Assembly (NCBI GenBank): GCA_964616855.1
Contig: CAZTUJ010000004.1
Location: forward strand, 3,610-67,609
From: an uncultured Gammaproteobacteria bacterium
GTDB taxonomy: Bacteria > Patescibacteriota > Patescibacteriia > Patescibacteriales > UBA12465
Reading direction: 5' to 3'
DNA length: 64,000 nt
Shown here: one piece after another, positions 1-64,000 of the stretch
How the letters are laid out: each line of letters begins with the position of its first letter
Numbering within the stretch: the stretch's first letter is position 1
Program-made: the position numbers and the translations under genes
Notes under the pieces: generated by a model
What the model saw: the letters and a program-made list of their open reading frames with translations, nothing else
The model's database searches: none
What the model was told of the DNA's origin: nothing

Positions 1-350
1 TTGAGATAAACTATCACCCAATATCCAAAAAGCAAGGGGTAGAGAAAAGATGGGCGTAGAACCACCAATAATTACTAAAGCCCTTGAAGCTTCGCCACGA
101 CGCAAAGAGGCATAAAGTAAAAGTAAGGCGAGAGCAAAAAGGACACCTAAACCTAAATCTAAAAATAATCCACCCCAACCCGGCCAAGAAAGAAACCAAG
201 GGGCAAGTAAAAATACCGAGGCTCCTAAAATACAGGCGATAAAAGTATAGGCCCGAGCACTACCTAAAACTTTTTCTACCAAAAACTTATCAATTAGATT
301 AGCAATGGCTAATAAAAAATAAGCGACTAGGGCGACAACAAACCAATTCA
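1..350 (-). CDS. integral membrane protein, EamA/DMT-like (N-terminal part; gene continues past window start)
   Basis: ATG at 350 on the complement and the frame stays open to base 1. Own translation MNWFVVALVAYFLLAIANLIDKFLVEKVLGSARAYTFIACILGASVFLLAPWF...LLLYASLRRGEASRALVIIGGSTPIF is a run of TM helices. Absent from the ORF track because it is truncated. Confidence 0.5.
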
Positions 351-354
351 TAAC

Positions 355-1632
355 TTAATTGTTAGAAAATAATTCTTTAGACATCTGTCCAAGGCCATCA
401 TGAGGAGCGTTAAGATAAGCATTAAGGGCGGCTCGAGCTAAACGACCATCACGGCGCCAATCCGGTAACCATTCATGCACCAAGCTCGGGTCTAAACTAT
501 CTAAGCCGGCGCCAATTGATAGCAACCACTCCCGATTAAAAACCTCCTGAGAGCCGACCGGCTCCGACATAATAATTGGCAAGCCTAGACCCGCATAAAA
601 ACTTAGCTCCGAAGGCTTGGTCCAGAGAACATCAGTATCACGCAGGCAAAGATTAAATAGACGGAAATATTCCATTTTCTGTGGATGAAAAACGATATTA
701 ATATTTTCATGATCACTAAGATTGAGACGTTTAAGGGCTTGAATAAAGTAATCACGCACATCCGTTCGACTACCAGCAATTAAATTAAGTTTAATCTTTT
801 TCTCGATAATCATTGGGCGCAATTTTTCTAAAATTAAAGCCCCTATTTCTCGCTGCGCACCTGCCCCGCCAACAGCAAAGGTTAAGGTTAATGGCCGTTC
901 AACTGTTTCGGGAAGAGAAAACATATTAACAAGGAGAGGGGCGTAAGAATTACGAAAAGATTTAAGCGGATCTAATACCACTAAGCGCTGGGCTAAATCT
1001 TGTTTTAATACTTCTTGATCATCGCCAATATTTTCTAAGGGTAAAGGAAAGCCACTTAATCTGATACGGTCAGCAGCTACGCCATACATACGTAAACGCT
1101 CACAAACTCTCTGGTTAGGGGCAAAATAGATTATCTTACTCTCTTTGGGATTAATCGGCGCCCAGGCGCGCGAGATATCGGTATCGCACACAATACAATA
1201 AATGTCTCCTTGATAACCATAGTATTCCGCACAATAGGCGGCGACAAAAAAAGTGGTAACAAAAGGCAAGGGCTCTTTATTTAAAGCTTCAATCATTTTT
1301 TTGCCCACCCCTTTTTTCACAGCTTTAAAAAATATTTTCTGCTGTAAAGTTAAGGCGGACAAATCTCGACGGGGATAAAAAGATTCAATTTTTTGAAAAG
1401 AGTCCATGGCTTTAAACACGAGTTCACCTAAAAAAGGAATACGTTTAAAATAAGAAATTTTTTCATAAGACTTCTGACTGTTTAACCAGTAAGCTTTTTC
1501 CCAGGCATCTATCCCTTCATAGTTATTAAGATTTAAAGAGCCGGCACGACTCCAGCTTAAAAGCGGATAAGCAGCCCGCTGATGACCGTAACCCATATCG
1601 GCCGCTACTAAATGAATTTTCTGATTACTCAT
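355..1632 (-). CDS. putative GT-B glycosyltransferase (MurG/MGDG-synthase-like)
   Basis: 425-aa ORF. The N-terminal loop HLVAADMGYGHQRAA and central AVGGAGAQREIG resemble GT28-type sugar transferases. Assignment is from motif memory only. Confidence 0.4.
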   Translation of the reverse strand: MSNQKIHLVAADMGYGHQRAAYPLLSWSRAGSLNLNNYEGIDAWEKAYWLNSQKSYEKISYFKRIPFLGELVFKAMDSFQKIESFYPRRDLSALTLQQKIFFKAVKKGVGKKMIEALNKEPLPFVTTFFVAAYCAEYYGYQGDIYCIVCDTDISRAWAPINPKESKIIYFAPNQRVCERLRMYGVAADRIRLSGFPLPLENIGDDQEVLKQDLAQRLVVLDPLKSFRNSYAPLLVNMFSLPETVERPLTLTFAVGGAGAQREIGALILEKLRPMIIEKKIKLNLIAGSRTDVRDYFIQALKRLNLSDHENINIVFHPQKMEYFRLFNLCLRDTDVLWTKPSELSFYAGLGLPIIMSEPVGSQEVFNREWLLSIGAGLDSLDPSLVHEWLPDWRRDGRLARAALNAYLNAPHDGLGQMSKELFSNN

Positions 1633-1702
1633 ACAAAAATTAAATTATAAACATTACTTACATTATACTATAAAAAAATCGCCCCTGAAAGGGCGATTTT
1701 CT

Positions 1703-2635
1703 TTATTTAGAGGTAACAATGGTCGGCGCTCCTGCTCCCTGAATATATTGATAAGCATATAAGGCCGCGCTCGTGGCCTGCCCCATAGCAATAGTGATTT
1801 GCTTAAATTCACTACTAACAACATCACCAGCCGCAAATAAACCAGGAGTCTTAGTGCTGTATTTTTCATCAACTAAAATTTGGGAACGATCATCTCGATC
1901 CGCAAAATCAGCCACTAAATCCGTGCTGGCGATACGACCAATTTCTACAAATACTCCATCTAAGGGCAAAACAACATCAACTCCTTCAATATTATTATAA
2001 GTAAGGCTTTCAACTTTAGTCTCGCCATTAATTGAGACCATTTTAGCATTAGTAATGATTTTGATATTGGGGCGAGCCTTCACCTCTTCCACTAAAGAAT
2101 CAAAAGCTTTATAAGAATCGCTTCTAATTACTAAATAAACTTGAGCCGCAATTTTAGACATCACCTCAGCGGCATCAAAAGCGGAATTACCGCTACCAAT
2201 CACAGCTATAGTCTTACCTTTATAGAGCGGCCCATCGCAATTAGCACAATAAGAAACACCCTTACCACTTAATTCAATTTCCCCAGGAACAGCTAAACGT
2301 CGAGGGGCTAAGCCCATGGTAATAATTACGGTCTTGGCTTCATATTGATCTCTTTCGGTGAAAACAATAAAATTACCATCCGCTTTTTTCTCTAAACGCT
2401 TAACTTCACAATTCTTAATTTCTACCCCTGAAGCCAAAGCATGTTCATTAAAACGGGTAATTAAGTCAAAATTGCTAATATTAGTAAATCCTGGATAATT
2501 TTCAATCTCTCCCGCCCAAATAATCTGACCACCAGGCTCTTTCCCTAAAATCAAAGTCTTCATCTCCCTTCTGGCCGCATAGATGCCCGCAGTAATCCCC
2601 GCCGGTCCTTGACCAATAATAATAGTGTCGTACAT
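1703..2635 (-). CDS. trxB: thioredoxin-disulfide reductase
   Basis: 310 aa. FAD motif IIIGQGPAGITAG, redox-active CANCDG, NADPH motif VIGSGNSA. Confidence 0.9.
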   Translation of the reverse strand: MYDTIIIGQGPAGITAGIYAARREMKTLILGKEPGGQIIWAGEIENYPGFTNISNFDLITRFNEHALASGVEIKNCEVKRLEKKADGNFIVFTERDQYEAKTVIITMGLAPRRLAVPGEIELSGKGVSYCANCDGPLYKGKTIAVIGSGNSAFDAAEVMSKIAAQVYLVIRSDSYKAFDSLVEEVKARPNIKIITNAKMVSINGETKVESLTYNNIEGVDVVLPLDGVFVEIGRIASTDLVADFADRDDRSQILVDEKYSTKTPGLFAAGDVVSSEFKQITIAMGQATSAALYAYQYIQGAGAPTIVTSK

Positions 2636-2680
2636 AAAATAATAATATTTAAAATTAAAATAAACTCTATAATCTTTTAA

Positions 2681-2709
2681 ATTATACTATGTCTATTTTT
2701 AAAAAGCAA
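2681..2709 (-). promoter_or_regulatory. candidate sigma70-type promoter of trxB (TTGCTT-17-TATAAT)
   Basis: On the complement, TTGCTT (2709-2704), 17-nt spacer, TATAAT (2686-2681), about 45 nt upstream of the trxB ATG. Confidence 0.4.
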
Positions 2710-3207
2710 AAAGATTAATTTAACTAATATTAAAGTAAAATTGTCAAAACTGAATATATTAGACTAACATTAGATAAATAATAAATGTTCTACGCAGAAC
2801 AATATCTATAAGCTCATTATAACAGCAATATTTATGTCTATTTAGAAAATAACAACTATTATTTTAAGAATCATTCTGCCACTATTGTTCTACGTAGAAC
2901 AAATCTAAAATAAACTAAATAAAAGAAATATTGATATTGGTTACTCTAAAAAATAATCCGCTAACGTATTTTCTTATTGTTCTACGTAGAACAAATTATT
3001 AGATTAACAATAATAAATAAAGACAGACGACCCTGAGTCCTTAAATATTAAAATGTTCTATGTAGAACAAATTAGTAGGCAGTAGAATAAGCCGGAAAAG
3101 TTTAAACCTGATCTCAAAATATTAATAATTGTTCTACGTAGAACAATTATTAATATAGAGCCGCCATCCCTAAGCTTCAAATAATAAATAATAAGGGAAT
3201 AGGCTAC

Positions 3208-3235
3208 AAAAAAACCGGCAAAAGCCGATTTTTTA
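3208..3235. terminator. weak bidirectional hairpin terminator downstream of tRNA-Ala
   Basis: A7-CCGGC-AAAA-GCCG-T6. Short GC stem flanked by A and T runs. Confidence 0.45.
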
Positions 3236-3239
3236 ATTG

Positions 3240-3313
3240 TGGACCATAAGGGACTTGAACCCTTGACCTCTTCCATGCCATGGAAGCGCTCTAGCCAACT
3301 GAGCTAATGGCCC
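3240..3313 (-). tRNA. tRNA-Ala (anticodon GGC)
   Basis: Complement reads GGGCCATTAGCTCAGTTGGCTAGAGCGCTTCCATGGCATGGAAG...GGTTCAAGTCCCTTATGGTCCA. Cloverleaf folds, G3:U70 identity pair present, anticodon loop AUGGCAU. Confidence 0.9.
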
Positions 3314-3420
3314 GTTTTGTTCTACGTAGAACAATTTATTAACGTAAATTATTTCTATATAATACCTAATCCTAGAGAAAAGTCAATAACAATAAAAATG
3401 AATATTTGTCAATAACTAAG

Positions 3421-3492
3421 TGCCCTCGCCAGGAATCGAACCTGGATTTAGAACTTAGGAGATTCTTGTTTTATCCATTAAACTACAAGGGC
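3421..3492 (-). tRNA. tRNA-Arg (anticodon CCT)
   Basis: Complement GCCCTTGTAGTTTAATGGATAAAACAAGAATCTCCTAAGTTCTAAATCCAGGTTCGATTCCTGGCGAGGGCA. Anticodon loop CUCCUAA, T-loop TTCGATT. Confidence 0.9.
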
Positions 3493-3578
3493 GAGGTCAA
3501 GATAATAATAGCCGAAAAAAAATATTTTGACAACCTTAAACTAAAGCTTTTTTTATTATAATAACATTAAATAAATTT

Positions 3579-3607
3579 TTGACAAGAGAATAAAAATGTA
3601 CTACAAT
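3579..3607 (+). promoter_or_regulatory. candidate promoter TTGACA-17-TACAAT (bactofilin operon)
   Basis: TTGACA 3579-3584, 17-nt spacer, TACAAT 3602-3607. Confidence 0.55.
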
Positions 3608-3696
3608 AAAAACACTGGAATTTTCAAATAATTTCATTTAATCGCGTGTTTAAAACTAATAATCCGCTGCGTAGGAGGGGCGGATTGTTTAAATTT

Positions 3697-4098
3697 ATGT
3701 TTAGCAAGGACAACAAACTAGAAAAATTTAAAGAAGCCGAAACTATTATCGGCGCCTCTATTAAAGTAAAGGGGAACTTCAACGGCCAGGGCGATATTGT
3801 AATTGAAGGTTTTCTTGAAGGCTCTTTAAAAACAGAGTCTAATGTCTTCATCGGCGAAAAAGCCCGAGTTAACGCTAATGTTGAAGCTAGTGAAGCTTTA
3901 ATTAACGGAGAAATCAGCGGTAATATTAAAATCAAGAAATATCTAGCCATCGGAAAAACGGCAAAAATCATGGGCGACGTTCAATGCGGAGAAATCTCTA
4001 TTGAAAGAGGCGCCTCCATCACTGGGCAAATTCTTGTTTCCGCCGAAAGCTTGAAATTATCAGAAAATAAAAAAAATAGACCTGAGGAACAGGCCTAA
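3697..4098 (+). CDS. bactofilin family cytoskeletal protein
   Basis: Repetitive beta-helix pattern IKVKGNFNGQGDIVIEGFLEGSLKTESNVFIGEKARVNANVEA.ALINGEISGNI. I prefer the ATG at 3697 (MFSKDNK...) because MFSK matches the conserved bactofilin N-terminal membrane-targeting motif. The ORF track starts at GTG 3646. Confidence 0.85.
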   Translation: MFSKDNKLEKFKEAETIIGASIKVKGNFNGQGDIVIEGFLEGSLKTESNVFIGEKARVNANVEASEALINGEISGNIKIKKYLAIGKTAKIMGDVQCGEISIERGASITGQILVSAESLKLSENKKNRPEEQA

Positions 4099-4115
4099 AC
4101 CAAGCGGCTTTATTT

Positions 4116-4859
4116 ATGAACGCTTATATTTACGATGATTTTCTAAATAAAGGTCGCTATCGTCGCGCTTTAAACCGAGTAGAAATACGTCTCACCGACT
4201 TAGGCTTAAACGGAAAAATTATCCGTCTCGGAGCAATTAAGAATGTTAAAGACGCCGTCCAGGCAGAAATAAAAAACGGGATTAAAAATATAATCGCCGT
4301 TGGTAACAACGAAACTGCCAACAAAGTAATTAGCGCCATGATCAGTAATAAAGCCTATGGATTTTTCCAGAAGGATATTCTCTTTTCGATTATTCCGATA
4401 GGAAATAATAATTCAATTGCGGCTTCTTTTGGTATTCATAAAGAAGAAGAGGCCTGTAACATCCTGTTAGCGAGAAGGATCAAACAAATAGATATTGGCA
4501 TCGCCGGCAACAACATTTTTCTCAACAAAGCTGAGCTTACTAGCGATAATGCTCATATTAATATTAACGATGAATACAGCTTAGAACTAACGCGTAAGAC
4601 TAAAGTCCAAATTATCAATCTTAATGATAATCCCTCGTTAATTTATGGGGAAAGAGTTGATCCCTATGATAATAAGTTGAACCTTATTATTAATAATAAA
4701 ACACCAGAAGCCACTTTTATCACCAGTGATAATATAAAAATTTCCGGCAGCGGCGAAATTATCTTAGATGAATCAGTCGCTATTCCTCTACCCGCTGAAC
4801 TCGGCATTATTCAAGAAAAAATAAACATCATTGTGGGCAAAGATCGCAGCTTCAATTAA
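4116..4859 (+). CDS. diacylglycerol/lipid kinase-like (DAGK_cat/YegS-type) protein with degenerate nucleotide loop
   Basis: 247 aa. Topology YegS-like, but the GGDGT loop reads AVGNNETANKVISAM. Lies 17 nt after the bactofilin gene. Confidence 0.5.
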   Translation: MNAYIYDDFLNKGRYRRALNRVEIRLTDLGLNGKIIRLGAIKNVKDAVQAEIKNGIKNIIAVGNNETANKVISAMISNKAYGFFQKDILFSIIPIGNNNSIAASFGIHKEEEACNILLARRIKQIDIGIAGNNIFLNKAELTSDNAHININDEYSLELTRKTKVQIINLNDNPSLIYGERVDPYDNKLNLIINNKTPEATFITSDNIKISGSGEIILDESVAIPLPAELGIIQEKINIIVGKDRSFN

Positions 4860-4886
4860 AAAACCGGACATCAGTCCGGTTTTTTG
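4855..4886. terminator. bidirectional rho-independent terminator
   Basis: AAAAAACCGGAC-atca-GTCCGGTTTTTT between convergent genes. Confidence 0.8.
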
Positions 4887-4904
4887 TATATCTGATAAAA
4901 TAAA

Positions 4905-5657
4905 TTATTTGATAATTTCACCTTCAATTACTGGAATACCAGTATTTTTTTGTCCTTTTGTTACTAAGAACTGTTGTAAAACAGTGAGTAAAGTTAGAAC
5001 CAACCAATACAAAGTTAAACCACCAGGTAAAGTAACGCCAATAAAAATAGTCAGAGCCGGCATGAAATATAACATTTGCTTATTCATAATGGCAGCCATG
5101 CTTTCGTCCTTACCACCACTGCCAATTGGCTTATCCTTACTCCGTTTAGCCATCATCATTTTAGCTTGCCAGAATTGAGCTAAGCCAGCTAACACCGCTA
5201 AATAGATGCTCGGTTTAGATAAATCTAAAAAGCCTAAGAAGACGCTATTAATGGCCTCCGGACGAGCAATAAAAGGATAGACTAAATCAAGATGCTTACT
5301 TAAATCATCTTTAAACACTTGATAAACGGCAATAAAAAAAGGGAGCTGTAATAATAGAGGCAAACAAGAAGAGAAGGGGTTAACTTTATGCTGTTTATAT
5401 AAATCCATTAAAGCCTTACCCATTTCTGCCTGCTTATCCTTATATTGTGCCTTGAGGGCATCAATTTTCGGCTGAAGTTCTTGTAGGGACTGCTGGGATT
5501 GGATAGATTTCCGAGATAAAGGCCAAAGGATTAACTTAATCACTACGGTTAATAAAATAATAGCTAGCCCTAAATCATGAAAAGAGGCGTTGTTGTAAAG
5601 GAATACTAAAAGATTTAAAATTGGTTGATAAAAAATGACTTGAAATAAATGATACAT
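4905..5657 (-). CDS. yidC: membrane protein insertase YidC (short Oxa1-type)
   Basis: 250 aa, polytopic. MGKALMDLYKQHKVNPFSSCLPLLLQLPFF motif, located in the rpmH-rnpA-yidD-yidC cluster. Confidence 0.9.
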   Translation of the reverse strand: MYHLFQVIFYQPILNLLVFLYNNASFHDLGLAIILLTVVIKLILWPLSRKSIQSQQSLQELQPKIDALKAQYKDKQAEMGKALMDLYKQHKVNPFSSCLPLLLQLPFFIAVYQVFKDDLSKHLDLVYPFIARPEAINSVFLGFLDLSKPSIYLAVLAGLAQFWQAKMMMAKRSKDKPIGSGGKDESMAAIMNKQMLYFMPALTIFIGVTLPGGLTLYWLVLTLLTVLQQFLVTKGQKNTGIPVIEGEIIK

Positions 5658-5661
5658 ATTT

Positions 5662-5919
5662 TTATTTTAGAGGGTCGTAGCCGCCCTTATTAAAAGGATT
5701 GCAACGAAGAATTCGCCAAGAGGCTTTCAGCGCCCCTTTAATCGGCCCATACTTTTCAATTGCTTGGATGCCGTAGTCCGAACAAGTTGGAGAAAAACGA
5801 CAAAAACCATGGGGATGCATGAACTTTAAAGGGCCATGATCAAAAGAAAAGGTTTTTTGATAAAGTTTAATGAAGTTAATTAACAATAACCCGATCAGGC
5901 GGGAAATAGTTTGCAACAT
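5662..5919 (-). CDS. yidD: membrane protein insertion efficiency factor YidD
   Basis: 85 aa with [20 protein letters not shown]...RILRCNPF signature. Confidence 0.9.
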
Positions 5920-5921
5920 AA

Positions 5922-6263
5922 TTATAATATATCTCTAATCTTAGAGAAAATATAATCCATCTCTTGTTTTAACTCCGCCGCCTTAGCTTCTTTAAGCGCG
6001 GGCAAAGCAATTATAACACAATCAAGCGGAAAAGGTAATTTAGGGGCAAATACAGAGACTAAGTTAAAAAGGCGTCTTTTATAATAATGTCGCTTCACCG
6101 CACTTTTATCAATTTTTAGGCCTAAGACGACGGCAAAACGATGATCTTTAAATTGATTTTTAAGGACTTTTACGCCTAAAAACCGCCCGTAGAGGCTACG
6201 GCCGGTTTTGAAAACTTGGTCAAAATCTTTATTCAGGTGTAGTTTTTGAGATCCGGGCAACAT
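5922..6263 (-). CDS. rnpA: ribonuclease P protein component
   Basis: Basic ~113 aa ([17 protein letters not shown]...[11 protein letters not shown]) directly downstream of rpmH. The ATG at 6263 is preferred over 6278, which abuts the rpmH stop. Confidence 0.85.
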
Positions 6264-6278
6264 TGGCGGAGGAGCCAA

Positions 6279-6416
6279 TTATTTCGACAAAAGCTCGCGG
6301 CCTTTATCCCGGCGGCGCTTTAAAACATCACGACCATCCTTAGTACTCATGCGTTTCAAAAAACCATGCTTCTTTTGGGCGCGCTTCTTATTAGGCTGAT
6401 ACGTTCTTTTGGGCAT
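6279..6416 (-). CDS. rpmH: 50S ribosomal protein L34
   Basis: Below the ORF-track cutoff. Own translation [45 protein letters not shown] (45 aa). Confidence 0.9.
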
Positions 6417-6548
6417 AAATTGGGTATTTATTAAACAATTATAACTAACATAACACTAATTTTTTAAAAGGTCAATATTTATAATAAAAAACTTATACAC
6501 TTCTTATAAACACCTTGTAAACATCAGCTTAGCTTGTGGGGCTAGAGT

Positions 6549-6557
6549 TTATCCACT
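6549..6557 (+). promoter_or_regulatory. DnaA-box-like 9-mer TTATCCACT upstream of dnaA
   Basis: 8/9 match to TTATCCACA. Overlaps the putative dnaA promoter (followed by TATAAT). Confidence 0.45.
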
Positions 6558-6583
6558 ATAATAAATATATATAAAATTACCCT

Positions 6584-7975
6584 ATGAATAATGAACAAAT
6601 CTGGCAGGCAACCCTAGGAGAATTAGAGATAAATCTTTCCCGGGTAAACTTTGTGACTTGGTTTAAGGACACTTTTCTGTCCTCTTTTGAAAATGGCCGA
6701 GCCATTGTCTGTGTGCCCAATGCTTTTGTAAAAAAATGGTTGGAAGAAAAATATCATAAAAATATTGTAAATTCTTTAGAAAATATTACCAAACAAAAGC
6801 TCCAGGAAATTATTTATAAAATCGAACTCCACCGCTCCACCCCCACAGAAATGACCCAAAAAATCAAAACAGAGTTAAATGAAAATGTTAAAGCTAGCCC
6901 AATTAACATCGAACATAAAAATAATAACAGTAATGTTGCTAATCGTTTTGGGCTTAATCCTAGATACGTTTTTGAAAATTTTGTTGTTGGCCGCGGAAAC
7001 GAATTAGCCCACGCCGCTTGCCGTGCAGTGGTTAATAATTTAGGTAGAGCCTACAACCCCTTATTTATCTACGGCGGCGTTGGCCTTGGTAAAACCCATT
7101 TATTACAAGCGATTGGTAATGAAGTTGCCAAACATACTGATAAAATTCTTTATACTACTAGTGAAAAATTTACCAACAATTACATTCAAGCCGTCCAAAC
7201 TGGTAAAGCTAAGGATTTTAAAAACATGTACCGTAATGTCGACCTCCTTTTAGTTGATGATGTTCAATTTATGGGGGGGAAAGACGGCACTCAAGAAGAA
7301 TTCTTCCACACTTTTAATGAACTCCAACAGGGTGATAAACAAATTGTCATGACCTCTGATCGCCCACCAAAATCCATTCCTGCCATCGAAAAAAGATTAA
7401 TTTCTCGCTTTGAATCGGGTATGGTGGCGGATGTGGGAAAACCAGACGTAGAAACTAAAATCGCTATTTTAGAAAAAAAATCTATTGAAAAAAGTTTTCC
7501 TCTAGATAAAGATGTTTTAATTTACATTGCTAACAACGTTCAAAATAATATTCGGGAGTTGGAAGGCGCTTTAAATAAAGTAATTGTAATTCACCAATTA
7601 AACAACTCCGTCCCCACCCTGAAAAGCGTAAAAAATGCCCTTAGTGATTATGTTTCCAGTCTTCAGGCTAAATCTTTAAGCCCTAAAGACATTATTGAAG
7701 CAGTGGCGCGTTTTTATGAAATCAGCCTAAAAGAAATCACAGGTAATAGCCGTCGCAAAGAATTGGTGGGACCCAGACAAATTGCCATCTATTTAATTCG
7801 AGAAGAATTAAATACTTCCTACCCTAGTATCGGCCAAGAAATGGGTGGAAGAGATCACACCACCGCTATGCATGCCTATAATAAAATCCGCAACGAAATC
7901 GGTGAGAATGAAAACGAAAAGTTAAAACAAGAAATGGAATCGATTAAACAGTTATTTGGTAACTCTCCATATTAA
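6584..7975 (+). CDS. dnaA: chromosomal replication initiator protein DnaA
   Basis: 463 aa. Walker A GGVGLGKTHLL, LLVDDVQF, C-terminal DNA-binding GGRDHTTAMHAY. Confidence 0.97.
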   Translation: MNNEQIWQATLGELEINLSRVNFVTWFKDTFLSSFENGRAIVCVPNAFVKKWLEEKYHKNIVNSLENITKQKLQEIIYKIELHRSTPTEMTQKIKTELNENVKASPINIEHKNNNSNVANRFGLNPRYVFENFVVGRGNELAHAACRAVVNNLGRAYNPLFIYGGVGLGKTHLLQAIGNEVAKHTDKILYTTSEKFTNNYIQAVQTGKAKDFKNMYRNVDLLLVDDVQFMGGKDGTQEEFFHTFNELQQGDKQIVMTSDRPPKSIPAIEKRLISRFESGMVADVGKPDVETKIAILEKKSIEKSFPLDKDVLIYIANNVQNNIRELEGALNKVIVIHQLNNSVPTLKSVKNALSDYVSSLQAKSLSPKDIIEAVARFYEISLKEITGNSRRKELVGPRQIAIYLIREELNTSYPSIGQEMGGRDHTTAMHAYNKIRNEIGENENEKLKQEMESIKQLFGNSPY

Positions 7976-8237
7976 GGGGTAAAAGCTGGGGATAAAATGT
8001 CTAATCACCGGGGGAAACTTGTTTGCCAACAGTTTAAAAAAGGTGCTCAACTAAGACTTACTAATCAGCCCTTACCGATATACACAGACACACACCGAAG
8101 AATCCCCCACATTTAAAGAGCTGAATTAACAAGTATTTTTTACTAAAGTTAGAATGAAAAATAGCAAAAATATTTTTGTCCACAAAGCTTATTATTACTA
8201 TTATTAAAATATATATAAATTATATAATATAATAAAT
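7976..8237. promoter_or_regulatory. candidate oriC (dnaA-dnaN intergenic region)
   Basis: 262-bp non-coding gap. Contains TTGTCCACA (8176-8184, 8/9 DnaA box), weaker box ATATACACA, and a ~50-bp almost pure A/T tract (8189-8237). Confidence 0.45.
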
Positions 8238-9359
8238 ATGAAATTTATCTGCCTCCAGGAGAATTTAAAAAAAGGCCTCGCCGTTGTTAGCCACATAAAT
8301 AATAAGAATATTAATCTCCCTATTCTTAATAATATTCTAATCCGGGCTAATGACAGTGGGATTGAATTAATTAGCACTAATTTAGAAATCGGCATCACCC
8401 ATCAGTTAAGAGGAAAAGTGGATGAGTTAGGCGAAACAACTATTGACGCCAAGATTATTAGCGACTATGTTAATCTTCTTCCCTCTGAGAAGGTGGAATT
8501 TAAAGAGAGCGATAACGAAAGCTCTTTAAAATGTGAAAACTATAAAACAAAAATTAAAGGCGAATCAACTAAGGAGTTCCCCCTAATACCAGTAATTGAT
8601 AGAGATCATTATTCCGAATTTAATATTTTTGATTTTAAAAAAGCTTTAAATAGTGTAGCCTTTGCTGTAGCTAATAATGATAATCGTCTAGAGTTATCTG
8701 GAGTATTGTTTGAGTTTAGTGAAAATTATTTAACTATGGTGGCTACTGATAGTTATCGTTTAGCGGAAAGGAGAATTAATCTTAAAGGTGGTAATATTAA
8801 TTCCGGGAGAGTGATTGTGCCGGCACGGACGGTTCAAGAAATTTTAAGAATTATTTCCGGAATTAGTGCGGACGCTCAGTCGATTGAGTCTGATTTAGTA
8901 AAAATTTACTTATCTGACAATCAAATCCTCTTTGCTTTGGATTCGGTGGAATTAATTTCCAGATTGATTAATGGTCAGTATCCAGACTATAAACAAATTA
9001 TTCCGGATAAGTATAAAACTGAAGCTAATGTCAAAAGACAGGAACTTTTGCGGGCAATCAAAGCTTCTTCTATTTTTTCTAAAACTGGAGTCTATGATAT
9101 TTCCTTAGTTTTTAAAAAAGGCTTGATTAATGTTTATTCTTCTTCTGGCCAAAGCGGAGAGAGTTCTATTGATTTAAGCGCCGATGTTTCCGGCGAAGAT
9201 AATGACATCACGGTTAATTATCGCTACCTCCTCGATGGACTTAATATTAATGAAGGAGAATATATTACCTTAAGAGTAATTAATAATAACACCCCTTGTG
9301 CCCTTTCTTCGCAAGAAGAGTCTGACTATCTGTATATTGTTATGCCAATTAGAAATTAA
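8238..9359 (+). CDS. dnaN: DNA polymerase III beta sliding clamp
   Basis: 373 aa, follows dnaA. Typical three-domain clamp sequence (MVATDSYRLAERR, INGQYPDYKQIIP). Confidence 0.95.
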   Translation: MKFICLQENLKKGLAVVSHINNKNINLPILNNILIRANDSGIELISTNLEIGITHQLRGKVDELGETTIDAKIISDYVNLLPSEKVEFKESDNESSLKCENYKTKIKGESTKEFPLIPVIDRDHYSEFNIFDFKKALNSVAFAVANNDNRLELSGVLFEFSENYLTMVATDSYRLAERRINLKGGNINSGRVIVPARTVQEILRIISGISADAQSIESDLVKIYLSDNQILFALDSVELISRLINGQYPDYKQIIPDKYKTEANVKRQELLRAIKASSIFSKTGVYDISLVFKKGLINVYSSSGQSGESSIDLSADVSGEDNDITVNYRYLLDGLNINEGEYITLRVINNNTPCALSSQEESDYLYIVMPIRN

Positions 9360-9368
9360 AAAAATATT

Positions 9369-9401
9369 AAAAAGAGCCGCAGTAATTGCGGCTCTTTTTT
9401 T
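9369..9401. terminator. bidirectional rho-independent terminator
   Basis: AAAAGAGCCGC-agtaatt-GCGGCTCTTTTTTT between convergent dnaN and the PBP gene. Confidence 0.85.
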
Positions 9402-9412
9402 GTTGTCGTGAT

Positions 9413-11926
9413 TTATCTAATTAAGTTGACATTAACAGTGGCACTTTCACAATTACCCACATCGTCACAGGCTGTGGCTGTAATCTTTTGATAACCGTTT
9501 TCCAGGTTATCTAGGGCGGCGTCTATTTCTGTTTCCGAGCTGTCACTAAATAAAACTGATTCGTTGATTTTATATTTTATGGTTTTTATTCCTCGCGGGG
9601 CAGTCGCACTTACTTTAATTTTAATAATATTTTGGTTAATAGCCGCCCCTTCCGTTGGACTTTCTATTTTTATAGTTGGTTTGTTCTCTGGCTTAACTAA
9701 TTCCGCATTATTAATTAATTCTTCAGTGGAGAGTTGATTATTTTTCTTTGCCCATTCTTTAATGGCGTTTTCCCAGAGATTAAATTGGGGATCATTAGAG
9801 TTTACTCCTGGCTCCGGGCCGAGCGGATCTTCACGATTAACATAGTAGAGGATGGAGTGATGGTTAAATATTTCTACTTCATTTTTTAACTCTTCAGGGG
9901 TGTCCGTGCCAGCAGGAAGGCCGGTGCTGACGTCGATAATAATTTTTTTAGAGTAGGTGATCTCGCCATCAATAGCCGCTTTGCCAGTTTTTTCTCCAGA
10001 CCAAGGCTTAAAAGTTTCCACCGGACCATCACCCAAAGCTCTTTTCATAAACTCATTCCAGATAGGGGCGGCTACAACACTACCGTCGGCACCAGTGCTC
10101 ATTTTTGAATTATCAGTGTTGCCAATCCAGACACCAGCCACTAAAGAAGGAGTGTAGCCAATCGTCCAAGCGTCCTTGTAGTCGTTTGTAGTGCCCGTCT
10201 TAGCGGCGACAGGCCTATTTCCGAGTACCAACCAGTTCTTCTCTCCAAAAATGAAGCTACGGGCACTATTGTCGCTAAGGATGCTGTTAATTTTTTGAGC
10301 TGATTCGGTAGTAAGAGCCCGACTCTCTTCTTGCTTATACTCTTCTAAGATTTTTCCGTCTTTATCTTCAATTTTTAAGATGAGAGCGATTTTATTAATT
10401 TTGCCTTCACGCGCGAAGGCGCTGTAGGCATTAACATGTTCCATCATTTTTATTTCCCCTCCTCCTAATACGAGGGCGAGGCCGTAGCGGCTCCGATCCG
10501 TGAGGGTGCTGTAGCCTAAATTTTCGGCTAAGTTTATAACCTGGTTAATTCCCGCTAAATAAATAGCTTTAACCGCGGGAATGTTTAATGATCCAGCGAG
10601 AGCCTGACGGATGCTAACGGGCCCATATTCTTTGCCGTTATAATTATGGGGGATATAAGGATCGGCGCTGTTAGTGGAAAAATTGGTCACGACATCATAG
10701 AGTTTAGTATCTGGAGTATAGCCCTGTTCAAATAAGGCGGCATAAACAATTGGTTTCATGGAAGATCCGGGCTGCCGGGGGCGATTAGCGACATTAACTT
10801 GGCCATCAATTTCTTCATTAAAATAATCGCGCGAACCTACCATTACTAAAATTTGTCCGGTCTTAGGGTCAACGGCCACTAAGGCCGCGTTATTAGCGTT
10901 ATATTTTTCCTGATAGTTTTCAGTTTTTTCCTTAATCACCTCTTCAGCAAACTTTTGTTTTTCCCAATCGATGGTGGTGTAGATTTTTAAGCCCCCTTGT
11001 TCTACCTCGGTTTCTCCATATTTTTCTGCCAAAATATCTTTTACCATCATTACGAAGTGGGGGGCGGTAATGCTAATTTCAGCGCGTTCGAATTTAAGTT
11101 CAAAACTTTTAGCGGCGTCTCTTTCCGCCTCCGAAATATAGTTTTGCTCGGCCATGACATCTAAAATATAATCTTTTCTTCCTAATAATAAATCTTTATT
11201 AGGCCCATAGGGGGAATAGCGGCTAGGCGATTGCGGAAGGGCGGCTAAAAGTGCGGCCTCAGCTAGGTTGACATCACGAACGCTTTTACCGAAGAATTTT
11301 TGACTAGCTGCTTCGACGCCGTAGGCGTTGGAGCCATAGGGGATTTCGTTAAGATACATTTGTAATACTTCATCTTTGCTAAACTTTTTTTCAATCCTTT
11401 GGGCTAGAATTATTTCTTTAATTTTACGGACATAGCTTTTTTCTGAGCTTAAGATGGCATTTTTTACAAATTGCTGTGTTAAAGTGGAGCCGCCGGCCCG
11501 GCGATTATAGAGTACATTAGTGATTACGGTTCTAAACATAGCCCAAATGCTAAAGCCGCCGTGCTTATAGAAATTTTTATCTTCGATGGCCACGGTGGCA
11601 TGTTTAACATTTTCCGGGATTTCTTCTAGGCTAATTAAAGTCCTTTTTTCTTCGCCGTGAATTTCGTATAAGATGTGTTCGCCGCTGCGGTCATAGATTT
11701 TAGTGCTTTGGGCGACCTCTCGATCAATTAGTTGATTAGGATTAGGTAAGTCTCTAGAAATCCAAGCCACCATAATGAAAGCGGACAACAGAGCGAGTGC
11801 CGCTAGAATTACTAAGGTGACCAAAATTTTATGAATTAATTTTGTTTTCTTTTTTTTATCTTTCTGCCCTTTTCGCCAAAAATCAGCCTTGGGGGCGGAG
11901 ACGGTTTGCAGTTTAGGTATAGGCAT
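9413..11926 (-). CDS. class A penicillin-binding protein (PBP1A-type transglycosylase/transpeptidase) with C-terminal extension
   Basis: 837 aa. N-terminal TM, GT51 motifs EDKNFYKHGG and GGSTLTQQ, transpeptidase SSMKP and KTGTT. The last ~110 aa look like an Ig-like beta domain. Confidence 0.9.
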   Translation of the reverse strand: MPIPKLQTVSAPKADFWRKGQKDKKKKTKLIHKILVTLVILAALALLSAFIMVAWISRDLPNPNQLIDREVAQSTKIYDRSGEHILYEIHGEEKRTLISLEEIPENVKHATVAIEDKNFYKHGGFSIWAMFRTVITNVLYNRRAGGSTLTQQFVKNAILSSEKSYVRKIKEIILAQRIEKKFSKDEVLQMYLNEIPYGSNAYGVEAASQKFFGKSVRDVNLAEAALLAALPQSPSRYSPYGPNKDLLLGRKDYILDVMAEQNYISEAERDAAKSFELKFERAEISITAPHFVMMVKDILAEKYGETEVEQGGLKIYTTIDWEKQKFAEEVIKEKTENYQEKYNANNAALVAVDPKTGQILVMVGSRDYFNEEIDGQVNVANRPRQPGSSMKPIVYAALFEQGYTPDTKLYDVVTNFSTNSADPYIPHNYNGKEYGPVSIRQALAGSLNIPAVKAIYLAGINQVINLAENLGYSTLTDRSRYGLALVLGGGEIKMMEHVNAYSAFAREGKINKIALILKIEDKDGKILEEYKQEESRALTTESAQKINSILSDNSARSFIFGEKNWLVLGNRPVAAKTGTTNDYKDAWTIGYTPSLVAGVWIGNTDNSKMSTGADGSVVAAPIWNEFMKRALGDGPVETFKPWSGEKTGKAAIDGEITYSKKIIIDVSTGLPAGTDTPEELKNEVEIFNHHSILYYVNREDPLGPEPGVNSNDPQFNLWENAIKEWAKKNNQLSTEELINNAELVKPENKPTIKIESPTEGAAINQNIIKIKVSATAPRGIKTIKYKINESVLFSDSSETEIDAALDNLENGYQKITATACDDVGNCESATVNVNLIR

Positions 11927-11927
11927 A

Positions 11928-12836
11928 TTATTTTTTATAATGTTTAGCAGCTTCTTCGGGGAAGACTGGGTTAATAATTAATCCGGAGCCTAATTCTACT
12001 CCCGCCCAGATATTGGGCCGGGGTTGGATTTTTAAGTAAAAATGCTGGTGAGGATTATCTAAATCGTTATGAGTAAAGAAATTAAAGTCGTAATCTAGAT
12101 GTTTTAGTCCACTTGCTACTAATTTTAAGACTTTGGCTAAAGATTTTATTTCCGTTGGACGCAATAAGCAGATATTATCAGTATGGCGGCGGCTAAGTAT
12201 CCAGACTTCGTAGGGAAATTCACTAGCAAAAGGCGCAAAGGCGATGATATTTTTATCCGCGTAAATATTACGGGGGCCAGCTTCTTCTTCGGTGTTGAGT
12301 TGGCAAAAGGGACAGTTTTTATTTTCTACTTGATATAGAGCTACGCGGTTTCTTTCGTCTATAATATCGGGAGGGAGAACGGAGGAGGCGAAGATTTGGG
12401 AATGAATATGTTTTAAAGAAGCGCCAGCGGCCCCGCCCTGGTTTTTAAAGCAGAGAAGGTAGTTGATTTTTTTATCTTTTTTTAATTTTTGACTACGAAT
12501 CTGGAATAAGGACAAGATCATTTCAATCTGCTTTAGGCTTAAATCTGCAAAATCTTCATAGTGCTGACTACTGTCAATCACTATTTCTTGGTAGCCATAA
12601 GCATTCTTATTGTCAGTTGAGAGGGCGGGAAAAATATTTTTTATGGCCGCCGTTTGCCACCTTCCCTTTGGTGGTAGCTGGGAAAGAATCTGCTTAGGGT
12701 TAATACTTTCCTCACAAAAAGGACAGGCCGCCTTAGGGGTGCTCCTTTTTATGTCATTGGGTCGGCGGCTACGCTTGGGGGCGAAAATGACGCTGCGCCC
12801 ATTTAAGGGATTATAGCGAATTTGTCCTTTTTCCAT
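11928..12836 (-). CDS. HIT-superfamily GalT-like nucleotidyltransferase (galactose-1-phosphate uridylyltransferase-like)
   Basis: 302 aa. Two CPFC knuckles and active-site LKHIHSQIF (HxHxQ). Confidence 0.65.
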   Translation of the reverse strand: MEKGQIRYNPLNGRSVIFAPKRSRRPNDIKRSTPKAACPFCEESINPKQILSQLPPKGRWQTAAIKNIFPALSTDNKNAYGYQEIVIDSSQHYEDFADLSLKQIEMILSLFQIRSQKLKKDKKINYLLCFKNQGGAAGASLKHIHSQIFASSVLPPDIIDERNRVALYQVENKNCPFCQLNTEEEAGPRNIYADKNIIAFAPFASEFPYEVWILSRRHTDNICLLRPTEIKSLAKVLKLVASGLKHLDYDFNFFTHNDLDNPHQHFYLKIQPRPNIWAGVELGSGLIINPVFPEEAAKHYKK

Positions 12837-12884
12837 ATTTAATAAGATAATATATATAGTATTATACCAGACTTAGCAGATAAA

Positions 12885-12913
12885 GAAAAAACGCGTCCAG
12901 GGGCGCGTTTTTT
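12885..12913. terminator. rho-independent terminator (A/T runs on both sides)
   Basis: AAAAAACGCGTCC-AGG-GGCGCGTTTTTT. Confidence 0.75.
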
Positions 12914-12930
12914 GCTTCCAGTTAAACAGT

Positions 12931-13146
12931 TTAGACAGTAATTTGTTCGTGGTCTTCACAGCCTCTTTCGCAGACTAGTTTAATCGCCTGAAAAGAGATG
13001 CTTAGTCCCCTTAAAGAACTTTCGAGCACGCTTAGGCCCGTTTTGAAATTTTCGCTTTCCGCCGGGTTTAATTTTTGGGCGGACTCTGACATTTGGGCTA
13101 AAGTTTCCTGTAACTTTATTACCCTTTCTTGCTGCAGTTTACTCAT
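12931..13146 (-). CDS. hypothetical small helical protein
   Basis: 71-aa ORF with no recognisable motif, followed by a terminator. Confidence 0.4.
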   Translation of the reverse strand: MSKLQQERVIKLQETLAQMSESAQKLNPAESENFKTGLSVLESSLRGLSISFQAIKLVCERGCEDHEQITV

Positions 13147-13183
13147 GACTTTAGAGGATTTATGATTAAATAAAAAGAACTAA

Positions 13184-13212
13184 TAAAAAAATCGGCACCT
13201 AATTGCCGATTT
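13184..13212 (-). terminator. rho-independent terminator of the 26-codon sORF
   Basis: On the complement, ATCGGCA-loop-TGCCGAT followed by T7. Confidence 0.65.
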
Positions 13213-13239
13213 CTAATGTCTTGCTTAGATTATCCAGAA

Positions 13240-13320
13240 TTAAGACAAATAAAAACCGGCCGGGCCGATAATAATCAAGCTAATAATAATGCCTAGATTG
13301 TTTATTTGTCTGACTAACAT
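13240..13320 (-). CDS. 26-aa hydrophobic peptide (candidate small membrane protein)
   Basis: MLVRQINNLGIIISLIIIGPAGFYLS. Has its own TTGACA-16-TAAAAT promoter ending 7 nt before the ATG, and its own terminator. Confidence 0.4.
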   Translation of the reverse strand: MLVRQINNLGIIISLIIIGPAGFYLS

Positions 13321-13327
13321 GACAATT

Positions 13328-13355
13328 ATTTTATCAGATGTTGAAATTTTGTCAA
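13328..13355 (-). promoter_or_regulatory. promoter TTGACA-16-TAAAAT driving the leaderless sORF
   Basis: Complement: TTGACA (13355-13350), TAAAAT (13333-13328), ATG at 13320. Interleaved with the divergent trmH-family promoter (TATAAT 13362-13367). Confidence 0.5.
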
Positions 13356-13378
13356 ATAAGATATAATGTAAAAATAAT

Positions 13379-14152
13379 ATGATTACCAGCCCCCAAAACA
13401 ATTTAATAAAAAATATTGTGCGTTTACGGAAAGCGCGTTTGCGCAAACGCCAAGACTTAGTAGTGATTGATGGTCTTCGCGAAATTAAAGTCGCCTTTGA
13501 CTACGGCTTTGAGTTTGTCGAAGTTCTTCATTGTCCAGATTTAAATCAAGAGACTTGGGCGGAGTCACCCTTAGTGCCAACTGAAGTTAGCCCCGAAATT
13601 TTTCAGAAAATTGCCTATGCTGATAATCCTAACGGCTGGCTGGCTTTGGTGCGTCCTCGCTATTGCCGTCTAGAGCAACTTAAATTAAAAGCCAATCCTT
13701 TAATTTTAATTTTAGAGGCCGTCGAGAAGCCTGGTAATTTAGGAGCGATGCTCCGCACTGCCTATGCCGCTAAAGTTGATGCCGTGATTTTAAATAATCT
13801 TCAAACCGACCTCTATAATCCCAATGTGATTAAGGCTAGCTCCGGCCATGTCTTTAGCGATCAGGTAATTTTAGCAGATAAGGAAAAAACGTTAGCTTGG
13901 TTGAAGGAAAAGAAAGTAAAAGTTTTTGCTACCAATATCAAGGCGGCTAAAGTCTATACCGCCATTGACTGGAAAAAATCGGCTGCCATTGTGATGGGAA
14001 CTGAAGCTAGTGGCCTTAGTGATTTTTGGATTGAGAATGCCGATGAAAATATTATTATCCCGATGCAGGCTGGAATTGATTCCCTAAATGTCTCTGTGAG
14101 CGCCGGAATTTTGGTTTTTGAAGCCCGGAGACAGAGAGATTTGAAAAAATAA
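13379..14152 (+). CDS. TrmH/SpoU-family RNA 2'-O-methyltransferase
   Basis: 257 aa. SpoU motifs EKPGNLGAMLRTA, IVMGTEASGLS, IPMQAGIDSLNVSVSAGI. Confidence 0.85.
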   Translation: MITSPQNNLIKNIVRLRKARLRKRQDLVVIDGLREIKVAFDYGFEFVEVLHCPDLNQETWAESPLVPTEVSPEIFQKIAYADNPNGWLALVRPRYCRLEQLKLKANPLILILEAVEKPGNLGAMLRTAYAAKVDAVILNNLQTDLYNPNVIKASSGHVFSDQVILADKEKTLAWLKEKKVKVFATNIKAAKVYTAIDWKKSAAIVMGTEASGLSDFWIENADENIIIPMQAGIDSLNVSVSAGILVFEARRQRDLKK

Positions 14153-14178
14153 TGCTAATTTTAGCTGTTATTATTAAT

Positions 14179-14207
14179 TTGACAGGCTTGTTTTTATCTT
14201 GTATTAT
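14179..14207 (+). promoter_or_regulatory. promoter TTGACA-17-TATTAT of the tRNA-Arg/ORF/tRNA-His unit
   Basis: TTGACA 14179-14184, TATTAT 14202-14207, about 20 nt before the tRNA 5' end. Confidence 0.6.
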
Positions 14208-14226
14208 CAGATTATTGTGCCAGTTT

Positions 14227-14298
14227 GCGCCCATAGTTCAACGGATAGAACACCAGCCTTCTAAGCTGGATACGTAGGTTCGATTCCTACTGGGCGTA
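14227..14298 (+). tRNA. tRNA-Arg (anticodon TCT)
   Basis: GCGCCCATAGTTCAACGGATAGAACACCAGCCTTCTAAGCTGG...GTAGGTTCGATTCCTACTGGGCGTA. Clean cloverleaf. Confidence 0.9.
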
Positions 14299-14328
14299 CG
14301 AATTTAATTATTTAATATCATTAATTAT

Positions 14329-14508
14329 ATGGAAAATAAGAAGAAAGCGGCTGTCTCCGCTTTAAAAAAGACGATTGCCAAGCCGAAGGCAGTAAAAAAG
14401 CCGGCTGCGGCCACGAAAAAGACCCGTGCAGAAATTGAGGAAATGTTTGCTTTTAGCTTCGGTTGTGATTGCAGCTCCTGTTCCCATCACTGCGGCGATA
14501 AGAAGTAG
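14329..14508 (+). CDS. 59-aa Lys-rich protein with C-terminal CxCxxCxxxC cluster (unknown function)
   Basis: Just under the ORF-track cutoff. Own translation MENKKKAAVSALKKTIAKPKAVKKPAAATKKTRAEIEEMFAFSFGCDCSSCSHHCGDKK. Lies between two tRNAs of one transcription unit. Confidence 0.5.
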   Translation: MENKKKAAVSALKKTIAKPKAVKKPAAATKKTRAEIEEMFAFSFGCDCSSCSHHCGDKK

Positions 14509-14532
14509 GCTTAATTTATTTTAAGATAAGGA

Positions 14533-14607
14533 TGGTGCCCATGGTGTAGTGGTAACACAGCAGGTTGTGGTCCTGTTATTTCGGGTCCGATTCCCGATGG
14601 GCACCCC
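14533..14607 (+). tRNA. tRNA-His (anticodon GTG) with encoded G-1 and CCA
   Basis: GGTGCCCATGGTGTAGTGGTAACACAGCAGGTTGTGGTCCTG...GGGTCCGATTCCCGATGGGCACCCCA. The extra 5' G pairs with C73, the His identity feature. Confidence 0.9.
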
Positions 14608-14614
14608 ATTTTGA

Positions 14615-14641
14615 AAAGACGAGTTTAAAAGCTCGTTTTTT
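14615..14641 (+). terminator. rho-independent terminator after tRNA-His
   Basis: AAGACGAG-tttaaaag-CTCGTTTTTTT. Confidence 0.75.
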
Positions 14642-14756
14642 CTGTTATATAAGGTAAGAAATGAAGTTTGCCAAAATAAATTTTGTCTTATTTAAAATTA
14701 ATATTCATGCTATTATTTTAATTATATTAATTAAATATTATTTTATTAACCAAAAT

Positions 14757-15062
14757 ATGAATAATTGGAATATTCCCAATTGGCTTGAAGAAGAAATTCA
14801 TAAAAGAGATACTCATTGTATCTATTGTGGGGTTAAATTTGATAAAGACGTTAAAAATAATCAAAAAACTATCGAACATATTATAAATGATGCAAAAATT
14901 ATAAATAGAGAAAATATAGCATTATGTTGTCGCTCTTGTAATGCCAGTAAAGGGTCAAAAAGTTTGTTTCATTGGTTGCTTTCAGATTATTGTAAAACAA
15001 AAAATATTATATCAAAGAATATTGCGCCTATTGCAAGAAAAGCATTAAAAAATGAGTCGTAA
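14757..15062 (+). CDS. HNH endonuclease
   Basis: HCIYCGVKFD...TIEHIIND...NIALCCRSCNASKG (HNH with CxxC pairs). The ORF track starts at 14661, but the first 32 codons are low-complexity AT-rich sequence, so the start is uncertain. Confidence 0.8.
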   Translation: MNNWNIPNWLEEEIHKRDTHCIYCGVKFDKDVKNNQKTIEHIINDAKIINRENIALCCRSCNASKGSKSLFHWLLSDYCKTKNIISKNIAPIARKALKNES

Positions 15063-15172
15063 AATTTAAAAGTTTTCCAAAAAATTACCTCTATTTTTTC
15101 AATATCAGTATAGTCTATAGCTTTTTCTAGAGAAAGAGTATAATAAAAATATAAATAATAAAGCATAAAAAT

Positions 15173-15532
15173 ATGAACAGGGCAATATACAAAAAATTTT
15201 TAGCATTAGGTCTTTTAATTTGTGTTTTGTTTTTTCTGGCGGTTTTACTTAGCCCAGATTTTAACACAAAGAAAGGCGTCTCACTTATTGTTATGGATAT
15301 GAGTAAAGAAGAATTAGTTAAAGCATATGAGAAAGATAATGCTTTTTGCTTAATTGACGGCGATTGTGTCGTTCAGGAAGACTGTTATTGTTGTACCGGT
15401 GATATGGCGGTAAATAAGTATAATTATAAGAATGTTGGTTGTGATAAAAATAGAGCAATCTGTGAAGCTATTTGTCCTCCTCAAAAATTATCATGTGTGG
15501 GCAATAGGTGTGAGCTCATTACTAATTTTTAG
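15173..15532 (+). CDS. Cys-rich membrane-anchored/secreted small protein (hypothetical)
   Basis: 119 aa. N-terminal TM/signal (FLALGLLICVLFFLAVLL), then 12 Cys in about 65 residues (CLIDGDCVVQEDCYCCTGD...CEAICPPQKLSCVGNRC). Confidence 0.55.
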   Translation: MNRAIYKKFLALGLLICVLFFLAVLLSPDFNTKKGVSLIVMDMSKEELVKAYEKDNAFCLIDGDCVVQEDCYCCTGDMAVNKYNYKNVGCDKNRAICEAICPPQKLSCVGNRCELITNF

Positions 15533-15610
15533 ATAAATTATAGTTCTAGATCAATTTACTAAATATTCCATCAAAAAAGTTTTCCAAGTTTTGCACTTAG
15601 CTACCCATAG

Positions 15611-15640
15611 AAATAACCCCTTAGGGGCTATTTTTGTTTT
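15611..15640. terminator. bidirectional terminator between convergent genes
   Basis: ATAACCCC-tta-GGGGCTATTTTTGTTTTT. Confidence 0.7.
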
Positions 15641-15698
15641 TAAGAGAGGAATCTAAACGGATAATACTTTTAAGATATAAAGTATTGTATTGTGCAAA

Positions 15699-16589
15699 TT
15701 AATCAAAAACGCCGGTACTCAAATATTTATCACCCCCATCTGGGGCCATAACTACAATGTTTCCGGTAGTTATTTTACGAGCAACTTGTATGGCCACATA
15801 TATATTTGCCCCGGAACTCATTCCTAGAAATAATCCCTCACGTCTAGTTAATTTTTTAAGCATAGCAAAGGCATTTTTGTCCGACACCATTACTTTCTTA
15901 TCTATTATATTAACGTCGAATATTTTAGGAACGATTGCTTCGCTCATATTTTTTAAACCTTGAATCTTGTGGTTTATGTATGGCTCAACGGCAATTTTTA
16001 TTACATCTGGTCTTTGTTTTTTTAACCTCTGCCCCACGCCCGTGAATGTCCCCGAGGTACCCAGGCCGGCGACAAAGTGGGTGATCTCTGGCAAGTCTCG
16101 TAAGATTTCGTCGGCTGTCTCTTCGTAATGAACTTTTGGATTATTTAGATTATCGTATTGATTTAACATAATAAATTTTTTAGGATTTTGTTTTATGAGC
16201 TTCTGTGTCAAACGTATTGATCCATCAATTCCTTCTTTTTTATCTGATAGGATTATTTTAGCCCCATAAGCAGTGAGAATTTTTTTTCTCTCCATGCTTA
16301 CACTTTCCGGTAAAACTAAAATTACTTTATAACCTTTAACTGCTGCCACCATAGCGATTCCAATTCCAGTATTTCCAGAGGTTGGTTCAATGATAGCCAT
16401 GTTTTTATTTAATTGACCGCTAATTTCCGCCCTTTTGATCATTCTGTAGGCAATCCTATCTTTTATTGATCCGCCGGGATTTGCCTTCTCAAGCTTTATA
16501 TAAATATTTACACCAGGTTTAACAAAAAGCTTATTTATTTTTACCATCGGTGTATTACCAATCGTTTCTAGAATATTATTATATTTCAT
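15699..16589 (-). CDS. cysK: cysteine synthase (O-acetyl/O-phosphoserine sulfhydrylase, CysK/CysM family)
   Basis: PLP-lysine motif NPGGSIKDR, asparagine loop EPTSGNTGIG, GLGTSGTFTG. The ATG at 16589 (MKYNNILETIGNTPMV) fits the family N-terminus. The track start at 16703 would read through a terminator hairpin. Confidence 0.85.
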   Translation of the reverse strand: MKYNNILETIGNTPMVKINKLFVKPGVNIYIKLEKANPGGSIKDRIAYRMIKRAEISGQLNKNMAIIEPTSGNTGIGIAMVAAVKGYKVILVLPESVSMERKKILTAYGAKIILSDKKEGIDGSIRLTQKLIKQNPKKFIMLNQYDNLNNPKVHYEETADEILRDLPEITHFVAGLGTSGTFTGVGQRLKKQRPDVIKIAVEPYINHKIQGLKNMSEAIVPKIFDVNIIDKKVMVSDKNAFAMLKKLTRREGLFLGMSSGANIYVAIQVARKITTGNIVVMAPDGGDKYLSTGVFD

Positions 16590-16608
16590 ATTTTTAATGT
16601 AAATAAAT

Positions 16609-16630
16609 AAAAAACCCCGGTTTCCCGAGG
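16609..16630 (-). terminator. intrinsic terminator inside the cysK 5' leader (attenuator)
   Basis: Complement: CCTCGG-GAAA-CCGGGG followed by TTTTTTATTTATTT, ending about 20 nt before the cysK ATG. No upstream co-directional gene for it to terminate. Confidence 0.65.
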
Positions 16631-16657
16631 TGTCCGCCAAGTAATATCTAAAAAATA

Positions 16658-16726
16658 TTAACAACAAGCAGCCCTCGAGAATTCGAAGTGACAGCTGGTG
16701 CAATTTGTGTAGGATGTTCTATTCAT
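16658..16726 (-). CDS. 22-codon Cys-rich leader peptide (candidate attenuation uORF)
   Basis: Own translation MNRTSYTNCTSCHFEFSRAACC*. Four Cys codons, two of them tandem just before the stop. The ATG lies 7 nt after the -10 hexamer. Confidence 0.5.
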   Translation of the reverse strand: MNRTSYTNCTSCHFEFSRAACC

Positions 16727-16732
16727 ACTTAA

Positions 16733-16760
16733 ATATTAGCACGCAATAGTCATAAGTCAA
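16733..16760 (-). promoter_or_regulatory. promoter TTGACT-16-TAATAT of the cysK leader
   Basis: Complement: TTGACT (16760-16755), TAATAT (16738-16733). Confidence 0.55.
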
Positions 16761-16869
16761 TTAAATAGAGGGCTGATGTTTTTATTGCAGAATGGAGTTT
16801 TTTAATTTTAATAATTTTTAAACTAATAGCCAAATAATATGGTATAATTAAAATATAACAATCTATTAT

Positions 16870-18141
16870 ATGGGACACATTACCTCAAAAAATTATTTAA
16901 AGCTCCAGAAGCGGTTGGATATGAATGCTCAGGGTGCGCCCGCCTCAGAGTCGCTTTATAAAATTTTAGAAATTTTATTCTCCGCTGAAGAAGCGGAAAA
17001 AGTCTCTCTTTTGCCAGTGATGCCATTTGCGGTGAGTGAAGCCGCGGGCAGATGGAAGCTATCGGAGGCAGATACAAATAAAATTCTTTATGAATTAGCA
17101 GACAAAGGGCTTTTATTGGACATGAATAATAACGGTGTACAGACTTATGTTTTAGCGCCCACGATGGCCGGTTTTTTTGAGTTTGCTTTAATGAGGACGG
17201 ATGGTCTTTTTGACCGCAAGATTTTATCAGAGTTATTTTATAACTATATCAACGAAGAAGATGATTTTGTAGAAAAAGTTTTGATGCAAAAAACGCCAAT
17301 TGCCCGCACGCTGGTGCATGAAAACACCATTCAAAGTAAAGATCAATCCGAGGTTCTTGATTATGAACGAGCCACTCATATTATTAATTCCGCTAGTTGC
17401 ATTACGGTCGGAACTTGCTATTGTCGTCATAAAATGGAGCACTTAGGTAAGGCTTGCCACGCCCCACAAGATGTTTGCTTAACTTTTAATACGGCGGCTG
17501 AAAGTTTATCTAAACACAAGATAGCTAAAGAAATTAGCAAAGAAGAGGCCTTAGCTGTTTTAGATAAATGTGTTGATTATGGTTTAGTTCAGATTGGCGA
17601 TAACGTCCAAAACCAAGTTAATTGGATTTGTAATTGTTGTGGTTGTTGTTGTGAGGCTATCCAAGCTTATAAAAAAATTGGTTATAGACGAAAGATAAAT
17701 AGTAATTTTTTTGCACTTGTAAATAGTGAAAAATGCGTTGCCTGTGGAGCCTGTGTTTCTAAATGTCCGGTCGAAGCTATTAAAACGGTTAATAATAAAG
17801 CGGTAGTTGATAAAGATATTTGTATTGGTTGCGGTGTTTGTAAGCGTCAATGTGGCCCCAAAGCAATAAGTATTGAGCGTCGAGAAAAATTAGTCGAAGT
17901 GCCTTTAGACAGTTTTGAGCGTTGTGTTATCACAGCCATTGAGAAAAATAAATTACAAAATTATATTTTTGACAACTATAGTCTCTGGACGAACGAGCTG
18001 TTGCGTAATTTAGTGGGGGTATTATTTAAATTAAGTCCAGCTAAATTTTTAATTGCTAACCGACAATTAAAGTCTCAGTTCCTTAAGGCGCTGAGAAAGT
18101 CAAAGACCAGTAAAATATATAGTAGTTTAAATAAAGCATAA
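16870..18141 (+). CDS. multi-cluster Fe-S protein (2x[4Fe-4S] ferredoxin domain plus extra Cys motifs, N-terminal helical/wHTH-like region)
   Basis: 423 aa. CVACGACVSKCP and CIGCGVCKRQCG ferredoxin motifs, additional CITVGTCYCRHKMEHLGKAC and WICNCCGCCCE. No CxxxCxxC radical-SAM motif. TGgTATAAT extended -10 at 16840-16848. Confidence 0.7.
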   Translation: MGHITSKNYLKLQKRLDMNAQGAPASESLYKILEILFSAEEAEKVSLLPVMPFAVSEAAGRWKLSEADTNKILYELADKGLLLDMNNNGVQTYVLAPTMAGFFEFALMRTDGLFDRKILSELFYNYINEEDDFVEKVLMQKTPIARTLVHENTIQSKDQSEVLDYERATHIINSASCITVGTCYCRHKMEHLGKACHAPQDVCLTFNTAAESLSKHKIAKEISKEEALAVLDKCVDYGLVQIGDNVQNQVNWICNCCGCCCEAIQAYKKIGYRRKINSNFFALVNSEKCVACGACVSKCPVEAIKTVNNKAVVDKDICIGCGVCKRQCGPKAISIERREKLVEVPLDSFERCVITAIEKNKLQNYIFDNYSLWTNELLRNLVGVLFKLSPAKFLIANRQLKSQFLKALRKSKTSKIYSSLNKA

Positions 18142-18253
18142 AATTAATTTTAGCCATCAATAATTTTTAAATAATAATTTATCCGCCAATATAAAAATAA
18201 CTCTAATATTAGGGTTATTTTTAATTTTATTTTCAAGGGGCCATTAAAAATTA

Positions 18254-18282
18254 TTGACAAAATTAATAAATTATGTTATAAT
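18254..18282 (+). promoter_or_regulatory. perfect consensus promoter TTGACA-17-TATAAT
   Basis: TTGACA 18254-18259, TATAAT 18277-18282, about 70 nt upstream of the ATG at 18354. Confidence 0.65.
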
Positions 18283-18353
18283 ATCCCCATCACACTGAGT
18301 CACGCCGAAAATCAGAATCAAAGAGAGTAGGCACATTAAAAACCAAATAAATC

Positions 18354-19073
18354 ATGGAAAACATGGAAAAAAAGATGAAAAAGGCCATCATGGCCACAAT
18401 GATCGTAACCGCGATCTATGCAATGTACCTCTGGGTAGTTCAAAGCTCCAACGGGCTTCAGTCCGAAACTACTATTACCTTTTTTTCAGCGAGCTGGTTG
18501 CAGTTAACGCTGAGCTTCTCGGTTTCCCACTGGTGGAACCTCTTGATTTCACCACTAACTATTATGACTTTGGCTTATTTTTTCAGCCAGGAAGCAATTG
18601 TTGGCAAAGAGCCACGCGGAGTAAAAGAAGAAACAGGGTACAAATATTATACCCGGTTACACGTTTTCATTGTTAATTGCCTTTCCTTCGTTATGGCAGT
18701 TGGTCTCATGATCATGGCCGCCTTTATTTCTCCTATTTATGAAGAAAGCAATTTAGGACCATTATCCGCTCTGGTGTCAGCCGTAATCACATGGTTTATA
18801 TGTTATATTGGCTTTGCAATTTGCATTGAAGCGGCAATGTGTCTGTTCACCTGGAATACCTTCGCCGATGATGGCTACCAAATTGAAGGCACAAATTTAG
18901 TCGATCGATATCAGGTAACCCTGTCAACCTTTGTAAAGATGGGAATAGTTAAGACCACCCCATTTACCCTTGGGCTGACAATCGGCCTCCTACTAAGAAT
19001 TACTCTTAGTAAAATATTTTCTTTTCTTAAACCAATTAAGATTTCTTACAGCAAAGAAACCCAAAAGATGTAA
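18354..19073 (+). CDS. polytopic membrane protein (hypothetical)
   Basis: 239 aa with about 6 predicted TM helices and no recognisable family motif. Confidence 0.55.
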   Translation: MENMEKKMKKAIMATMIVTAIYAMYLWVVQSSNGLQSETTITFFSASWLQLTLSFSVSHWWNLLISPLTIMTLAYFFSQEAIVGKEPRGVKEETGYKYYTRLHVFIVNCLSFVMAVGLMIMAAFISPIYEESNLGPLSALVSAVITWFICYIGFAICIEAAMCLFTWNTFADDGYQIEGTNLVDRYQVTLSTFVKMGIVKTTPFTLGLTIGLLLRITLSKIFSFLKPIKISYSKETQKM

Positions 19074-19091
19074 CCTTTAATTAGGTATTTA

Positions 19092-19125
19092 GCGCTCCGA
19101 ACCAAAAATTCGGAGCTCTTTTTTT
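19092..19125 (+). terminator. rho-independent terminator
   Basis: GCTCCGAA-ccaaaaa-TTCGGAGCTCTTTTTTT. Confidence 0.8.
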
Positions 19126-19153
19126 AATAATTTTTAGGCGGCGGATAAATTAT

Positions 19154-19182
19154 TTGACAAATTTATTAATTTCTGTTATTAT
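19154..19182 (+). promoter_or_regulatory. promoter TTGACA-17-TATTAT
   Basis: TTGACA 19154-19159, TATTAT 19177-19182, upstream of the 47-codon sORF. Confidence 0.55.
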
Positions 19183-19221
19183 AGGTATTAATAACACAAA
19201 CCGTTTTTTAAAAATTATACA

Positions 19222-19365
19222 ATGGCACTGATTACATTTATTCTGGGTACCGCAGGGATTATTGTGGTATACTTTATTCCTAGCTCTGACGCTGTTGCTG
19301 GCATAGCAACACTATCCTTAATGTTTTTACTCTTTTCTTTTAAGTGGTCGTCTGGAGTCAGATAA
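19222..19365 (+). CDS. 47-aa hydrophobic peptide (two putative TM segments)
   Basis: Own translation MALITFILGTAGIIVVYFIPSSDAVAGIATLSLMFLLFSFKWSSGVR. Has a dedicated promoter. Confidence 0.4.
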   Translation: MALITFILGTAGIIVVYFIPSSDAVAGIATLSLMFLLFSFKWSSGVR

Positions 19366-19481
19366 CCAAAGGATAACAACCATTTAAGCCGTATGATTCG
19401 CTCTGCGGTTTTTTAATTACCCAATTACTCCAGAAGAAATAATCCTAAAAGTATAACTATTTTTCTGCTATAATAATATAT

Positions 19482-19949
19482 ATGAGAAATACTAAACAAG
19501 CCCTACTTTGGATTATTGATATTCTTAAGGAGAATAATATAAGCTACCGGATAAGTGGCGGTTTTGACGCTAGACTTTATGGTTCTAAACGTAAATTAGC
19601 AGATATCGATATTGAAGTTCACCAGAAAAATATTAATAAAATATATAAGAATACCAAAAAATTTGTTATCTACGGTCCAAAAAGGTATAAGGATGAAAAT
19701 TGGGATTTACAGTTAATGACTTTAAAGTATAAGAATCAAGAAATAGACATTGCTTCTTTTGAAGCAAAAATATTTAATCAGGCAACTCATAAGTGGGTTA
19801 AAAGACCGGGGGTATTTAGTGATTCTGTTGTAAAAAAAGTTTTTGGAATTGAGGTTTTTGTTGAAAATGTTAAAGCCCTTATTACCTATAAGAAAATATT
19901 AGGGCGTCCGGTTGATCGTCAGGATGTTAAGGATTTATCTGTTAATTAA
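19482..19949 (+). CDS. small Pol-beta-superfamily nucleotidyltransferase, Lnu(A)/ANT(2'')-like
   Basis: 155 aa. ISGGFDARLYGSKRKLADIDIEV matches the G-G-x-x...D-I-D-I catalytic pattern of small O-nucleotidyltransferases. TGcTATAAT ends 7 nt before the ATG. Confidence 0.5.
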   Translation: MRNTKQALLWIIDILKENNISYRISGGFDARLYGSKRKLADIDIEVHQKNINKIYKNTKKFVIYGPKRYKDENWDLQLMTLKYKNQEIDIASFEAKIFNQATHKWVKRPGVFSDSVVKKVFGIEVFVENVKALITYKKILGRPVDRQDVKDLSVN

Positions 19950-19976
19950 TTTTTTAATTTATTTAAATACCTGTTA

Positions 19977-20005
19977 TTGACATAAGCTCCAAAATATGTT
20001 AATAT
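19977..20005 (+). promoter_or_regulatory. promoter TTGACA-17-TAATAT
   Basis: TTGACA 19977-19982, TAATAT 20000-20005. Confidence 0.55.
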
Positions 20006-20034
20006 AGTTTTATAGAACTTTAAAACAACCCACC

Positions 20035-20319
20035 ATGAAAGCCAGACTGATTCTGTTGATGTATGTTTTTGCCTTAACATTGTTTATTGTTAGCAAAAAA
20101 AATGAAGAAATTTCCGTAGTAATGACTACCCCAACCTTCTCCGCAGATTACCGCATCACCGTTAACGGTGAAAGTTTTATGAAAAAACGCATCCTCAATA
20201 ATATGGGCAAAACCATTAGTCTCAAATGTTTTCATAAAGACTCGGCCACTGGAGAATGGCAAAAAGTCGAAAAAGTTTTAGAAAACGAAGAATATTTCAT
20301 TGCTGATTTAAAGCAATAA
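20035..20319 (+). CDS. small secreted/anchored hypothetical protein
   Basis: 94 aa with an N-terminal hydrophobic signal (LILLMYVFALTLFIV) and no known motif. Confidence 0.45.
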   Translation: MKARLILLMYVFALTLFIVSKKNEEISVVMTTPTFSADYRITVNGESFMKKRILNNMGKTISLKCFHKDSATGEWQKVEKVLENEEYFIADLKQ

Positions 20320-20416
20320 AAAATTCTTCCTACGCTACTCCCAAGAGGCACCTATCCAGGCGTCTCTTTTCTTTTTCTCTAGATAAGGTAAGATAAAATT
20401 AATTATCCTTAATACT

Positions 20417-21259
20417 ATGAGTGCAAAAAAATCATACCCTTTAAACAATCAGGAAGAGTTACTGACTATTAATCCTGAGGATCAACCCTTAAGTCCGGAA
20501 CAAGTAGAGGACTTAGAGAGCCCAATTAATGAGGCGGAGGCTTTGAAGCTTCCCGACATCTTTAAAGTCAAAGACGTTTTAGCCGGGCAAGGATTGGAAC
20601 TTTTAAGTGACCGTGAAATTTGTAGCGGTGGTGTTTTTGGTCCGATTTTTAAATTGAAAGTGAAAGAAATTGCCAGCGGTCAGGAATTTTATATTATTGA
20701 ACGCTCATTTACGGAAATTAAGGATATTGAACGTCGCTTTTGTTTAGTGGAAATGGATGATATGGTCAGTAAAAATGATTCCGAACCGCGGTATGAGATT
20801 ATTAATAATGCCGACCATCATAAGAACAAGATTGTAATTGACTATCTTTATAATGAGGAGCGGGCACTCAAGGCTTTACAAGGAATTCCGGGCATCCCTA
20901 AATTCTACGGCGCCGCTTATGATGATTTAAGTGGTTCACTGCTACAGGAGTTTGTGGACGGGCCCGATTTAAGTATGTTGTTATTGGAGAATAAAGAGTC
21001 TTTACGTAGTTGGAACATCCCTGAAATTTTAGAAAAGTTAAAAAATATTTATACGCAAGCCGCCGAGGCTGGCTTTATTCACAACAATCCCGCCGGAGCC
21101 ACTGTTATGATTGGCCCTGACCGCCAGCCCTATCTGGCTGACTGGTATCTTTATTCCCAGGGTCTAATTAATCAGGAGGGTCCGATTAAAGAGCAGTATT
21201 TGGAAGGTTTAAAAGGAATTGAAGAAGTGGAAAAAAGGTTATTAGATTCTTTGGCTTAG
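20417..21259 (+). CDS. protein-kinase-like fold protein with degenerate catalytic loop (possible pseudokinase)
   Basis: 280 aa. G-loop-like CSGGVFGPIFKLKV, hinge LLQEFVDGPDLS, catalytic-loop position reads FIHNNPAGATVMI (HNN instead of HRD), then YLADWYL. Confidence 0.4.
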   Translation: MSAKKSYPLNNQEELLTINPEDQPLSPEQVEDLESPINEAEALKLPDIFKVKDVLAGQGLELLSDREICSGGVFGPIFKLKVKEIASGQEFYIIERSFTEIKDIERRFCLVEMDDMVSKNDSEPRYEIINNADHHKNKIVIDYLYNEERALKALQGIPGIPKFYGAAYDDLSGSLLQEFVDGPDLSMLLLENKESLRSWNIPEILEKLKNIYTQAAEAGFIHNNPAGATVMIGPDRQPYLADWYLYSQGLINQEGPIKEQYLEGLKGIEEVEKRLLDSLA

Positions 21260-21267
21260 ATATATTT

Positions 21268-21297
21268 AAAACCCGAAAATTTTGTTTTCGGGTTTTA
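21268..21297. terminator. bidirectional terminator
   Basis: AACCCGAAAA-ttttg-TTTTCGGGTT between convergent genes. Confidence 0.75.
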
Positions 21298-21957
21298 TAA
21301 TTGAGCAATTTGATCTTGGATATATTTCTTTATCTCTTCTATTTCGAGAGAAGGAAATATTAGGGGTTCACCAATTTTGATGGTTACATTTTGGCCGCTT
21401 TTGATTTTTTGCCACTTAAAACCAATTTCAATTGGCATTACCTTGTCCATGTTCTCAATTTTAATGGGAACGACGGTTGGCTGACAATCAATAATTAGCT
21501 TAGCGGGCCCGTATTTACAGGGTCCAATTTGTCCGTCACGGCTACGGGTGCCTTCGAAAAAGAGCAATAAGCTGTCGCTTTTTAAAATTTCTTCAAACGA
21601 CAAAATATTGCCTGTGATTTTACTTTTTCCACCATGGCGATAAGCAGGAATGGTTTTAAGTAAGTGGCAGAAAAAGCGGCGGCTCGGTTTTTTAAAAAAG
21701 TTTTCCCAAGCCGGAGCGTTATAAGGGATGTGGTGGTAGCGAAAAAAAATGTCTCGCGGTTGGAATAAGGCATAGGCAATTAAGAGTGAGTCGATTAGAC
21801 TCTGGTGATTTGATAACAACAGTAATCCGGCCTGTGGTGGTAGTTTTTCGCGTCCGATAATGGTGGTTTTATTTCTAATTTTAAATAACCACCATCCGAG
21901 TAGCCAAAAAATCAGCATCATAGGACGACTGGCCCAATTTTTAGCGATTTTTTTCAT
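21295..21957 (-). CDS. plsC: 1-acyl-sn-glycerol-3-phosphate acyltransferase
   Basis: 220 aa. NHQSLIDS (HxxxxD) and FFEGTRSRDG motifs. Confidence 0.85.
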   Translation of the reverse strand: MKKIAKNWASRPMMLIFWLLGWWLFKIRNKTTIIGREKLPPQAGLLLLSNHQSLIDSLLIAYALFQPRDIFFRYHHIPYNAPAWENFFKKPSRRFFCHLLKTIPAYRHGGKSKITGNILSFEEILKSDSLLLFFEGTRSRDGQIGPCKYGPAKLIIDCQPTVVPIKIENMDKVMPIEIGFKWQKIKSGQNVTIKIGEPLIFPSLEIEEIKKYIQDQIAQL

Positions 21958-22077
21958 GGCGTTTCTTTTTTTAAAGTTCTATTCTTAGTTTACGGCTTAT
22001 CTTCCCCTTTAGCAAATTAGAGATTAAAGCCCGGTAATCTTATGCTATACTATAATTAGTTATTAATTTTATATTTT

Positions 22078-23190
22078 ATGCGTAAAAAATATCTTTTTTT
22101 AGGACTAGCCCTCTTTTTATTGATTGGTTTTCTAATGCCAACCGTTTCGGCTTCAGCTGCCGAAACGGTAAAAGCGCGAGTAGTGAGGATTTTAGAGGAA
22201 AAATCCTTTACCCGCGAGAATGGTGCTGTTATCGTTCAGCAGAACGTTGAGCTAATGGGTTTGGCGGGCGAGAGTAAAGGTAAGACCTTGGTTTATGAGG
22301 GGATTAGCGATGTTGATGTGGTGGCTGGGCGGACGTATCAGGCGGGTGATTTAGTTTTTGTTAGTGTTGATCAGGACGAAAGCGGAAAAACTGTGGTTTA
22401 TATTACCGACTATGTGCGTGAGCGGGGTTTGATTTGGCTATTTATACTATTTGTCGCCGTGGTGGTGTTGGTTGGCGGTAAGATTGGTTGGCGTTCCTTG
22501 CTCGCTCTAGCTATCAGTTTCTTCTTAATCATGAAATTTTTAGCCCCCTTGATTCTCGCGGGCTATAATCCGCTCCTAGTAGGCCCACTTATCACTTTTT
22601 TAATCCTCATCAGTTTGGTTTATATTACTGAGGGCTTTAATCGTAAGGCCCACATTGCTGTTCTTAGTATTTTTTCTGCTTTGATTATTACTTTTCTTTT
22701 ATCCTGGCTTTTTGTCCGTTTAACCCAATTAAGCGGCACCTCTAGTGAAGAGGTAGTGTTTTTAATTAGTGATAATATTAAAGCTATTAATTTTCAAGGT
22801 TTATTATTGGCTGCTATTATTATTGGTGCTTTGGGTGTTTTAGATGATATTGCCGTTGGTCAGATTGAGGCGGTGGAGCAGTTGTTAATTAATAATCCTC
22901 AACAGACTCGGCTCAATCTTTTTCGTTCGGCGATGGCGATTGGGCGCGCCCATTTAGGGGCAATTATTAATACTTTATTTTTAGCCTACGCCGGCGCTTC
23001 TTTACCCTTAATCCTCTTGTTTAATATTAAACGCGAGCCTTTTTTATCCTTTTCTCAGGTGATTAATCATGAAGAAATTGCTACCGAAATCGTCCGGTCG
23101 CTAGTGGGCGTTATTGGCTTGTGTTTAACTATGCCGATTGCGACCCTGCTAGCGGTTTGGCTTTTATTCCCCAAAAAGGCTTTAAAATAG
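22078..23190 (+). CDS. YibE/F family membrane protein
   Basis: 370 aa. Signal peptide, ~110-aa extracytoplasmic domain, then about 7 TM helices with the GVLDDIAVGQ motif typical of YibE/F. Confidence 0.7.
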   Translation: MRKKYLFLGLALFLLIGFLMPTVSASAAETVKARVVRILEEKSFTRENGAVIVQQNVELMGLAGESKGKTLVYEGISDVDVVAGRTYQAGDLVFVSVDQDESGKTVVYITDYVRERGLIWLFILFVAVVVLVGGKIGWRSLLALAISFFLIMKFLAPLILAGYNPLLVGPLITFLILISLVYITEGFNRKAHIAVLSIFSALIITFLLSWLFVRLTQLSGTSSEEVVFLISDNIKAINFQGLLLAAIIIGALGVLDDIAVGQIEAVEQLLINNPQQTRLNLFRSAMAIGRAHLGAIINTLFLAYAGASLPLILLFNIKREPFLSFSQVINHEEIATEIVRSLVGVIGLCLTMPIATLLAVWLLFPKKALK

Positions 23191-23330
23191 GTTTTTTCTG
23201 AAGATATTACTATTTTTGCCGAAAAAAGCTATAATTAAGATAAGGGGGAAATTCTATTAATTTTTTATATTTATTGATTTACGACCCCAGAAAGTTTTTT
23301 CGTTTAAGGTCTGATCGCTAACATTAAATT

Positions 23331-24047
23331 ATGCAACACATTTTCAAGTGGCGGAAATTGTTTTTTATCCTGTTAGCGCTTGATTTTATTTTGACGGCCA
23401 TCATCCCCTTGTTAATCCGCCGCCCCATCATTGGTATTAATGAAGAAGTTTGTGAAATTATTGCCCTGTCCCTGCTTTTATTATTAGCCTATATGGTTAA
23501 TTTTTTATATTTACGGGAATTTGGCCGTTTGCGTCGTTATCAGGTTAATTTAGAAGATCGCCTTCAAGAAACCTTTAAATATATTGGCTCGGTTAATTTG
23601 CAGATGGAGGAAATGCGACAGGCCTTTGCTAACTTTAAGAAATATCCGGAGAATAAAAAAGATATTCGTACGGTTTTTATTTACTTTTCTGAAAAGATTT
23701 TAGGGATGGTTAATGTTGATTGGGTAATTTTGCGCATCATTGATCTAAAGACTGGCCGGACAATGCGGGAAGACAAATTTACCCGTAATCATCAGAATAT
23801 CGTTTTAGGTAAATTTGATAATCGAGAAATTTTAAATGATAAATGTAAGCTGGAAGGCTGTACCGTAATTAAGTCTGATCAAGAAAATTTAAATATCAAG
23901 GCTTGTTGTATTTTGCCGATTAAGCTTAAGAATCGCGATCAAGAATTTTTTGTTCGCTCTATGATTAATCAGCTAGAGATGCTATTTATTGTTTTTTCTT
24001 CTTTAAGTAAGGCTCAGAAAATTACCCCTAAGAATAATAAGAGTTAG
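23331..24047 (+). CDS. hypothetical membrane-anchored protein
   Basis: 238 aa. Two N-terminal TM helices, then a cytoplasmic domain of unknown family. Confidence 0.5.
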   Translation: MQHIFKWRKLFFILLALDFILTAIIPLLIRRPIIGINEEVCEIIALSLLLLLAYMVNFLYLREFGRLRRYQVNLEDRLQETFKYIGSVNLQMEEMRQAFANFKKYPENKKDIRTVFIYFSEKILGMVNVDWVILRIIDLKTGRTMREDKFTRNHQNIVLGKFDNREILNDKCKLEGCTVIKSDQENLNIKACCILPIKLKNRDQEFFVRSMINQLEMLFIVFSSLSKAQKITPKNNKS

Positions 24048-24075
24048 TTTGTTTTTATAAATTAAATCATCATTT

Positions 24076-24351
24076 ATGGCCACTAAAAAAACCTCATCTA
24101 AAAACGCCAAAGGACAACCGCAATTTGAAGAGTTTAAATTACAAGGACAAGAACTTGTTAAAAAAATTAAAGAATTGATTAAGGCTGGCAATATTCGCCG
24201 CATTATTATTAAGAACGAAAAAGGCAAGGTAATGATGGAAATCCCGGTAACGGTCGCGGTGGTGGGGGCGGTTTTCGCTCCGGTTTTAGCCGCGGTGGGT
24301 GCTTTAGCCGCTTTACTTAATAAATGCAGTATTGTCGTGGAAAAGAAATAA
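24076..24351 (+). CDS. DUF4342-like small protein
   Basis: 91 aa. ELVKKIKELIKAGNIRRIIIKNEKGKVMMEIPVTVAVVGAVFAPVLAAVGALAALL matches the DUF4342 pattern. The antisense ORF 24003-24362 is rejected. Confidence 0.65.
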   Translation: MATKKTSSKNAKGQPQFEEFKLQGQELVKKIKELIKAGNIRRIIIKNEKGKVMMEIPVTVAVVGAVFAPVLAAVGALAALLNKCSIVVEKK

Positions 24352-24363
24352 ATTTTTACCATT

Positions 24364-24396
24364 AAAAAGAGCCGCTAACTTAGCGGCTCTTTTTTA
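24364..24396. terminator. bidirectional rho-independent terminator
   Basis: AAAAAGAGCCGCTA-act-TAGCGGCTCTTTTTT. Confidence 0.85.
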
Positions 24397-24408
24397 TATT
24401 TGAGACTA

Positions 24409-25779
24409 TTAGCAGCTTTCAATTATTGCTAAAATTTCGTCGCGTTTTTTAGCCATGATGGCCGGGTCATTAGCCTCTAAATTAAGGCGTACCTTATCTT
24501 CCGTATTTGAACCGCGGACATTGAACCAGAAGTCAGGATAAGTGATGCTGACACCGTCTAACAAGCTGATTTCCGCATCCGTATACTTTTCTTTTAATTG
24601 AGTAAAGACCGCTTCCTTATCTTTCACCGCTCGGTTAATTTCCCCTGAGTGGCTATAGCGTCGGTACTGTTGAATGAAATCAGCTACGCTCTGCTCTTGC
24701 TGAGAAAAGAGGGCGAGTAAGCGGCCAATCATAATCATCGGCATTTCAAAACAGCCAATTTCTAAATTAAGAAAGAAGTGGCCGGATGATTCGCCGGCGA
24801 AATAAGCCTTTTCGGAAAGCATTTGTTCTTTAATTAAAGAGTGGCCGACCCTGGTTGGCACCGGAATTCCTCCTGCTTCTTCAATTAGGTCAACAGTAAT
24901 TTTTCCAGGGCGGACATCGTAGCAGATTTTACTTCCCGGCTTGTCTTGAAGAAATATTTGAGCTAATAAGCCGCGAATGATAGCGGGGTCGATTAGTTGT
25001 CCGAGATTATCTACGAAAAAGACGCGATCACCGTCACCATCGGTGGCAATTCCTAAATCCGCTTGAGCGGTTTTTACCGCCTCGCAGAGCTGTTCCAAAT
25101 TTTCTGACTTTAAAGGATCAGCTTCATGCGCGGGAAATGAGCCGTCGAGCGTGAAATTTATTTTTTCTAGTTTAATTGGTAAAACAGAGGCGAGTAATTC
25201 TAAATATTGCGCCCCCATGCTGTTCGCGGCATCAGCCACCACCTTTAGAGGCTTAATATCGTTAGGAGAAATAAATTTTATATCATGTGTTAGTTGTTTA
25301 GCAGCTGCTTCTTCCAGAATAATCGCTTTCTTTTCGGAATTTAGTGCCGGTGTTTGTTCGGTGATATGATCTTTGAGCCATTCGATACCAGTATCGCCAC
25401 TAATGGGGCGGCTGTTCTTTCTAACTAGCTTAAAGCCGTTCCACTCTTTCGGGTTATGTGAGGCCGAGACCATGATGCCGCCGTCAGCTTCTTGAGCGGA
25501 AACAGTGAAATAGAAAGCAGGCGTGGAAATAAGGCCGGCATCAATGACTTCAGCACCAGCTGCTAACAATCCTTGAATTAATTGCGTACTGATTGCCGGT
25601 GAACTGAGGCGCATATCTTGGGCCACTACGATTTTTAGAGGTTTATCGATGGGGCAGTCACCATCTTGGCGACGCAAGTTAACAAAAGCAATCCCGAGGT
25701 TGAAAACAAAGGGGAGATCAAAATCTTTTTCAAAAATTCCGCGGAGATCGTAGGCTTTAAAAATACTAGGATTAAACAT
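24409..25779 (-). CDS. phosphomannomutase/phosphoglucomutase
   Basis: 456 aa. Active-site SASHNPKEWNG, metal loop ATDGDGDRV. Confidence 0.9.
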   Translation of the reverse strand: MFNPSIFKAYDLRGIFEKDFDLPFVFNLGIAFVNLRRQDGDCPIDKPLKIVVAQDMRLSSPAISTQLIQGLLAAGAEVIDAGLISTPAFYFTVSAQEADGGIMVSASHNPKEWNGFKLVRKNSRPISGDTGIEWLKDHITEQTPALNSEKKAIILEEAAAKQLTHDIKFISPNDIKPLKVVADAANSMGAQYLELLASVLPIKLEKINFTLDGSFPAHEADPLKSENLEQLCEAVKTAQADLGIATDGDGDRVFFVDNLGQLIDPAIIRGLLAQIFLQDKPGSKICYDVRPGKITVDLIEEAGGIPVPTRVGHSLIKEQMLSEKAYFAGESSGHFFLNLEIGCFEMPMIMIGRLLALFSQQEQSVADFIQQYRRYSHSGEINRAVKDKEAVFTQLKEKYTDAEISLLDGVSITYPDFWFNVRGSNTEDKVRLNLEANDPAIMAKKRDEILAIIESC

Positions 25780-25797
25780 ATAGATTGATTAGATAAT

Positions 25798-26931
25798 TTA
25801 ATTGCGGCGGAGACTAAGGATTAAGGCGCCAAGACCAAAACCCGTCGCTATTAAGGATAAGACCCAGCCAATCATCGGGATGCTAAAGAGGAGCCAGAGT
25901 AGCGTGATTCCAATAATCATGCCGATTAGAAGTTTTTTCTCCGTTTCTTTATTCTTTAGAAAAAGATTAAGTATTTCTTGACCAACGATAATCGCACAGA
26001 TTATCTTGCCCAACCAGAGCATTAAGAGCCAGAGGCCAAAAATAATAAGGGCTAAAGGAAGGCCAATAAAGGTAAAGATTAGAATGAGGGCGGCCGTCGG
26101 TGCGGCTAATAAAATGAGGATGCCCCAGCCTAAACTGGCAAAAGGTTTTTCTTGAAGAATTTTTTTAAGGGCTAAAATAATATTTTTACCAGGGTAAATA
26201 ATAATTAAGCCCACGAGCATGGCTGAAAATATGCCGTATAGTAAAGACCAAAACCAATCCTTACTAGTCTGACCCTTAGATTCGGTGTTTTTTAAGACAT
26301 TAATCTGGCCACTTATTTGTGAGCCATCGGCTCTCTGTAATTCAGCGTTCTCGTGGTAGTTTAAGTTGCCGGCAATTTTAGCCCCTGAGCTGATGGTAAT
26401 TTTTTGAGCTTGCTGGCTTTGTCCAAAATTAAAATCTTTTCCCACTTTGCCAGCTAAGATCACATTATTTCCTCCGGCATCGACATTACCGCCAACTTCA
26501 CCCATAATGTTGGTGTTAGTGGCACCACTCAATATATCCCAGCCGATTTTTGCTTCTGGACCGACGACTAAAGAATTTCCTATAAAATTGATATTACGGG
26601 CGATGTTGCCGTTTAAATTAGCACTGTTAGCGGCTATTCTGATATTACCATTAACTTCACCGTTAACTGTTACCGTTTGGGCAATAGCAATCAGGTCTCC
26701 TTCCAAGCGGCCATTGATGGTAATAGTTTGGGCGGCGGCAATTAAATCTCCTCGGACTTCACCATCGATTGTAATATTATTACTAGCGGCATAAAGATTG
26801 CCATCAATTGTTTCCCCTTGGGGGAGATAGACGTCGTTGCCAGATTTTAGAGAGGAAGCTTGTGCTAGCCGGGGGCTGAAAATTAAAATGGCGACCAAAA
26901 GGCCAAGACCAAGGGCGATTTTTTTAAACAT
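25798..26931 (-). CDS. signal-peptide protein with bactofilin-like beta-helical repeats fused to a C-terminal polytopic membrane domain
   Basis: 377 aa. N-terminal signal (ALGLGLLVAILIFSPRLAQA), about 170 aa of G-x-V/I-x-G-D/N repeats (INGRLEGDLIAIAQTVTVNGEVNGNIRIAA...), then about 5 TM helices. Confidence 0.6.
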   Translation of the reverse strand: MFKKIALGLGLLVAILIFSPRLAQASSLKSGNDVYLPQGETIDGNLYAASNNITIDGEVRGDLIAAAQTITINGRLEGDLIAIAQTVTVNGEVNGNIRIAANSANLNGNIARNINFIGNSLVVGPEAKIGWDILSGATNTNIMGEVGGNVDAGGNNVILAGKVGKDFNFGQSQQAQKITISSGAKIAGNLNYHENAELQRADGSQISGQINVLKNTESKGQTSKDWFWSLLYGIFSAMLVGLIIIYPGKNIILALKKILQEKPFASLGWGILILLAAPTAALILIFTFIGLPLALIIFGLWLLMLWLGKIICAIIVGQEILNLFLKNKETEKKLLIGMIIGITLLWLLFSIPMIGWVLSLIATGFGLGALILSLRRN

Positions 26932-26987
26932 AATGATAGAATTAAGAAAAATTTGCTATAATAATACCAATATTATATCCTAAAACT

Positions 26988-28577
26988 ATGCTAGAAGCAA
27001 TTACCGACTTAATCCAAGAGGCCGCCAAGTCCGTTCATAGCCGGGATGATTTGTCGTCTTTAAAACGGGTTTTGAGTAAGAAATATAAGATTGATTCCCT
27101 CCTTAATTCTCATATTATTGTTGAATATAAGCGACTTTTAGCCTTAAAGAAGATTAAGGCTAATCCGGAATTAGAGTATATTTTAAGAAAGCGGGCGGTC
27201 CGTACCTTATCCGGTATTGCGCCAGTAGCCGTTTTAACTAAGCCCTTCCCCTGTCCTGGTACCTGCGCTTATTGTCCTCGCCAGGAAGACGTGCCTGTCA
27301 GCTATTTAGCGAATGAGCCAGCGGTAATGAGAGCCATTCGCTGCCAATATCACCCCTATACCCAGGTGGTGTCTCGTTTGCGCGCTTTAGAAAACAACGG
27401 CCATCAGCCCGAAAAGATTGAAATTATTGTCATTGGCGGTACTTGGAGCTATTTGCCCGAGCAATATAAGTATTGGTATATCTTAAATTGTTTCCGCGCG
27501 GCTAATGATTATGCGGCTACCGGCAAGTTAGCTCGTTCGCCCTATCGTCATAATTTAAAACTAGCAGATGCTCGTAAATTCTTGGCCCACGAACAGACGC
27601 GCAATGAAAAGGCCCGCTATCGCATCATTGGTCTCACTTTAGAAACGAGACCGGACTATATTAATGAACAGGAACTTCTAGAAATGAGAACTCTTGGCTG
27701 TACAAGGGTAGAAATGGGCGTGCAAGCAGTTGATGATAAGATTTTAGCACTTAATAAGCGCGGCCACGGCGTCGCTGAGATTGCGACCGCTACGGCTTTA
27801 TTGCGAAAATATGGTTTTAAGATTACTTATCACCTGATGCCCGCTTTACCAGGCTCCAATCCCCGCCTCGATTTAAAATTATTTGCGCTTTTATTTACCG
27901 ATGAACGTTTTCAGCCGGATCAAATAAAATTTTATCCCACCGTAGTGACAGAGGGTAGCCTTTTATATAAATGGTATAAGCAGGGGAAATATAAACCCTA
28001 CTCTGATAAAGTTTTGCAGAATTTGATTATCAAATGCAAGGCGTTAGTGCCCGAATATGTCCGCATTATTCGTTTGATTCGCGACATTCCGGCAGAATCA
28101 ATTGTGGCTGGCAATAAAATTACTAATTTGCGCCAAATCATGAAACAGCAGGGGGTAAAATGTCATTGTATTCGCTGTCGGGAGGCCAAGGGAGAATTGA
28201 TTGTTAAATATCAGATTAATGTGGTCGAGTATGCGGCCGCTGGCGGTAAAGAATATTTTTTAAGTGCTGATAGTCTTGATCATAAAACTCTTTATGGTTT
28301 TTGCCGTCTGCGTTTAGACGCGCAGAGCCCGATAGCACCGGCTTTAATTCGAGAGTTACATGTTTATGGTGAATTAATTCCCGTCGGCAAAGGTTCTGGC
28401 GTCCAGCATCGCGGTTTAGGGAAAGAGTTGTTAGCGCGGGCGGAACTATTAGCCCAGACCGCGGGAGTCTCGGAGATTGCCGTAATTTCTGGCGTTGGTG
28501 TCCGGGATTATTATCGCAAACAGGGTTACCGCTTGCGTCAGTCTTATCTATTTAAGCGCTTAATTTCCCAGGATTAG
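26988..28577 (+). CDS. elp3: Elp3-like radical-SAM/GNAT tRNA modification enzyme
   Basis: 529 aa. Elp3-type cluster motif CPGTCAYCP, radical-SAM core, C-terminal GNAT (HRGLGKELLARAE). Confidence 0.85.
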   Translation: MLEAITDLIQEAAKSVHSRDDLSSLKRVLSKKYKIDSLLNSHIIVEYKRLLALKKIKANPELEYILRKRAVRTLSGIAPVAVLTKPFPCPGTCAYCPRQEDVPVSYLANEPAVMRAIRCQYHPYTQVVSRLRALENNGHQPEKIEIIVIGGTWSYLPEQYKYWYILNCFRAANDYAATGKLARSPYRHNLKLADARKFLAHEQTRNEKARYRIIGLTLETRPDYINEQELLEMRTLGCTRVEMGVQAVDDKILALNKRGHGVAEIATATALLRKYGFKITYHLMPALPGSNPRLDLKLFALLFTDERFQPDQIKFYPTVVTEGSLLYKWYKQGKYKPYSDKVLQNLIIKCKALVPEYVRIIRLIRDIPAESIVAGNKITNLRQIMKQQGVKCHCIRCREAKGELIVKYQINVVEYAAAGGKEYFLSADSLDHKTLYGFCRLRLDAQSPIAPALIRELHVYGELIPVGKGSGVQHRGLGKELLARAELLAQTAGVSEIAVISGVGVRDYYRKQGYRLRQSYLFKRLISQD

Positions 28578-28710
28578 TTTATTTGTATTTTTTAGATTAT
28601 TGGCCTATAATAAAAGCACTATGTTGATTACGAAAAATATCACAACTTGGTCCGGTTTTGTTGCTATCTCTTCTGTTTTTAATTAACCAAAGGGCCTGAT
28701 TTGTGAAAGA

Positions 28711-28736
28711 CGGCGCCCTTTGGGGGCGCTTTTTTA
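28711..28736 (+). terminator. intrinsic terminator 17 nt upstream of the yhhQ-like start
   Basis: GCGCCC-tttgg-GGGCGC-TTTTTT. Its 5' arm can alternatively pair with CCAAAGGGC at 28687-28695. Confidence 0.6.
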
Positions 28737-28752
28737 TTAATCTAATATTATT

Positions 28753-29400
28753 ATGAATTCTGAAAAAATAAACTTTAAGATTATTCTCGTTCTGGTCTTG
28801 TATCTCAGTTCATTATTAGCCGCTAATACGCTGGGTTTGAAATTAATGCCTTTTATTTTTGGCACTCATCTTTCGGTAGCGGTATTTTTCTTTCCCTTTG
28901 TCTTTTTGAGTACCGATGTTATCGGCCAGGTTTATGGTAAAGCCTGGGCGAAGAATTTTGTCTACGCCGGTTTATTAGCGACCGCTCTTTTTACTCTCTA
29001 TGCCGCGCTGTCTCTGTCTTTACCGTGGTCAACGACTAACGAAAAGATGCCTGAAGCCTATGCTCTAATTTTCGGAGTTTCTTTGAGAATGTCGCTTGCC
29101 TCTTTACTCGCCTTTTTTATTGCTGAGTATCAGGATGTGCTTGCTTTCTTTTTCTTTAAGAAATTATTACGGGGACGTTTTTTCTGGCTGCAGTCTAATC
29201 TGTCTAATCTCTGGTCACAGCTATTAGATACTTTAATTTTTATGTTTGTCGCCTTTGCGGGAATTTATCCGGTAAAGACAATTATTTTAGCAAGCTTGCC
29301 TTGGTGGCTTTATAAGGTTGCTATGGGCTTGGCTTACACCCCTTTATCTTATTTAGGGGTTTATCTTCTTCGTTATGGAAATACGCGCCCTCAAGACTAG
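28753..29400 (+). CDS. yhhQ: queuosine-precursor transporter (VUT/YhhQ family)
   Basis: 215 aa, 6 TM. FFFPFVFLSTDVIGQVYGKAWAK resembles the YhhQ signature. Confidence 0.75.
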   Translation: MNSEKINFKIILVLVLYLSSLLAANTLGLKLMPFIFGTHLSVAVFFFPFVFLSTDVIGQVYGKAWAKNFVYAGLLATALFTLYAALSLSLPWSTTNEKMPEAYALIFGVSLRMSLASLLAFFIAEYQDVLAFFFFKKLLRGRFFWLQSNLSNLWSQLLDTLIFMFVAFAGIYPVKTIILASLPWWLYKVAMGLAYTPLSYLGVYLLRYGNTRPQD

Positions 29401-30073
29401 CCTATTTGTCGCCGGACAAGATTTATCTTTATTTATTACGGCACATCTCCCTTCTTTGCAAGACGGGGATATTTTAGTGGTCACTTCTAAAATTGTGGCC
29501 CTAGCGGAGAATCGACTTATTGCTAAGGGGGCGGAGATTAGTAAAGAAGAAATTATTCGCCAAGAAAGTTCTTTTACCTTAGAGACCTCTCAGGTTTATT
29601 TAACAATTAAAGACGGAGCAGTGATGGCTAATGCCGGGATTGATGAAAGTAATGCCGGGGATAATTTTATTCTTTTACCTAAAGATAGTTTTCAGGCCGC
29701 CGCGGCCATTAGAGAGTATTGTTTAAAACATTATCAGCTTCGGAATTTAGGAGTGATTTTAAGTGATAGTCGTTGTCTGCCTCTGCGAGCTGGTGTCACT
29801 GGAATTGCTTTAGGCTATGCGGGGTTTCGGGGCCTTAAAAGTTACCGTGGTCAAGCGGACCTTTTTGGTCGCCCTTTTCGTTTTTCCCGCGTCGATGTGG
29901 CTGATAGCTTGGCAACGGCAGCGGTCTTATGTATGGGCGAAGGTTCAGAACAGACACCCTTGGCTGTGATCAGCAGCGCGCCCGTTGAGTATTGCGATGA
30001 AGTTAATCCTCAAGAACTTTCCATTGATATTAATGAGGATATGTATGGTCCTTTATTTAAAGCCCTTTTATAG
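29375..30073 (+). CDS. CofE-like gamma-glutamyl ligase (F420-0:glutamate ligase fold; context suggests a folate-related role)
   Basis: 232 aa. VVTSKIVALAENR and NAGIDESNA motifs of the CofE family. Overlaps yhhQ by 26 nt and precedes glyA-folD. Confidence 0.65.
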   Translation: MEIRALKTSLFVAGQDLSLFITAHLPSLQDGDILVVTSKIVALAENRLIAKGAEISKEEIIRQESSFTLETSQVYLTIKDGAVMANAGIDESNAGDNFILLPKDSFQAAAAIREYCLKHYQLRNLGVILSDSRCLPLRAGVTGIALGYAGFRGLKSYRGQADLFGRPFRFSRVDVADSLATAAVLCMGEGSEQTPLAVISSAPVEYCDEVNPQELSIDINEDMYGPLFKALL

Positions 30074-30082
30074 TTCGGTTTT

Positions 30083-30111
30083 TTGACAAAAGACCGGCGC
30101 TAAACTAAGAT
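30083..30111 (+). promoter_or_regulatory. promoter TTGACA-17-TAAGAT ending 7 nt before the glyA ATG
   Basis: TTGACA 30083-30088, TAAGAT 30106-30111, ATG 30119. Confidence 0.5.
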
Positions 30112-30118
30112 TAAACAT

Positions 30119-31360
30119 ATGGAAAACAATATTTTACAACAACAAGACCCGGCCGTGGCGGATATTATTAGCCGCGAAGCCGCTCGCCAAGATAGCGAAT
30201 TAGAGCTGATTGCTTCGGAAAATTACGCTTCTCCCGCCGTTCGCTCCGCTCTCTCTTCGGTTTTAACCAATAAGTATAGCGAAGGCTATGCTGGTAAGCG
30301 CTATTATGGTGGTAATAGTATCATTGATGAGGTGGAATCTTTAGCCATCAGTCGGGTTAAGGAGCTCTTTTCGGCCGAACATGCCAATGTCCAGCCTCTT
30401 TCCGGTTCCCCGGCTAATGCCGCCGTCTATATGGCCTTCTTAGAGCCAGGAGACAAGGTTTTAGGCTTACGCCTTGACCACGGCGGTCACTTATCACACG
30501 GCCACAGTGTTAATTTTTCTGGACGACTATATAATTTTGTTCAATACGGTGTTAATCCCGAGACCGGCATTATTGATATGGAAGAAGTGCGCCGGGTCGC
30601 TTTAGCGGAAAAGCCGAAAATGATTGTCGCTGGTTTCAGTGCCTATTCTCGAGAAATTGATTGGGCGGGTTTTAAAGCGATTGCCGATGAAGTTGGCGCC
30701 TATACTTTTGCCGACATTGCCCACATTGCCGGTTTAATTGCTGGCAAGCAATTAGCTAACCCTGTGCCTTTATTTGATGTTGTTTCTAGTACCACCCATA
30801 AGACCTTGCGGGGTCCGCGTGGGGCTATTATCTTGTGCAAAGAGCAATATGCGAAGCAGATTGATCGAGCGGTGTTTCCGGGTATGCAGGGTGGTCCGCA
30901 TGATAATGTTACGGCAGCCAAAGCGATTGCTTTTGCTGAAGCTTTGCGCCCAGAATTTCAAGACTATGCCCGCCAAGTTATTAGTAATGCCCAGGCTTTA
31001 GCGGCCGCTCTTACGGAGCGGGGCTATAAGGTGGTTTCTGGGGGCACTGATAATCATCTCTTTGTGCTTGATCTTTCCCCTCAAGGTTTAGCTGGTAAAG
31101 AAGCGGAAAAAGCTTTAGAGGCAGTAGGCATCTCTGTTTCCCGTTCCACTATTCCTAATGATCCTAATCCTCCTTTAAATCCCTCCGGTGTCCGGATTGG
31201 TACACCTGCTGTTACGACCCGTGGTTTACAGACAGCTGAGATGTTGGAATTAGCGGATATTATTGACCGTGCTATTAAAGCCAGAGATGATGAGAATGCT
31301 TTAATGAAATTAAAACAGGTAACCGCCGCACTTTGCCGCCGTTTTCCTCTACCCGCTTAA
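30119..31360 (+). CDS. glyA: serine hydroxymethyltransferase
   Basis: 413 aa. PLP-lysine motif [13 protein letters not shown]. Confidence 0.97.
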
Positions 31361-31363
31361 TCT

Positions 31364-32209
31364 ATGAAGATAAAAAATAAAATTATTGATGGCCGTCAGA
31401 TTGCGGAAAAGGTTAAAGATGAAATTGCTTTAAATATCTTTAATAATAAAGAGCGGCGCCCGAGTTTAGCTATTATTTTAGTGGGTGAAAGGCCTGATTC
31501 AGAAATCTATGTTTCCCTAAAAGAGCGGGAGGCAAAAAAAGTGGGCATTGATACTCACCTCTACCGCTTAGAAGAGGAAAGCACCGAAGCCGAATTGTTA
31601 ACGGTGATTGATTTCTTAAATAAAGATGAAACGGTGGACGCTATTTTATTACAGCTACCCTTACCCCCTTCTTTTGACGCTGATAAAATTATTGCCGCCA
31701 TTGATCCTCTCAAAGATGCGGATGGTTTTCATCCTCTTCACCCCGCTTATGTAGTTTCGCCGGTTATTGCGGCCGTAGAATTTATAATAAAGGAATATAA
31801 AGTTAAGGGCCGAGCTTGTGTCTTTCATCGTTCTGATGTTTTTGGTCAAGCGCTCGCCTCTTCGTTACAAAGCTTATCTTTAAGCGTTGATTTAATTGCG
31901 GTGGCTGAAAATGAAGACCCGCGCCAAGATGCGAACTTACGTCAACGATTCTGTGCCCTTAGTAGTCAGGCTGATTTAGTCGTTAGTGCTTTGGGTTTGC
32001 CAGAGTTTTTGACAGAGGAATATTTTAAAGCGGGTACCTTAGTGGTTGATGTTGGGATTACTAAAGAAAATGATAAAGTTTTAGGTGATGTTGATTTTAA
32101 ATCAGCGGCTAAGGTAGCCGCCGGCATTACTCCGGTTCCGGGCGGTGTTGGCCCGATGACGATTGCTTTTCTCTTTAAGAATGTTTGGGAGATTTATAGT
32201 CGCCGCTAA
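31364..32209 (+). CDS. folD: bifunctional methylene-THF dehydrogenase/methenyl-THF cyclohydrolase
   Basis: 281 aa. ILVGERPDSEIYV, PGGVGPMT. Confidence 0.93.
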   Translation: MKIKNKIIDGRQIAEKVKDEIALNIFNNKERRPSLAIILVGERPDSEIYVSLKEREAKKVGIDTHLYRLEEESTEAELLTVIDFLNKDETVDAILLQLPLPPSFDADKIIAAIDPLKDADGFHPLHPAYVVSPVIAAVEFIIKEYKVKGRACVFHRSDVFGQALASSLQSLSLSVDLIAVAENEDPRQDANLRQRFCALSSQADLVVSALGLPEFLTEEYFKAGTLVVDVGITKENDKVLGDVDFKSAAKVAAGITPVPGGVGPMTIAFLFKNVWEIYSRR

Positions 32210-32241
32210 ACCCTTAATAATCTTGAAACAAGTTTTGAGCC

Positions 32242-34029
32242 ATGTCCGCATGGCTTTCCTTGTCTAGTGCCATGGATAATAAGAAACAACAATTAATTGA
32301 ACTTTTAAAGATTCATTTTGCTTATGAATCTTTTCGCCCTGGACAAGAACAAGCCATTGATGCAATTTTGTCTGGGAAAAATACGATTGCCGTCCTGCCG
32401 ACGGGAGGGGGTAAGTCGATGATTTTTCAATTGCCGTCTTTGGTCTTAGAGGGGGTTACTATTGTTGTTTCCCCGCTGATTGCTTTAATGAAGGATCAGG
32501 TTGATTCTTTAGACAAGGTTGGTATTCCCGCAACCTTTATTAATTCCTCCGTTTCCTTAAGTGAAACTACTCAGCGTCTTAATAAGATTCGGGCGGGCGC
32601 TTATCGCTTGGTTTATGTGGCGCCGGAACGTTTCTATAACCAAGCTTTTGTTAATGAATTAAAAAATCTCAAAGTCGCTCTATTTGCCATTGATGAAGCT
32701 CATTGTATTAGTCAGTGGGGGCATGATTTTCGTCCTAGCTATTTACGCTTGAAAGAGGCGGTGAAACTTTGTGGTTTCCCGGTGGTAGCGGCTTTAACCG
32801 CCACCGCTACACCCGAAGTTCGGATTGATATTGCTCGGCAACTAGGCTTGGATGATTATGAGTTGATAATCAGCGGCTTTGCTCGTCCTAATTTGCAGTT
32901 TGCGGCGGTGATGGCCAGTAATAATCGTAAGCTTGAATATATTCTTGATGCCGTTCGCAGCCAGGAGGGCGGTTCCGGTATTGTTTATGTGGGCACCCGT
33001 TCAAAGGCTGATGAAATTGTGGAATTTTTAGCCGACTACGACGTGGCGGCCGTTGCTTATCATGCCGGCATGGATAGTGATAGCCGGGATTGGGTGCAAG
33101 ATCAATTCATGCAAGGCAAAGCGCAAGTGGTGGTGGCCACCAATGCCTTCGGTTTGGGCATTAATAAAAAAGACATTCGTTTTGTTATCCACCATGATTT
33201 ACCTGGCACCCTGGAAGCTTATTATCAGGAAGCGGGTCGGGCCGGACGTGACGGTAAGGCCAGTGTTTGTTTATTATTTTACTCCCCTTCGGACAGATAC
33301 TTGCAGGAATTTTTTATCCAAGGTGATAACCCTAGCCCTAATTTAATTAAAGATGTTTTTCGTTTTCTTCTGGAGGCCCAAGAGCAAAATCCCGATGGGG
33401 AAAATTCCGTGCTGATCACTTATTCTGAACTGACGAAGCGTTTATCGGAACCAGCCCCAGAAATGGCGGTCGGGACAGCTATTAAGATTTTAGAAAAAGA
33501 AGGTTATGTCTCTCGGCCCAATGAACGCACCACTAATACTTTTATTAAACTGAAAAAAACTTGGGAGGAGGCTTTAGCGGCCATTAGTTCTCGCGCTAAA
33601 GTGCAATTAGCGGTCGCGGAGAAGCTCCGGGTTCGCTTTGAAAAAGAAATTGTCGCTGGCTGGCAGTTTATTGCTGATGAAGTCGCTATTATTTTGCAAA
33701 TTAAGAAAGAAGTTTTAAATCGGGCGATTAAAAAGATGGCGGAACAGGAACTATTGGAGTATCGCCCGCCCTTTAAAGGTACAGAAATTCGGATTTTAAA
33801 ATTTAGTGATCCTGATGATTTGGAGTTAGATTTTCGTTCCTTAGAGTTGAAAGCGGAAAGGGCGTATAATAAGCTTAATGAAATGGAGTCTTATGTTTAT
33901 TCCCCACTTTGCCGTCAGCAGTATATTTTAAAGTATTTTGGTGAAGCTGACCCGCGGACTTGTGGTCGCTGTGATAATTGTTTAAAGCAAAATCGTTTAC
34001 CGGCTAAAGAATATCTGGGAGATTATTAA
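32242..34029 (+). CDS. recQ: ATP-dependent DNA helicase RecQ
   Basis: 595 aa. PTGGGKS, DEAHCISQWGHDFRP, zinc-binding Cys cluster near the C-terminus. The start may be the second ATG at 32272. Confidence 0.93.
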   Translation: MSAWLSLSSAMDNKKQQLIELLKIHFAYESFRPGQEQAIDAILSGKNTIAVLPTGGGKSMIFQLPSLVLEGVTIVVSPLIALMKDQVDSLDKVGIPATFINSSVSLSETTQRLNKIRAGAYRLVYVAPERFYNQAFVNELKNLKVALFAIDEAHCISQWGHDFRPSYLRLKEAVKLCGFPVVAALTATATPEVRIDIARQLGLDDYELIISGFARPNLQFAAVMASNNRKLEYILDAVRSQEGGSGIVYVGTRSKADEIVEFLADYDVAAVAYHAGMDSDSRDWVQDQFMQGKAQVVVATNAFGLGINKKDIRFVIHHDLPGTLEAYYQEAGRAGRDGKASVCLLFYSPSDRYLQEFFIQGDNPSPNLIKDVFRFLLEAQEQNPDGENSVLITYSELTKRLSEPAPEMAVGTAIKILEKEGYVSRPNERTTNTFIKLKKTWEEALAAISSRAKVQLAVAEKLRVRFEKEIVAGWQFIADEVAIILQIKKEVLNRAIKKMAEQELLEYRPPFKGTEIRILKFSDPDDLELDFRSLELKAERAYNKLNEMESYVYSPLCRQQYILKYFGEADPRTCGRCDNCLKQNRLPAKEYLGDY

Positions 34030-34037
34030 TTTATTTT

Positions 34038-34730
34038 ATGAAACCTAAGCGTTTAGCCAAGTTAAAAGAAATTGTGGCCTCTTCCTATGAGCTGACTGCT
34101 CAGCATTTTAATGAAACCCGTTCGAAAGTGGCGGCTCCAGATTTTGTCTGGGCGGTTAATCAGATTGGCAGCGATGATCAAGTCCTTGATGCTGGTTGTG
34201 GTAATGGTCGCCTTTTAGATTATATTAAATTAAGCCCAGAACAATATCTTGGTTTAGACCAAAGCCCCGCTCTACTCGCTTATGCCCGTGATAAACACCC
34301 GGGCTATAATTTTATTAACGCTGACTTAAGCGAGGTGAGTTCCCTGGTTGCAGATAAATTTTCCCTTATTTTCTGCTCAGCGGTCATTAGCCATATCCCA
34401 GGAAGAAAAGAACGCCGTGAAGTTTTAGGCTCCCTCTTAGCTGCCACTCTACCCGAGGGACGTTTGATTATTAGTTTCTGGAAGCTGGAGGGTCGGAATC
34501 GGCGCAAACTTTATGTCACTTGGTGGAAAAAAATTACCGGCCGTCATCCTTATGGCTGGCGAGATTTAATTTTCCCCTGGAAGAATGCGCACGGCGAAGA
34601 AATTAGCCCCCGTTACTATTATGCTTTCACTAAGCGATATTTTCGTCGCGAATTAAGTCGTGCTGGCTGGAGAATTGAATCCGTGCGCAATGACCGCTTT
34701 AATTATTGGGTAATCGCTCGACCAAAATAG
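34038..34730 (+). CDS. class I SAM-dependent methyltransferase
   Basis: 230 aa. Motif I VLDAGCGNGRLL. Confidence 0.75.
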   Translation: MKPKRLAKLKEIVASSYELTAQHFNETRSKVAAPDFVWAVNQIGSDDQVLDAGCGNGRLLDYIKLSPEQYLGLDQSPALLAYARDKHPGYNFINADLSEVSSLVADKFSLIFCSAVISHIPGRKERREVLGSLLAATLPEGRLIISFWKLEGRNRRKLYVTWWKKITGRHPYGWRDLIFPWKNAHGEEISPRYYYAFTKRYFRRELSRAGWRIESVRNDRFNYWVIARPK

Positions 34731-34739
34731 CCCTCTATC

Positions 34740-34767
34740 TTGACACCCCCCAGGGGTGTGCTATAAT
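34740..34767 (+). promoter_or_regulatory. promoter TTGACA-16-TATAAT of the csoR-like/trxA unit
   Basis: TTGACA 34740-34745, TATAAT 34762-34767, ATG at 34775 (7 nt later). Confidence 0.6.
34743..34759. promoter_or_regulatory. GC-rich inverted repeat ACACCCC-cca-GGGGTGT (CsoR-family-type operator) in the promoter spacer
   Basis: Perfect 7-bp arms. Closely resembles known CsoR/CstR operators of the ATACCCC..GGGGTAT type. Confidence 0.6.
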
Positions 34768-34774
34768 AGCCAAT

Positions 34775-35020
34775 ATGAAGACCGCCGAACAAAGAATTAA
34801 TAACATTATTGGCCAACTTGAAGGCATTAAAAAAATGCTGGCGCAGGCGCCGGAAGATTGTTTTGCTTTGCTTACGCAAATGAAAGCAGTTAAATCCGCC
34901 CTGTCTTCTTTAACCGAACAGATTTTATCCACTGAACTTGATCGTTGCCTTAGTGGCAAGCTCGCCCCCGAAAAGCGAGAAAAGATGGCGGTGATTTTTA
35001 AGGAAGTAATTAAAAAATAA
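34775..35020 (+). CDS. CsoR/RcnR/CstR-family (DUF156) transcriptional repressor
   Basis: 81 aa. RINNIIGQLEGIKKML, DCFALLTQ and ELDRC motifs, so the ligand fingerprint is Cys/Glu/Cys rather than Cys/His/Cys. The track ORF start at 34706 would overlap the promoter. Confidence 0.8.
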   Translation: MKTAEQRINNIIGQLEGIKKMLAQAPEDCFALLTQMKAVKSALSSLTEQILSTELDRCLSGKLAPEKREKMAVIFKEVIKK

Positions 35021-35073
35021 AAATATTAAATAGGACGCCAAGCGGTTTCTCGCCGTTTAGCGCGAATAAATTT

Positions 35074-35403
35074 ATGAGTAAAGCAATGGACGTAGTAAAG
35101 AGCAATTTTGAAGCCGAGGTTCTAAAAAGCCCAATCCCGGTGTTAGTAGATTTTTGGGCTCCCTGGTGTATGCCCTGTCGGATGATGGCCCCAATTTTAG
35201 ACGAATTATCCGGAGTGCTTGAAGGAAAGATTAAAATCGTTAAAGTTGATACTGAGAATCAAGAGAATCAAGAGCTGGCAGTTCAGTACCAGATTCAAAG
35301 CATCCCTAACATGAAACTTTTCAAGAACGGCCAAGTAGCCGATGAGTATATTGGTTTGCGCAATCAGGAAACTTTACGCCAAGAGTTAGAAAAGCATCTT
35401 TAG
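35074..35403 (+). CDS. trxA: thioredoxin
   Basis: 109 aa. Active site WAPWCMPCR. Confidence 0.93.
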   Translation: MSKAMDVVKSNFEAEVLKSPIPVLVDFWAPWCMPCRMMAPILDELSGVLEGKIKIVKVDTENQENQELAVQYQIQSIPNMKLFKNGQVADEYIGLRNQETLRQELEKHL

Positions 35404-35416
35404 TTTTTCAGAGAAG

Positions 35417-35441
35417 ACGGCCGTTAATTACGGTCGTTTTT
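35417..35441 (+). terminator. rho-independent terminator after trxA
   Basis: ACGGCCGT-taatt-ACGGTCGTTTTT. Confidence 0.7.
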
Positions 35442-35468
35442 CTTTATTAATAATTTTAATTTAAAGAT

Positions 35469-36692
35469 ATGAGTATTGTTCAAGATAATTTAGAGCGCCT
35501 GCAGACCGTGGCCGCTTTGGATAATATTAGTGCGGCTGATTTAGAATTGTTAAGCCATCCTGCCCGAGTTAGTTATCAAGATTTAGAGATTAAAGGTAAA
35601 AAATATCCGGCTTGGCGGATTGTTTATAGTAACGACCTTGGTCCCGGCAAAGGCGGAATCCGTTTTCATCCGGAAGTAAGTGAGGATGAAGTTCAGTCTT
35701 TAGCTTTTTGGATGGCTTTAAAAAACTCCTTAGCGGATATTCCCTATGGTGGCGCCAAGGGGGGTGTTAAATTTAATCCTAAGGAAGCTGATCAGGCTGA
35801 GCTTCAGGAAGTTAGCCGAGCCTATGCCCGGGCCTTCCATGAAGTTCTAGGGCAAGATAAGGATGTGCCCGCTCCTGATGTTTATACTAATAGCCAGACT
35901 ATGGCTTGGATTCTGGATGAATATGAAAAAATCATTGGCAAACATGAACCGGGTATGATTACGGGAAAACCAGTGGAACTTGGGGGTATTAAATTGCGTT
36001 CCGACGCCACCGCCCAAGGTTCTTATTTTGTGGCTCAAGAAATGGTCAAAGAATTCTTGTCTAATAAGAAGCCGCAAGAAATTACGGTAGCCGTTCAAGG
36101 CTTTGGCAATGCTGGTTTGTTTATGGCCGAGAAATTGGCAGCCGATGGTTATAAGATTGTGGCCGCTTCTGACAGCCAGGGGGGTATTTATAACGCTAAT
36201 GGTATTGATATTAGTGCCTTGTCTGCTTTTAAGGCTCAGGGCAATTCTGTAAACACTTTTAGCCCTGGCGAGGTAATCACCAATGCTCAATTATTAGAAT
36301 TAGAAGTTGATATTCTCGTGCTCGCGGCCTTAGAAAATCAAATTACCGCTACTAATGCCGCAGCGATTAAGGCTAAACATATTTTAGAAATGGCTAACGG
36401 CCCGATTGATTTAGCGGCTGATAAAATTTTGGATGCTGCTGGAAAAATTATTGTTCCTGACATTTTAGCCAATTCTGGTGGAGTGATTGTCAGTTATTTT
36501 GAATGGGCTCAGAATCGTACCGGTCAAATTTTAGATGAGGAATATCTTCGTACTTTACTGGAAAAGAAAATGCGGGTTAACTGGCAGAGAATGTTTTCTT
36601 TATACAAAGAGAAGACTAATATCAGTTTGCGCCAGGCGGCCTATATTCTGGCTGTCCGTCGAATTTTAGCGGCTAAGCATTGGCGCTCCTAA
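35469..36692 (+). CDS. gdhA: Glu/Leu/Phe/Val dehydrogenase family (glutamate dehydrogenase-like)
   Basis: 407 aa. GPGKGGIRFHP, PYGGAKGG, NAD(P) fold GFGNAG. Confidence 0.88.
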   Translation: MSIVQDNLERLQTVAALDNISAADLELLSHPARVSYQDLEIKGKKYPAWRIVYSNDLGPGKGGIRFHPEVSEDEVQSLAFWMALKNSLADIPYGGAKGGVKFNPKEADQAELQEVSRAYARAFHEVLGQDKDVPAPDVYTNSQTMAWILDEYEKIIGKHEPGMITGKPVELGGIKLRSDATAQGSYFVAQEMVKEFLSNKKPQEITVAVQGFGNAGLFMAEKLAADGYKIVAASDSQGGIYNANGIDISALSAFKAQGNSVNTFSPGEVITNAQLLELEVDILVLAALENQITATNAAAIKAKHILEMANGPIDLAADKILDAAGKIIVPDILANSGGVIVSYFEWAQNRTGQILDEEYLRTLLEKKMRVNWQRMFSLYKEKTNISLRQAAYILAVRRILAAKHWRS

Positions 36693-36707
36693 TATTTTGG
36701 TGGTATT

Positions 36708-36742
36708 TAAAAAACCGACGCTTTATCAGCGTCGGTTTTTTG
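36708..36742. terminator. bidirectional rho-independent terminator
   Basis: AAAAAACCGACGC-tttatca-GCGTCGGTTTTTT. Confidence 0.85.
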
Positions 36743-36759
36743 TATCAGTTTTTTATTAC

Positions 36760-37767
36760 TTAGTTGCAGGAAGCGGCGGTCGAAGCGGCACTATAGTCGA
36801 AGCCAAATCCCGGAGTCGGTGACTGGCTGTTTAATTGCGTGCTGCATTCTTCCGGAGCATTATTGAAAGCGGCACAGATAGTAGCGAGTAAAGAGGCGGA
36901 ATCACGTCCGCTCTGGACTTCCTGACCGTTGATGATTAAGGTCGGGGAGCCGCCAACGCTATATTTTTCATTATCAGCTTTGTTGACATTGAAGCCCGGG
37001 AAACTACCGCGCCAATCAGTCTTGCTGTCATAGTTTTCCGTAACTTTGAATTCTTTATCGGTCTTAGTAACACAGCTTTCAATTTTGCTCTTATTGGCAA
37101 CACTGCTTAAACAATCCGCACCTTTACCTTCAGCCAGGAAGCACTGCAAGTATTCCGCTAATTTATCCGGCTGTTCTTTTTGGATACAATATTGTACTAA
37201 ATTTTCGTCGATTTCTTGCTTTTCGTGCATCGCGTAATCACAGAACTTTAACTTGAAATCAATTTTATTGCCTAAAGTTTCCATAACCGGCAACATTCCT
37301 TTTTCAATCTGAGTACCATAAGGGCAGTAGCTCATAACGAAGAGCTCTACTACAGGCTTATCATTTTTTGGGATATTTGTCGGCACAGTGGTTCCACTCT
37401 GATCTCCAGTGGCAGTGGCCTGTTCTTGTGCGGTCTTAGCCATATCAATTGCTTGGGGGAAGAATAATTTGCCATCCTTGCTGACATAAGATTCTACCGG
37501 GCTTTCTGAACCGATATCGATTTTCATTTTGTATAAATCATATTCTTCCGAAGTTTCGGTGATGGAGGCCTTACTGCCGCTAGGCATTAAGAAATTATTA
37601 ACGAAATCTTCGGACTTAGCTCTCGCTTCTTCAATGCTAATTTCTTTATAGCTTTCCTTGTTTTTCATGGAAAAAATTAAAACCGCGGCTACAATTACCA
37701 CGATCAGACCAATAGCAATGGCTATCGCCTTTTTATCCTTTAGGAATCTCTTACACATTTTTTTCAT
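36760..37767 (-). CDS. membrane-anchored thioredoxin-fold (DsbA-like) protein
   Basis: 335 aa. N-terminal TM anchor and CPYG redox motif (FVMSYCPYGTQ). Confidence 0.6.
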   Translation of the reverse strand: MKKMCKRFLKDKKAIAIAIGLIVVIVAAVLIFSMKNKESYKEISIEEARAKSEDFVNNFLMPSGSKASITETSEEYDLYKMKIDIGSESPVESYVSKDGKLFFPQAIDMAKTAQEQATATGDQSGTTVPTNIPKNDKPVVELFVMSYCPYGTQIEKGMLPVMETLGNKIDFKLKFCDYAMHEKQEIDENLVQYCIQKEQPDKLAEYLQCFLAEGKGADCLSSVANKSKIESCVTKTDKEFKVTENYDSKTDWRGSFPGFNVNKADNEKYSVGGSPTLIINGQEVQSGRDSASLLATICAAFNNAPEECSTQLNSQSPTPGFGFDYSAASTAASCN

Positions 37768-37830
37768 ATTTTTATAAAAATTATTTTCTATATTAGATAA
37801 TTATAGAAAATAATGTCTTTAAAGTCAAAA

Positions 37831-38610
37831 TTATTTTAATTTTTCTAAAAATTCTTTCAATTCCTTGGGTAAATCGATTTTAAACTCCAGGCTGGTGCCG
37901 TCTAGGTCTTTAAATTTTAGATGTCGGGCTACTAGGAAGATTCTGCCCAGATTAATTTTTTTATTCTTTACTTTCGTTTTCGGAGTGCCGTATAAGTCGT
38001 CTCCGACTAAGGGGTGTCCGTAGGCAGACAGATGGACGCGGATTTGATGAGTGCGCCCCGTCTTGATTTTAACATTCAATAAGCTAACGTGGGGCCATTT
38101 TTTTTCTACCGTGAAAAGAGTGATTGCTTCTCTAGCCTTTTCCCGGGCATCCATATTGCCTTGGTCGCGGTTGGAAATTTTATTTTTTCCTTCACGCATA
38201 CTAATAGGTAGGGCGGCCATCTTATGCCCTGACTTAGCGCGGACAATGGGAAAAAGAATTTCACCTTCATCTTTGCTGAGCTTGCCATAGGCTAAGGCTG
38301 TATATTCTTTTTTAACAGTTCTTTTTTTAAATTGTTTCTTAATGAATTCAAAGACTTCGTTATTTTTCGCTACCACCATCAAACCACTAGCTTCTTTGTC
38401 GAGACGATGGACAATGCCGGGGCGTTTAGGATCTTCGCCTACGCCTTTGAGGACGGGGTATTTTTTTACCAGGTAATCCGCTAAAGTTTTTTCTTCATTA
38501 CTATCAGCTTCGTGCACAATTAAGCCCGCTGGTTTATTAACCACTAGGACTGATTCATTTTCGAAAATAATTTCAATGTCTCCTTGCGGTGTGGTAATTC
38601 GTTTGGTCAT
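37831..38610 (-). CDS. RluA-family pseudouridine synthase
   Basis: 259 aa. HRLDKEASGLMV catalytic Asp motif, TGRTHQIRVHL. Confidence 0.9.
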   Translation of the reverse strand: MTKRITTPQGDIEIIFENESVLVVNKPAGLIVHEADSNEEKTLADYLVKKYPVLKGVGEDPKRPGIVHRLDKEASGLMVVAKNNEVFEFIKKQFKKRTVKKEYTALAYGKLSKDEGEILFPIVRAKSGHKMAALPISMREGKNKISNRDQGNMDAREKAREAITLFTVEKKWPHVSLLNVKIKTGRTHQIRVHLSAYGHPLVGDDLYGTPKTKVKNKKINLGRIFLVARHLKFKDLDGTSLEFKIDLPKELKEFLEKLK

Positions 38611-38611
38611 A

Positions 38612-40048
38612 TTATTGTTTGTTAGTCATTAAGCTAAGGTCAGCCCGAGTGAAGGCTCGTAGGAGCCAGAGCGAGAGGAAGTAGGCAATAATGGCACTAA
38701 CTAAGCTTATTCCCAGACCTAAGTTTGAGTTTTTAAAAAATTCTGGTCTCAGCCATAAAAGTAGACCCATTAATAAAGAGGCGGCCGCTGCTTTTGTTAA
38801 GCCTGACCACTGCAAGCGGAATTTTAAATGCCGGCAAATGAAGGTGGTGGAAAGGACGGCAATGGCAACTTCGCTGTAAATAGTGACGGCGGCCGCTCCG
38901 AAATAAGAGAAGCGAGGAATGAAGTAGAGATAGGCACCTAAAGCCGTGAGGCTGGTAAAGGCATAAATCCAAATTACCTTTTTTTGGGCTTGTACCGCAA
39001 TTACAGCGTGAGCCATCATATTACCTAAAAAGATGGCGGCCACCGCTAAGATTAATACGCGGAGAATGTTCCCTGCTTCCAAAAATTCTTGGCCGGCAAT
39101 GAGGATAATAATATCATCAGCAAGAAATTGGGTGCCAATTAGGAGTGGCAGTGCGACCATGGCCATAATGTCAAAAGAGCGTTGGAGTATCCGGTTAAAT
39201 TGGGGGCGGTCATTATTCTGCCAAGAACTAATTAGGAGCGGCAAAATAATGCCAGCGAACATAAAAGGCAGAGAGCTGAGTACGTCGATAATTTTGTAAG
39301 CAGCCCCATAGAGGCCGACTTCTTCCGCACTTTTGATAAGGGAGAGAATTAAAGTATCAGCCCGGAGATAGATGAGGTTGAAGGCGATGGTTAATGCTAA
39401 GGGCCAAGATAATTTGATAATTTCTCGCCATTGCTGGCGGTTAAAAATCGGGCGGATATGAGCAAAACGGCGGGCGAAGAAGAAATGTAGACTGAAACTA
39501 GCGAAACTGGCCGCTGAGGTAGCAATCAGCATACCGTTTAAGCCCCAGTTTTTTTGCACAGTGAGAATGACGCCAGCTATTAGGACAAAGCGGCTTAGAG
39601 TTTCGGCCCAAGCAACCTTTTCCATCTTTAAGCGATTTTGGAATAGCCCGACCATAATCTGATTTAGGGCGGTAAAGATAAAAGAAGCGGCGGCTACTAA
39701 GACGCCAACTTTAATACCACTACTATAGTCAAAAAGTAGAACTACTAAGGGGGCAAATCCAATAAAAATCAAAGCGGAAAGCAGTCTTAAACCGAAAAGG
39801 TTACCTAGGATAAAATTTTCTCGATCTCTAGCGCCACTAATCATTTGCGCTGTGACTAAAGTTAGTCCTAAATCGGCAATAATTGCAAAGAAAGAAAGAA
39901 AGGTAATAACGGTGGTATATTCCCCGAAGCCGGCTTGTCCTAATTCGCGGGTCATCAAGGCGAAAGCGAAGAGGTTTAAGCCAGTCGAGCTCATTTTACC
40001 AACTACTTGGACTAGAGTGTTATGGAATATTTTTCTGGGCAAACTCAT
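38612..40048 (-). CDS. polysaccharide/oligosaccharide flippase (MOP superfamily, Wzx/MurJ-like)
   Basis: 478 aa with about 12-14 TM helices and flippase-like topology. Confidence 0.65.
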   Translation of the reverse strand: MSLPRKIFHNTLVQVVGKMSSTGLNLFAFALMTRELGQAGFGEYTTVITFLSFFAIIADLGLTLVTAQMISGARDRENFILGNLFGLRLLSALIFIGFAPLVVLLFDYSSGIKVGVLVAAASFIFTALNQIMVGLFQNRLKMEKVAWAETLSRFVLIAGVILTVQKNWGLNGMLIATSAASFASFSLHFFFARRFAHIRPIFNRQQWREIIKLSWPLALTIAFNLIYLRADTLILSLIKSAEEVGLYGAAYKIIDVLSSLPFMFAGIILPLLISSWQNNDRPQFNRILQRSFDIMAMVALPLLIGTQFLADDIIILIAGQEFLEAGNILRVLILAVAAIFLGNMMAHAVIAVQAQKKVIWIYAFTSLTALGAYLYFIPRFSYFGAAAVTIYSEVAIAVLSTTFICRHLKFRLQWSGLTKAAAASLLMGLLLWLRPEFFKNSNLGLGISLVSAIIAYFLSLWLLRAFTRADLSLMTNKQ

Positions 40049-40106
40049 ATTTTCTTGTTTTTTCGGGAAAGATTTTATATAATGATTATATCATAACATA
40101 AACTAT

Positions 40107-40532
40107 ATGCGCATGACCACGAAAAAATTATTATCTGCTCTTTTTCTGCTTTTTTTAGGATTTATCCAATTAAGTTTAATTTCTTTTGCTCAACCGGCTT
40201 TGGCAACGGAAGATTTACTAAAAACTCAGGAGGGTTTTCAGGGGAATGAGATCCAGAGTGCCTTCGGTAAGGATAAGCCGGACGATATTCGTTATACCGT
40301 AGTCCGGGTTATTATGATTACTCTTTCGGTGATTGGCATTATCTTTGTAGTTTTGCTAGTATTAGCTGGTTTTAAGTATATGACGGCGGCGGGAAATGAG
40401 GAAAAGGTTAAAGACGCTGTCAAGCAAATTACCCAAGCCACTATTGGTTTATTCATTATTCTTAGTGCTTGGTCAATCAGTTATTTTATTTTAACAAGAA
40501 TACGAGCGGCGATTAGCGGCACTAATCTATAA
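40107..40532 (+). CDS. TrbC/VirB2-like pilin (T4SS_pilin family common in CPR genomes)
   Basis: 141 aa. Signal peptide, then two TM helices flanking KYMTAAGNEEKVKDAVKQI. Confidence 0.6.
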   Translation: MRMTTKKLLSALFLLFLGFIQLSLISFAQPALATEDLLKTQEGFQGNEIQSAFGKDKPDDIRYTVVRVIMITLSVIGIIFVVLLVLAGFKYMTAAGNEEKVKDAVKQITQATIGLFIILSAWSISYFILTRIRAAISGTNL

Positions 40533-40546
40533 AGTTCTAGATTATT

Positions 40547-40575
40547 TTGACAAAATCTTCAAGTTTTGCTACCAT
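40547..40575 (+). promoter_or_regulatory. promoter TTGACA-17-TACCAT of the nusA leader
   Basis: TTGACA 40547-40552, TACCAT 40570-40575. Confidence 0.5.
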
Positions 40576-40717
40576 CTTAGGGAAAGCTAATTGTAATATA
40601 CAATTAGCTTTTTCTCTAACTATTGCCGTGTCTAGGGTTTTAACTAGACATGGTTAGCAATAAGGTAATTATAAATTTCCCGCTCGGCTCTACTATTGCC
40701 GTCGCGGCCGAAACATT

Positions 40718-41971
40718 ATGTCTGACTTAACAAACGCCATCAAACAGGTGTGCGAAGAAAAAAATTTGGATTATCAAGCTGTCGTTAATACGATTGAGCT
40801 GGCCCTGGCAGCCGCCTATCGTAAAGATTATGGTGAGAAAAACCAGAATATCAAGGTCAATTTTGACCCCAATACGGCCACTTCCGAAATTTACGACGTG
40901 AAAACGGTGGTTGAAAACTTACCAGCTCAAGAAGAAGAAGAAATGCTGCGTCGTTTAAATGATCCGGATTATAAGCGCGAAGAAAAAGAAGAGCGTCGTG
41001 AAGAGATCTTGGGCGATGAAGAAAAAGAAAAAAAATTCAATCCTAAGACTGACATTCAATTAAAAGAGGCGGCAATTATGAAGCACGGGGCTAAAGTTGG
41101 TGATGAAATCATGACTGAATTACCAATTCCGGAAAGCTATGGTCGTATGGCCGCTCAGACCGCGAAGCAGGTTATTATCCAGAAATTACGGGAGATGGAG
41201 CGGGATATGGTCTTAAGTGAATTTAAAAATAAGGAAAAAGAAGTGGTCGGCGGCGTTGTTCAGCGCCGTGAAGGCCGTTTAGTCTTTGTTGATTTAGGCA
41301 AAGCTATCGGTATCTTGCCCTCAGAAGAACAAATCTTTACCGAATACTATCGTCCTGGTGAACGGGTGAAGGTTTATATTAAAGAAGTACGTGATGGCCA
41401 TAAGGGCCCGGAAATTATTCTTTCCCGTCGCAGCGAAGAAATTTTGAAAAAGATTTTTTATTTAGAAATTCCAGAAATTGCTAATGGTTTAGTGGAAATC
41501 AAGGGCGTCGCCCGTGAAGCTGGTTCCCGTTCCAAAGTGGCTATTTATACGGAGGCGGAGAATGTTGACCCAGTTGGTTCCTGCGTTGGCCAAAGAGGTG
41601 CGCGCATCCAAACTATTATTAGTGAGCTTGGTGGTGAAAAAGTTGATATTATTGAATATAGTGATGACCCTGCTAAGTTTATTGCCAATGCTTTAGCTCC
41701 CGCTAAGACTTTAAGTATTGAACTCCATGAGAGTGAACGGAAAGCAATCGTTAAAGTTAGCTCGGATAAATTATCTCTCGCGATTGGTAAGAGCGGACAG
41801 AACGTGCGTTTAGCCGCTCATCTTACTGGCTGGAAAATTGATATCATCGAAGCCACAGAAGAGGGCGAGAAAAAAGTGGCTGATAGTGAAAGTGGAGAAA
41901 TCGTTGCGGTTGAATCGACGGAAGCAGCAGAGACCCCGGCAGAAGAAGTTGTTGCTCTTGAAAAAGAATAA
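40718..41971 (+). CDS. nusA: transcription termination/antitermination factor NusA
   Basis: 417 aa. S1 and two KH domains (VGSCVGQRGARIQ, AIGKSGQNVRLA), with an acidic insertion EEEEMLRRLNDPDYKREEKEERREE in the N-terminal domain. Confidence 0.93.
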   Translation: MSDLTNAIKQVCEEKNLDYQAVVNTIELALAAAYRKDYGEKNQNIKVNFDPNTATSEIYDVKTVVENLPAQEEEEMLRRLNDPDYKREEKEERREEILGDEEKEKKFNPKTDIQLKEAAIMKHGAKVGDEIMTELPIPESYGRMAAQTAKQVIIQKLREMERDMVLSEFKNKEKEVVGGVVQRREGRLVFVDLGKAIGILPSEEQIFTEYYRPGERVKVYIKEVRDGHKGPEIILSRRSEEILKKIFYLEIPEIANGLVEIKGVAREAGSRSKVAIYTEAENVDPVGSCVGQRGARIQTIISELGGEKVDIIEYSDDPAKFIANALAPAKTLSIELHESERKAIVKVSSDKLSLAIGKSGQNVRLAAHLTGWKIDIIEATEEGEKKVADSESGEIVAVESTEAAETPAEEVVALEKE

Positions 41972-42021
41972 TTTTATTTTTGCCTTGCCTGCTGGGCAAG
42001 AGCTTTTAATCTAATATTAAT

Positions 42022-44049
42022 ATGATGACCAATCTCTTAATCATCCTCAGCGCGGTCGCTGCCATTGTTTATGGCTTAATCGCGATGATGTCTGTTCTCC
42101 GCTTACCAGCGGGTAATGAAAAAATGCAAGAAATTGCTGCCGCTATTCAAGCGGGTGCGCGGGCTTTCTTAAATCGTCAGTATAAGGCGGTCGGGCTCGT
42201 CGCTTTAGTTTTGTTTCTTGCCATCGGTTTTGTTCCGGCTTTAGGCTGGATGACCGCTTTAGCTTTTATTATTGGGGCAATTTTGTCCGCTTTAACCGGC
42301 TACATTGGCATGTTTGTGAGCGTGCGGGCGAATGTGCGCACCGCGGAAGCGGCTCGCGGTGGTTTGCAAAAAGCTTTAACTGTAGCTGTTCGCGGCGGCA
42401 GTGTTACTGGCATGCTGGTAGTTGGTTTAGCTTTATTAGGCACGGCTGGCTTTTATTTCGCCACCGGCGATTTACATGCTTTGATTGGTTTTGCCTTTGG
42501 TGGTTCTCTGATTTCTATTTTTGCCCGTTTAGGTGGTGGTATTTATACCAAAGCCGCGGATGTCGGCGCTGATTTAATCGGTAAGGTAGAAGCGGGAATT
42601 CCGGAAGATGATCCTCGCAATCCGGCGGTGATTGCCGATAATGTCGGCGACAACGTTGGTGATTGTGCCGGTATGGCCGCTGATTTATTTGAAACTTATG
42701 CGGTTACTTCCATCGCTGCTATGCTTTTAGGCTCTCTCACTTTTGCCGTGGGCGGGGCGATGGATTCTAAGAATATTATTCTCTTCCCCTTAGTGTTAGG
42801 CGCAGTCTCTATCATTGCCTCTATCATCGGTATTTTCTTTATTCGTTTAGGAAAGAATAAGAACATCATGCAGGCCTTGTATAAGGGCTTGATTGCCGCT
42901 GGTGTCTTGTCGGCTATTGCTTTCTACCCTATCACAAAAATGTTTGTGAGTGATCCGGCGATGAGTTTAAATATTTATTTAACTAGTTTAATTGGTTTAG
43001 TGGTTACTGGTTTATTAGTAGTAATTACTGAGTACTACACTTCTACCGCTTTCGCGCCTGTTAAAGGCATTGCTGAAGCTTCTAAAACTGGGCACGGCAC
43101 CAATGTTATTGCTGGTTTAGCGGTTTCCATGAAATCGACTGCTTGGCCGATTGTGGTGATTGTGGCGGCAATTTTAGCTGCTTTCTCTTTGGCTGGTTTA
43201 TATGGCATTGCCATTGCCGCGATGGCGATGTTGTCGATGGCTGGTATCATTGTCACGATTGATGCCTATGGTCCGATTACCGATAATGCTGGCGGTATCG
43301 CCGAGATGGCTAATTTAGGTGAGGATGTTCGCAATATTACGGATCCTTTAGATGCTGTTGGTAACACCACCAAGGCGGTTACCAAGGGTTATGCTATCGG
43401 TTCTGCCGCTTTAGCTGCTCTCGTTTTATTTGCTGACTTCACTTTCAAAATTACGGATTTAGGGGGTAGCGCTGAATTCTTAATTAATAATCCTTTCGTT
43501 CTAGCCGGCCTCTTCTTAGGTGGCCTCTTGCCTTATCTCTTTGGAGCAATGGCCATGAAAGCTGTCGGCCGGGCCGCTGGTTCGGTGGTTGAAGATGTGC
43601 GCGCCCAGTTTAAGGAAAAAACTGGTATTATGGACGGCACGGACAAACCGGACTATGGTCGGACTGTTGATATCGTTACTAAGGCGGCGATTAAAGAAAT
43701 GATTTTACCCGCTTTAATTCCGGTAGTCGCTCCTATCATTGTTGGCTTAGGCTTTAATTTCTTTGGCGCTGGTCACGGCGTCGAAGCTTTAGGCGGCTTA
43801 TTAGTCGGTTCTATTGTTACCGGTATTTTCGTAGCCGTTTCTATGACTTCTGGCGGCGGTGCCTGGGATAATGCCAAGAAATATATTGAGCTTGGTAATT
43901 TTGGCGGCAAAGGCTCTGACGCTCATAAAGCGGCTGTTACTGGCGATACGGTTGGTGATCCCTATAAAGACACAGCTGGGCCTGCTATTAACCCGATGAT
44001 TAAAGTGTTGAACATTGTTGCTCTCTTGATTATTGGTTTGTTAATCTAA
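42022..44049 (+). CDS. hppA: membrane-bound H+-translocating pyrophosphatase
   Basis: 675 aa. [19 protein letters not shown]. The Lys in [10 protein letters not shown] suggests the K+-independent subfamily. Confidence 0.95.
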
Positions 44050-44068
44050 AATTAGATTGATTGAATAA

Positions 44069-44104
44069 GAAAAGCGCCGGCTGTTTAGGGTCGGCGCTTT
44101 TTTG
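44069..44104. terminator. bidirectional rho-independent terminator
   Basis: AAGCGCCG-loop-CGGCGCTTTTTT. Confidence 0.8.
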
Positions 44105-44117
44105 TACTCTTTAGAGT

Positions 44118-44438
44118 TTAACTCAAGAGTTCTGCCATTGTTTGCAGGTTTTCTAAAAGATCTACTCTAATCCCTTTTTCTACGCACTGGGGGTGGGCTT
44201 GTGCCAGGCGTATAAATTTGTTGGTAGCGAGGTAAAGAGCCTCTGTCCCGGAGACGTCGGCGAGCTGTAAAAAACCAGATTTTACCATATCCTGAAAATA
44301 GTACCTGGTGGGATAACAGATATCTATTCTGGAGATGCCACCCCGGGCGATTGTCTCTTCATTAACCTCTCTTACCGAGAAGGGTTTGCCTGTTAGGGCT
44401 TTTTCATTAAGTACGGCAATAGTTACATAGTACGACAT
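44118..44438 (-). CDS. hypothetical protein
   Basis: 106-aa ORF preceded by a strong SD (AAGGGGGAAAT-ATG). No family recognised. Confidence 0.5.
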   Translation of the reverse strand: MSYYVTIAVLNEKALTGKPFSVREVNEETIARGGISRIDICYPTRYYFQDMVKSGFLQLADVSGTEALYLATNKFIRLAQAHPQCVEKGIRVDLLENLQTMAELLS

Positions 44439-44594
44439 ATTTCCCCCTTTTTTGTTGAATGTTTTAGTGATTTTAACAAAAGCTTAGTATTTAGTCAAAC
44501 TTGCTTTTTCTAAAAATAATGCTAAAATATAAGCAATTAATGAAAGAAAAAATAAGCGGGCCCTCAAAGCTCGCTTCTAATTGCTTTAAAGAAT

Positions 44595-45899
44595 ATGCAA
44601 GTAACTAAAAAAGATTTAGAGAAATCACAAGTCGAGTTAGCGATTATTTTAGAATTTGATGAATTTAAGCCATATATTGAAAAGGGAGCACAACATGTTT
44701 CTGAGCATGTAAAAATTGAAGGCTTTCGTCCCGGCAAGGTTCCTTACGAAATTCTCAAACAGAAAGTGGGCGAAATTAGTATTTTAGAAGAAGCCGCTCA
44801 TATTGCCATCCGCAAAACTATTGATGATGTGTTTGCTAAAGAGTTGGCTGGCCGTCAGCCCGTTGGTCAACCCAGCGTGGAAATTACTAAGCTTGCTCCC
44901 GAAAACCCCTTGGAATATAAAGTGGTTATTTCCTTATTACCGACCGTAGCTTTAGGAAAGTATAAGGATTTAAAAATTGAGCGGGAAAAACCGGAAGTCA
45001 ACGATGAAGATCTTAATAAGACTATTAAAGAAATTTTAGAAATGCGCGCTAAGGAAAGTTTAAGTGCCGAAGCCGCTAAATTAGGCGATAAATTAATTTT
45101 AAATGTCAGTCTTAGTTTAGATAAGGTGCCGGTCGAAGGTGGTCAGGCGCAAGATGTGACCGTTATTCTGGGTAAGGAATATATGGTTCCCGGTTTTGAT
45201 GATAAGGTTTTAGGGATTAAGCAAGGAGAAAAAAGAGAATTTAAATTGTTATATCCCGAAACCCATCACCAGGCTAATTTAGCGGGCAAGATGGTTGAAT
45301 TTGCAGTTACCGCCACTTCTGTCTATCAGCGAGAACTACCGGCTTTAGATGATGATTTAGCTAAGTTGATGCACTTTAAAGATTTAGACGATCTCAAAGA
45401 TGCCATTAAAAAAAATATTTTAGCCGACCGCGAACGTCAAGCAGATATTAAGTCAGAGTTAAAAATGTTAGAGGCGATTGCCGCTGATGCTAAGTTTGGC
45501 GATATCCCGGAATCTCTATTAGAAAGCGAGTCTGAGAGCATGCTTGCCGAATTACAGCGCAATATCACTAATCAGGGCGGCAATTTTGATGACTATTTAA
45601 AGCACTTAAAGAAAACGCCGGCAGAATTACGCTTAGAATTATTACCTAATGCCATTAAGCGGATTAAGACCGCCTTAATTATTCGTGAAGTTGGTATTAT
45701 TGAAAAGGTGGAGGTAAAAAAAGCCGATTTAGAGGATAAGTTGGAAGGTTTAAAGAAAATGTACGGACAGGAGGCGGAAGCGGCTAAGCAGTTAAATAGC
45801 CCGGAATACCGTCGCCATTTAGAAAATATGATGTTCAACGATCAGGTCGTTGCTCAGTTAAAATCTTGGAATTATGCCGATTCTGGCAAACAATCGTAG
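44595..45899 (+). CDS. tig: trigger factor
   Basis: 434 aa. N-terminal ribosome-binding GFRPGKVP motif and a central FKBP-like domain. Confidence 0.92.
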   Translation: MQVTKKDLEKSQVELAIILEFDEFKPYIEKGAQHVSEHVKIEGFRPGKVPYEILKQKVGEISILEEAAHIAIRKTIDDVFAKELAGRQPVGQPSVEITKLAPENPLEYKVVISLLPTVALGKYKDLKIEREKPEVNDEDLNKTIKEILEMRAKESLSAEAAKLGDKLILNVSLSLDKVPVEGGQAQDVTVILGKEYMVPGFDDKVLGIKQGEKREFKLLYPETHHQANLAGKMVEFAVTATSVYQRELPALDDDLAKLMHFKDLDDLKDAIKKNILADRERQADIKSELKMLEAIAADAKFGDIPESLLESESESMLAELQRNITNQGGNFDDYLKHLKKTPAELRLELLPNAIKRIKTALIIREVGIIEKVEVKKADLEDKLEGLKKMYGQEAEAAKQLNSPEYRRHLENMMFNDQVVAQLKSWNYADSGKQS

Positions 45900-46341
45900 A
45901 GCGAGTTTTGATTACGACTTATTAGAAAACTATGAAGCCGGCCTGATTTTGTTAGGCCATGAAGCCAAATCGGCTAAGGCGGGACATATTAATCTAAGTG
46001 GCGCCTATGTCAGTATGCGAGCGGGTCAGAATGGTCCTGAGCTGTGGCTAGTCAACGCCCATATTTCCCCTTATCGTTTTGCCGGTAAGCTCCCAGACTA
46101 TGATCCCGTACGCGAACGCAAGCTATTATTAAAGAAGAATGAGATTGCGCACCTTTCTGGGAAGACCCAGGAAAAAGGCTTGACATTGGTTCCAGTCAAA
46201 ATGTATACTAAACGCAGTTTCGTAAAATTAGAATTTGCTTTAGGCCGAGGAAAGAAGAAATATGATAAGCGTGAAAGCATTAAGAAGCGCGAGGTCGAAA
46301 GGCAAATACGAACTTTAACAAAGAGACAGAATGTAAGATAA
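45874..46341 (+). CDS. smpB: SsrA-binding protein SmpB
   Basis: 155 aa. NRRASFDYDLLENYEAGLILLGHEAKS. The tmRNA gene starts 2 nt after the stop. Confidence 0.95.
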   Translation: MPILANNRRASFDYDLLENYEAGLILLGHEAKSAKAGHINLSGAYVSMRAGQNGPELWLVNAHISPYRFAGKLPDYDPVRERKLLLKKNEIAHLSGKTQEKGLTLVPVKMYTKRSFVKLEFALGRGKKKYDKRESIKKREVERQIRTLTKRQNVR

Positions 46342-46342
46342 T

Positions 46343-46729
46343 GGGGATGCCGGGCATCGATAATAACGACTGCTCTTAGATATTCAAAACGGGTTTTGGT
46401 TAAACCGTAAAAATAATCTAAAAACATACATGCCAAAACTACTGGCAGAGCGTTTACTTGGAAAGTTCCGAGTTTCGCTCCCGTTATGGCTTAATTAAAA
46501 AATAGCCATAGCCATCGGACCGGGGAGGCTTCAGCTCCGTCATCCGGTGTCATAATTTGAAGCTTTGAAAATAATCACCCCCTCTGGTTATTTTCGAGAC
46601 AATGAGGGGTGACCGTCGTTGCTTTTGTTCGGTTTTTTATGACGACGGTGACACCAATTAAATCGGACTAATTTTGTAAAGTTATCTAGGGGTACTTATT
46701 AGACATGGGTTCAACTCCCATCATCTCCA
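46343..46729 (+). ncRNA. ssrA: tmRNA (ssrA)
   Basis: 5' GGGGATGCCGGGCATCGA pairs with 3' ...GGGTTCAACTCCCATCATCTCCA (tRNA-Ala-like, G3:U). The internal tag frame from GCC at 46432 runs to TAA at 46492-46494 and reads AKTTGRAFTWKVPSFAPVMA. The resume codon is not certain. Confidence 0.85.
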
Positions 46730-46739
46730 CATAAGATTG

Positions 46740-46823
46740 GCCGCGGTGGCGGAACTGGTAGACGCGCTGGACTTAAAATCCAGTTGTAGAGATACAGTGC
46801 GGGTTCGATTCCCGCCCGCGGCA
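46740..46823 (+). tRNA. tRNA-Leu (anticodon TAA)
   Basis: GCCGCGGTGGCGGAACTGGTAGACGCGCTGGACTTAAAATCCAG plus long variable arm plus GCGGGTTCGATTCCCGCCCGCGGCA. Confidence 0.9.
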
Positions 46824-46881
46824 CGTATTTTTAGCAGGGCTTGCCTTGCCGAAAAATATTTGCTATATAAAAGATAGATTT

Positions 46882-46953
46882 GCGGGTATCGTATAATGGT
46901 TATTATGCAACCTTGCCATGGTTGAGAAAGGGGTTCGATTCCCCTTACCCGCT
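46882..46953 (+). tRNA. tRNA-Gly (anticodon GCC)
   Basis: GCGGGTATCGTATAATGGTTATTATGCAACCTTGCCATGGTTG...GGGGTTCGATTCCCCTTACCCGCT. Confidence 0.88.
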
Positions 46954-46959
46954 CACATC

Positions 46960-46987
46960 AAAAAACAGCCCGAAAGGGCTGTTTTTG
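46960..46987 (+). terminator. rho-independent terminator after tRNA-Gly
   Basis: ACAGCCC-GAAA-GGGCTGTTTTT. Confidence 0.85.
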
Positions 46988-47004
46988 TGTTATAATATAA
47001 AAAT

Positions 47005-48495
47005 ATGACAGCTAAAAGCCATTATTATAAAACCAAAGTCGTAAAAATGGGTAAATGGGCCGCCCTACCCTTAGACGCAGAAAGTTGGTACGGAAATAAA
47101 TCTTCCGATTATTTTAAAAAACAGTTTGGGATTTATAAGGGTTTATTGTGTTTATACTCTTCAGAATTTATTCATTGTTATGTTCCCGAAGAATTATTAA
47201 AAAATATTGATCAACGGATTATCCAAATTAACAAAAAGAATTTCAAGTCGCTGGAGAAAAAATTAAAAGATTTTTATCCTTTAGTAAAAAAAGCCAAGAT
47301 TGCTATAACCCCTAAGGCTGTAATTAATTATTCTAAACTATCAAATAGAAAAATAGCCGATTCATTTTTATTTATTCGCGATTGGGTGAGAAGAGTAACT
47401 ATCTTTGATCAGTTTGGTTTTATTGCTGAAAATTATTTAACTGCGCCCCTAGAAGATATTTTGGTTAATAAATTTTTTTTATCAAAGAATTCTGAAGAAT
47501 ATAATAAAATCCTTTTTATTCTCACTAAGCCAGAAGAAATATCAAGCACGCTTTCAGAAAAAAGATTTGCGTTGCAGCAGGCAATAAAAATTAAAAATAA
47601 AGAGCTTAGTTTAGAACAGGCTAGCAAAAAATTAGCTAAGGCTTACGGTTGGATGCCTGTGTTTTGTTATGGTAATCCTTGGGATGACGGTTATTATCAA
47701 AAGGAACTGAATAACTTATTAAAGAAGAGTTTAAAGCAATTAGAAGATGAATATATTAAACTCAAGGAGTATAAGAAGATTCGTAATAGAGAGATTAATT
47801 TGGTTATTTTAAAATATAAAATCAGTCCTCGCGATTTACAAAAATTTATAGATTTTGGTCTGGCTTTAGATGTTAGAAATGAGGCTGAATACTTTGTTAG
47901 TTATGCGGGATTTTATCTCCTGCCCCTGTATAAAGAAATCGCTAAACGATTACATCTTTCTATTAATCAAACCCGTTTGCTTTATGAAGCGGACATCATT
48001 GACTGTTTGTTGGGAAAGAAAGACGCTGGTAAGTTTCTAGAATCAAATAATAAATTTCGCGGTTTTGGCTATAATCAAAACATGTCTAAACGTTTTTATT
48101 TCTCCGGTATCGAAGTAGCAAAATTATTTAATTTTATTGAGAGACGAGTGCGTAATATCCAGGGTGATAACGAACGCCAAGGTGTTTGTGCTAGTGTCGG
48201 TAAAGCGAGGGGTTTTGTACGCATAGTATCTTCGCCGGAACAGAATGATAAAGTTAATGAAGGCGATATTCTAATTACCTATGCTACTACCGTCGATTAT
48301 TTGCCTTCGATGAAAAAAGCAGCAGCCATTATCACCGAAGTCGGAGGCCTTACCTGTCATGCTGCGGTAATTTCTCGAGAGTTTGAAATACCCTGCATTG
48401 TCGCCCTTAAAAATGCGATGAAAAATTTTAAAGATGGCGATTTAGTGGAAGTTGATGCTGATAAAGGGGTTGTTAGAATTTTAAAGAAAGCATAA
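47005..48495 (+). CDS. PEP-utilizing-enzyme swivel (phosphohistidine) domain protein with uncharacterised N-terminal region
   Basis: 496 aa. C-terminal GVCASVGKARGFVRIV...AIITEVGGLTCHAAVISREFEIPCIV is the mobile His domain. No PEP/pyruvate TIM-barrel domain follows. AT-rich gene. Confidence 0.7.
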   Translation: MTAKSHYYKTKVVKMGKWAALPLDAESWYGNKSSDYFKKQFGIYKGLLCLYSSEFIHCYVPEELLKNIDQRIIQINKKNFKSLEKKLKDFYPLVKKAKIAITPKAVINYSKLSNRKIADSFLFIRDWVRRVTIFDQFGFIAENYLTAPLEDILVNKFFLSKNSEEYNKILFILTKPEEISSTLSEKRFALQQAIKIKNKELSLEQASKKLAKAYGWMPVFCYGNPWDDGYYQKELNNLLKKSLKQLEDEYIKLKEYKKIRNREINLVILKYKISPRDLQKFIDFGLALDVRNEAEYFVSYAGFYLLPLYKEIAKRLHLSINQTRLLYEADIIDCLLGKKDAGKFLESNNKFRGFGYNQNMSKRFYFSGIEVAKLFNFIERRVRNIQGDNERQGVCASVGKARGFVRIVSSPEQNDKVNEGDILITYATTVDYLPSMKKAAAIITEVGGLTCHAAVISREFEIPCIVALKNAMKNFKDGDLVEVDADKGVVRILKKA

Positions 48496-48534
48496 GTTTA
48501 TTAGTAAATAAAAAATAATATTATATATAAATAA

Positions 48535-48565
48535 AAAACAACCCCATCTCCGGAGTTGTTTTTGT
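48535..48565 (+). terminator. rho-independent terminator
   Basis: AACAACCCC-atct-CCGGAGTTGTTTTTG. Confidence 0.6.
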
Positions 48566-48569
48566 AAAA

Positions 48570-48603
48570 GAAAAAAGAGTCCAGGGTAAGCGGACTCTTT
48601 TCA
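48570..48603 (-). terminator. rho-independent terminator of the 154-aa gene
   Basis: AAGAGTCC-loop-GGACTCTT with a T-run on the complement. Confidence 0.65.
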
Positions 48604-48619
48604 AACTTTTTTTGGAGAT

Positions 48620-49084
48620 CTATCCCCATAATCCTAGCTTCTGCCAGAAGTGGGGTGGGTAGCTGGCGTTTGGCGCCATTTTTTGGACCGACTCATCGGC
48701 AATAATAGAGATTTCAACATCCTCATTTTTGAGGAATTGGAAGTTCACGTGAGACTTTCCCAAATAAGTTTCAATTACTAAGATGCCTTTGTCGTTGCTT
48801 GAGACAAATCCATAATAGTCGAAGCCTTTGGAGGCAAATAGGGAGAGTTCAAAGCCGATGAGCAGAGAAAATTGTTGGTTGTTTTTTGCCAGAAAGGCGA
48901 TTTTTCTCATGCCTGGTTTGTGTCCGGCGACTTTGTTTCCTGGATAATGGTATTTTACGAGTAAGCTCGAGTTTTTTACGAAGCTTCTCATAAAACTGAA
49001 TTTTTTCAGCATTTCCTTGCCCAGGAAAAGGCTGGTTAAACAGAAAATAGTTGCCACAATGGCAAAAATTACAGTTACGTTCAT
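48620..49084 (-). CDS. hypothetical membrane-anchored protein
   Basis: 154 aa with one N-terminal TM helix and no known motif. Confidence 0.5.
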   Translation of the reverse strand: MNVTVIFAIVATIFCLTSLFLGKEMLKKFSFMRSFVKNSSLLVKYHYPGNKVAGHKPGMRKIAFLAKNNQQFSLLIGFELSLFASKGFDYYGFVSSNDKGILVIETYLGKSHVNFQFLKNEDVEISIIADESVQKMAPNASYPPHFWQKLGLWG

Positions 49085-49204
49085 CGTTTACGGATTTTGA
49101 GGTGAATATTTATATTTGTATGGTACTAATTCTGGGTTAATTATATCATATAATTAATATTTTGTCAATGTATAAGGGCAATTTGCTAACATTGCCAATA
49201 GCTA

Positions 49205-49233
49205 TTGACATTATTAGAAATAAGTAGCAATAT
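49205..49233 (+). promoter_or_regulatory. promoter TTGACA-17-CAATAT
   Basis: TTGACA 49205-49210. The -10 region is CAATATATA. Confidence 0.45.
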
Positions 49234-49280
49234 ATAGGTATAGTTCATTCTATCAATTAAACCTTTTAAAAAACTAAGCC

Positions 49281-49409
49281 ATGTCAAAAACTGGTCAGGT
49301 TGTAAAAACCATCGCTCTTGGTGCCGCCGCTGGTGCCGCCGCTACTGCTGCAACACTTATTGTTGTAAAGCTGGTTAAAACCATTCGTGCCAATAACAGG
49401 CAGAAATAA
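49281..49409 (+). CDS. 42-aa Ala/Gly-rich single-TM peptide
   Basis: Own translation MSKTGQVVKTIALGAAAGAAATAATLIVVKLVKTIRANNRQK. Has its own promoter. Confidence 0.4.
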   Translation: MSKTGQVVKTIALGAAAGAAATAATLIVVKLVKTIRANNRQK

Positions 49410-49581
49410 GTACTATCTTTTTAGATAGAAGACGCTTCCCCATACTCTTTATAGAGTATATAACATTTGAATAAGTTAAGTACTAATCGCCTTTCTCAAA
49501 AATTGGCGACTTTTATTTTCAGGAGTGTAGAATAGTTTTTACTAATTTTTTCCGCTAGTGTGATCAGGTCTTGAGTTTTAT

Positions 49582-49610
49582 TTGACTTTTTTTCGGTTTT
49601 CCGCTATAAA
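49582..49610 (+). promoter_or_regulatory. promoter TTGACT-17-TATAAA of infC-rpmI-rplT
   Basis: TTGACT 49582-49587, TATAAA 49605-49610. Confidence 0.5.
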
Positions 49611-49638
49611 TAGCTATATAAATAATAATTTTTTTACC

Positions 49639-50193
49639 ATGCGCATCAAATTCCATCGCGTTGAACAGAAAGAAAAGAAGTTTTTCAAATCTAATACTCA
49701 GATTCGTTCCGAACAAGTCTTTTTAATTGATGAAACTGGAGAAAATGTGGGGGTAATGACCACCCAGGAGGCGATTGCGCGGGCCAAAGAGCTCGATTTA
49801 GATTTAGTCGAAGTTAATCCTAAGGCAGAGCCGCCGGTAGCCAAAATTGTTGATTTAGGGCAGTTAAAATACGAACACGAAAAGAAATTACACCGCCAGA
49901 AAGTGATGCAGAAAAAGATCGATACTAAAGTAATTCGCCTGTCTTTTCGTATCAGTGAGCATGATTTTGGTTTCCGCTTAGCTCAAGCGGAAAAATTCTT
50001 GTCTAAAGAGAATAAGATTAAATTAGAATTAATTCTCCGTGGCCGCGAAAGGCAATACCCACAGAAGGCGAGAGAAATTGTTGATAATTTTGTGGCTCAA
50101 CTTCGCCAAAAACCTGATTTAGTTGTAGAAATTGAGCAAGCCTTGACAAATCAAGGTGGAAGATTTACTATAGTGTTGGTAAATAAGAAATAA
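49639..50193 (+). CDS. infC: translation initiation factor IF-3
   Basis: IRSEQVFLIDETGENVGVMTTQEAIARAKELDLDLVEV. The ATG at 49639 is chosen because the track start (TTG 49582) coincides with the -35 box. IF-3 often uses atypical starts, so the start is uncertain. Confidence 0.9.
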   Translation: MRIKFHRVEQKEKKFFKSNTQIRSEQVFLIDETGENVGVMTTQEAIARAKELDLDLVEVNPKAEPPVAKIVDLGQLKYEHEKKLHRQKVMQKKIDTKVIRLSFRISEHDFGFRLAQAEKFLSKENKIKLELILRGRERQYPQKAREIVDNFVAQLRQKPDLVVEIEQALTNQGGRFTIVLVNKK

Positions 50194-50241
50194 ACATCTT
50201 TTTATCTTTCAGGTATTTTCGCCTGTTTTTTTATCAAATTT

Positions 50242-50439
50242 ATGCCGAAAATAAAGACTCACCAAGCCACCGCAAAACGTTTTCGTTTGACTGGCACCGA
50301 TCAATTAAAGAAGAGAAAGTGCGGTCAGGATCACTTCAATTCCCGGGAAACCGGCAATACCAAGCGTGCAAAACGCATGGATATTAGTGCGGATGCTACT
50401 TTAGTAAAAACCATTAAAACTTTAACCCCGTATCGATAG
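50242..50439 (+). CDS. rpmI: 50S ribosomal protein L35
   Basis: MPKIKTHQATAKRFRLTG... Confidence 0.93.
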   Translation: MPKIKTHQATAKRFRLTGTDQLKKRKCGQDHFNSRETGNTKRAKRMDISADATLVKTIKTLTPYR

Positions 50440-50463
50440 GATGCGGACTTAAGCTAATCGTAT

Positions 50464-50811
50464 ATGCCCAGAGTTAAAAGAGGAACTACTCACACTAAAA
50501 GCCGCCGCAAGCTGATGCAGCAGGTTAAAGGCTATAAATGGGGTCGTAAAAATTTAATCAAATTGGCCAAGACCGCCCGCACTAAAGCGGGGGCTCATGC
50601 TTACCGTGACCGCCGTAAAAAGAAACGCGATATGCGCGCTTTATGGCAGGTTAAAATTAATGCTTTCGTGCGCGAACACGGCTTTTCTTATTCTAAATTT
50701 ATTGGCGCTTTGAAAGTTGCCAACATTACTGTTGACCGCAAAATTTTAGCCGATTTAGCGGTTAATAATAAGAAAGTTTTGGCAGAAATTATTGCGCGTC
50801 TTAAGAAATAA
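50464..50811 (+). CDS. rplT: 50S ribosomal protein L20
   Basis: MPRVKRGTTHTKSRRKLMQQVKGY... Confidence 0.95.
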   Translation: MPRVKRGTTHTKSRRKLMQQVKGYKWGRKNLIKLAKTARTKAGAHAYRDRRKKKRDMRALWQVKINAFVREHGFSYSKFIGALKVANITVDRKILADLAVNNKKVLAEIIARLKK

Positions 50812-50816
50812 TTCTT

Positions 50817-51029
50817 ATGTCCTGGTTAAAAATTGCTTTAATTGTTGTCTCCCTCCTCTTAATCATAGTTATCTTACTTCAGAATCGCGGCGCTGGCCTC
50901 GGTAGCGCTTTTGGCGGTACCGGCGGCGTTTATTTGACGAAACGCGGTCTGGAAAAAAAGTTATTCACTGCCACTATTGTTTTGGCGGTGCTCTTCTTCG
51001 GCTTATCACTAGCCAGTCTTCTGTTCTAA
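50817..51029 (+). CDS. secG: preprotein translocase subunit SecG
   Basis: 70 aa. Two TM helices flanking the QNRGAGLGSAFGG loop. Confidence 0.8.
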   Translation: MSWLKIALIVVSLLLIIVILLQNRGAGLGSAFGGTGGVYLTKRGLEKKLFTATIVLAVLFFGLSLASLLF

Positions 51030-51059
51030 AGCCGTTCCGGTTCGTTTCGTCCCCACTCT

Positions 51060-53021
51060 GTGGATTTATTGCTTCAAAAATTTAAGTTATTTATCAAGGG
51101 AGCTCGTAAGAGTCTTTCCCCCTTTTTTGTTATTGTCGGCAAGATTTTAGATAATGGCCGCTTTTCTGTCTCCCCTGACTCCGCTCGCTTACAAGCAGAT
51201 AAGAATCTAGTTTATTCCTTGGCACCAACTAAAATTCCTAAACAGGAGCAATTACGTCATCTTTCTAAATTTTTAAACCCCCGAGAAAAATTAATTTTAA
51301 AGATTGCCAGTTTAGTTTTATTTTTATCTTTGGTCTATTTAGGTGTCCGTTTTTATCAACAGCATCGTGTGTTGTTGCCGAAAGTGGGGGGTACTTACGT
51401 TGAAGGTGTGGTGGGCTATCCGCAAGTTATTAATCCGCTCTATGCCAGCAATCGCGATGTTGATGCGGATTTAAGTCGCTTAGTCTATTCGAGCCTTTTT
51501 CATTATGATGAAAGCGGCCGTTTGATTACTGATTTAGCAACGACTTGGAAAATTGAAGATGGTGGTAAAAGCTATCTTATTACTATCCGTGAAGGCGTGA
51601 AATGGCATAGCGGCGAAGATTTAAGCGTAGAAGATGTTCTCTTTACTTTTAATCTTATTAAAGATCCTGAATTTCGTTCGCCTTTGCGTAACAGTCTTAA
51701 TGGTGTTGTTTTAGAAAAAGTTGATGAGCAGACCATAAAATTTACCCTCGCTGAACCTTACGCTGATTTTTTAAGTTTGCTCACATTTGGGATTTTGCCG
51801 CAGAATGCTTGGGAAATGATTTTACCAGAAGCAGCCGCTTTGTCCGAACTTAATCTTAAGCCCATTGGTTCTGGCCCCTATAAATTTGAGGCCTTAATTA
51901 AAAGTAAGGGCGGTGAAATAAAGGAATATCATTTAGTGGCTAATCCAGATTATTACGGCGTCCGCCCCTATATTGAGAAGATTATTTTTAAATTTTTCCC
52001 TGACTATATTGAATTAGTGCGAGCTTTAAACGCTAATGAAATCGACGGGGCTAGTTATGTGCCCGATGATTTAAAGAAGGATCTTCTGGCTAAGCATTCT
52101 TTGTCTATTCATAATCTTCGCCTACCCCAAATTGATGCTATTTTTTTCAATCAAGAGAAGAATAAGGCTCTTAGTGACTTAAAGGTGCGTCAGGCACTTG
52201 CTTATGCAATTGATCGAGACCACCTTTTAAATGAAGTTTTGTCAGGAGAATCTCAACGGGCCGATGGTCCGATTCTGGCGATAGATTTTGTTTCTATCCC
52301 GGACCATTTAAAATATAATCTAGACCGAGTTAAAGCCGAGCAATTGTTAGATGAAGCTGGTTTTAAGCGTTTTGATGTTAGCACCGAAATCGTTAATTCC
52401 AGTGAACGTGCGCCTGAGGCCAATGCTATTATTGCTTATGCCAGTTCCACCCAAGTGGAGGCTCTCGGTTATTGGCGCGTTGCCGCTTCCGCTCAGAATT
52501 ACCAGCCTTTAACTATTAAATTATCAGTTCCAGAAAATAGCCGTATTGATGTAGCGGAGAGTATTAAACGTGATTGGGAGGCAATTGGCGTTAAAGTCAT
52601 AATCAATAAAGTGGAAACTGATACTTTGAGTGCTAATATGATTGCCGGCCATAATTTTGAAGCCTTCCTTTACGGTCAGGTGGTTGGACTTGATCCCGAT
52701 GTTGCTCCTTTCTGGCATTCTTCCCAAATCGGCGGCAAGGGCTTAAATCTGGCTGGCTATAATAATAGTGCCATGGATACATTATTGACCGAAGCACGCC
52801 AAAGCGCTGATAACTTTGATTTGCGTTTTGAAAAATATAAAACATTCCAAGAAAGTGTCGCTACTGCTCTGCCGGCTATTTTCTTATATTCCCCCAGTTA
52901 CACTTATGTTCAGGCAAAAAAGCTGCGCGGTTTTAATGGCTTAGCCATTAGTGAACCTAGCGATCGTTTTGCCGGAATCAGTAACTGGTATCTTAAAACA
53001 AAAAAACGTCTAGCCTGGTAA
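51060..53021 (+). CDS. ABC-transporter family-5 (Opp/Dpp-type) substrate-binding protein with N-terminal TM anchor
   Basis: 653 aa, GTG start. LATTWKIEDGGKSYLITIREGVKWHSGEDL is typical SBP_bac_5. No permease or ATPase genes adjacent. Confidence 0.75.
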   Translation: MDLLLQKFKLFIKGARKSLSPFFVIVGKILDNGRFSVSPDSARLQADKNLVYSLAPTKIPKQEQLRHLSKFLNPREKLILKIASLVLFLSLVYLGVRFYQQHRVLLPKVGGTYVEGVVGYPQVINPLYASNRDVDADLSRLVYSSLFHYDESGRLITDLATTWKIEDGGKSYLITIREGVKWHSGEDLSVEDVLFTFNLIKDPEFRSPLRNSLNGVVLEKVDEQTIKFTLAEPYADFLSLLTFGILPQNAWEMILPEAAALSELNLKPIGSGPYKFEALIKSKGGEIKEYHLVANPDYYGVRPYIEKIIFKFFPDYIELVRALNANEIDGASYVPDDLKKDLLAKHSLSIHNLRLPQIDAIFFNQEKNKALSDLKVRQALAYAIDRDHLLNEVLSGESQRADGPILAIDFVSIPDHLKYNLDRVKAEQLLDEAGFKRFDVSTEIVNSSERAPEANAIIAYASSTQVEALGYWRVAASAQNYQPLTIKLSVPENSRIDVAESIKRDWEAIGVKVIINKVETDTLSANMIAGHNFEAFLYGQVVGLDPDVAPFWHSSQIGGKGLNLAGYNNSAMDTLLTEARQSADNFDLRFEKYKTFQESVATALPAIFLYSPSYTYVQAKKLRGFNGLAISEPSDRFAGISNWYLKTKKRLAW

Positions 53022-53073
53022 AGACTAGATTTTGATAAAACTCATTATATAAATACTAGGATGAGGTGGCCGC

Positions 53074-54924
53074 ATGCTTTTGGGCATCGGTACTCTCTTC
53101 GTGTTTCCAAATTTCATGATTACTCGTTATAAGTCCGGCCCGAGTGCCGGCAAATCCGACGGCAATAACCCGGCCGCTCCTTTAGCGGCGCCTCGTCGTC
53201 GTTTTCCCATACGTTCTCAACAGACCTTTAAAAAAGAAGGCTCTGAAGATTATGTTAAAGTTATTGTCCTGGGCGGACTGGAGGAAGTTGGTCGCAATAT
53301 GACCCTGATTGAATGCAATCGGGAGATTATGATTATCGACATGGGCCTGCAGTTCCCGGAAGAAGACATGCCCGGCATTGATTACATTATTCCTAATATT
53401 TCTTATTTGCGCGACAAGTTGGATTGGATTAAAGGTGTTGTTATTACCCATGGCCATTATGATCATATTGGTGGTATCCCGCACATTATGGGAGAGATCG
53501 GCAACCCGCCGATGTTCATGGGTAAATTAACCGCCGGCTTAGTACGCAAACGTCATCAGGAATATAAGACGGCACCGCAGTTAAAGATTAAAGAAATTGA
53601 TGAAAATACGGTTTTACAATTAGGCGCTTCTTTACGCGTTGAATTTACCCGCGTTAACCATTCCATCCCTGATTGTTTTGCTGTTATTATTAATACGCCC
53701 TTAGGCACCATTATTCATACGGGTGATTTTAAAATCGACTTCACCCCTGTTAATGATAAACCCGCTGATTTACAGCGTATTGCCCAAATTGGTAATCGCG
53801 GTATTTTAATGTTGATGTCCGATTCAACTGATGCCACCCACCCTGGTTATCAGGTTTCTGAATCGGCGATTGGTGAAGAGATGGGGCGTATCTTTGAAAA
53901 GATTGAAGGCCGCATTATCATTGGCACCTTTGCTTCCCAAATTAGCCGTGTCCAGAAAATTTTAGAATTATCTAAGAAATATGGACGTCGTGTTAGTTTG
54001 CAAGGACGAAGCATGAATTCCAATGTGGAAATTGCTCATCAAGTGGGTTATTTAAAATTTGACCCCAAAATTTTGATTGACGACAGCGAGCTTAACCGTC
54101 TGCCTGATAACAAGGTCATGATTATTGGCACTGGTGCTCAGGGCGAAGACAATGCTTTCTTGAGCCGAGTTGTTAATGGTGAACATCGAGTTGTTAGCAT
54201 TAAACACGGCGACACGGTTTTGTTTTCTTCTTCCGTTATTCCTGGTAATGAACGCTCCATTCAAAATTTAATGGACATGGTAGTCCGTCAGGGTGCTAAA
54301 ATTATCCATTATCGGATGTTAGATATTCACGCCGGTGGACATGCCAAAGCGGAGGATTTGAAATTAATGATGCGCTTAATTAAGCCTGAATATTTCATGC
54401 CGATCGAAGCTAACCATTATATGTTGCGCGCTCACGCGGAGTTAGCGGAACAGGTGGGTATTGAAAAGGATAAGATTTTTGTTGCCGATAATGGCCAAGT
54501 GGTTCTTTTCCAGAAAGATGCTCGGGGTCAATCTCTTGGCTCTCTTACTAAAGAAAAAGTCCCCTCTGATTACGTTATGGTTGACGGTCTGGGTGTGGGT
54601 GATGTTTCGGAAGTAGTTTTGCGTGATCGTTTAATGATGGCCGGTGATGGCATGATTGTTATTATTGCCACCATTGATGCTAAGACCGGAAACATTATTG
54701 GTAATCCGGATATTATTTCTCGGGGCTTCATCTATATGAAAGAGAGTCGGGATTTAATTGAAAAGACCAGAATGCGGGTGAAAAATATTGTTAAAGACAA
54801 GAATCCCATGACTCCAGCCGATGATGATTTTATCAAAAATAAGATTAGAAATGATGTTGGTCAATTCCTATTTACCCAAACCAAGCGTCGCCCCATGGTG
54901 CTGCCGGTCGTTATTAAGGTGTAA
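53074..54924 (+). CDS. rnj: ribonuclease J
   Basis: 616 aa. Metallo-beta-lactamase HGHYDHIGG, beta-CASP region, about 60-aa N-terminal extension. SD GAGGTGG lies 7 nt before the ATG. Confidence 0.92.
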   Translation: MLLGIGTLFVFPNFMITRYKSGPSAGKSDGNNPAAPLAAPRRRFPIRSQQTFKKEGSEDYVKVIVLGGLEEVGRNMTLIECNREIMIIDMGLQFPEEDMPGIDYIIPNISYLRDKLDWIKGVVITHGHYDHIGGIPHIMGEIGNPPMFMGKLTAGLVRKRHQEYKTAPQLKIKEIDENTVLQLGASLRVEFTRVNHSIPDCFAVIINTPLGTIIHTGDFKIDFTPVNDKPADLQRIAQIGNRGILMLMSDSTDATHPGYQVSESAIGEEMGRIFEKIEGRIIIGTFASQISRVQKILELSKKYGRRVSLQGRSMNSNVEIAHQVGYLKFDPKILIDDSELNRLPDNKVMIIGTGAQGEDNAFLSRVVNGEHRVVSIKHGDTVLFSSSVIPGNERSIQNLMDMVVRQGAKIIHYRMLDIHAGGHAKAEDLKLMMRLIKPEYFMPIEANHYMLRAHAELAEQVGIEKDKIFVADNGQVVLFQKDARGQSLGSLTKEKVPSDYVMVDGLGVGDVSEVVLRDRLMMAGDGMIVIIATIDAKTGNIIGNPDIISRGFIYMKESRDLIEKTRMRVKNIVKDKNPMTPADDDFIKNKIRNDVGQFLFTQTKRRPMVLPVVIKV

Positions 54925-54964
54925 TAGTCTACATTTTTGCTAAAGTTACTATTTTTTACTGGTA

Positions 54965-54993
54965 TTGACTTTTTTGCTGATTTATTATATAAT
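54965..54993 (+). promoter_or_regulatory. promoter TTGACT-17-TATAAT
   Basis: TTGACT 54965-54970, TATAAT 54988-54993. Confidence 0.55.
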
Positions 54994-55033
54994 AAAGCTA
55001 TATTTAGTTTGCTTTTATTAATTTTTTAAATTT

Positions 55034-55723
55034 ATGAACACAGAGAAGTTAGGTGCACAGATGGAGGCACCAGCCAATGAAGCTGAGGTTTTAGAGCTGG
55101 ATGAATTAGAATCTATGCCCCAAAGCGCCGAAGAGCAGGAGGCTCTACAGGAGGCAGTGTTAGCGGAAGAGAAAGTTCCGGAACAGATTGCTGCTGTTTC
55201 TGCAGAAATTAAGGATTTTAAATCTCCGGAAGAAATTAAATCAGAAATTAAAAGATTACAGAGTGAATACGAAGAAAAGAAGCAGGCCTATCAAAGTTTT
55301 ACCCATATTAGTAGCACCGATTCTGGCATGGGCGCTCTTGGTTCTTTCGGTACTGGCCAGATGAGCCCGGCTAAACTAGAGGCTAAATTCCCTGGTATTA
55401 GTGAGGCTTTAGGCATGATTAAGAAGGCGGAAAAGAAAAATAGCGTTGGTTTAAAGTTTTGGAAGAATCCGGAATTAGATGATTTCCAATTACAGGTAAT
55501 CAAAAATTATTTGACTACTGGTAGTATGGGTAATTTTACTAACCCCAAAATGGAGACCATTGCTCAAGAAACATTAAATAAATTTTTAGAAGAAAATAAG
55601 ACCCCGGAAGCTAATGTTAGCAATGTTAAACAGGCAATTTGGGGTGAACATAACAGCTCCTATTACGAAGGTGCTATCGCTGATTTGAACCAACAGTTGA
55701 CAAAGATGAGCGAAAAGCAATAA
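55034..55723 (+). CDS. hypothetical acidic protein
   Basis: 229 aa. Glu-rich N-terminal third, no recognised domain. Confidence 0.5.
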   Translation: MNTEKLGAQMEAPANEAEVLELDELESMPQSAEEQEALQEAVLAEEKVPEQIAAVSAEIKDFKSPEEIKSEIKRLQSEYEEKKQAYQSFTHISSTDSGMGALGSFGTGQMSPAKLEAKFPGISEALGMIKKAEKKNSVGLKFWKNPELDDFQLQVIKNYLTTGSMGNFTNPKMETIAQETLNKFLEENKTPEANVSNVKQAIWGEHNSSYYEGAIADLNQQLTKMSEKQ

Positions 55724-55813
55724 ACTCTTAAATAATTAAATACTCACCTATTGCAATTCTCTTGGATTCTAAGGCGCCGCTCTCAATTAAGCGGCGCCTG
55801 AGGTGGCCAAGAG

Positions 55814-55848
55814 GCTTTCCCGGAAGGGAGGGTTAAGCATCTTTTTTT
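55814..55848 (+). terminator. rho-independent terminator (second of two hairpins)
   Basis: CTTTCCC-GGAA-GGGAGGG ... CATCTTTTTTT. Confidence 0.6.
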
Positions 55849-55888
55849 GTTTTTAAAGCGTTATTCGCCTTAAAGATAAAATATCTTT

Positions 55889-57100
55889 ATGTCTAAAGAA
55901 ACAACTCAATCCAGCGTTTTCGCGGATTTATTAGAGAAAGATGGCGTCCAAGTACCACAAGTGGGCGACATTGTTAAGGGAACTATCGTGACCGCTTCCA
56001 AGTCGGAAGTAGTTTTGGATATCGACGGCGTCTTAATGGGCGTTGTGCGCGGTCCGGAGCTATATGTCGAAGTAGAAGAATATGCTCATCTTAAACCTGG
56101 TGATCAGGTCGAGGCGGCTGTGATTGAAACTGAAAACGAAGAAGGTCATTTAGAAATGTCTTTCCGCCAAGTTGGTCAAGAGAAAGCTTGGAACAATCTC
56201 CGCGAAGCCTTTAAGGAAAAGAATACTATCAAGATTCGCATCATCGATGCCAATAAGGGCGGTCTACTTGCTCGTTATTGTCAGATTAATGGCTTCTTGC
56301 CGGTCTCTCAGCTTGCTCCCGAAAATTATCCCCGCATCAGCGGTGGCGATAAGAGCAAGATTTTAGAAAAATTGAAAACTTTTATTGGTCAGGATTTTGA
56401 AGTTAATGTTATTACTTTAAATGAAGAAGAGAATAAGATTATTTTCAGTGAAAAGGATGTTTGGAATAAGCGCCAGAAGCCAGCTCTAGATCGTTATAAT
56501 GTCGGCATGGTGGTTGATGGTCGCATTACCGCGATTACCAACTTCGGCGTCTTCCTTAATTTTGATGACGGCATGGAAGGATTAATTCATATTTCTGAAA
56601 TCGCTTGGCAGAGAATTGATTCTCCGAATGAATTATTTAAGGTTGGTGATCATATTAAAGCTGAAATTGTTAGCATCGACGGGAGCAAGATTTTCTTGAG
56701 TTCCAAGAAATTACAGAAAGACCCGTGGCAGGCGGCTAGTGCTAAGTACAGTATTGGCCAAACTGTTACCGGCGTCGTGGTGAAGGTTAATCCTTTTGGT
56801 CTTTTTGTTAAACTTGATGAAGAGATTCACGGTTTAGCGCATATTAGCCAACTCAATCTTGCCATGAAGGAAAAAATTAATGATTTATTTGCGGCTGGTG
56901 AAACTCGCGATTTTGAAATTGTTAGCATTTCTCCGTCTGAACATCGTTTAGGCTTAAAGTTGGCTGGCGATGAAAATACGGAAAAGGTTGCGACTGCTCC
57001 GAAGAAGCGGGCTACCAAGGCTAAGGCGGCTACCGTTGAAGCTCCTGAGGGAGAAGAAATCGTGCCCGCTGAAATTAAGGAAGAAGAAGTAGCGGCTTAA
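55889..57100 (+). CDS. rpsA: 30S ribosomal protein S1 (four S1 domains)
   Basis: 403 aa. Repeated S1 OB-fold motifs (G.VV.G.V..I..FG.F..L.....GL.HISE). Confidence 0.9.
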   Translation: MSKETTQSSVFADLLEKDGVQVPQVGDIVKGTIVTASKSEVVLDIDGVLMGVVRGPELYVEVEEYAHLKPGDQVEAAVIETENEEGHLEMSFRQVGQEKAWNNLREAFKEKNTIKIRIIDANKGGLLARYCQINGFLPVSQLAPENYPRISGGDKSKILEKLKTFIGQDFEVNVITLNEEENKIIFSEKDVWNKRQKPALDRYNVGMVVDGRITAITNFGVFLNFDDGMEGLIHISEIAWQRIDSPNELFKVGDHIKAEIVSIDGSKIFLSSKKLQKDPWQAASAKYSIGQTVTGVVVKVNPFGLFVKLDEEIHGLAHISQLNLAMKEKINDLFAAGETRDFEIVSISPSEHRLGLKLAGDENTEKVATAPKKRATKAKAATVEAPEGEEIVPAEIKEEEVAA

Positions 57101-57119
57101 TTATTTTCTCAGATATCAA

Positions 57120-57153
57120 GAAAGCGCTCTTCTTCTTTAGGGGAGCGCTTTTA
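57120..57153 (+). terminator. rho-independent terminator after rpsA
   Basis: AAGCGCTC-loop-GAGCGCTTTT. Confidence 0.65.
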
Positions 57154-57157
57154 TTGA

Positions 57158-57186
57158 TTGCCAAAATCAGGTCGGCATTATATAAT
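57158..57186 (+). promoter_or_regulatory. promoter TTGCCA-17-TATAAT of ftsH
   Basis: TTGCCA 57158-57163, TATAAT 57181-57186. Confidence 0.5.
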
Positions 57187-57211
57187 AGGAATGCTATTTT
57201 TAGGAAAAAAT

Positions 57212-59047
57212 ATGAAAAATCTAGTTAAAAATTTTTTAGTTTTCTTTTTGGTCTTTTTGGCGATTGCGGCGCTTTTTAGTACCTTTTCGCAAGGAGAACA
57301 GCCTAGCCGAGTTGGTATTGAGGCTTTAATCCAAGAATTAAATCAAGATCAAGTCAAAGTTTTAACGGTTAGTGGTAATGAAGTGAAAATAGAATTAAAG
57401 GATGGACAAAAGCAGACTATGCAAAAAGAAGAAAGCGAAAGTTTGTCTACGCTTTTAAGTAATTTTCAGTTAAGCCCAGAGAAATTAGCCGGGGTTGCTA
57501 TTAGTGTCCAAGAGCCTTCAGGCTGGTCTTATTGGTTGGGAGTAATTTTACCTTTTGCCTTACCTTTATTACTTATTGCTTTTTTATTTATCTTCATGAT
57601 GCGCAGCGCCCAGGGGATGAATTCCAAGGCGATGAGTTTTGGTCAGTCTGGTGCTAAAGATTTTAATCTGAATAATAAAGACCAGGTTACCTTTAAAGAT
57701 GTGGCTGGAGCCAAAGAAGCCAAAGAAGAGCTACACGAAGTGGTAGACTTTTTACGTTATCCTAAAAAGTTTCAAGATCTAGGTGCTCGTATTCCTCGCG
57801 GCGTTTTATTATTAGGTAGTCCGGGGACAGGTAAGACGCTATTAGCTCGTGCCGTGGCTGGTGAAGCTAAGGTTCCTTTTTTTCATATGTCCGGTTCGGA
57901 GTTTGTGGAAATGTTTGTTGGCGTCGGGGCTTCTCGTGTCCGCTCTCTTTTTCAAAAAGCGAAAAAGCACGCTCCTTGTATTGTCTTTATTGATGAAATT
58001 GATGCGGTCGGTCGCCGTCGCGGCGCCGGTTTAGGCGGCTCTCATGACGAGCGTGAACAAACCTTAAATCAGATTTTAGTAGAGATGGACGGTTTTGAAC
58101 CGACCCAAAATGTTATTGTGATTGCTGCTACTAATCGCCCTGATGTTTTAGATCCAGCTTTATTGCGTCCTGGACGTTTTGATCGCCAAGTTGTGATTGA
58201 TCGCCCTGACCTTAAAGACCGGGAAGAAATTCTGCAAGTGCATGTCAAGAAAAAACCTTTAGCCAAAGAGGTTGACCTGAAAAGAATTGCTGAGCGCACC
58301 CCTGGTTTTTCCGGGGCTGACTTAGCTAATCTTTTAAACGAAGCGGCGATTTTAACCGCTCGGGTGGATAAAAAGATTATTGGCATGGAAGAACTTTTTT
58401 CTGCAATTGAAAAGGTAATGATTGGTCCAGAGCGTAAGAGTCGGGTTATTAATGATAAGGAAAAGAAGATTACCGCTTATCATGAAGCTGGTCATGCCCT
58501 GGTTGCCCATTTTCTTGCCAACAGCGATCCCGTGCAGAAAGTTTCAATTATTGCTCGCGGTCAAGCTGGCGGCTACACTTTGAAGGTGCCCACAGAAGAT
58601 CGTTACTTCCAGTCAAAAACTGATTTTGTGGATGAAATTGCTGTGCTTTTAGCGGGACACTTAATTGAAAAAGAAGTATTTGGTGAAGTGACCACAGGGG
58701 CTACCTCCGATTTGCGCCGGGCTACTGCCGTCGCTCGGAGTTTAATTACTGATTATGGCATGAGTGAAGTCTTAGGTCCGCGTACTTTTGGCCAAAAAGA
58801 AGAATTAATTTTCTTGGGCAGAGAAATTCATGAGCAGCGTGACTATAGCGAAAAAATCGCCGAACAGATTGATTTGGAGATTTCTGCCTTTATTCGCCAA
58901 GCGACTGCTAAGGCTCAGATTATTCTTCAGGAAAAGCGTGAATCTTTGGAAAAGGTGGTCCAAGCCTTATTAGAAAAGGAAACCTTAGAGAAGGAAGAAT
59001 TTGAAGCCTTGGTTGGCCCTGCTCCTCTTAACCCGAATCAGTCTTAA
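57212..59047 (+). CDS. ftsH: ATP-dependent zinc metalloprotease FtsH
   Basis: Walker [18 protein letters not shown] zinc site. The ATG at 57212 is chosen because the track start at 57158 overlaps the promoter. Confidence 0.96.
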
Positions 59048-59156
59048 GTTGCTATAATTTGACTAATATTATTTTTTGGCTATACTAAAAGCAGATATAA
59101 ATAAATTAGAGTAATTTTCATTAAATTCTCTATTTTCAAGTTTTTAAATTAAATAT

Positions 59157-59357
59157 ATGGCTAATCCTAAGAAAAGAAAATCCAGAAGTGCGGTCCGGAC
59201 CAATCGGGCTCATTTAGCCTTGGATATTATTGCTTTAGACAAGTGCCCGCAGTGCGGCAAGGCGAAGAAACCTCATACCGTTTGTTTGTTTTGCGGAACT
59301 TATCGCGGTCGCCAAGTTTTAAAGGTGACAGCTAAACCGACTAAGGCTAAAAAATAA
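59157..59357 (+). CDS. rpmF: 50S ribosomal protein L32
   Basis: [19 protein letters not shown]... with CPQC...CLFC zinc ribbon. Confidence 0.92.
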
Positions 59358-59362
59358 TCTTT

Positions 59363-59881
59363 ATGTCCAATCGCCATCTAGCGCGCACAATCGCTTTGCA
59401 GACTTTGTTTGCTTGGGATTTTAACGGCAAGAATGGTCAGAATACCGAATCTCTGATGAGAGATAATTTTGTTAATTTTGCTCCTAACTTTGATGATGGG
59501 GGCTTTGTGGCAGAATTAGTTCGCGGGGTGGTCGATCATTTAAGTGAAATTGATGCTTTAATTGTTCGCTACGCTACAGAATGGCCCTTAGATCAGATTA
59601 CAACGATTGATCGCAATATTTTGCGTTTAGGTATTTGTGAATTAGTTTATACAGCGATTCCGCCTCGGGTAGCCATTAATGAAGCGATTGAAGTCGCTAA
59701 GAGCTTTGGTGGCGATGCTTCGGGGAAATTTATCAACGGTGTCCTGGGAGCGATTTATAATGATTGGCCCGAAGAAGAAAAAAAGAAGCGGGATAATCAT
59801 TGGGATAAAGCTCAGGAAAAAGAAGTAAGCCCTTTAAGTTCGGAAGCTCCGGTTGAACCCGTTCAGGAAGTTGTAGATTAA
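59363..59881 (+). CDS. nusB: transcription antitermination factor NusB
   Basis: 172 aa. [38 protein letters not shown], plus an acidic C-terminal tail. Confidence 0.88.
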
Positions 59882-59900
59882 CTTTTGTTTACTTTACTTT

Positions 59901-59930
59901 GCGCCCGCGTTTTTCGCGGGCCTTTGTTTA
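59901..59930 (+). terminator. rho-independent terminator after nusB
   Basis: GCCCGCG-ttttt-CGCGGGC-CTTTGTTT. Confidence 0.7.
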
Positions 59931-59998
59931 ATTGTTGTGTAACGGCATGGTGGCGTCTTTTTAACTAGTCGCCTCGATACCGCTTCGTAACTAAAAAT

Positions 59999-60691
59999 AT
60001 GCCCGAATTAAGTAATCTCCAAAAGACTCTCGGTCTTAAATTTAAAAATACTGATATTTTGCGGCAAGCGATGGTGCACCGTTCTTATATTAATGAGCAT
60101 CCTGATTTTGCTTGTGGACATAATGAACGTTTAGAATTTTTAGGGGATGCTGTTTTAGAAATTGTCATCACTGAACATCTTTATTTAAATTACCCAGATA
60201 CTCCTGAGGGAGATTTAACCAATTGGCGTGCTTCTTTGGTGAATGCTAAAATGTTATATATTATCGCGATTGAGTTAGATTTAGAAGCTTATCTCTATCT
60301 TTCTCGAGGTGAAGCTAAAGATAAAAATAAAAAATCCCGGCATTATATTTTAGCCAATGCAGTTGAAGCTTTAATTGGCGCCATTTATCTTGATCAGGGA
60401 CTAGATTCGGCGAAAGGTTTTATTCTAAAATATATTGCGGTTAAACTTCCAGAGATATTGAAAACTCAAGCCTATTTGGATCCGAAGTCACGCTTTCAAG
60501 AGCAAGCTCAGGATAAGAGGGGCGTTACCCCGCGCTATGAAATTATTGCGGAAGAGGGTCCTGATCACGCCAAGATGTTTACCGTTGGTCTTTATGTTGA
60601 AGACGAATTAATTAGTTCCGGTGAAGGTTCTTCAAAGCAGGAGGCACAAGTTGATGCCGCCGCCAAGGGTTTAAAAATTCTTAATTGGTAA
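59999..60691 (+). CDS. rnc: ribonuclease III
   Basis: 230 aa. ERLEFLGDAVL signature and a C-terminal dsRBD. Confidence 0.95.
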   Translation: MPELSNLQKTLGLKFKNTDILRQAMVHRSYINEHPDFACGHNERLEFLGDAVLEIVITEHLYLNYPDTPEGDLTNWRASLVNAKMLYIIAIELDLEAYLYLSRGEAKDKNKKSRHYILANAVEALIGAIYLDQGLDSAKGFILKYIAVKLPEILKTQAYLDPKSRFQEQAQDKRGVTPRYEIIAEEGPDHAKMFTVGLYVEDELISSGEGSSKQEAQVDAAAKGLKILNW

Positions 60692-60695
60692 ATTT

Positions 60696-61754
60696 ATGGA
60701 CATTCGACAAGTTTTAAGAGAAACCGCTAGTCGTCAATCTTCCGATGTACACTTAGTTTTTGGCATGATGCCGATGATTCGCCATGATGGTCAATTACTA
60801 CCTTTTCGCGAGTTAGCAAGTGATAAAACTCTTGCCCCTTTGTCCGATTTAGATTTAGAGCAGGCAGTTAAGGCTTTATTAGATGCTAGTCAGCGGAAGG
60901 AGCTGGAGCAGCAAAAAGATCTGGATGCGGCGGTAACCGTCGATTCCTATCGTTTTCGTTTAAATTTTTCTTTTGACCGTGGTCATTTAAAAATGGTGGC
61001 CAGAGTTATTGATGAACGTAAGCCCACTCTTGAAGAAATTGGGATGCCTGCCTCGGCCGCCGATTTATTAGATTTGCCCCAGGGCCTAATTCTTATTACT
61101 GGTCCTACCGGCTGCGGAAAATCTACCACTTTAGCCGCAATGATTAATCATATTAATAGTCGTCGCAGTTGCCATATTATTACCTTAGAAGATCCAATTG
61201 AATATCTTTTCACTTCAGACAAGAGTTTGATTTCCCAACGTCAGCTGGGGGAGGATATGATTTCTTTTCCGGCCGGCCTTAAGCATGCTTTGCGCCAAGA
61301 TCCTAACGTGATTATGATTGGTGAGATGCGTGACTTGGAAACGATTGCGACCGCTATTACTTTAGCCGAAACCGGACATTTAGTATTGGCAACTTTGCAT
61401 ACTTATAACGCCGCTCAGACGATTGACCGAATTATAGATATTTTTCCTTCTCACCAGCAGGGACAAATTCGTTCTCAACTCTCTACGATTTTGGCGGCGG
61501 TAATTTCTCAGCGGCTTTTGCCGCGCGTGTCGGGGGGCCGAATTGCTGCTCGCGAGATCATGATTCGCAACAGCGCGATTGCCAACTTGATTAGAGAAAA
61601 TAAAATTGCTCAGATTAAAACGGTTTTAGAGACAAATATTCAGGGCGGAATGACGACCATGGACCGCAATCTTAAACAACTCTATCAAGCCGGCGAAATT
61701 GACCGGGCTACCGCTTTGAATTATATGGAGGAAAATGGGCTTTTAGACTCTTAG
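60696..61754 (+). CDS. pilT: type IV pilus retraction ATPase PilT
   Basis: 352 aa. Walker A GPTGCGKST, IMIGEMRD, LVLATLHT. Confidence 0.9.
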   Translation: MDIRQVLRETASRQSSDVHLVFGMMPMIRHDGQLLPFRELASDKTLAPLSDLDLEQAVKALLDASQRKELEQQKDLDAAVTVDSYRFRLNFSFDRGHLKMVARVIDERKPTLEEIGMPASAADLLDLPQGLILITGPTGCGKSTTLAAMINHINSRRSCHIITLEDPIEYLFTSDKSLISQRQLGEDMISFPAGLKHALRQDPNVIMIGEMRDLETIATAITLAETGHLVLATLHTYNAAQTIDRIIDIFPSHQQGQIRSQLSTILAAVISQRLLPRVSGGRIAAREIMIRNSAIANLIRENKIAQIKTVLETNIQGGMTTMDRNLKQLYQAGEIDRATALNYMEENGLLDS

Positions 61755-61843
61755 AGTCAAATCTCAGCCTTGTTGGAAAAACTCGATTATTAACCCTGGT
61801 TTTTGTTTAAAAAAATCTTTAAAATAAGCCTTTTTTTAAGGGC

Positions 61844-61871
61844 TTGACAATATTTTTAAAAGCTCTATAAT
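61844..61871 (+). promoter_or_regulatory. promoter TTGACA-16-TATAAT upstream of the 23S rRNA
   Basis: TTGACA 61844-61849, TATAAT 61866-61871, about 345 nt before the mature 23S 5' region. Confidence 0.55.
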
Positions 61872-62215
61872 TAGTAACAGTTTTAAAAAATAGCCTATGC
61901 GTATTTATTTTAGTGTTTATCAATCCCAGCGGTTATAGAATAATTTGCTCTTTTGCGATTATTTTGGAACCGCGCCCGTCGCGGTTTTTTGAACCTCTAA
62001 AATAAATTTACGAATTAAATATTTACTCGCCCTTATCAGTTCGCTGGTAATGGCAACGAATATTTAATTGCCCTTTAACAGTTAAATATTTTTTTGTCGC
62101 TTTTTTTAAAAAAGCGGACTGTCTATCGTCGGTTTATTTTGCAATTTCCGGGCGATAGACAAAGGAAAAATCGCGTTCGCGAAGGAACGCGTCACTTTTG
62201 AAAGCAAAAGTGTGG

Positions 62216-64000
<1,785 letters not shown>

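Follow-up and report, generated by a model that had tools for sequence, protein, structure and literature searches.

A dense origin-proximal array of TGTTC-type parS-like sites as the probable chromosomal centromere of a Patescibacteria genome

In ParABS systems, ParB dimers bind parS, bind CTP, close as clamps and slide on DNA. The canonical parS consensus is TGTTNCACGTGAAACA (B. subtilis, Caulobacter), and Pseudomonas aeruginosa uses the parS sequence TGTTCCACGTGGAACA. The spacer between rsmG and parA is the textbook position of a parS site, and in other bacteria such sites often lie at a distance from parAB. In sopC, the centromere of the F plasmid, a 43-bp unit occurs 12 times in tandem, and SopB/ParB binds a 16-bp inverted repeat within each unit. 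Two other palindromes serve for comparison: the Noc-binding site, with the core ATTTCCCGGGAAAT, which is bound by the ParB paralogue Noc, and the LexA box of Verrucomicrobia, TGTTC-N4-GAACA, which is located in SOS promoters. In Myxococcus xanthus, the parS sites are spread over several kb beside parAB, and Lin et al. are said to have described in 2017 this parS cluster together with a bactofilin BacNOP-PadC scaffold. The parS site of B. bacteriovorus is TGTTCCACGTGGAACA, and two copies of it lie just upstream of parAB. This site nucleates the CTP-dependent accumulation of ParB, as shown by biolayer interferometry and by foci in E. coli, and B. bacteriovorus ParB rejects the Caulobacter site TGTTTCACGTGAAACA (PMC10547168).

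We analysed a stretch of 64,000 nucleotides from a Patescibacteria genome (the window), which is recognised as Patescibacteria (CPR) by its genes and its nearest relatives. A search for the 16-bp palindrome TGTTCTACGTAGAACA that allowed up to two mismatches found exactly six matches in the window, all of them at positions 2786-3333. The array and its gene context are as follows; L082 and L085 are loci of close relatives.

355-1632, minus strand: gene for a DUF6938 protein.
1703-2635, minus strand: trxB; sites 1-5 lie between trxB and the tRNA-Ala gene.
2786-3333, no strand assigned: the array in full, 548 bp with six palindromes of the parS type; the spacers are unique and AT-rich, and the tRNA-Ala gene lies between sites 5 and 6.
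2786-2801, no strand assigned: site 1, TGTTCTACGCAGAACA, one central mismatch (ACGC), about 150 bp upstream of the trxB start codon.
2886-2901, no strand assigned: site 2, perfect TGTTCTACGTAGAACA, in the 18-mer TTGTTCTACGTAGAACAA.
2978-2993, no strand assigned: site 3, perfect TGTTCTACGTAGAACA, for which L082 and L085 have a conserved counterpart in the alignment.
3054-3069, no strand assigned: site 4, TGTTCTATGTAGAACA, one central mismatch (ATGT).
3130-3145, no strand assigned: site 5, perfect TGTTCTACGTAGAACA, at the centre of a longer perfect palindrome of 38 bp (3119-3156).
3239-3313, minus strand: tRNA-Ala(ggc), embedded in the array with sites 5 and 6 on either side.
3318-3333, no strand assigned: site 6, perfect TGTTCTACGTAGAACA, between the tRNA-Arg and tRNA-Ala genes, 4 nt upstream of the mature 5' end of tRNA-Ala.
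3420-3492, minus strand: tRNA-Arg(cct), which flanks the array.
3646-4098, plus strand: bactofilin gene, with a promoter-like element at 3579-3607.
4116-4859, plus strand: gene for a DAGK-like protein.
Between the DAGK-like gene and dnaA, minus strand: yidC, yidD, rnpA and rpmH.
6584-7975, plus strand: dnaA, the reference point for the origin.
8238-9359, plus strand: dnaN.

The number of TGTTCTACGTAGAACA matches expected by chance was 0.00 in 100 shuffles, and a looser search of the 64-kb window for TGTTC-N6-GAACA with up to one mismatch gave no copy beyond the six. The original prediction had described six copies within 550 bp that occur nowhere else in the 64 kb, and these searches bear it out. 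Its finer description is also correct: the four perfect copies (2886, 2978, 3130 and 3318) all extend to the 18-mer TTGTTCTACGTAGAACAA, the other two carry one central change, and five copies lie between trxB and the tRNA-Ala gene with the sixth between two tRNA genes, as the gene coordinates confirm. The spacers are, as had been stated, unique, AT-rich and unequal, with start-to-start distances of 100, 92, 76, 76 and 188 bp. Only the core of 16-18 bp is repeated, the spacing is irregular, and the window holds a single cluster, so that the array does not have the make-up of a tandem or mobile repeat (REP, MITE or CRISPR-like). By analogy, the array would work like sopC of F, in that many closely spaced palindromic sites of the ParB family form one compact centromere. 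However, sopC is built of regular tandem units with a plasmid-specific sequence, whereas the spacers here are unique and unequal and the sites belong to the chromosomal parS family.

The array is located near the origin: dnaA starts at 6584 and the cumulative GC skew has its minimum at approximately 6-8 kb in the window. Its distance to the start of dnaA is about 3.2 kb (3.25 kb), as originally proposed; the probable oriC is about 5 kb away. DnaA-box-like 9-mers are found around dnaA, at 6549, 7987 and 8176. Chromosomal parS sites are expected close to the origin, and this location, which is shared by relatives with the same origin synteny, agrees with that expectation. Among essentially every ORF of at least 90 aa in the 64-kb window, Pfam searches found no ParA, ParB, SMC or HTH regulator, and a permissive HMM search of the window again gave no ParA or ParB. 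The earlier statement that the window has no parA or parB gene therefore holds.

With the tRNA-Ala promoter predicted at 3386-3359, site 6 is downstream of it and would be part of the pre-tRNA leader. It is odd for a highly transcribed tRNA gene to stand within a putative ParB loading zone. Other features of the window include an HNH-endonuclease ORF directly after tRNA-His (14661-15062), a second, longer bactofilin-domain protein (25798-26931, minus strand), a homologue of the CofE-like F420-0:gamma-glutamyl ligase (29375-30073), a T4SS-pilin-domain protein (40107-40532) and a T2SSE/PilB-like ATPase (60696-61754). The 23S rRNA gene at 62216-64000 is cut by the end of the window; its 1785 nt cover model positions 1-1649, and it thus contains approximately 136 extra nt.

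The motif has the sequence of the parS family, a 16-bp palindrome with the frame TGTT..ACGT..AACA. It is identical to TGTTCCACGTGGAACA at 14/16 positions, and the two sequences differ symmetrically, by C-to-T / G-to-A at position 6 of the half-site (CT form, as against the CC form of TGTTCCACGTGGAACA). Like the sites of the array, TGTTCCACGTGGAACA is a perfect 16-bp palindrome with outer TGTTC/GAACA and a central ACGT, and it is origin-proximal. Canonical TGTTNCACGTGAAACA shares the TGTT..ACGT..AACA frame, the role in ParB nucleation and the clustering near oriC, but the motif is identical to it at only 12-13/16 positions. The original prediction had counted 12/16 identities with the canonical ParB site and 13/16 with that of B. 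subtilis. These counts are correct and the assignment to the parS frame was right, but the closer match to TGTTCCACGTGGAACA had been missed. The prediction had also regarded a tight cluster with a variant half-site as an unusual centromere. The symmetric change and the tight clustering stand; however, the half-site is less variant than was thought, and more than one phylum has dense arrays: L041 has 4 sites within about 100 bp, L117 has 4 within about 200 bp and L091 has 11 within about 665 bp, among several phyla in all. Compared with B. bacteriovorus, the array is distinguished by its six copies in 550 bp and by its location away from parAB.

To place the motif among other organisms, we scanned 596 Gb, with one genome per species, for exact copies of TGTTCTACGTAGAACA and obtained at least 119 loci of up to 8 kb each. 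Because about 139 exact matches are expected by chance at this scale, the total by itself says little, and lone singletons elsewhere may be noise. The signal is the clustering of the sites and their linkage to genes. When the ORFs within 1.5 kb of the sites were clustered, the commonest neighbours in the 119 loci listed were ParA (33 loci), ParB (23), RsmG (17) and MnmG (14), and Pfam confirmed these identities (AAA_31/CbiA for ParA, ParB_N plus HTH_ParB for ParB, and GidB and GIDA). In 34 of the 119 loci listed, all from phyla other than Patescibacteria, parA or parB is present within the locus of up to 8 kb, whereas a random 8-kb window would contain parAB about 1% of the time or less; this argues for parS. 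The site is typically located in the rsmG-parA spacer or at parB, as in Bdellovibrionota, Acidobacteriota, Bacillota and others. Ten further loci of the 119 contain dnaN, recF or gyrB (SAR86, Legionellales, Francisellaceae), and five contain other origin-linked genes. The ParBs encoded next to the motif are canonical: the GERRWRAA box is present, and the proteins resemble the solved ParB/Spo0J structures 7BNK, 1VZ0, 6SDK and 6T1F, with E values of 1e-45 or lower.

The two forms of the site also occur side by side, both at parAB operons and in Patescibacteria arrays. Of the 34 par loci listed, 17 have the CT form next to sites that contain a CC half-site; these neighbouring sites are mostly full TGTTCCACGTGGAACA, with some hybrids such as TGTTCCACGTAGAACA. 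In Bdellovibrionales MAGs, one of the two sites upstream of parAB is of the CT form and the other of the CC form. The mixing extends to the Patescibacteria arrays L091, L121 and L090, and the L091 array consists of 4 CC/CC sites, 6 hybrids and 1 CT/CT site. We also took a census of parS types in the 80 metagenomic ParB loci closest to a Sarcina ParB. In these best 80 loci, which are mostly Firmicutes-like, the CT form is a minority parS form: the 79 parS-like sites included 61 copies of TGTTTCACGTGAAACA, 13 sites with a CC half-site and no CT site. The simplest reading of these sequences is a single specificity class, TGTTC-YRCGYR-GAACA, which would be read by an ordinary ParB. No new ParB specificity seems to be required, since the CT form is apparently tolerated alongside TGTTCC-type sites. 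The TGTTC-type sites may form a specificity class separate from canonical parS because the ParB of B. bacteriovorus refuses the Caulobacter site.

Several loci of the scan have peculiarities of their own. In Burkholderiaceae bacterium 16 and Cupriavidus basilensis OR16 (L094 and L096), a divergent parAB pair is flanked by 2-3 copies exclusively of the CT form, and the 343-aa ParB has GHYRKRA where GERRWRAA is expected. This pair may be the partition system of a secondary replicon that uses exact TGTTCTACGTAGAACA; a plasmid origin of the locus was considered and gave no match in PLSDB. The Acidobacteriaceae MAGs CAVTMX01 (L004, L005, L046, L063, L064, L072, L087) and CAVQLZ01 carry the 16-mer on many far-apart contigs. 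In these Terriglobia of about 60% GC, the AT-rich 16-mer is found at rsmG-parA as well, which suggests a large dispersed parS set. Viral contigs (IMG/VR, L203-L322) gave at least 120 single matches, mostly in one homologous phage coding sequence; in more than 60 of these contigs, the 16-mer lies in frame within the shared coding sequence (..GAYGTTGTTCTACGTAGAACAATTAATCAAAC..), and in a smaller group it adjoins a second palindrome, TTGTGTTACACAA. Only two of the viral matches are near ParB-like ORFs, and we dismissed them as coincidence with no bearing on the array.

About 18 of the listed loci belong to Patescibacteria. They have 1-11 sites each in the same origin region, with bactofilin, DAGK-like, yidC, yidD, rnpA and dnaA genes. 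The closest relatives listed (L082, L085, L056, L009 and L044; 63-86% amino-acid identity to the window) have arrays of 4-11 sites in the same interval of trxB, tRNA-Ala, tRNA-Arg and bactofilin. L044 and L085 are named "Patescibacteria group bacterium" and L056 "Parcubacteria group bacterium". The order tRNA-Ala, tRNA-Arg and bactofilin is kept in all five, and a trxB homologue is visible in L082 and L085. The original prediction had called for a comparison of the trxB-tRNA spacer in related genomes and would have been refuted by the absence of the array from close relatives; the array is instead kept there at the same origin-proximal position. In more distant Patescibacteria, the arrays are located between the DAGK-like gene and yidC, and the bactofilin/DAGK-like pair stands beside the array in most of the roughly 18 loci listed.

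Conservation is concentrated in the palindromes. When three of the sequences are aligned, the palindromes and the tRNA stand out as identical blocks amid diverged AT-rich DNA, and the outer TGTTC/GAACA is invariant in all 94 sites of the Patescibacteria loci listed, where only the central hexamer varies. The ACGC variant of site 1 is also present in L082, L085 and L102. Site number and spacing turn over freely among the relatives, and L082 contains a recent 47-bp duplication that carries a site. Judged from these sequences, the 16-mer and its approximate location are under purifying selection, and the exact architecture is not. A loading platform therefore fits better than a set of operators.

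The relatives provided further observations. In the window, and likewise in L082 (6222), L085 (4467), L056 (1231) and L009 (746), a parS copy stands between tRNA-Arg and tRNA-Ala(ggc), 3-9 nt upstream of the latter's mature 5' end; L044 is the exception among the five closest relatives listed, with no copy at this position. Around the 94 sites, A predominates in the 5' flank and T in the 3' flank, by about 3-4 to 1. In a distant clade (L073, L062, L049, L114), the 6-nt flanks are often symmetric and yet differ between copies (taaaaa..ttttta, ccaaat..atttgg). Such symmetric flanks, and the 38-bp palindrome around site 5, could reflect extended recognition, DNA shape or a mutational process that perfects palindromes. 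A gene for a TrmB-family winged-helix protein is located near the sites in three loci of one distant subclade (L035, 2575-3372; L090, 6586-7395; L121, 2633-3319). The sites are at the 3' end of this gene in L090 and L121, and the site in L035 is about 800 bp upstream of it.

Taken together, these results make it very probable that the six TGTTC-type parS sites of the array constitute the centromere of this Patescibacteria chromosome, wholly or in large part. A non-random motif is confined to one spot by the origin, its CT form is mixed with TGTTCCACGTGGAACA-type sites in par loci and in Patescibacteria arrays, the palindromes are conserved in the arrays of relatives, and canonical ParBs are encoded beside the motif in other phyla. 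The parS reading of the original prediction is thus supported by the identical 16-mer at the parAB operons of many phyla, by its mixing with validated parS and by its conserved position. We infer that a canonical ParB, encoded outside the window, would bind each palindrome as a dimer through its helix-turn-helix domains. The ParB dimers would then bind CTP, close into clamps and slide onto the flanking DNA. With six loaders in 550 bp, ParB should be loaded at a high rate and the partition complex should be dense and compact, at about 3 kb from oriC; this complex would then be moved by ParA, used for SMC loading, or both.

The sites might instead be read by a ParB-family paralogue (Noc- or KorB-like) or by an unrelated protein, parAB having perhaps been lost, and serve to anchor or organise the origin, perhaps with the bactofilin. 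Such a reader would account for the lack of parA, parB and SMC within the 8-kb loci of the roughly 18 Patescibacteria relatives listed as well as of parAB in the 64 kb of the window, for the bactofilin/DAGK-like pair next to most of their arrays, and for the preference of their sites for extended symmetric A-rich/T-rich flanks. In a ParB profile search with 20 sequences, the matches listed were only Firmicutes-type ParBs, with no ParB from Patescibacteria. However, canonical parAB operons have sites with the identical 16-bp core, which is apparently interchangeable with validated parS, and its exact conservation is most simply explained by the conserved helix-turn-helix of ParB. The distance from parAB is also unremarkable, since parS sites are commonly remote from parAB elsewhere. 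Reading by a protein other than the segregation ParB is therefore improbable.

Control of trxB, the tRNA genes or the bactofilin operon by a dimeric transcription factor, with the palindromes as its operators, is very improbable. The sites are palindromic and intergenic, site 6 is in the tRNA-Ala leader, and L035, L090 and L121 have the TrmB-family HTH gene near their sites. However, promoters are predicted near the array at 3579-3607 (bactofilin), 3533-3505 (tRNA-Arg) and 3386-3359 (tRNA-Ala), and none of the six sites overlaps a predicted -35/-10 element. There is no regulator gene in the window, and TrmB was rejected as the partner of the array: it is confined to the one distant subclade and has no homologue in the window or in close relatives. 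The free turnover of site number and spacing does not suit operators, and in the various phyla the motif goes with parAB and the origin rather than with trxB or a coherent regulon. The operator array for an unknown HTH factor, which had been offered earlier as an alternative, thus receives no support. Two known palindromes were also rejected. The LexA box has the same TGTTC/GAACA arms, but its spacer is 4 nt long and it belongs to SOS promoters, whereas the spacer is 6 nt in all copies of the array and the neighbours are trxB, tRNAs and bactofilin. The Noc site differs from the motif at specificity positions. Unlike the motif, neither of them tracks parAB or the origin.

That the palindromes are nucleic-acid hairpins (terminators, processing signals or REP-like elements), a selfish repeat or a DnaA element of the origin is likewise very improbable. 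A stem of 6 bp with a loop of 4 nt could form in each copy, one copy lies directly at the 5' end of tRNA-Ala and another is the core of the 38-bp palindrome, but a scan of the array region found no T-runs or terminator-like sites, five of the six copies are in probably untranscribed DNA, the same core has unrelated flanks across phyla, and the motif is unlike the DnaA box, whose likenesses are at dnaA itself. A DnaA box and a REP-like repeat were each rejected for their sequence, spacing or context.

The centromere reading leads to the question of the bactofilin. M. xanthus resembles the present locus in having several parS sites near the origin and a par system linked to bactofilin genes. It differs in that its sites are beside parAB, whereas the array adjoins a bactofilin gene and has no parAB within the 64 kb, and no PadC-like adaptor was identified. 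The order parA-parB-bactofilin is found in about 10 loci of Bdellovibrionota and related bacteria among the 119 listed, with the bactofilin gene directly 3' of parB (for example L017, L020, L057, L061, L071, L086, L089 and L107). The presence of bactofilin by par loci recalls the bactofilin-ParABS scaffold of M. xanthus. The bactofilin and the array may be functionally linked.

The array is a parS variant, an element of a known kind and ordinary as such, and the general understanding of ParABS is unchanged by it. It deserves note for how densely its sites are packed, for its separation from parAB, for the conserved bactofilin gene beside it and for the one site in the tRNA-Ala leader. A literature search found nothing on ParB, parS or partitioning in Patescibacteria (CPR), and nothing on the 16-mer TGTTCTACGTAGAACA or its 12-nt core in a bacterial context. 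TGTTCTACGTAGAACA appears to be a recurrent natural form of parS alongside TGTTCCACGTGGAACA in several phyla. It could therefore be used to annotate origins and centromeres in metagenome-assembled genomes and to improve parS search matrices, which are now biased to TGTTTCAC. It is also a concrete substrate for studies of ParB specificity, and the six-site array could serve as a ready-made synthetic centromere for tagging.

For the organism, the centromere of a Patescibacteria (CPR) chromosome would thereby be placed. A centromere that is separate from parAB, or that works without it, is conceivable because no parAB was found in the 64 kb or in the roughly 18 related loci listed, most of which keep the neighbouring bactofilin gene. 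It is a rather unlikely extension that the centromere of Patescibacteria is a compact, fast-evolving parS array by the bactofilin/DAGK-like pair and the tRNA-Ala leader, in which the origin of these ultra-small cells would be positioned by ParB with bactofilin tethering or by SMC loading, and not by a classical ParA gradient.

Follow-up and report, generated by a model that had tools for sequence, protein, structure and literature searches.

The window, by which we mean the whole stretch of 64,000 nucleotides analysed here, carries a 59-codon open reading frame (ORF) between a tRNA-Arg(TCT) and a tRNA-His(GTG) gene which, judged by the substitution pattern of its homologues, is a genuine protein-coding gene. 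Its product is probably a lineage-specific, putatively metal-binding microprotein with four cysteines (Cys4), expressed from a tRNA operon in a group of Patescibacteria (Parcubacteria) related to the Falkowbacteria. Comparison with related loci gives good support to both the gene and its arrangement, and the recurrence in these loci of the ORF, the tRNAs, the promoter and the tight spacing is, by the same comparison, more than chance.

The locus is composed of a promoter-like site, the tRNA-Arg gene, the ORF, the tRNA-His gene and a terminator-like hairpin, all on the + strand (Table 1). The first-pass annotation had described a promoter, two tRNAs, an ORF and a single terminator, and these elements were recovered where it had placed them or within 1-2 nt, with an identical translation of the ORF at 14329-14508. 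A motif scan detected no further promoter-like or terminator-like site on the + strand between the promoter at 14179-14207 and the hairpin at 14613-14642, and Rfam recognises two tRNAs at the locus and nothing else. The exact sequence TTGACA-N17-TATTAT is found upstream of tRNA-Arg in every locus from L001 to L026, while the more distant locus L028 displays TTGACT-17-TAGAAT. The tRNA-Arg gene does not encode its CCA end (GAATTT follows directly 3' of the gene), and the CCA of tRNA-His is encoded in the window but not in every relative. Since each of the 12 loci compared has the trinucleotide ATG ahead of GTGCC, the G at position 14534 likely represents an encoded G-1 of tRNA-His. Most relatives possess a hairpin followed by a T-run 3' of tRNA-His; in L026 the terminator-like hairpin is absent and another small ORF lies directly 3' of this tRNA.

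Table 1. Coordinates of the features identified at the tRNA-Arg/tRNA-His locus of the window.
Feature	Position	Strand	Basis or remark
Sigma-70-type promoter, TTGACA-17 nt-TATTAT	14179..14207	+	11/12 in consensus scan, joint best within 3 kb
tRNA-Arg, anticodon TCT	14227..14299	+	ARAGORN; Rfam RF00005, 73.4 bits
AT-rich 29-nt spacer, putative 5' UTR of the microprotein mRNA	14300..14328	+	no SD, hairpin or promoter match
Microprotein gene, 59 codons plus stop, MENKKKAAVSALKKTIAKPKAVKKPAAATKKTRAEIEEMFAFSFGCDCSSCSHHCGDKK	14329..14508	+	ORF list, homologues, dN/dS
Microprotein residues 1-31, Lys-rich variable tail with a pI of 10.7 and predicted disorder	14329..14421	+	pLDDT 51-56
Microprotein residues 32-45, conserved amphipathic helix T-R-x-E-I-E-E-M-F-x-F-x-F-G	14422..14463	+	alignment, AlphaFold
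Microprotein residues 46-55, cysteine cluster C-D-C-S-S-C-S-H-H-C	14464..14493	+	family motif C-D-C-x-x-C-x-x-x-C
AT-rich 25-nt spacer, stop codon to G-1 of tRNA-His	14509..14533	+	no hairpin with T-run
tRNA-His, anticodon GTG, likely G-1 included	14534..14608	+	ARAGORN 14535-14608; Rfam 58.1 bits
Intrinsic-terminator-like hairpin and T-run	14613..14642	+	13-pair stem, then TTTTTTC

Homologues of the ORF are grouped in 37 protein clusters at 90% identity, which originate from Patescibacteria/Parcubacteria metagenomes (every homologous sequence comes from a metagenome assembly) and whose members range from 36 to 65 residues. The first-pass annotation had named an ORF interrupted in relatives that keep the tRNAs as evidence against a coding role, and had proposed searching for conservation and codon-level constraint; no interrupted copy was found among the 37 clusters, all indels among relatives are multiples of three, and constraint at the codon level is strong. 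Over the whole gene, 27, 24 and 51 of 62 columns vary at codon positions 1, 2 and 3, and over its C-terminal half 10, 11 and 26 of 28, with arginine conserved across AGA, CGT and CGC codons and serine across AGC, AGT and TCC. For unsaturated pairs, pairwise dS being saturated between clades, dN/dS is about 0.03-0.12, which denotes strong purifying selection; in the C-terminal half the ratio is about 0.05. Among the unsaturated pairs, the best three display 15-20 synonymous versus 2-8 non-synonymous changes, an excess with binomial P values of 2e-9 (window versus L011), 3e-10 (L004 versus L016) and 1e-5 (L001 versus L012). The ORF is short, is preceded by no SD and matches no family, features that a chance ORF within non-coding DNA between tRNAs, or a structured spacer RNA, would also show; such an origin is next to impossible, since the codon-position pattern, the indels in threes, a dN/dS well below 1 and the retention of the frame in the 37 clusters as well as in L026 and L028 refute chance, while a folding energy of the ORF RNA no better than that of shuffled sequences (z = +0.54) and the Rfam result speak against a structured RNA. 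The gene had been thought easily missed, which is not always so: the NCBI and JGI annotations already call it as a 'hypothetical protein'.

From the pattern of conservation we infer a functional module in which C-D-C-x-x-C-x-x-x-C directly follows a short amphipathic helix (E-I-E-x-M/L-F-x-F-x-F). Every one of the 37 clusters has D47, C48, C51 and C55, and 36 also have C46; the helix positions are invariant or nearly so in A1-A3, and the cysteine cluster is retained in both L026 and L028. His53 is kept in about 90% of the members and His54 is not conserved, the histidine region displaying variants such as CHLSC, CPYHC and CANKC. In all six frames of the window, CDCSSCSHHC is the only match to CxCxxCxxxC. 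The structure prediction that the first-pass annotation had suggested was run, and the predicted fold yields no functional lead: AlphaFold models reach a mean pLDDT of 57.8 (6 sequences) or 63.9 (37 sequences), the sole fairly confident element being a helix over residues 33-41/44 (pLDDT of approximately 73-80), with modest values (about 58-71) in the cysteine region. As residue conservation and motif resemblance suggest, a span of ten residues supplies four thiolates, the Asp and usually one His, which most likely coordinate a metal ion or a cluster (Zn, Fe-S or Cu). The helix may serve for dimerisation or docking, and the charged tails, basic in the window and acidic in the Falkowbacteria, are variable accessories. 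Alternatively, the cysteines could form disulfides or be post-translationally modified. Because the cysteine tail is the most conserved part of the protein, a metal-binding or otherwise cysteine-dependent function is reasonable; of the two properties originally proposed for this tail, metal-binding or modifiable, the first therefore stands as a sensible reading, while the second, taken as a modified peptide, comes without a linked maturase.

Bacterial metallothioneins of the SmtA/BmtA type carry the signature C-x-C-x2-C-x-C, and further thiolate sites, of the C-x-C or C-x-C-x2-C type, include the As(III) site of ArsR and the Cu(I)-binding C-x-C. The microprotein resembles these in its dense cysteine spacing, C-x-C-x2-C-x-[H]-x-C, within a very small protein, and in a family pattern of conservation confined to the ligands and a few neighbours, amid flanks of varying charge. 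It differs from metallothioneins in having only four cysteines, a conserved helix before the cluster and a metal site that is putative; no metallothionein model of Pfam or NCBIfam, the prokaryotic profile (Metallothio_Pro; SmtA/BmtA) included, gave a match at E values up to 10 with the window protein or the 37 members, and models of other metal-binding families did not match either.

The N-terminal tail is the least conserved part of the family, variable in both length and sequence, and on this point the analysis departs from the first-pass annotation, which had emphasized a histone-H1-like, Lys/Ala/Pro-rich N-terminus. Such a region is not the family core: it is Lys-rich in most members, whereas the orthologue encoded in L028, a Candidatus Falkowbacteria genome, possesses an acidic stretch in its place (19 D+E versus 3 K+R; pI 4.1, versus 9.6 for the window protein) and keeps the helix and the cysteine cluster. 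This bears directly on the idea of a basic nucleic-acid- or ribosome-binding zinc protein. In that scheme the Lys/Ala/Pro-rich N-terminus would bind DNA, rRNA or tRNA and the cysteine cluster would be a structural zinc knuckle; the gene would lie in a tRNA operon because its product takes part in translation, perhaps as a small ribosomal or tRNA-associated protein particular to the lineage. The basic pI of the window protein and of its first 31 residues, the prevalence of Lys-rich N-termini, the conserved strong promoter common to the gene and the two tRNAs, and the absence of several ribosomal proteins from CPR bacteria (PMC9297842) are in its favor, as are weak Hc2/HC2 matches of single members (E = 0.016-0.055, far below the cutoffs). 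No ribosomal-protein or histone-like family was matched above threshold: the ribosomal zinc proteins bL31, bL32, bL33, bL36 and uS14 gave no Pfam or NCBIfam match above noise, a single L14e match had E = 0.068, and membership in the histone H1-like/Hc2 group is contradicted by the acidic region of L028. With a basic tail that is variable and acidic in L028, a zinc protein that binds nucleic acid would at best be a property of one clade, and we consider this explanation of the family unlikely.

Searches against known families and folds found nothing that the microprotein resembles. Neither the window protein nor any of the 37 members matched Pfam or NCBIfam above noise, sequence searches of the PDB (by profile and with the C-terminal 30 residues) returned only an insignificant match to USPL1 (E about 0.6-1), and Foldseek against the PDB found no match. 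An exhaustive HMM search of 1.84 billion representatives gave eight matches at E <=1e-3, all of them small proteins of the same family except P0013, a repetitive, artefact-like sequence of 342 residues, and no larger protein carrying the helix-cysteine module was found in this search. A full-text literature search for the cysteine spacing found nothing, and the literature on bacterial tRNA-embedded small ORFs and on cysteine-rich small proteins of Patescibacteria does not describe the family. The one hint of a known peptide class, that of the radical-SAM-matured, Cys-rich precursors (Clo7bot, SCIFF-like), is NCBIfam TIGR04333 (Clo7bot), which matches the cysteine region of 2 of the 37 members at 13-17 bits (best score 17.3, versus a curated cutoff of 31) and gives no match with the window protein. 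Like Clo7bot peptides, the microprotein is short and has a cysteine-rich C-terminal stretch; unlike them, it has no adjacent maturase and no tandem copies, and is located in a tRNA operon.

This layout, a helix followed by a cysteine-rich C-terminus, would also suit the precursor of a modified peptide, with the helix as the leader recognised by a maturase and the C-terminus as a thioether- or ranthipeptide-like core, as the first-pass annotation had entertained; the below-threshold Clo7bot match is its sole family-level support. No radical SAM/SPASM maturase was found in the neighbourhood of the ORF in the window or among the called genes of at least 20 related loci, and the conserved neighbourhood likewise holds no YcaO, lanthipeptide, protease or transporter gene. 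Two nearby genes were considered as maturase candidates and rejected: in the protein of 423 residues encoded at 16870-18141 a 2x[4Fe-4S] ferredoxin domain is the only domain, and the gene at 15699-16703 encodes a cysteine synthase; neither is conserved beside the ORF. Given also that the gene is single-copy in the window and that conservation is equal in the putative core and the putative leader, which is not so in most such precursors, a modified-peptide precursor is very unlikely.

The tRNA-ORF-tRNA arrangement, whose conservation in relatives had been suggested as a test of the proposal, proved constant. Within the sampled clade of related loci, tRNA-Arg(TCT), the ORF and tRNA-His(GTG) occur together in all 22 loci that extend far enough, four truncated contigs stop after tRNA-Arg and the ORF, and no ORF-carrying locus provides a counter-example. 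Only a penicillin-binding protein, a GalT-like protein, a SpoU methylase and both tRNAs are conserved neighbours; the arrangement stays the same while the downstream genes differ per clade and the upstream synteny shifts. It is kept even in L028, where the SpoU methylase is 54% identical and the ORF aligns to the family with an hhalign probability of 97.3% (E = 1.6e-11). At L027, the sole informative outgroup locus, a SpoU homologue of similar divergence has no tRNA pair 3' of it, the pair being absent from this locus as a whole. The spacer between tRNA-Arg and the ORF measures 12-36 nt in the relatives and is poorly conserved in sequence, and that between the ORF and tRNA-His measures 13-32 nt and contains no hairpin with T-run. 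A phage or mobile origin was also considered and rejected, the family not being found in the viral contigs of IMG/VR.

The ORF is most likely co-transcribed with both tRNAs from the TTGACA-17-TATTAT promoter and terminated after tRNA-His, because it has neither a promoter nor a terminator of its own and is tightly spaced from the tRNAs. In terms of sequence motifs, the locus displays what is expected of a mixed tRNA-mRNA operon: one strand, one promoter and no internal promoter or terminator. An internal promoter for the ORF was looked for by scan and not found; given the 12-nt spacer of L018, a dedicated promoter would have to fall inside the tRNA-Arg gene, the sequence of which is almost invariant among relatives. 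Transcription would thus proceed as a single unit from the conserved promoter to the terminator. That RNase P and RNase Z free the mRNA, as first proposed, is plausible: an RNase Z-type 3' cut of the CCA-less tRNA-Arg and a 5' cut of tRNA-His by RNase P would yield a fragment of approximately 235 nt, and either this fragment or the precursor could serve as template for translation. In the E. coli secG-leuU operon, mRNA and tRNA are separated by RNase P (PMC7049720). Translation would initiate without an SD on an AT-rich, unstructured leader, the spacer at 14300..14328 being unpaired in the centroid fold. The first-pass annotation had correctly observed that there is no obvious SD, which is not special to this ORF: an SD-like 4-mer is also absent in 48 of the 55 long ORFs of the genome, nearly all of whose genes would initiate in the same manner, and SD-independence is reported for part of the Parcubacteria (PMC9297842).

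The position of the ORF just 5' of tRNA-His raises the alternative of a regulatory leader peptide, or of translation acting in cis, where the transit of the ribosome would tune tRNA-His processing or transcription, the peptide itself being functionless. The flanking tRNAs would read the His codons of the ORF (1-3 in number) and, in most relatives, an AGA Arg codon, the conserved Arg being encoded by AGA in 9 of 12 distinct sequences. The clade of the window uses CGT or CGC at this position, several members have replaced His54, and the 13-32 nt before tRNA-His contain no terminator or antiterminator structure. The regulatory codon run and alternative hairpins of an attenuator leader were thus not found, there being at most three, non-invariant His codons and no spacer hairpin; an attenuation link between the flanking tRNAs and the AGA and CAY codons was rejected on the same grounds. 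Conservation is strongest at the cysteines, the Asp and the hydrophobic helix positions and not at the Arg or His codons, which, together with the low dN/dS of the C-terminal half, fits a functional protein and not a leader, an explanation we regard as highly improbable.

Mixed operons are known from E. coli, including thrU-tyrU-glyT-thrT-tufB, and tyrT-tpr with its 29-residue basic 'protamine-like' Tpr. As in these, a protein cistron and tRNA genes would share one promoter and the RNAs would be parted by tRNA-processing nucleases, and Tpr, too, is a basic and very small protein made from a tRNA operon. The present locus differs in having tRNAs on both sides with spacers of only 12-36 nt, and in encoding an unrelated Cys4 microprotein (no sequence similarity to SecG, EF-Tu or Tpr) whose linkage persists across deep divergence.

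In mitochondria, mRNAs are excised by RNase P and RNase Z cuts at flanking tRNAs, the so-called tRNA punctuation. The microprotein mRNA is similarly bounded by tRNAs and has no promoter or terminator of its own, and tRNA processing would set both of its ends; in contrast to mitochondria, the locus is part of a bacterial chromosome, where an ordinary promoter and an intrinsic terminator enclose just three genes; these remain separated by short AT-rich spacers, and the processing is putative. A tentative and rather unlikely extension, which we hold to be slightly more credible than the basic zinc protein discussed above, is that the locus represents a bacterial counterpart of this punctuation: the mRNA, devoid of expression signals, would arise solely as a by-product of tRNA-Arg(UCU) and tRNA-His maturation, its ends set by RNase Z and RNase P, and the Cys4 microprotein would have its role in translation or in the tRNA machinery of these reduced genomes, for instance as a metal-dependent factor, specific to the lineage, that associates with ribosomes, tRNA or RNase. 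This would explain why the gene is locked between the same tRNAs while other synteny decayed.

For the preferred reading, a probably metal-binding Cys4 microprotein, placement within a tRNA operon would couple its synthesis to the translation apparatus; the address implies high expression, and tRNA-processing enzymes may define the ends of the mRNA. Small proteins are annotated too rarely, and the very small genomes of Patescibacteria contain many genes annotated without a function. The family described here adds a near-invariant four-cysteine site under strong purifying selection, with an unusual and fixed location within a tRNA operon. At 6 kDa the protein is easily synthesised, which makes it a target for studying the metal or redox chemistry kept by these organisms, and the locus offers a natural setting in bacteria for testing tRNA-punctuated mRNA maturation and SD-less translation. 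Should the microprotein be a simple metal buffer, the finding would be modest; an action on the translation machinery would make the protein a new component of the ribosome or tRNA biology of CPR bacteria.

The first-pass annotation had described, from the sequence, a promoter and a terminator bracketing a tRNA-Arg, a small ORF and a tRNA-His, and the same features were recovered by ARAGORN, Rfam and a motif scan. No other promoter-like or terminator-like sites were found on the + strand between this promoter and the terminator-like hairpin, and the G at position 14534 is the likely encoded G-1 of tRNA-His. In a six-frame translation of the window, the pattern CxCxxCxxxC has a single match, CDCSSCSHHC, located in the ORF product.

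Features of the tRNA-Arg/ORF/tRNA-His unit in the window
Feature	Position	Strand	Remarks
Promoter TTGACA-17-TATTAT	14179-14207	+	score 11/12
tRNA-Arg(TCT)	14227-14299	+	ARAGORN; Rfam 73.4 bits; CCA not encoded
Microprotein ORF	14329-14508	+	product MENKKKAAVSALKKTIAKPKAVKKPAAATKKTRAEIEEMFAFSFGCDCSSCSHHCGDKK
tRNA-His(GTG)	14535-14608	+	ARAGORN; Rfam 58.1 bits; CCA encoded
Terminator-like hairpin, 13 pairs + T-run	14613-14642	+	motif scan

The ORF is a conserved coding sequence under selection. Among 5.8 billion proteins, a word-seeded search returned six homologue clusters, and an alignment used as query returned 37 (36-65 residues; alignment A3); their sources give the product as 'hypothetical protein' and the organism as 'Patescibacteria group bacterium' or 'Parcubacteria group bacterium'. 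Searched exhaustively with an HMM, 1.84 billion representatives yielded the microprotein family alone, and no larger protein carrying its helix-cysteine module. When 12 distinct nucleotide sequences are aligned by codon, all indels are multiples of three, codon swaps preserve residues (Arg via AGA/CGT/CGC, Ser via AGC/AGT/TCC), and 27, 24 and 51 of 62 columns vary at codon positions 1, 2 and 3, respectively (10, 11 and 26 of 28 in the C-terminal half). Nei-Gojobori dN/dS is 0.03-0.12 in all pairs with unsaturated dS, and synonymous changes exceed the neutral expectation between the window and locus L011 (14.7 synonymous, 2.3 non-synonymous; binomial P = 2e-9), L004 and L016 (P = 3e-10), and L001 and L012 (P = 1e-5). 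Codon-position pattern, indels in threes and dN/dS exclude a chance ORF, a reading with practically no probability left, and the ORF put forward earlier is thus a gene. We give very little credence to a leader peptide as its product.

The RNA between the two tRNAs folds no better than shuffles (z = +0.54), with the start region unpaired in the centroid, which together with the codon-level selection on the ORF excludes a structured spacer RNA. Codons 6-12 contain a hairpin (AAAGCGG-N6-CCGCTTT, 14344-14363), present in the MFE and centroid folds and with a terminator-like score on the minus strand; its stem synonymous sites are constant in six distinct sequences from two subclades while third positions of the loop vary, and it is missing in clades without the AVSAL insertion.

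The tRNA-ORF-tRNA block has stayed more constant than the genes around it. Among 28 loci compared, tRNA-Arg(TCT) lies 12-36 nt upstream and tRNA-His(GTG) 13-32 nt downstream in every ORF-bearing locus reaching far enough (four contigs stop short of tRNA-His), and none breaks the order, whose conservation the first-pass annotation had raised as a check. An exact TTGACA-N17-TATTAT precedes tRNA-Arg in loci L001-L026, and a hairpin with T-run follows tRNA-His in most loci. Some clades show partial rearrangement of the upstream genes, which encode a penicillin-binding protein, a GalT-like protein and a SpoU/TrmH methylase, and the downstream genes differ everywhere (HNH protein in the window, serine recombinase in L004, rve/DDE transposases in L018, unrelated ORFs elsewhere). 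The neighbouring SpoU methylase, used as query, gave three more distant loci: the block is present in L026 (SpoU 70% identical; ORF product MISEKKSTKKVAPKTAAKKTREQIEEMFSFDFSCDCGHCANKCGEEK) and in L028 from Candidatus Falkowbacteria (54%; MNENKNEVEEELTEEEIAKLDELFGFGGGCDCSHCGHDCHGEEEEEVENKE), whose ORF matches the family with an hhalign probability of 97.3% (E = 1.6e-11), and L027 (53%) has another context, the tRNA pair being absent. In L026 no terminator follows tRNA-His and a 56-residue hydrophobic ORF (3681-3857) begins 6 nt past the tRNA; mixing of tRNA and mRNA may be common in these genomes.

Directly past the tRNA-His terminator the GC content drops to 0.24-0.28 (14600-15700), in a stretch holding the HNH-domain ORF (14661-15062); a 119-residue ORF (15173-15532) has a hydrophobic N-terminus, 12 Cys and no family match. 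As the genes here differ in every relative, the 3' flank of tRNA-His has the look of an integration hotspot. Over the terminator and the 'TTCTGTTATATAAG' that follows (14609-14660), the window is near-identical to L004, with microproteins of only about 60% identity, and L001, a closer relative, has a different terminator, which hints at recombination at this junction. Elsewhere in the window, a 155-residue ORF (45874-46341) ends just ahead of the tmRNA gene (46343-46730), followed 9 nt on by tRNA-Leu(TAA) and then tRNA-Gly(GCC), another tightly packed mixed RNA-gene cluster extending to 46954. The 23S rRNA gene begins at 62216 and runs beyond the window end (64000); upstream of it the window has neither a 16S rRNA gene nor a spacer tRNA, protein ORFs extending to 61754, which suggests an unlinked rRNA arrangement.

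Both tRNAs and the ORF would share one transcript, from which an endonuclease cutting at its 3' end would free the CCA-less tRNA-Arg and RNase P would free tRNA-His, leaving an mRNA of about 235 nt, unless translation proceeds on the precursor; synthesis of the microprotein may be coupled to that of the tRNAs. Initiation would be independent of a Shine-Dalgarno (SD) sequence, whose absence at the ORF had been rightly noted but is not peculiar: 48 of the 55 non-overlapping window ORFs of at least 100 residues lack an SD-like 4-mer in the upstream 20 nt, and start contexts, that of the microprotein included, are typically AT-rich. This scarcity agrees with the loss of the anti-SD motif from 16S rRNA reported in a subgroup of Parcubacteria (PMC9297842). 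The unit is a variant of an operon type already known, and its geometry resembles the mitochondrial tRNA punctuation model. Its closest precedents are bacterial mixed tRNA-mRNA operons, in which tufB sits behind four tRNAs, and the gene for the small basic Tpr behind tyrT. In the E. coli secG-leuU operon, the mRNA is parted from the tRNA by RNase P (PMC7049720).

The conserved functional unit of the protein is a helix followed by a Cys4-Asp cluster. Over the 37 clusters D47, C48, C51 and C55 never vary, C46 occurs in 36 (His in the single exception), and K31, T32, E35, E37 and F40 reach at least 90% conservation, so that K-T-R/K-x-E-I/L-E-x-M/L-F-x-F-x-F-G-C-D-C-x-x-C-x-x-x-C-G serves as family signature; conservation of His53 is about 90%, and His54 gives way to R, K, S, N or D. 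AlphaFold predicts a helix at residues 33-44 and the rest with low-to-moderate confidence (mean pLDDT 57.8 with 6 sequences, 63.9 with 37). The cysteine tail was rightly singled out at first pass, but not the 'histone-like' N-terminal tail: Lys-rich in the window (residues 1-31, pI 10.7), it is variable both in sequence and in length, and L028 has acidic tails at both ends (whole-protein pI 4.1; 19 D+E versus 3 K+R). A basic nucleic-acid or ribosome binder appears unlikely.

There is about an even chance that the microprotein is metal-binding, its four thiolates holding a metal ion or cluster, possibly in a dimer formed via the amphipathic helix. Bacterial metallothioneins have the signature C-x-C-x2-C-x-C, the ArsR As(III) site is C-x-C-x2-C and Cu(I) motifs are C-x-C; the C-x-C-x2-C-x-H-x-C of the microprotein recalls these, as leads only. 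Pfam and NCBIfam gave no family match for the window protein and none consistent over the 37 members. The only suggestive name, that of the Clo7bot Cys-rich peptide model TIGR04333, would point to a modified-peptide precursor; two of the 37 members hit this model, but their scores of 13-17 bits fall short of its cutoff of 31, and neither a radical SAM enzyme nor another peptide maturase was found linked to the gene. We consider this reading improbable, more so than a basic binder. Within 2.5 kb lie a cysteine synthase gene (CysK/CysM type; 15699-16703, minus strand) and a gene for a 423-residue protein (16870-18141) in which a 2x[4Fe-4S] ferredoxin is the sole domain recognised; relatives show synteny for neither gene. 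Foldseek and sequence searches of the PDB gave no match for the microprotein, no family member was found in viral contigs, and full-text literature searches turned up no account of the family or of its cysteine spacing.

The finding holds up, on firmer ground than the first-pass annotation could know. From comparative sequence evidence, it is very probable that the tRNA unit contains a real, translated gene for a microprotein; the combined reading, in which metal binding and the expression steps stand as proposals, is likely. What emerges is a well-founded candidate of moderate interest, an undescribed family of Cys4 microproteins whose gene keeps one set place between two tRNAs in Patescibacteria related to Falkowbacteria.

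Follow-up and report, generated by a model that had tools for sequence, protein, structure and literature searches.

How might a CPR bacterium adjust the expression of a cysteine synthase to the supply of cysteine? To our knowledge, gene control in these uncultured bacteria, with their tiny genomes and few recognisable regulators, is almost wholly uncharted. The question is raised by a self-contained element of ~120 nucleotides that precedes a cysK gene in a stretch of 64,000 nucleotides of DNA, referred to here as the window. A sequence-only reading of the window had described this element as a cysteine-sensing attenuator, consisting of a short open reading frame (sORF) with several cysteine codons, a terminator and a possible antiterminator. 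It had also assigned the DNA to a CPR-like lineage, an assignment since borne out.

Here we examine the element through its sequence, its predicted folds and its relatives. We conclude that it is probably (at a rough probability of 0.85) a leader-peptide attenuator of transcription, mediated by the ribosome, through which the supply of Cys-tRNA(Cys) sets cysK expression. Of the refuting tests put forward in the sequence-only reading, all that could be made computationally came out in its favour. A conserved attenuator of this kind would show that transcription and translation are tightly coupled in CPR bacteria, that these cells translate leaderless mRNAs and that they control a biosynthetic enzyme via tRNA charging, with no protein regulator. 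It would also be independent regulatory evidence that the PLP enzyme serves cysteine supply in CPR cells. Because the element is small and self-contained, it is amenable to testing in vitro or in a heterologous host.

Results

Anatomy of the cysK leader

All features described below lie on the minus strand. The gene under putative control (15699-16589, ATG at 16589) encodes a 296-residue cysteine synthase of the CysK/CysM type; its product matches Pfam PALP (2.6e-64) and NCBIfam TIGR01136 cysKM (364 bits against a cut-off of 344), in agreement with the earlier assignment. The neighbouring gene upstream is divergent and none is co-directional, as had been claimed. A bidirectional terminator serving that neighbour was rejected on account of its divergent orientation, and a repeat or mobile element was rejected because the window contains a single copy of the terminator motif.

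The promoter reported at 16760-16733 is present: a -35 hexamer TTGACT (16755-16760) is separated by 16 nucleotides from the -10 hexamer TAATAT (16738-16733), which a preceding TG turns into an extended -10 element, TGcTAATAT (16733-16741). The -35 hexamer is invariant in the related loci L082, L083 and L088, and TTGAC[AGT] stands at the equal distance in L089, L092, L174, L175 and L177. The -10 hexamer ends 6 nucleotides before the sORF ATG; the start codon at 16726 had been placed correctly, and the 7 nucleotides given for the gap count to the A itself. The spacing is 6-9 nucleotides in eight of nine CPR lineages. This geometry, from which we infer the transcription start, implies a transcript that would be leaderless or nearly so.

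The sORF (16658-16726) has 22 codons followed by TAA (16660-16658) and would encode the peptide MNRTSYTNCTSCHFEFSRAACC. Its four cysteine codons fall into two groups, C9 (TGC, 16702-16700) and C12 (TGT, 16693-16691) at 16691-16702, a candidate stall site for readthrough, and the pair C21-C22 (TGT TGT, 16661-16666) abutting the stop codon; the number of cysteine codons and the terminal pair match the first description. At least two consecutive cysteine codons are found in each case, C21-C22 in the window and CC or CCC in relatives. Cysteine makes up 18% of the sORF residues (4/22) as against 0.77% in the long ORFs of the window. The probability of four or more cysteines in 22 residues is 2e-5 by protein usage and 1e-3 by TGY trinucleotide frequency. 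No other intergenic ORF among the 672 small ATG ORFs of the 64 kb has both three or more cysteines and a CC pair. Gene callers evidently extend cysK across the leader and so conceal the sORF, since the cysK frame stays open upstream to a TTG at 16703 and a homologue of 90% identity is annotated 26 codons too long.

How would cysK itself be initiated? No Shine-Dalgarno (SD) sequence was found before it. Of 50 long ORFs in the window only 3 have an SD-like motif in front, which makes SD-independent or leaderless initiation plausible here. A weak -10-like sequence, TACATT, lies 6 nucleotides before the cysK ATG, so some attenuator-independent transcription of cysK is possible. A second candidate promoter, TTTACA-17-AATAAT (16603-16575), was discarded because its -10 falls inside the cysK coding sequence.

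Mutually exclusive pairings in the leader RNA

The terminator that had been pointed out, CCTCGG-GAAA-CCGGGG with its T-run, was recovered by a terminator scan as A-CCUCGG-GAAA-CCGGGG-U plus U-run (16609-16631), with 7 base pairs that include 5 G-C. The hairpin has a free energy of -11.2 kcal/mol, and comparable terminators stand at gene ends elsewhere in the window. From the U-run to the cysK ATG there are 19 nucleotides, where about 20 had been estimated.

Three further segments can pair with one another or with the terminator. Region 1, ACUUCGA (16683-16689), can pair with region 2 (CUUCGA/UCGAGG), giving a local hairpin CUUCGA-auuc-UCGAGG at 16688-16673, or with the 3' arm of the terminator (ACUUCG/CGGGGU). 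Region 2, UUCUCGAGGGCUGCU (16667-16681), lies inside the sORF at codons 16-20 and is the 5' strand of the antiterminator. Region 3, GGCGGACACCUCGGGAA (16622-16638), has two alternative partners, region 2 and, by way of CCUCGG, region 4. In the antiterminator UUCUCGAGGGCUGCU pairs with GGCGG-A-C-A-CCUCGGGAA in a 15-bp helix, extended by the outer 6-bp helix ACUUCG/CGGGGU. The 8-bp pairing of TCTCGAGG with CCTCGGGA that was first noticed is real, but it is merely the core of this much larger hairpin.

The large hairpin is the minimum free energy fold (-29.6 kcal/mol, z = -5.27); none of 200 shuffled sequences folded as well. The region 2 duplex reaches -20.9 kcal/mol, compared with -9.6 +/- 2.5 for shuffles (p = 0.001). 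In the folding analysis the antiterminator excludes the terminator, and its 5' strand could be covered by a ribosome translating the sORF. The ribosome-free equilibrium fold is the long hairpin, with its outer helix abutting the U-run.

Masking a ribosome footprint yields the expected switching logic. With a mask at C9 of the window leader, the predicted probability of the terminator is 0.02; with the ribosome at C21-C22 it is 0.97. In ten of ten CPR leaders an A site on the first cysteine of the first run gives 0.00-0.17. A ribosome on the second cysteine run gives 0.90-0.97, and a ribosome on the stop codon 0.38-0.97. A mask at C12 clips region 2 in the window clade when the footprint extends to A+13, and the values there, 0.23-0.93, are footprint-dependent; the effective stall position or the footprint therefore matters.

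Could the same structures act on translation instead? They might gate access to the cysK start or mRNA stability, with a hairpin and U-run that do not terminate efficiently. There is a precedent in the experimentally studied leaderless cysteine sORF, which acts translationally (10.1101/834739). In the full-leader fold, the 5' end of the sORF pairs with an A/U-rich stretch just before the cysK AUG, and a gene lacking an SD sequence would depend on an unstructured start region for initiation. We nevertheless consider this improbable. The A/U-rich start region is not stably paired in any state, and the conserved complementarity is aimed at the 5' arm of the terminator, not at that region. In every CPR lineage a G+C-rich stem directly abuts 5-7 U, the signature of intrinsic termination, which also marks the ends of genes in the window.

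Conservation in close relatives

The close clade comprises L081, L082, L083-87 and L088, whose CysK proteins are 73-100% identical. The promoter, the ATG, the 22-codon length and the cysteine codons are kept in three relatives with 73-90% CysK identity. The stop codon varies (TAA/TAA/TGA/TAG) at a fixed position, and codons 2-11 diverge while the frame and the cysteine codons are retained; codons 9-12 read CC or C.CC in relatives and CCC in distant lineages. A second upstream sORF, MTPMTLRCCGCLI, was set aside, since it occurs in L083 alone and overlaps the hairpin that terminates the creD gene upstream.

Conservation extends to both hairpins. The main antiterminator helix is 100% paired in the four sequences, the region 3 changes found in relatives (G>A, C>U and G>A) all preserve pairing, and a U-G pair of the terminator becomes U-A in L083 and L088. 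The conservation of sORF, cysteine codons and hairpins that the sequence-only reading called for is thus seen. Of the covariation that it also proposed to look for, the pairing part holds, but two-sided compensatory changes are absent from the four close sequences, where covariation measures equal those of shuffled controls. Structural support consequently rests on recurrence across lineages.

An independent small gene might leave similar traces: the sORF could encode a cysteine-rich micro-protein, or the unit an sRNA, with cysK having a weak promoter of its own that overlaps the terminator. Promoter, ORF and terminator do form a full unit, the C-terminus CHFEFSRAACC is invariant in the close clade, and TACATT could serve as the separate promoter. 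The invariant C-terminal half, however, is exactly the antiterminator strand, so an RNA constraint explains it, and across lineages the peptide conserves nothing but its cysteine runs. The unit always lies directly upstream of cysK, whatever the other neighbours, and the significant complementarity between sORF and terminator has no role in a simple terminator. The putative cysK promoter lacks a -35 element, and its hexamer is not conserved. These points make a separate gene very improbable.

Recurrence in distant lineages

Is the design found where the sequence is not? Seven more distant CPR cysK loci (CysK 52-58% identical) were found solely via CysK similarity, and six of them have an equivalent design built of unrelated nucleotide sequence: a promoter, an ATG 6-9 nucleotides past the -10, an sORF with a cysteine run, a strand within it complementary to the 5' arm of the terminator, the terminator and then cysK. 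The leader peptides are MNKTTIIKLNICCCALAFISRVGCCRFCS (L089), ..NSCCCVLLNQKRVFYCCL (L091), MNYNIEKLICCCKKSTIAGNYCC (L092), MNKTILTKLNSCCCNSSNIKREFCCCRQK (L174), MDKMIFSETKICCRRP (L175) and MNNKSDQKNCCCKACTKEVVFLYP (L177). The terminator precedes cysK in all CPR leaders tested, by 21-45 nucleotides (19 from the U-run in the window). The genes upstream of the leader vary (proS, cysS, creD or a divergent gene), which indicates that the element travels with cysK. The sORFs of the distant loci were chosen partly by eye for cysteine content, and the in-frame TGY statistic is biased for that reason.

Complementarity between sORF and terminator provides a second measure. It exceeds that of dinucleotide shuffles in almost every lineage, with p <= 0.011 in each CPR lineage and a Fisher combined p of 7e-13 over nine lineages. 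That distant relatives reuse the design with different sequence makes a ribosome switch responding to a shortage of charged Cys-tRNA the most likely reading.

The same comparison bears on two other kinds of sensor. In TnaC a nascent peptide stalls the ribosome in response to a metabolite, and HFEFSRAACC might likewise be an arrest peptide sensing free cysteine, O-acetylserine or sulfide; or else the RNA might be a riboswitch. In favour, the 11 C-terminal codons are strongly conserved in the close clade and the RNA structure is significant. Between CPR lineages, on the other hand, the leaders share no alignable sequence and the peptides no residues outside the cysteine runs; what is common is cysteine codons, frame and pairing potential. 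Rfam gave no family on the window leader at the gathering threshold or at E <= 10, and on 11 related loci no family covers the leader (best chance match, E = 3.5), so that the scan proposed at the outset turned up no riboswitch, T-box or other known leader family. We judge either kind of sensor to be very improbable.

A survey of 164 cysK loci found upstream sORFs containing CCC on the forward strand at 10 loci and on the reverse strand at 0. A genome-contig search with CysK gave no relative above 47% identity; its loci formed the outgroup and control set and yielded CCC leader peptides with terminators at three Bacteroidota/Ignavibacteriota loci (L003, L043 and L061). At equilibrium the terminator dominates every state of these three (P 0.94-0.95 for L003 and L061, 0.65-0.91 for L043), and switching in them is seen solely with a co-transcriptional (truncated-RNA) proxy. 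In a metagenome-contig search with the CPR CysK alignment, almost none of the matches listed (38-52% identity), a semi-random sample that served as background only, has a cysteine leader. The CCC leaders and terminators at Bacteroidota/Ignavibacteriota cysK genes suggest that cysteine-codon transcription attenuation may be more widespread than the searched literature indicates.

That a chance ORF sits beside an ordinary terminator is effectively refuted: an A+T-rich region does offer many promoter-like and ORF-like matches, and covariation tests are uninformative in the close clade, yet the arrangement recurs in six of seven independently sampled CPR cysK loci and three loci of other phyla, CCC sORFs number 10 forward against 0 reverse, and the cysteine-enrichment and complementarity statistics stand against it.

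Discussion

A model for cysteine-dependent attenuation

We propose that RNA synthesis from a constitutive sigma-70 promoter would start at, or a few nucleotides from, the AUG of the leader ORF. When cysteine is scarce, the first ribosome would stall with an internal cysteine codon (C9/C12) in the A site, covering region 1 (ACUUCGA) and leaving region 2 (UUCUCGAGGGCUGCU) free. Region 2 would pair with region 3 (GGCGG..CCUCGGGAA) once that had been made. This 2:3 pairing would sequester the 5' arm of the terminator, and the outer helix reaching the U-run could not form; RNA polymerase would read through into cysK. When cysteine is sufficient, the ribosome would continue across region 2 and reach the Cys-Cys-stop at the end of the ORF, leaving region 3 free to pair with region 4 (CCUCGG/CCGGGG), and the hairpin and U-run would terminate transcription 19 nucleotides before cysK.

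The model keeps one part of the original stall logic and changes another. Attenuation keyed to cysteine is retained; the stall that relieves termination would occur at C9/C12 (CCC in relatives) rather than at the closing TGT-TGT pair. With a ribosome on the closing pair, the antiterminator strand is covered and termination is favoured.

If the second cysteine run stalls the ribosome it should favour termination, and the simple model gives no account of this. The terminal pair is kept in frame in five CPR lineages, and a two-run layout, in which a cysteine run is followed by the antiterminator strand and by a second run 10-12 codons on, is found in at least five. The first run might take the ON decision. 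The second might park a ribosome on the antiterminator strand, either singly or as the leader of a disome whose two A sites are occupied by cysteine codons. Such parking could replace the RNA-polymerase pause known from classical attenuators or yield a thresholded, non-monotonic response. It is a speculative and rather unlikely extension that the two runs constitute a distinct attenuation logic fitted to leaderless, SD-free translation, and that such leaders form a widespread 'Cys ribulon', as yet unannotated, throughout the Patescibacteria, with counterparts in Bacteroidota/Ignavibacteriota.

Comparison with known systems

The classical leader-peptide attenuators, described by the Yanofsky model, are those of trp, his, leu, thr, pheA and ilv in Enterobacteria. 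Like them, the cysK leader has a short ORF in which codons for the end-product amino acid are over-represented, four regions (1-4) whose 1:2, 2:3 and 3:4 pairings exclude one another, and an intrinsic terminator directly ahead of the first biosynthetic gene, the ribosome position being what would pick the pairing. It differs in its amino acid, cysteine, and in an sORF that is apparently leaderless rather than SD-led, in a CPR/Patescibacteria host where SD sequences are scarce. A second cysteine run 3' of region 2 is present in many members, and there is neither sequence homology to the classical attenuators nor an Rfam model.

Closer in amino acid are the mycobacterial attenuators with leaderless polycysteine sORFs (Canestrari et al. 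2020, 10.1101/834739); Seliverstov et al. (2005, PMC1262725) were the first to note the cysteine leader peptides there. In both groups a consecutive-cysteine sORF is the first cistron and lies upstream of cysteine-metabolism genes; judging by the -10 spacing, ours would probably be leaderless too, and sensing of Cys-tRNA by ribosome pausing is, in our case, what we propose. The mycobacterial case that was studied acts on translation, freeing the SD sequence of the following gene, and conserved terminators were not seen in it (10.1101/834739). The window, by contrast, has a canonical terminator and antiterminator and no SD sequence to mask, and its conserved pairing targets the terminator arm rather than a start region. 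Phylum and sequence are both unrelated.

Brewer et al. (2021, PMC8632094) describe a third system, uORFC-8-2, which precedes cysS in Rhodobacterales. It is a predicted ribosome-mediated transcription attenuator in which a uORF with two tandem cysteine codons is combined with two stems and a 3' U-run. Cysteine uORF, stems, U-run and the predicted mode of action are common to both. The gene and host differ (cysS in alpha-proteobacteria there, cysK in Patescibacteria here), and uORFC-8-2, not described as leaderless, has a single cysteine pair, located within its first stem, as opposed to two runs. No sequence relation was detected, the two being set apart by published description. The claim to novelty in the sequence-only reading holds for the CPR lineage; in the literature, cysteine leader attenuation extends beyond mycobacteria (PMC8632094). 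What is new is the lineage and the variant; the principle of attenuation at cysteine codons is already known or predicted.

RESULTS

Anatomy of the leader and of the gene it precedes

The leader of cysK is read on the minus strand. Its promoter has the -35 element TTGACT (16760-16755) and, after a 16-nt spacer, the -10 hexamer TAATAT (16738-16733), as the sequence-only reading had described; a promoter scan also marks the -10 as extended (TGcTAATAT). After a gap of six nucleotides from the -10 (the seven first given count to the A), an ATG at 16726 opens the 22-codon small ORF (sORF) MNRTSYTNCTSCHFEFSRAACC, with four Cys codons, two of them (TGT-TGT) directly before the stop TAA (16660-16658). 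The gap between this stop and the intrinsic terminator A-CCTCGG-GAAA-CCGGGG-T with its T-run (16631-16609) is 27 nt; the hairpin itself is as proposed, and the terminator scan gives it seven pairs, five of them G-C. Other genes of the window are also followed by terminators of this type. The gene downstream, with its ATG at 16589, encodes a 296-residue protein of the predicted cysteine synthase type: it matches PALP (Pfam, 2.6e-64) and passes the cut-off of the NCBIfam cysK/cysM subfamily (364 bits versus 344). The upstream neighbour, a 4Fe-4S domain protein found by ORF and domain scans at 16870-18141, is divergent from cysK. No co-directional gene therefore lies upstream, and the terminator can act only on transcripts begun in the intergenic region.

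Cysteine makes up 0.77% of the residues in long ORFs of the window. Four Cys in 22 codons have P = 2e-5 under this protein usage and 1e-3 under the frequency of TGY trinucleotides; among 672 small ATG ORFs in the window, one other meets the Cys criteria, and it is intragenic. The cysK frame is open upstream as far as a TTG at 16703 (15699-16703, minus strand), and the 90%-identical homologue (P0001, locus L082, 3001-3969) is annotated at 322 residues, 26 codons too long; the excess spans the terminator and reaches the leader. In this way gene callers mask the sORF.

Elsewhere in the window, an HNH endonuclease ORF (14661-15062, plus strand) lies just past tRNA-Arg(TCT) and tRNA-His and before the 3' end of cysK (14227-15062 in all); the close-clade locus L088 likewise has an HNH ORF near cysK and tRNAs. 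A tmRNA gene with the tag AKTTGRAFTWKVPSFAPVMA is followed by tRNA-Leu and tRNA-Gly (46343-46954), and a 23S rRNA gene (62216-64000; the 5' 1,649 model positions) runs past the window end.

Conservation among close relatives

The identical CysK protein occurs on two further metagenome contigs with the same neighbours. The earlier 'CPR-like' assignment is supported by a protein search, in which its nearest named relatives belong to the Parcubacteria, Moranbacteria, Peregrinibacteria and other Patescibacteria. On contigs whose CysK is 90, 75 and 73% identical, the neighbours differ and the leader aligns as the same: the -35 and extended -10 are kept, the ATG lies 6 nt past the -10, and 22-codon ORFs encode MNKKSYTNCTSCHFEFSRAACC, MIRIYFSNYSCCHFEFSRAACC and MNRIYISNCTCCHFGFSRAACC. 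Codons 2-11 have diverged in nucleotides and amino acids, with the frame and the Cys codons retained; codons 13-22, which overlap the antiterminator strand, are near-invariant in nucleotides. The stop codon is TAA, TGA or TAG at a fixed position. Judged from these alignments, such a swap would be expected of a translated ORF, but not of a motif that acts purely as RNA.

All helix substitutions in the close clade are pairing-neutral (U-G to U-A, G-C to G-U), but two-sided compensatory changes are absent from its helices, so that formal covariation measures are no different from their controls. Loci L083-L087 have a further small ORF with Cys, MTPMTLRCCGCLI, 221 nt upstream of cysK (~2735-2780). 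As a leader it is probably a chance occurrence: it is absent from other lineages and overlaps a hairpin (ACACCCA...TGGGTGT) after a creD-like gene.

Distant CPR lineages and other phyla

Seven more CPR cysK loci were chosen by CysK similarity alone (52-58% identity). Six have the leader architecture in unrelated nucleotide sequence; in the seventh, L176, cysK is preceded by a 100-nt spacer only, and the leader is absent. The six share a sigma-70-like promoter, an ATG 6-9 nt past the -10 (ambiguous in L091), an sORF of 16-29 codons with two or three consecutive Cys codons at codons 10-14, and a segment in or just past the ORF complementary to the 5' arm of a G+C-rich hairpin downstream. Five to seven U follow this hairpin, and cysK begins 21-45 nt on. 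The sORF and its Cys codons, whose conservation the sequence-only reading had set as a check, are kept in the close clade and rebuilt at a distance. The element belongs to cysK, since the genes upstream of it vary: proS, cysS and a divergent gene are among them. In L092 cysS (852-2255) lies directly upstream of the leader-cysK unit; in L177 a ParB_N gene (2408-2800) is directly 3' of cysK. Some homologues (P0028, P0047) are fusions of CysK to ParB_N (PF02195) or to a cysteinyl-tRNA synthetase domain.

Unexpectedly, leader ORFs with CCC also precede three cysK genes among the outgroup loci, one from Bacteroidetes and two from Ignavibacteria: MKTEKRNITLKLTVTCCCHSSFKLCWKDTI (L003, 2790-3000), MLTCCCKNITPLLMEDIA (L043, 2850-3000) and MKNITKNSAVVLANNSCCCTPANMMSSEVFV (L061, 2800-3000). 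In each, an in-ORF GGAAGG/GGAGG strand is complementary to a strong terminator, AAGCCCTTC...GAAGGGCTTTTT. In a survey of 164 cysK loci, 10 had an upstream sORF with CCC on the forward strand and none had one on the reverse strand. The upstream ORFs of L003 and L043 end alike and may be cysE. In L061, a Stygiobacter MAG, a SAM riboswitch (RF00162, 81 bits; 2571-2686, minus) adjoins the leader on the opposite strand, placing two unlike sulfur-amino-acid RNA sensors back to back. Two Porticoccaceae loci (L023, L052) have GTG-start Cys-rich sORFs, MSSPCSVPCVTRCCT and MYSRCCARCTTRCYT, ~160-175 nt upstream of cysK; none was seen by the same criteria in the remaining Porticoccus loci, and these two may have arisen by chance or represent a diverged leader.

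Folding and the proposed switch

The proposed antiterminator pairing of TCTCGAGG with CCTCGGGA exists, but its 8 bp are only the core of a much bigger hairpin. GGCGG-A-C-A-CCUCGGGAA pairs with UUCUCGAGGGCUGCU, and an outer helix, ACUUCG/CGGGGU, takes in the 3' arm of the terminator. This long hairpin is the minimum-free-energy fold of 16690-16605 (-29.6 kcal/mol, z = -5.27), an energy matched by 0 of 200 dinucleotide shuffles. A local hairpin, CUUCGA-auuc-UCGAGG (16688-16673), supplies the classical region 1:2 pairing; regions 2:3 form the antiterminator and 3:4 the terminator. Rfam yielded no known leader: at gathering thresholds no family lies on the leader in a scan of the whole window, at E <= 10 the best values in the leader region are 3.5-6.6, far under gathering scores, and no family matches the leader in 11 related loci.

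Complementarity between the sORF segment past the first Cys run and the terminator 5' arm was assessed against 1000 dinucleotide shuffles per lineage. It gave p <= 0.011 in every CPR lineage, p = 0.008-0.09 in the three non-CPR lineages, and a Fisher combined p of 7e-13 over nine independent lineages. When a 29-nt ribosome mask was added, equilibrium folding, like the other folding tests a thermodynamic model, put the terminator probability at 0.00-0.17 in 10/10 CPR leaders with the A site at the first Cys of the first run, at 0.90-0.97 with the ribosome over the second run, and at 0.38-0.97 with it at the stop codon. When the mask is set at C12 with a long footprint, it already cuts into region 2 in the leaders of the window clade. 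As a proxy for co-transcriptional folding, the RNA was cut off before the terminator 3' arm: a ribosome at the first run left the 5' arm sequestered (0.69-1.00, 12/12 leaders), and one over the complementary strand freed it. The three non-CPR leaders switch in this kinetic proxy only.

DISCUSSION

We conclude, with a probability of roughly 85%, that the element controls cysK by ribosome-mediated transcription attenuation in response to cysteine. Conservation, complementarity and masked folding all support the sequence-only reading of attenuation keyed to Cys-tRNA. RNA synthesis would start at or beside the AUG of the leader ORF. With Cys-tRNA in short supply, the ribosome would stall on internal Cys codons (C9/C12 in the window, CCC in most relatives) and mask region 1, letting region 2 pair with region 3; the outer helix would then be kept from the U-run and polymerase would read on into cysK. 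When Cys-tRNA suffices, the ribosome would move across region 2 as far as the stop codon, and region 3, left free, would pair with region 4 and terminate transcription. We infer the transcription start, sORF translation, stalling and termination efficiency. Leaderless initiation at the sORF is plausible because the window has few SD-like motifs and many -10-like hexamers near ATGs: an SD-like motif lies within 18 nt of the ATG in 3 of 50 ORFs with at least 120 residues, and TATAAT-like hexamers stand 5-20 nt before many ATGs (for example 19482, 47005 and 11928-12836). These motif counts suggest that initiation in the source genome is as a rule SD-independent and possibly leaderless.

The second Cys run is puzzling. 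Five CPR lineages (the window clade, L089, L091, L092 and L174) have it in frame, 10-12 codons past the first and directly 3' of region 2; its form in the window is the terminal TGT-TGT stressed by the sequence-only reading. The Moranbacteria, Peregrinibacteria and non-CPR leaders lack it. According to the folding models, a ribosome stalled there should cover region 2 and favor termination, contrary to the need under starvation. One possibility is that the run parks the ribosome on region 2, giving a firmer OFF state or a higher threshold. Another is a collided disome, which the 30-nt spacing would fit with both A sites on Cys codons. Possibly, too, UGUUGY signals the polymerase to pause, 10-11 nt past the 1:2 hairpin.

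The interest of the element lies in a well-supported CPR family, this two-run design, and evidence for what we infer to be leaderless, coupled translation. In the literature searched, whose incomplete coverage makes this weak evidence, we found no paper on leader-peptide attenuation in Patescibacteria/CPR and no description of Cys leaders upstream of Bacteroidota cysK. Candidate Cys leader peptides without terminators are known from Mycobacterium, P. acnes and B. longum (PMC1262725). The mycobacterial polycysteine leaderless sORFs, characterized experimentally, work translationally by unmasking an SD (10.1101/834739), and uORFC-8-2 of the Rhodobacterales is a predicted attenuator upstream of cysS with tandem Cys codons and a terminator (PMC8632094). 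The working principle of the cysK leader is that of classical leader-peptide transcription attenuation and is not new; the family of regulatory elements in CPR bacteria is apparently undescribed. It would join the leaderless start of the mycobacterial class to the terminator/antiterminator logic of the classical one, and stands out by its new lineage, its place upstream of cysK and, often, a second Cys run.
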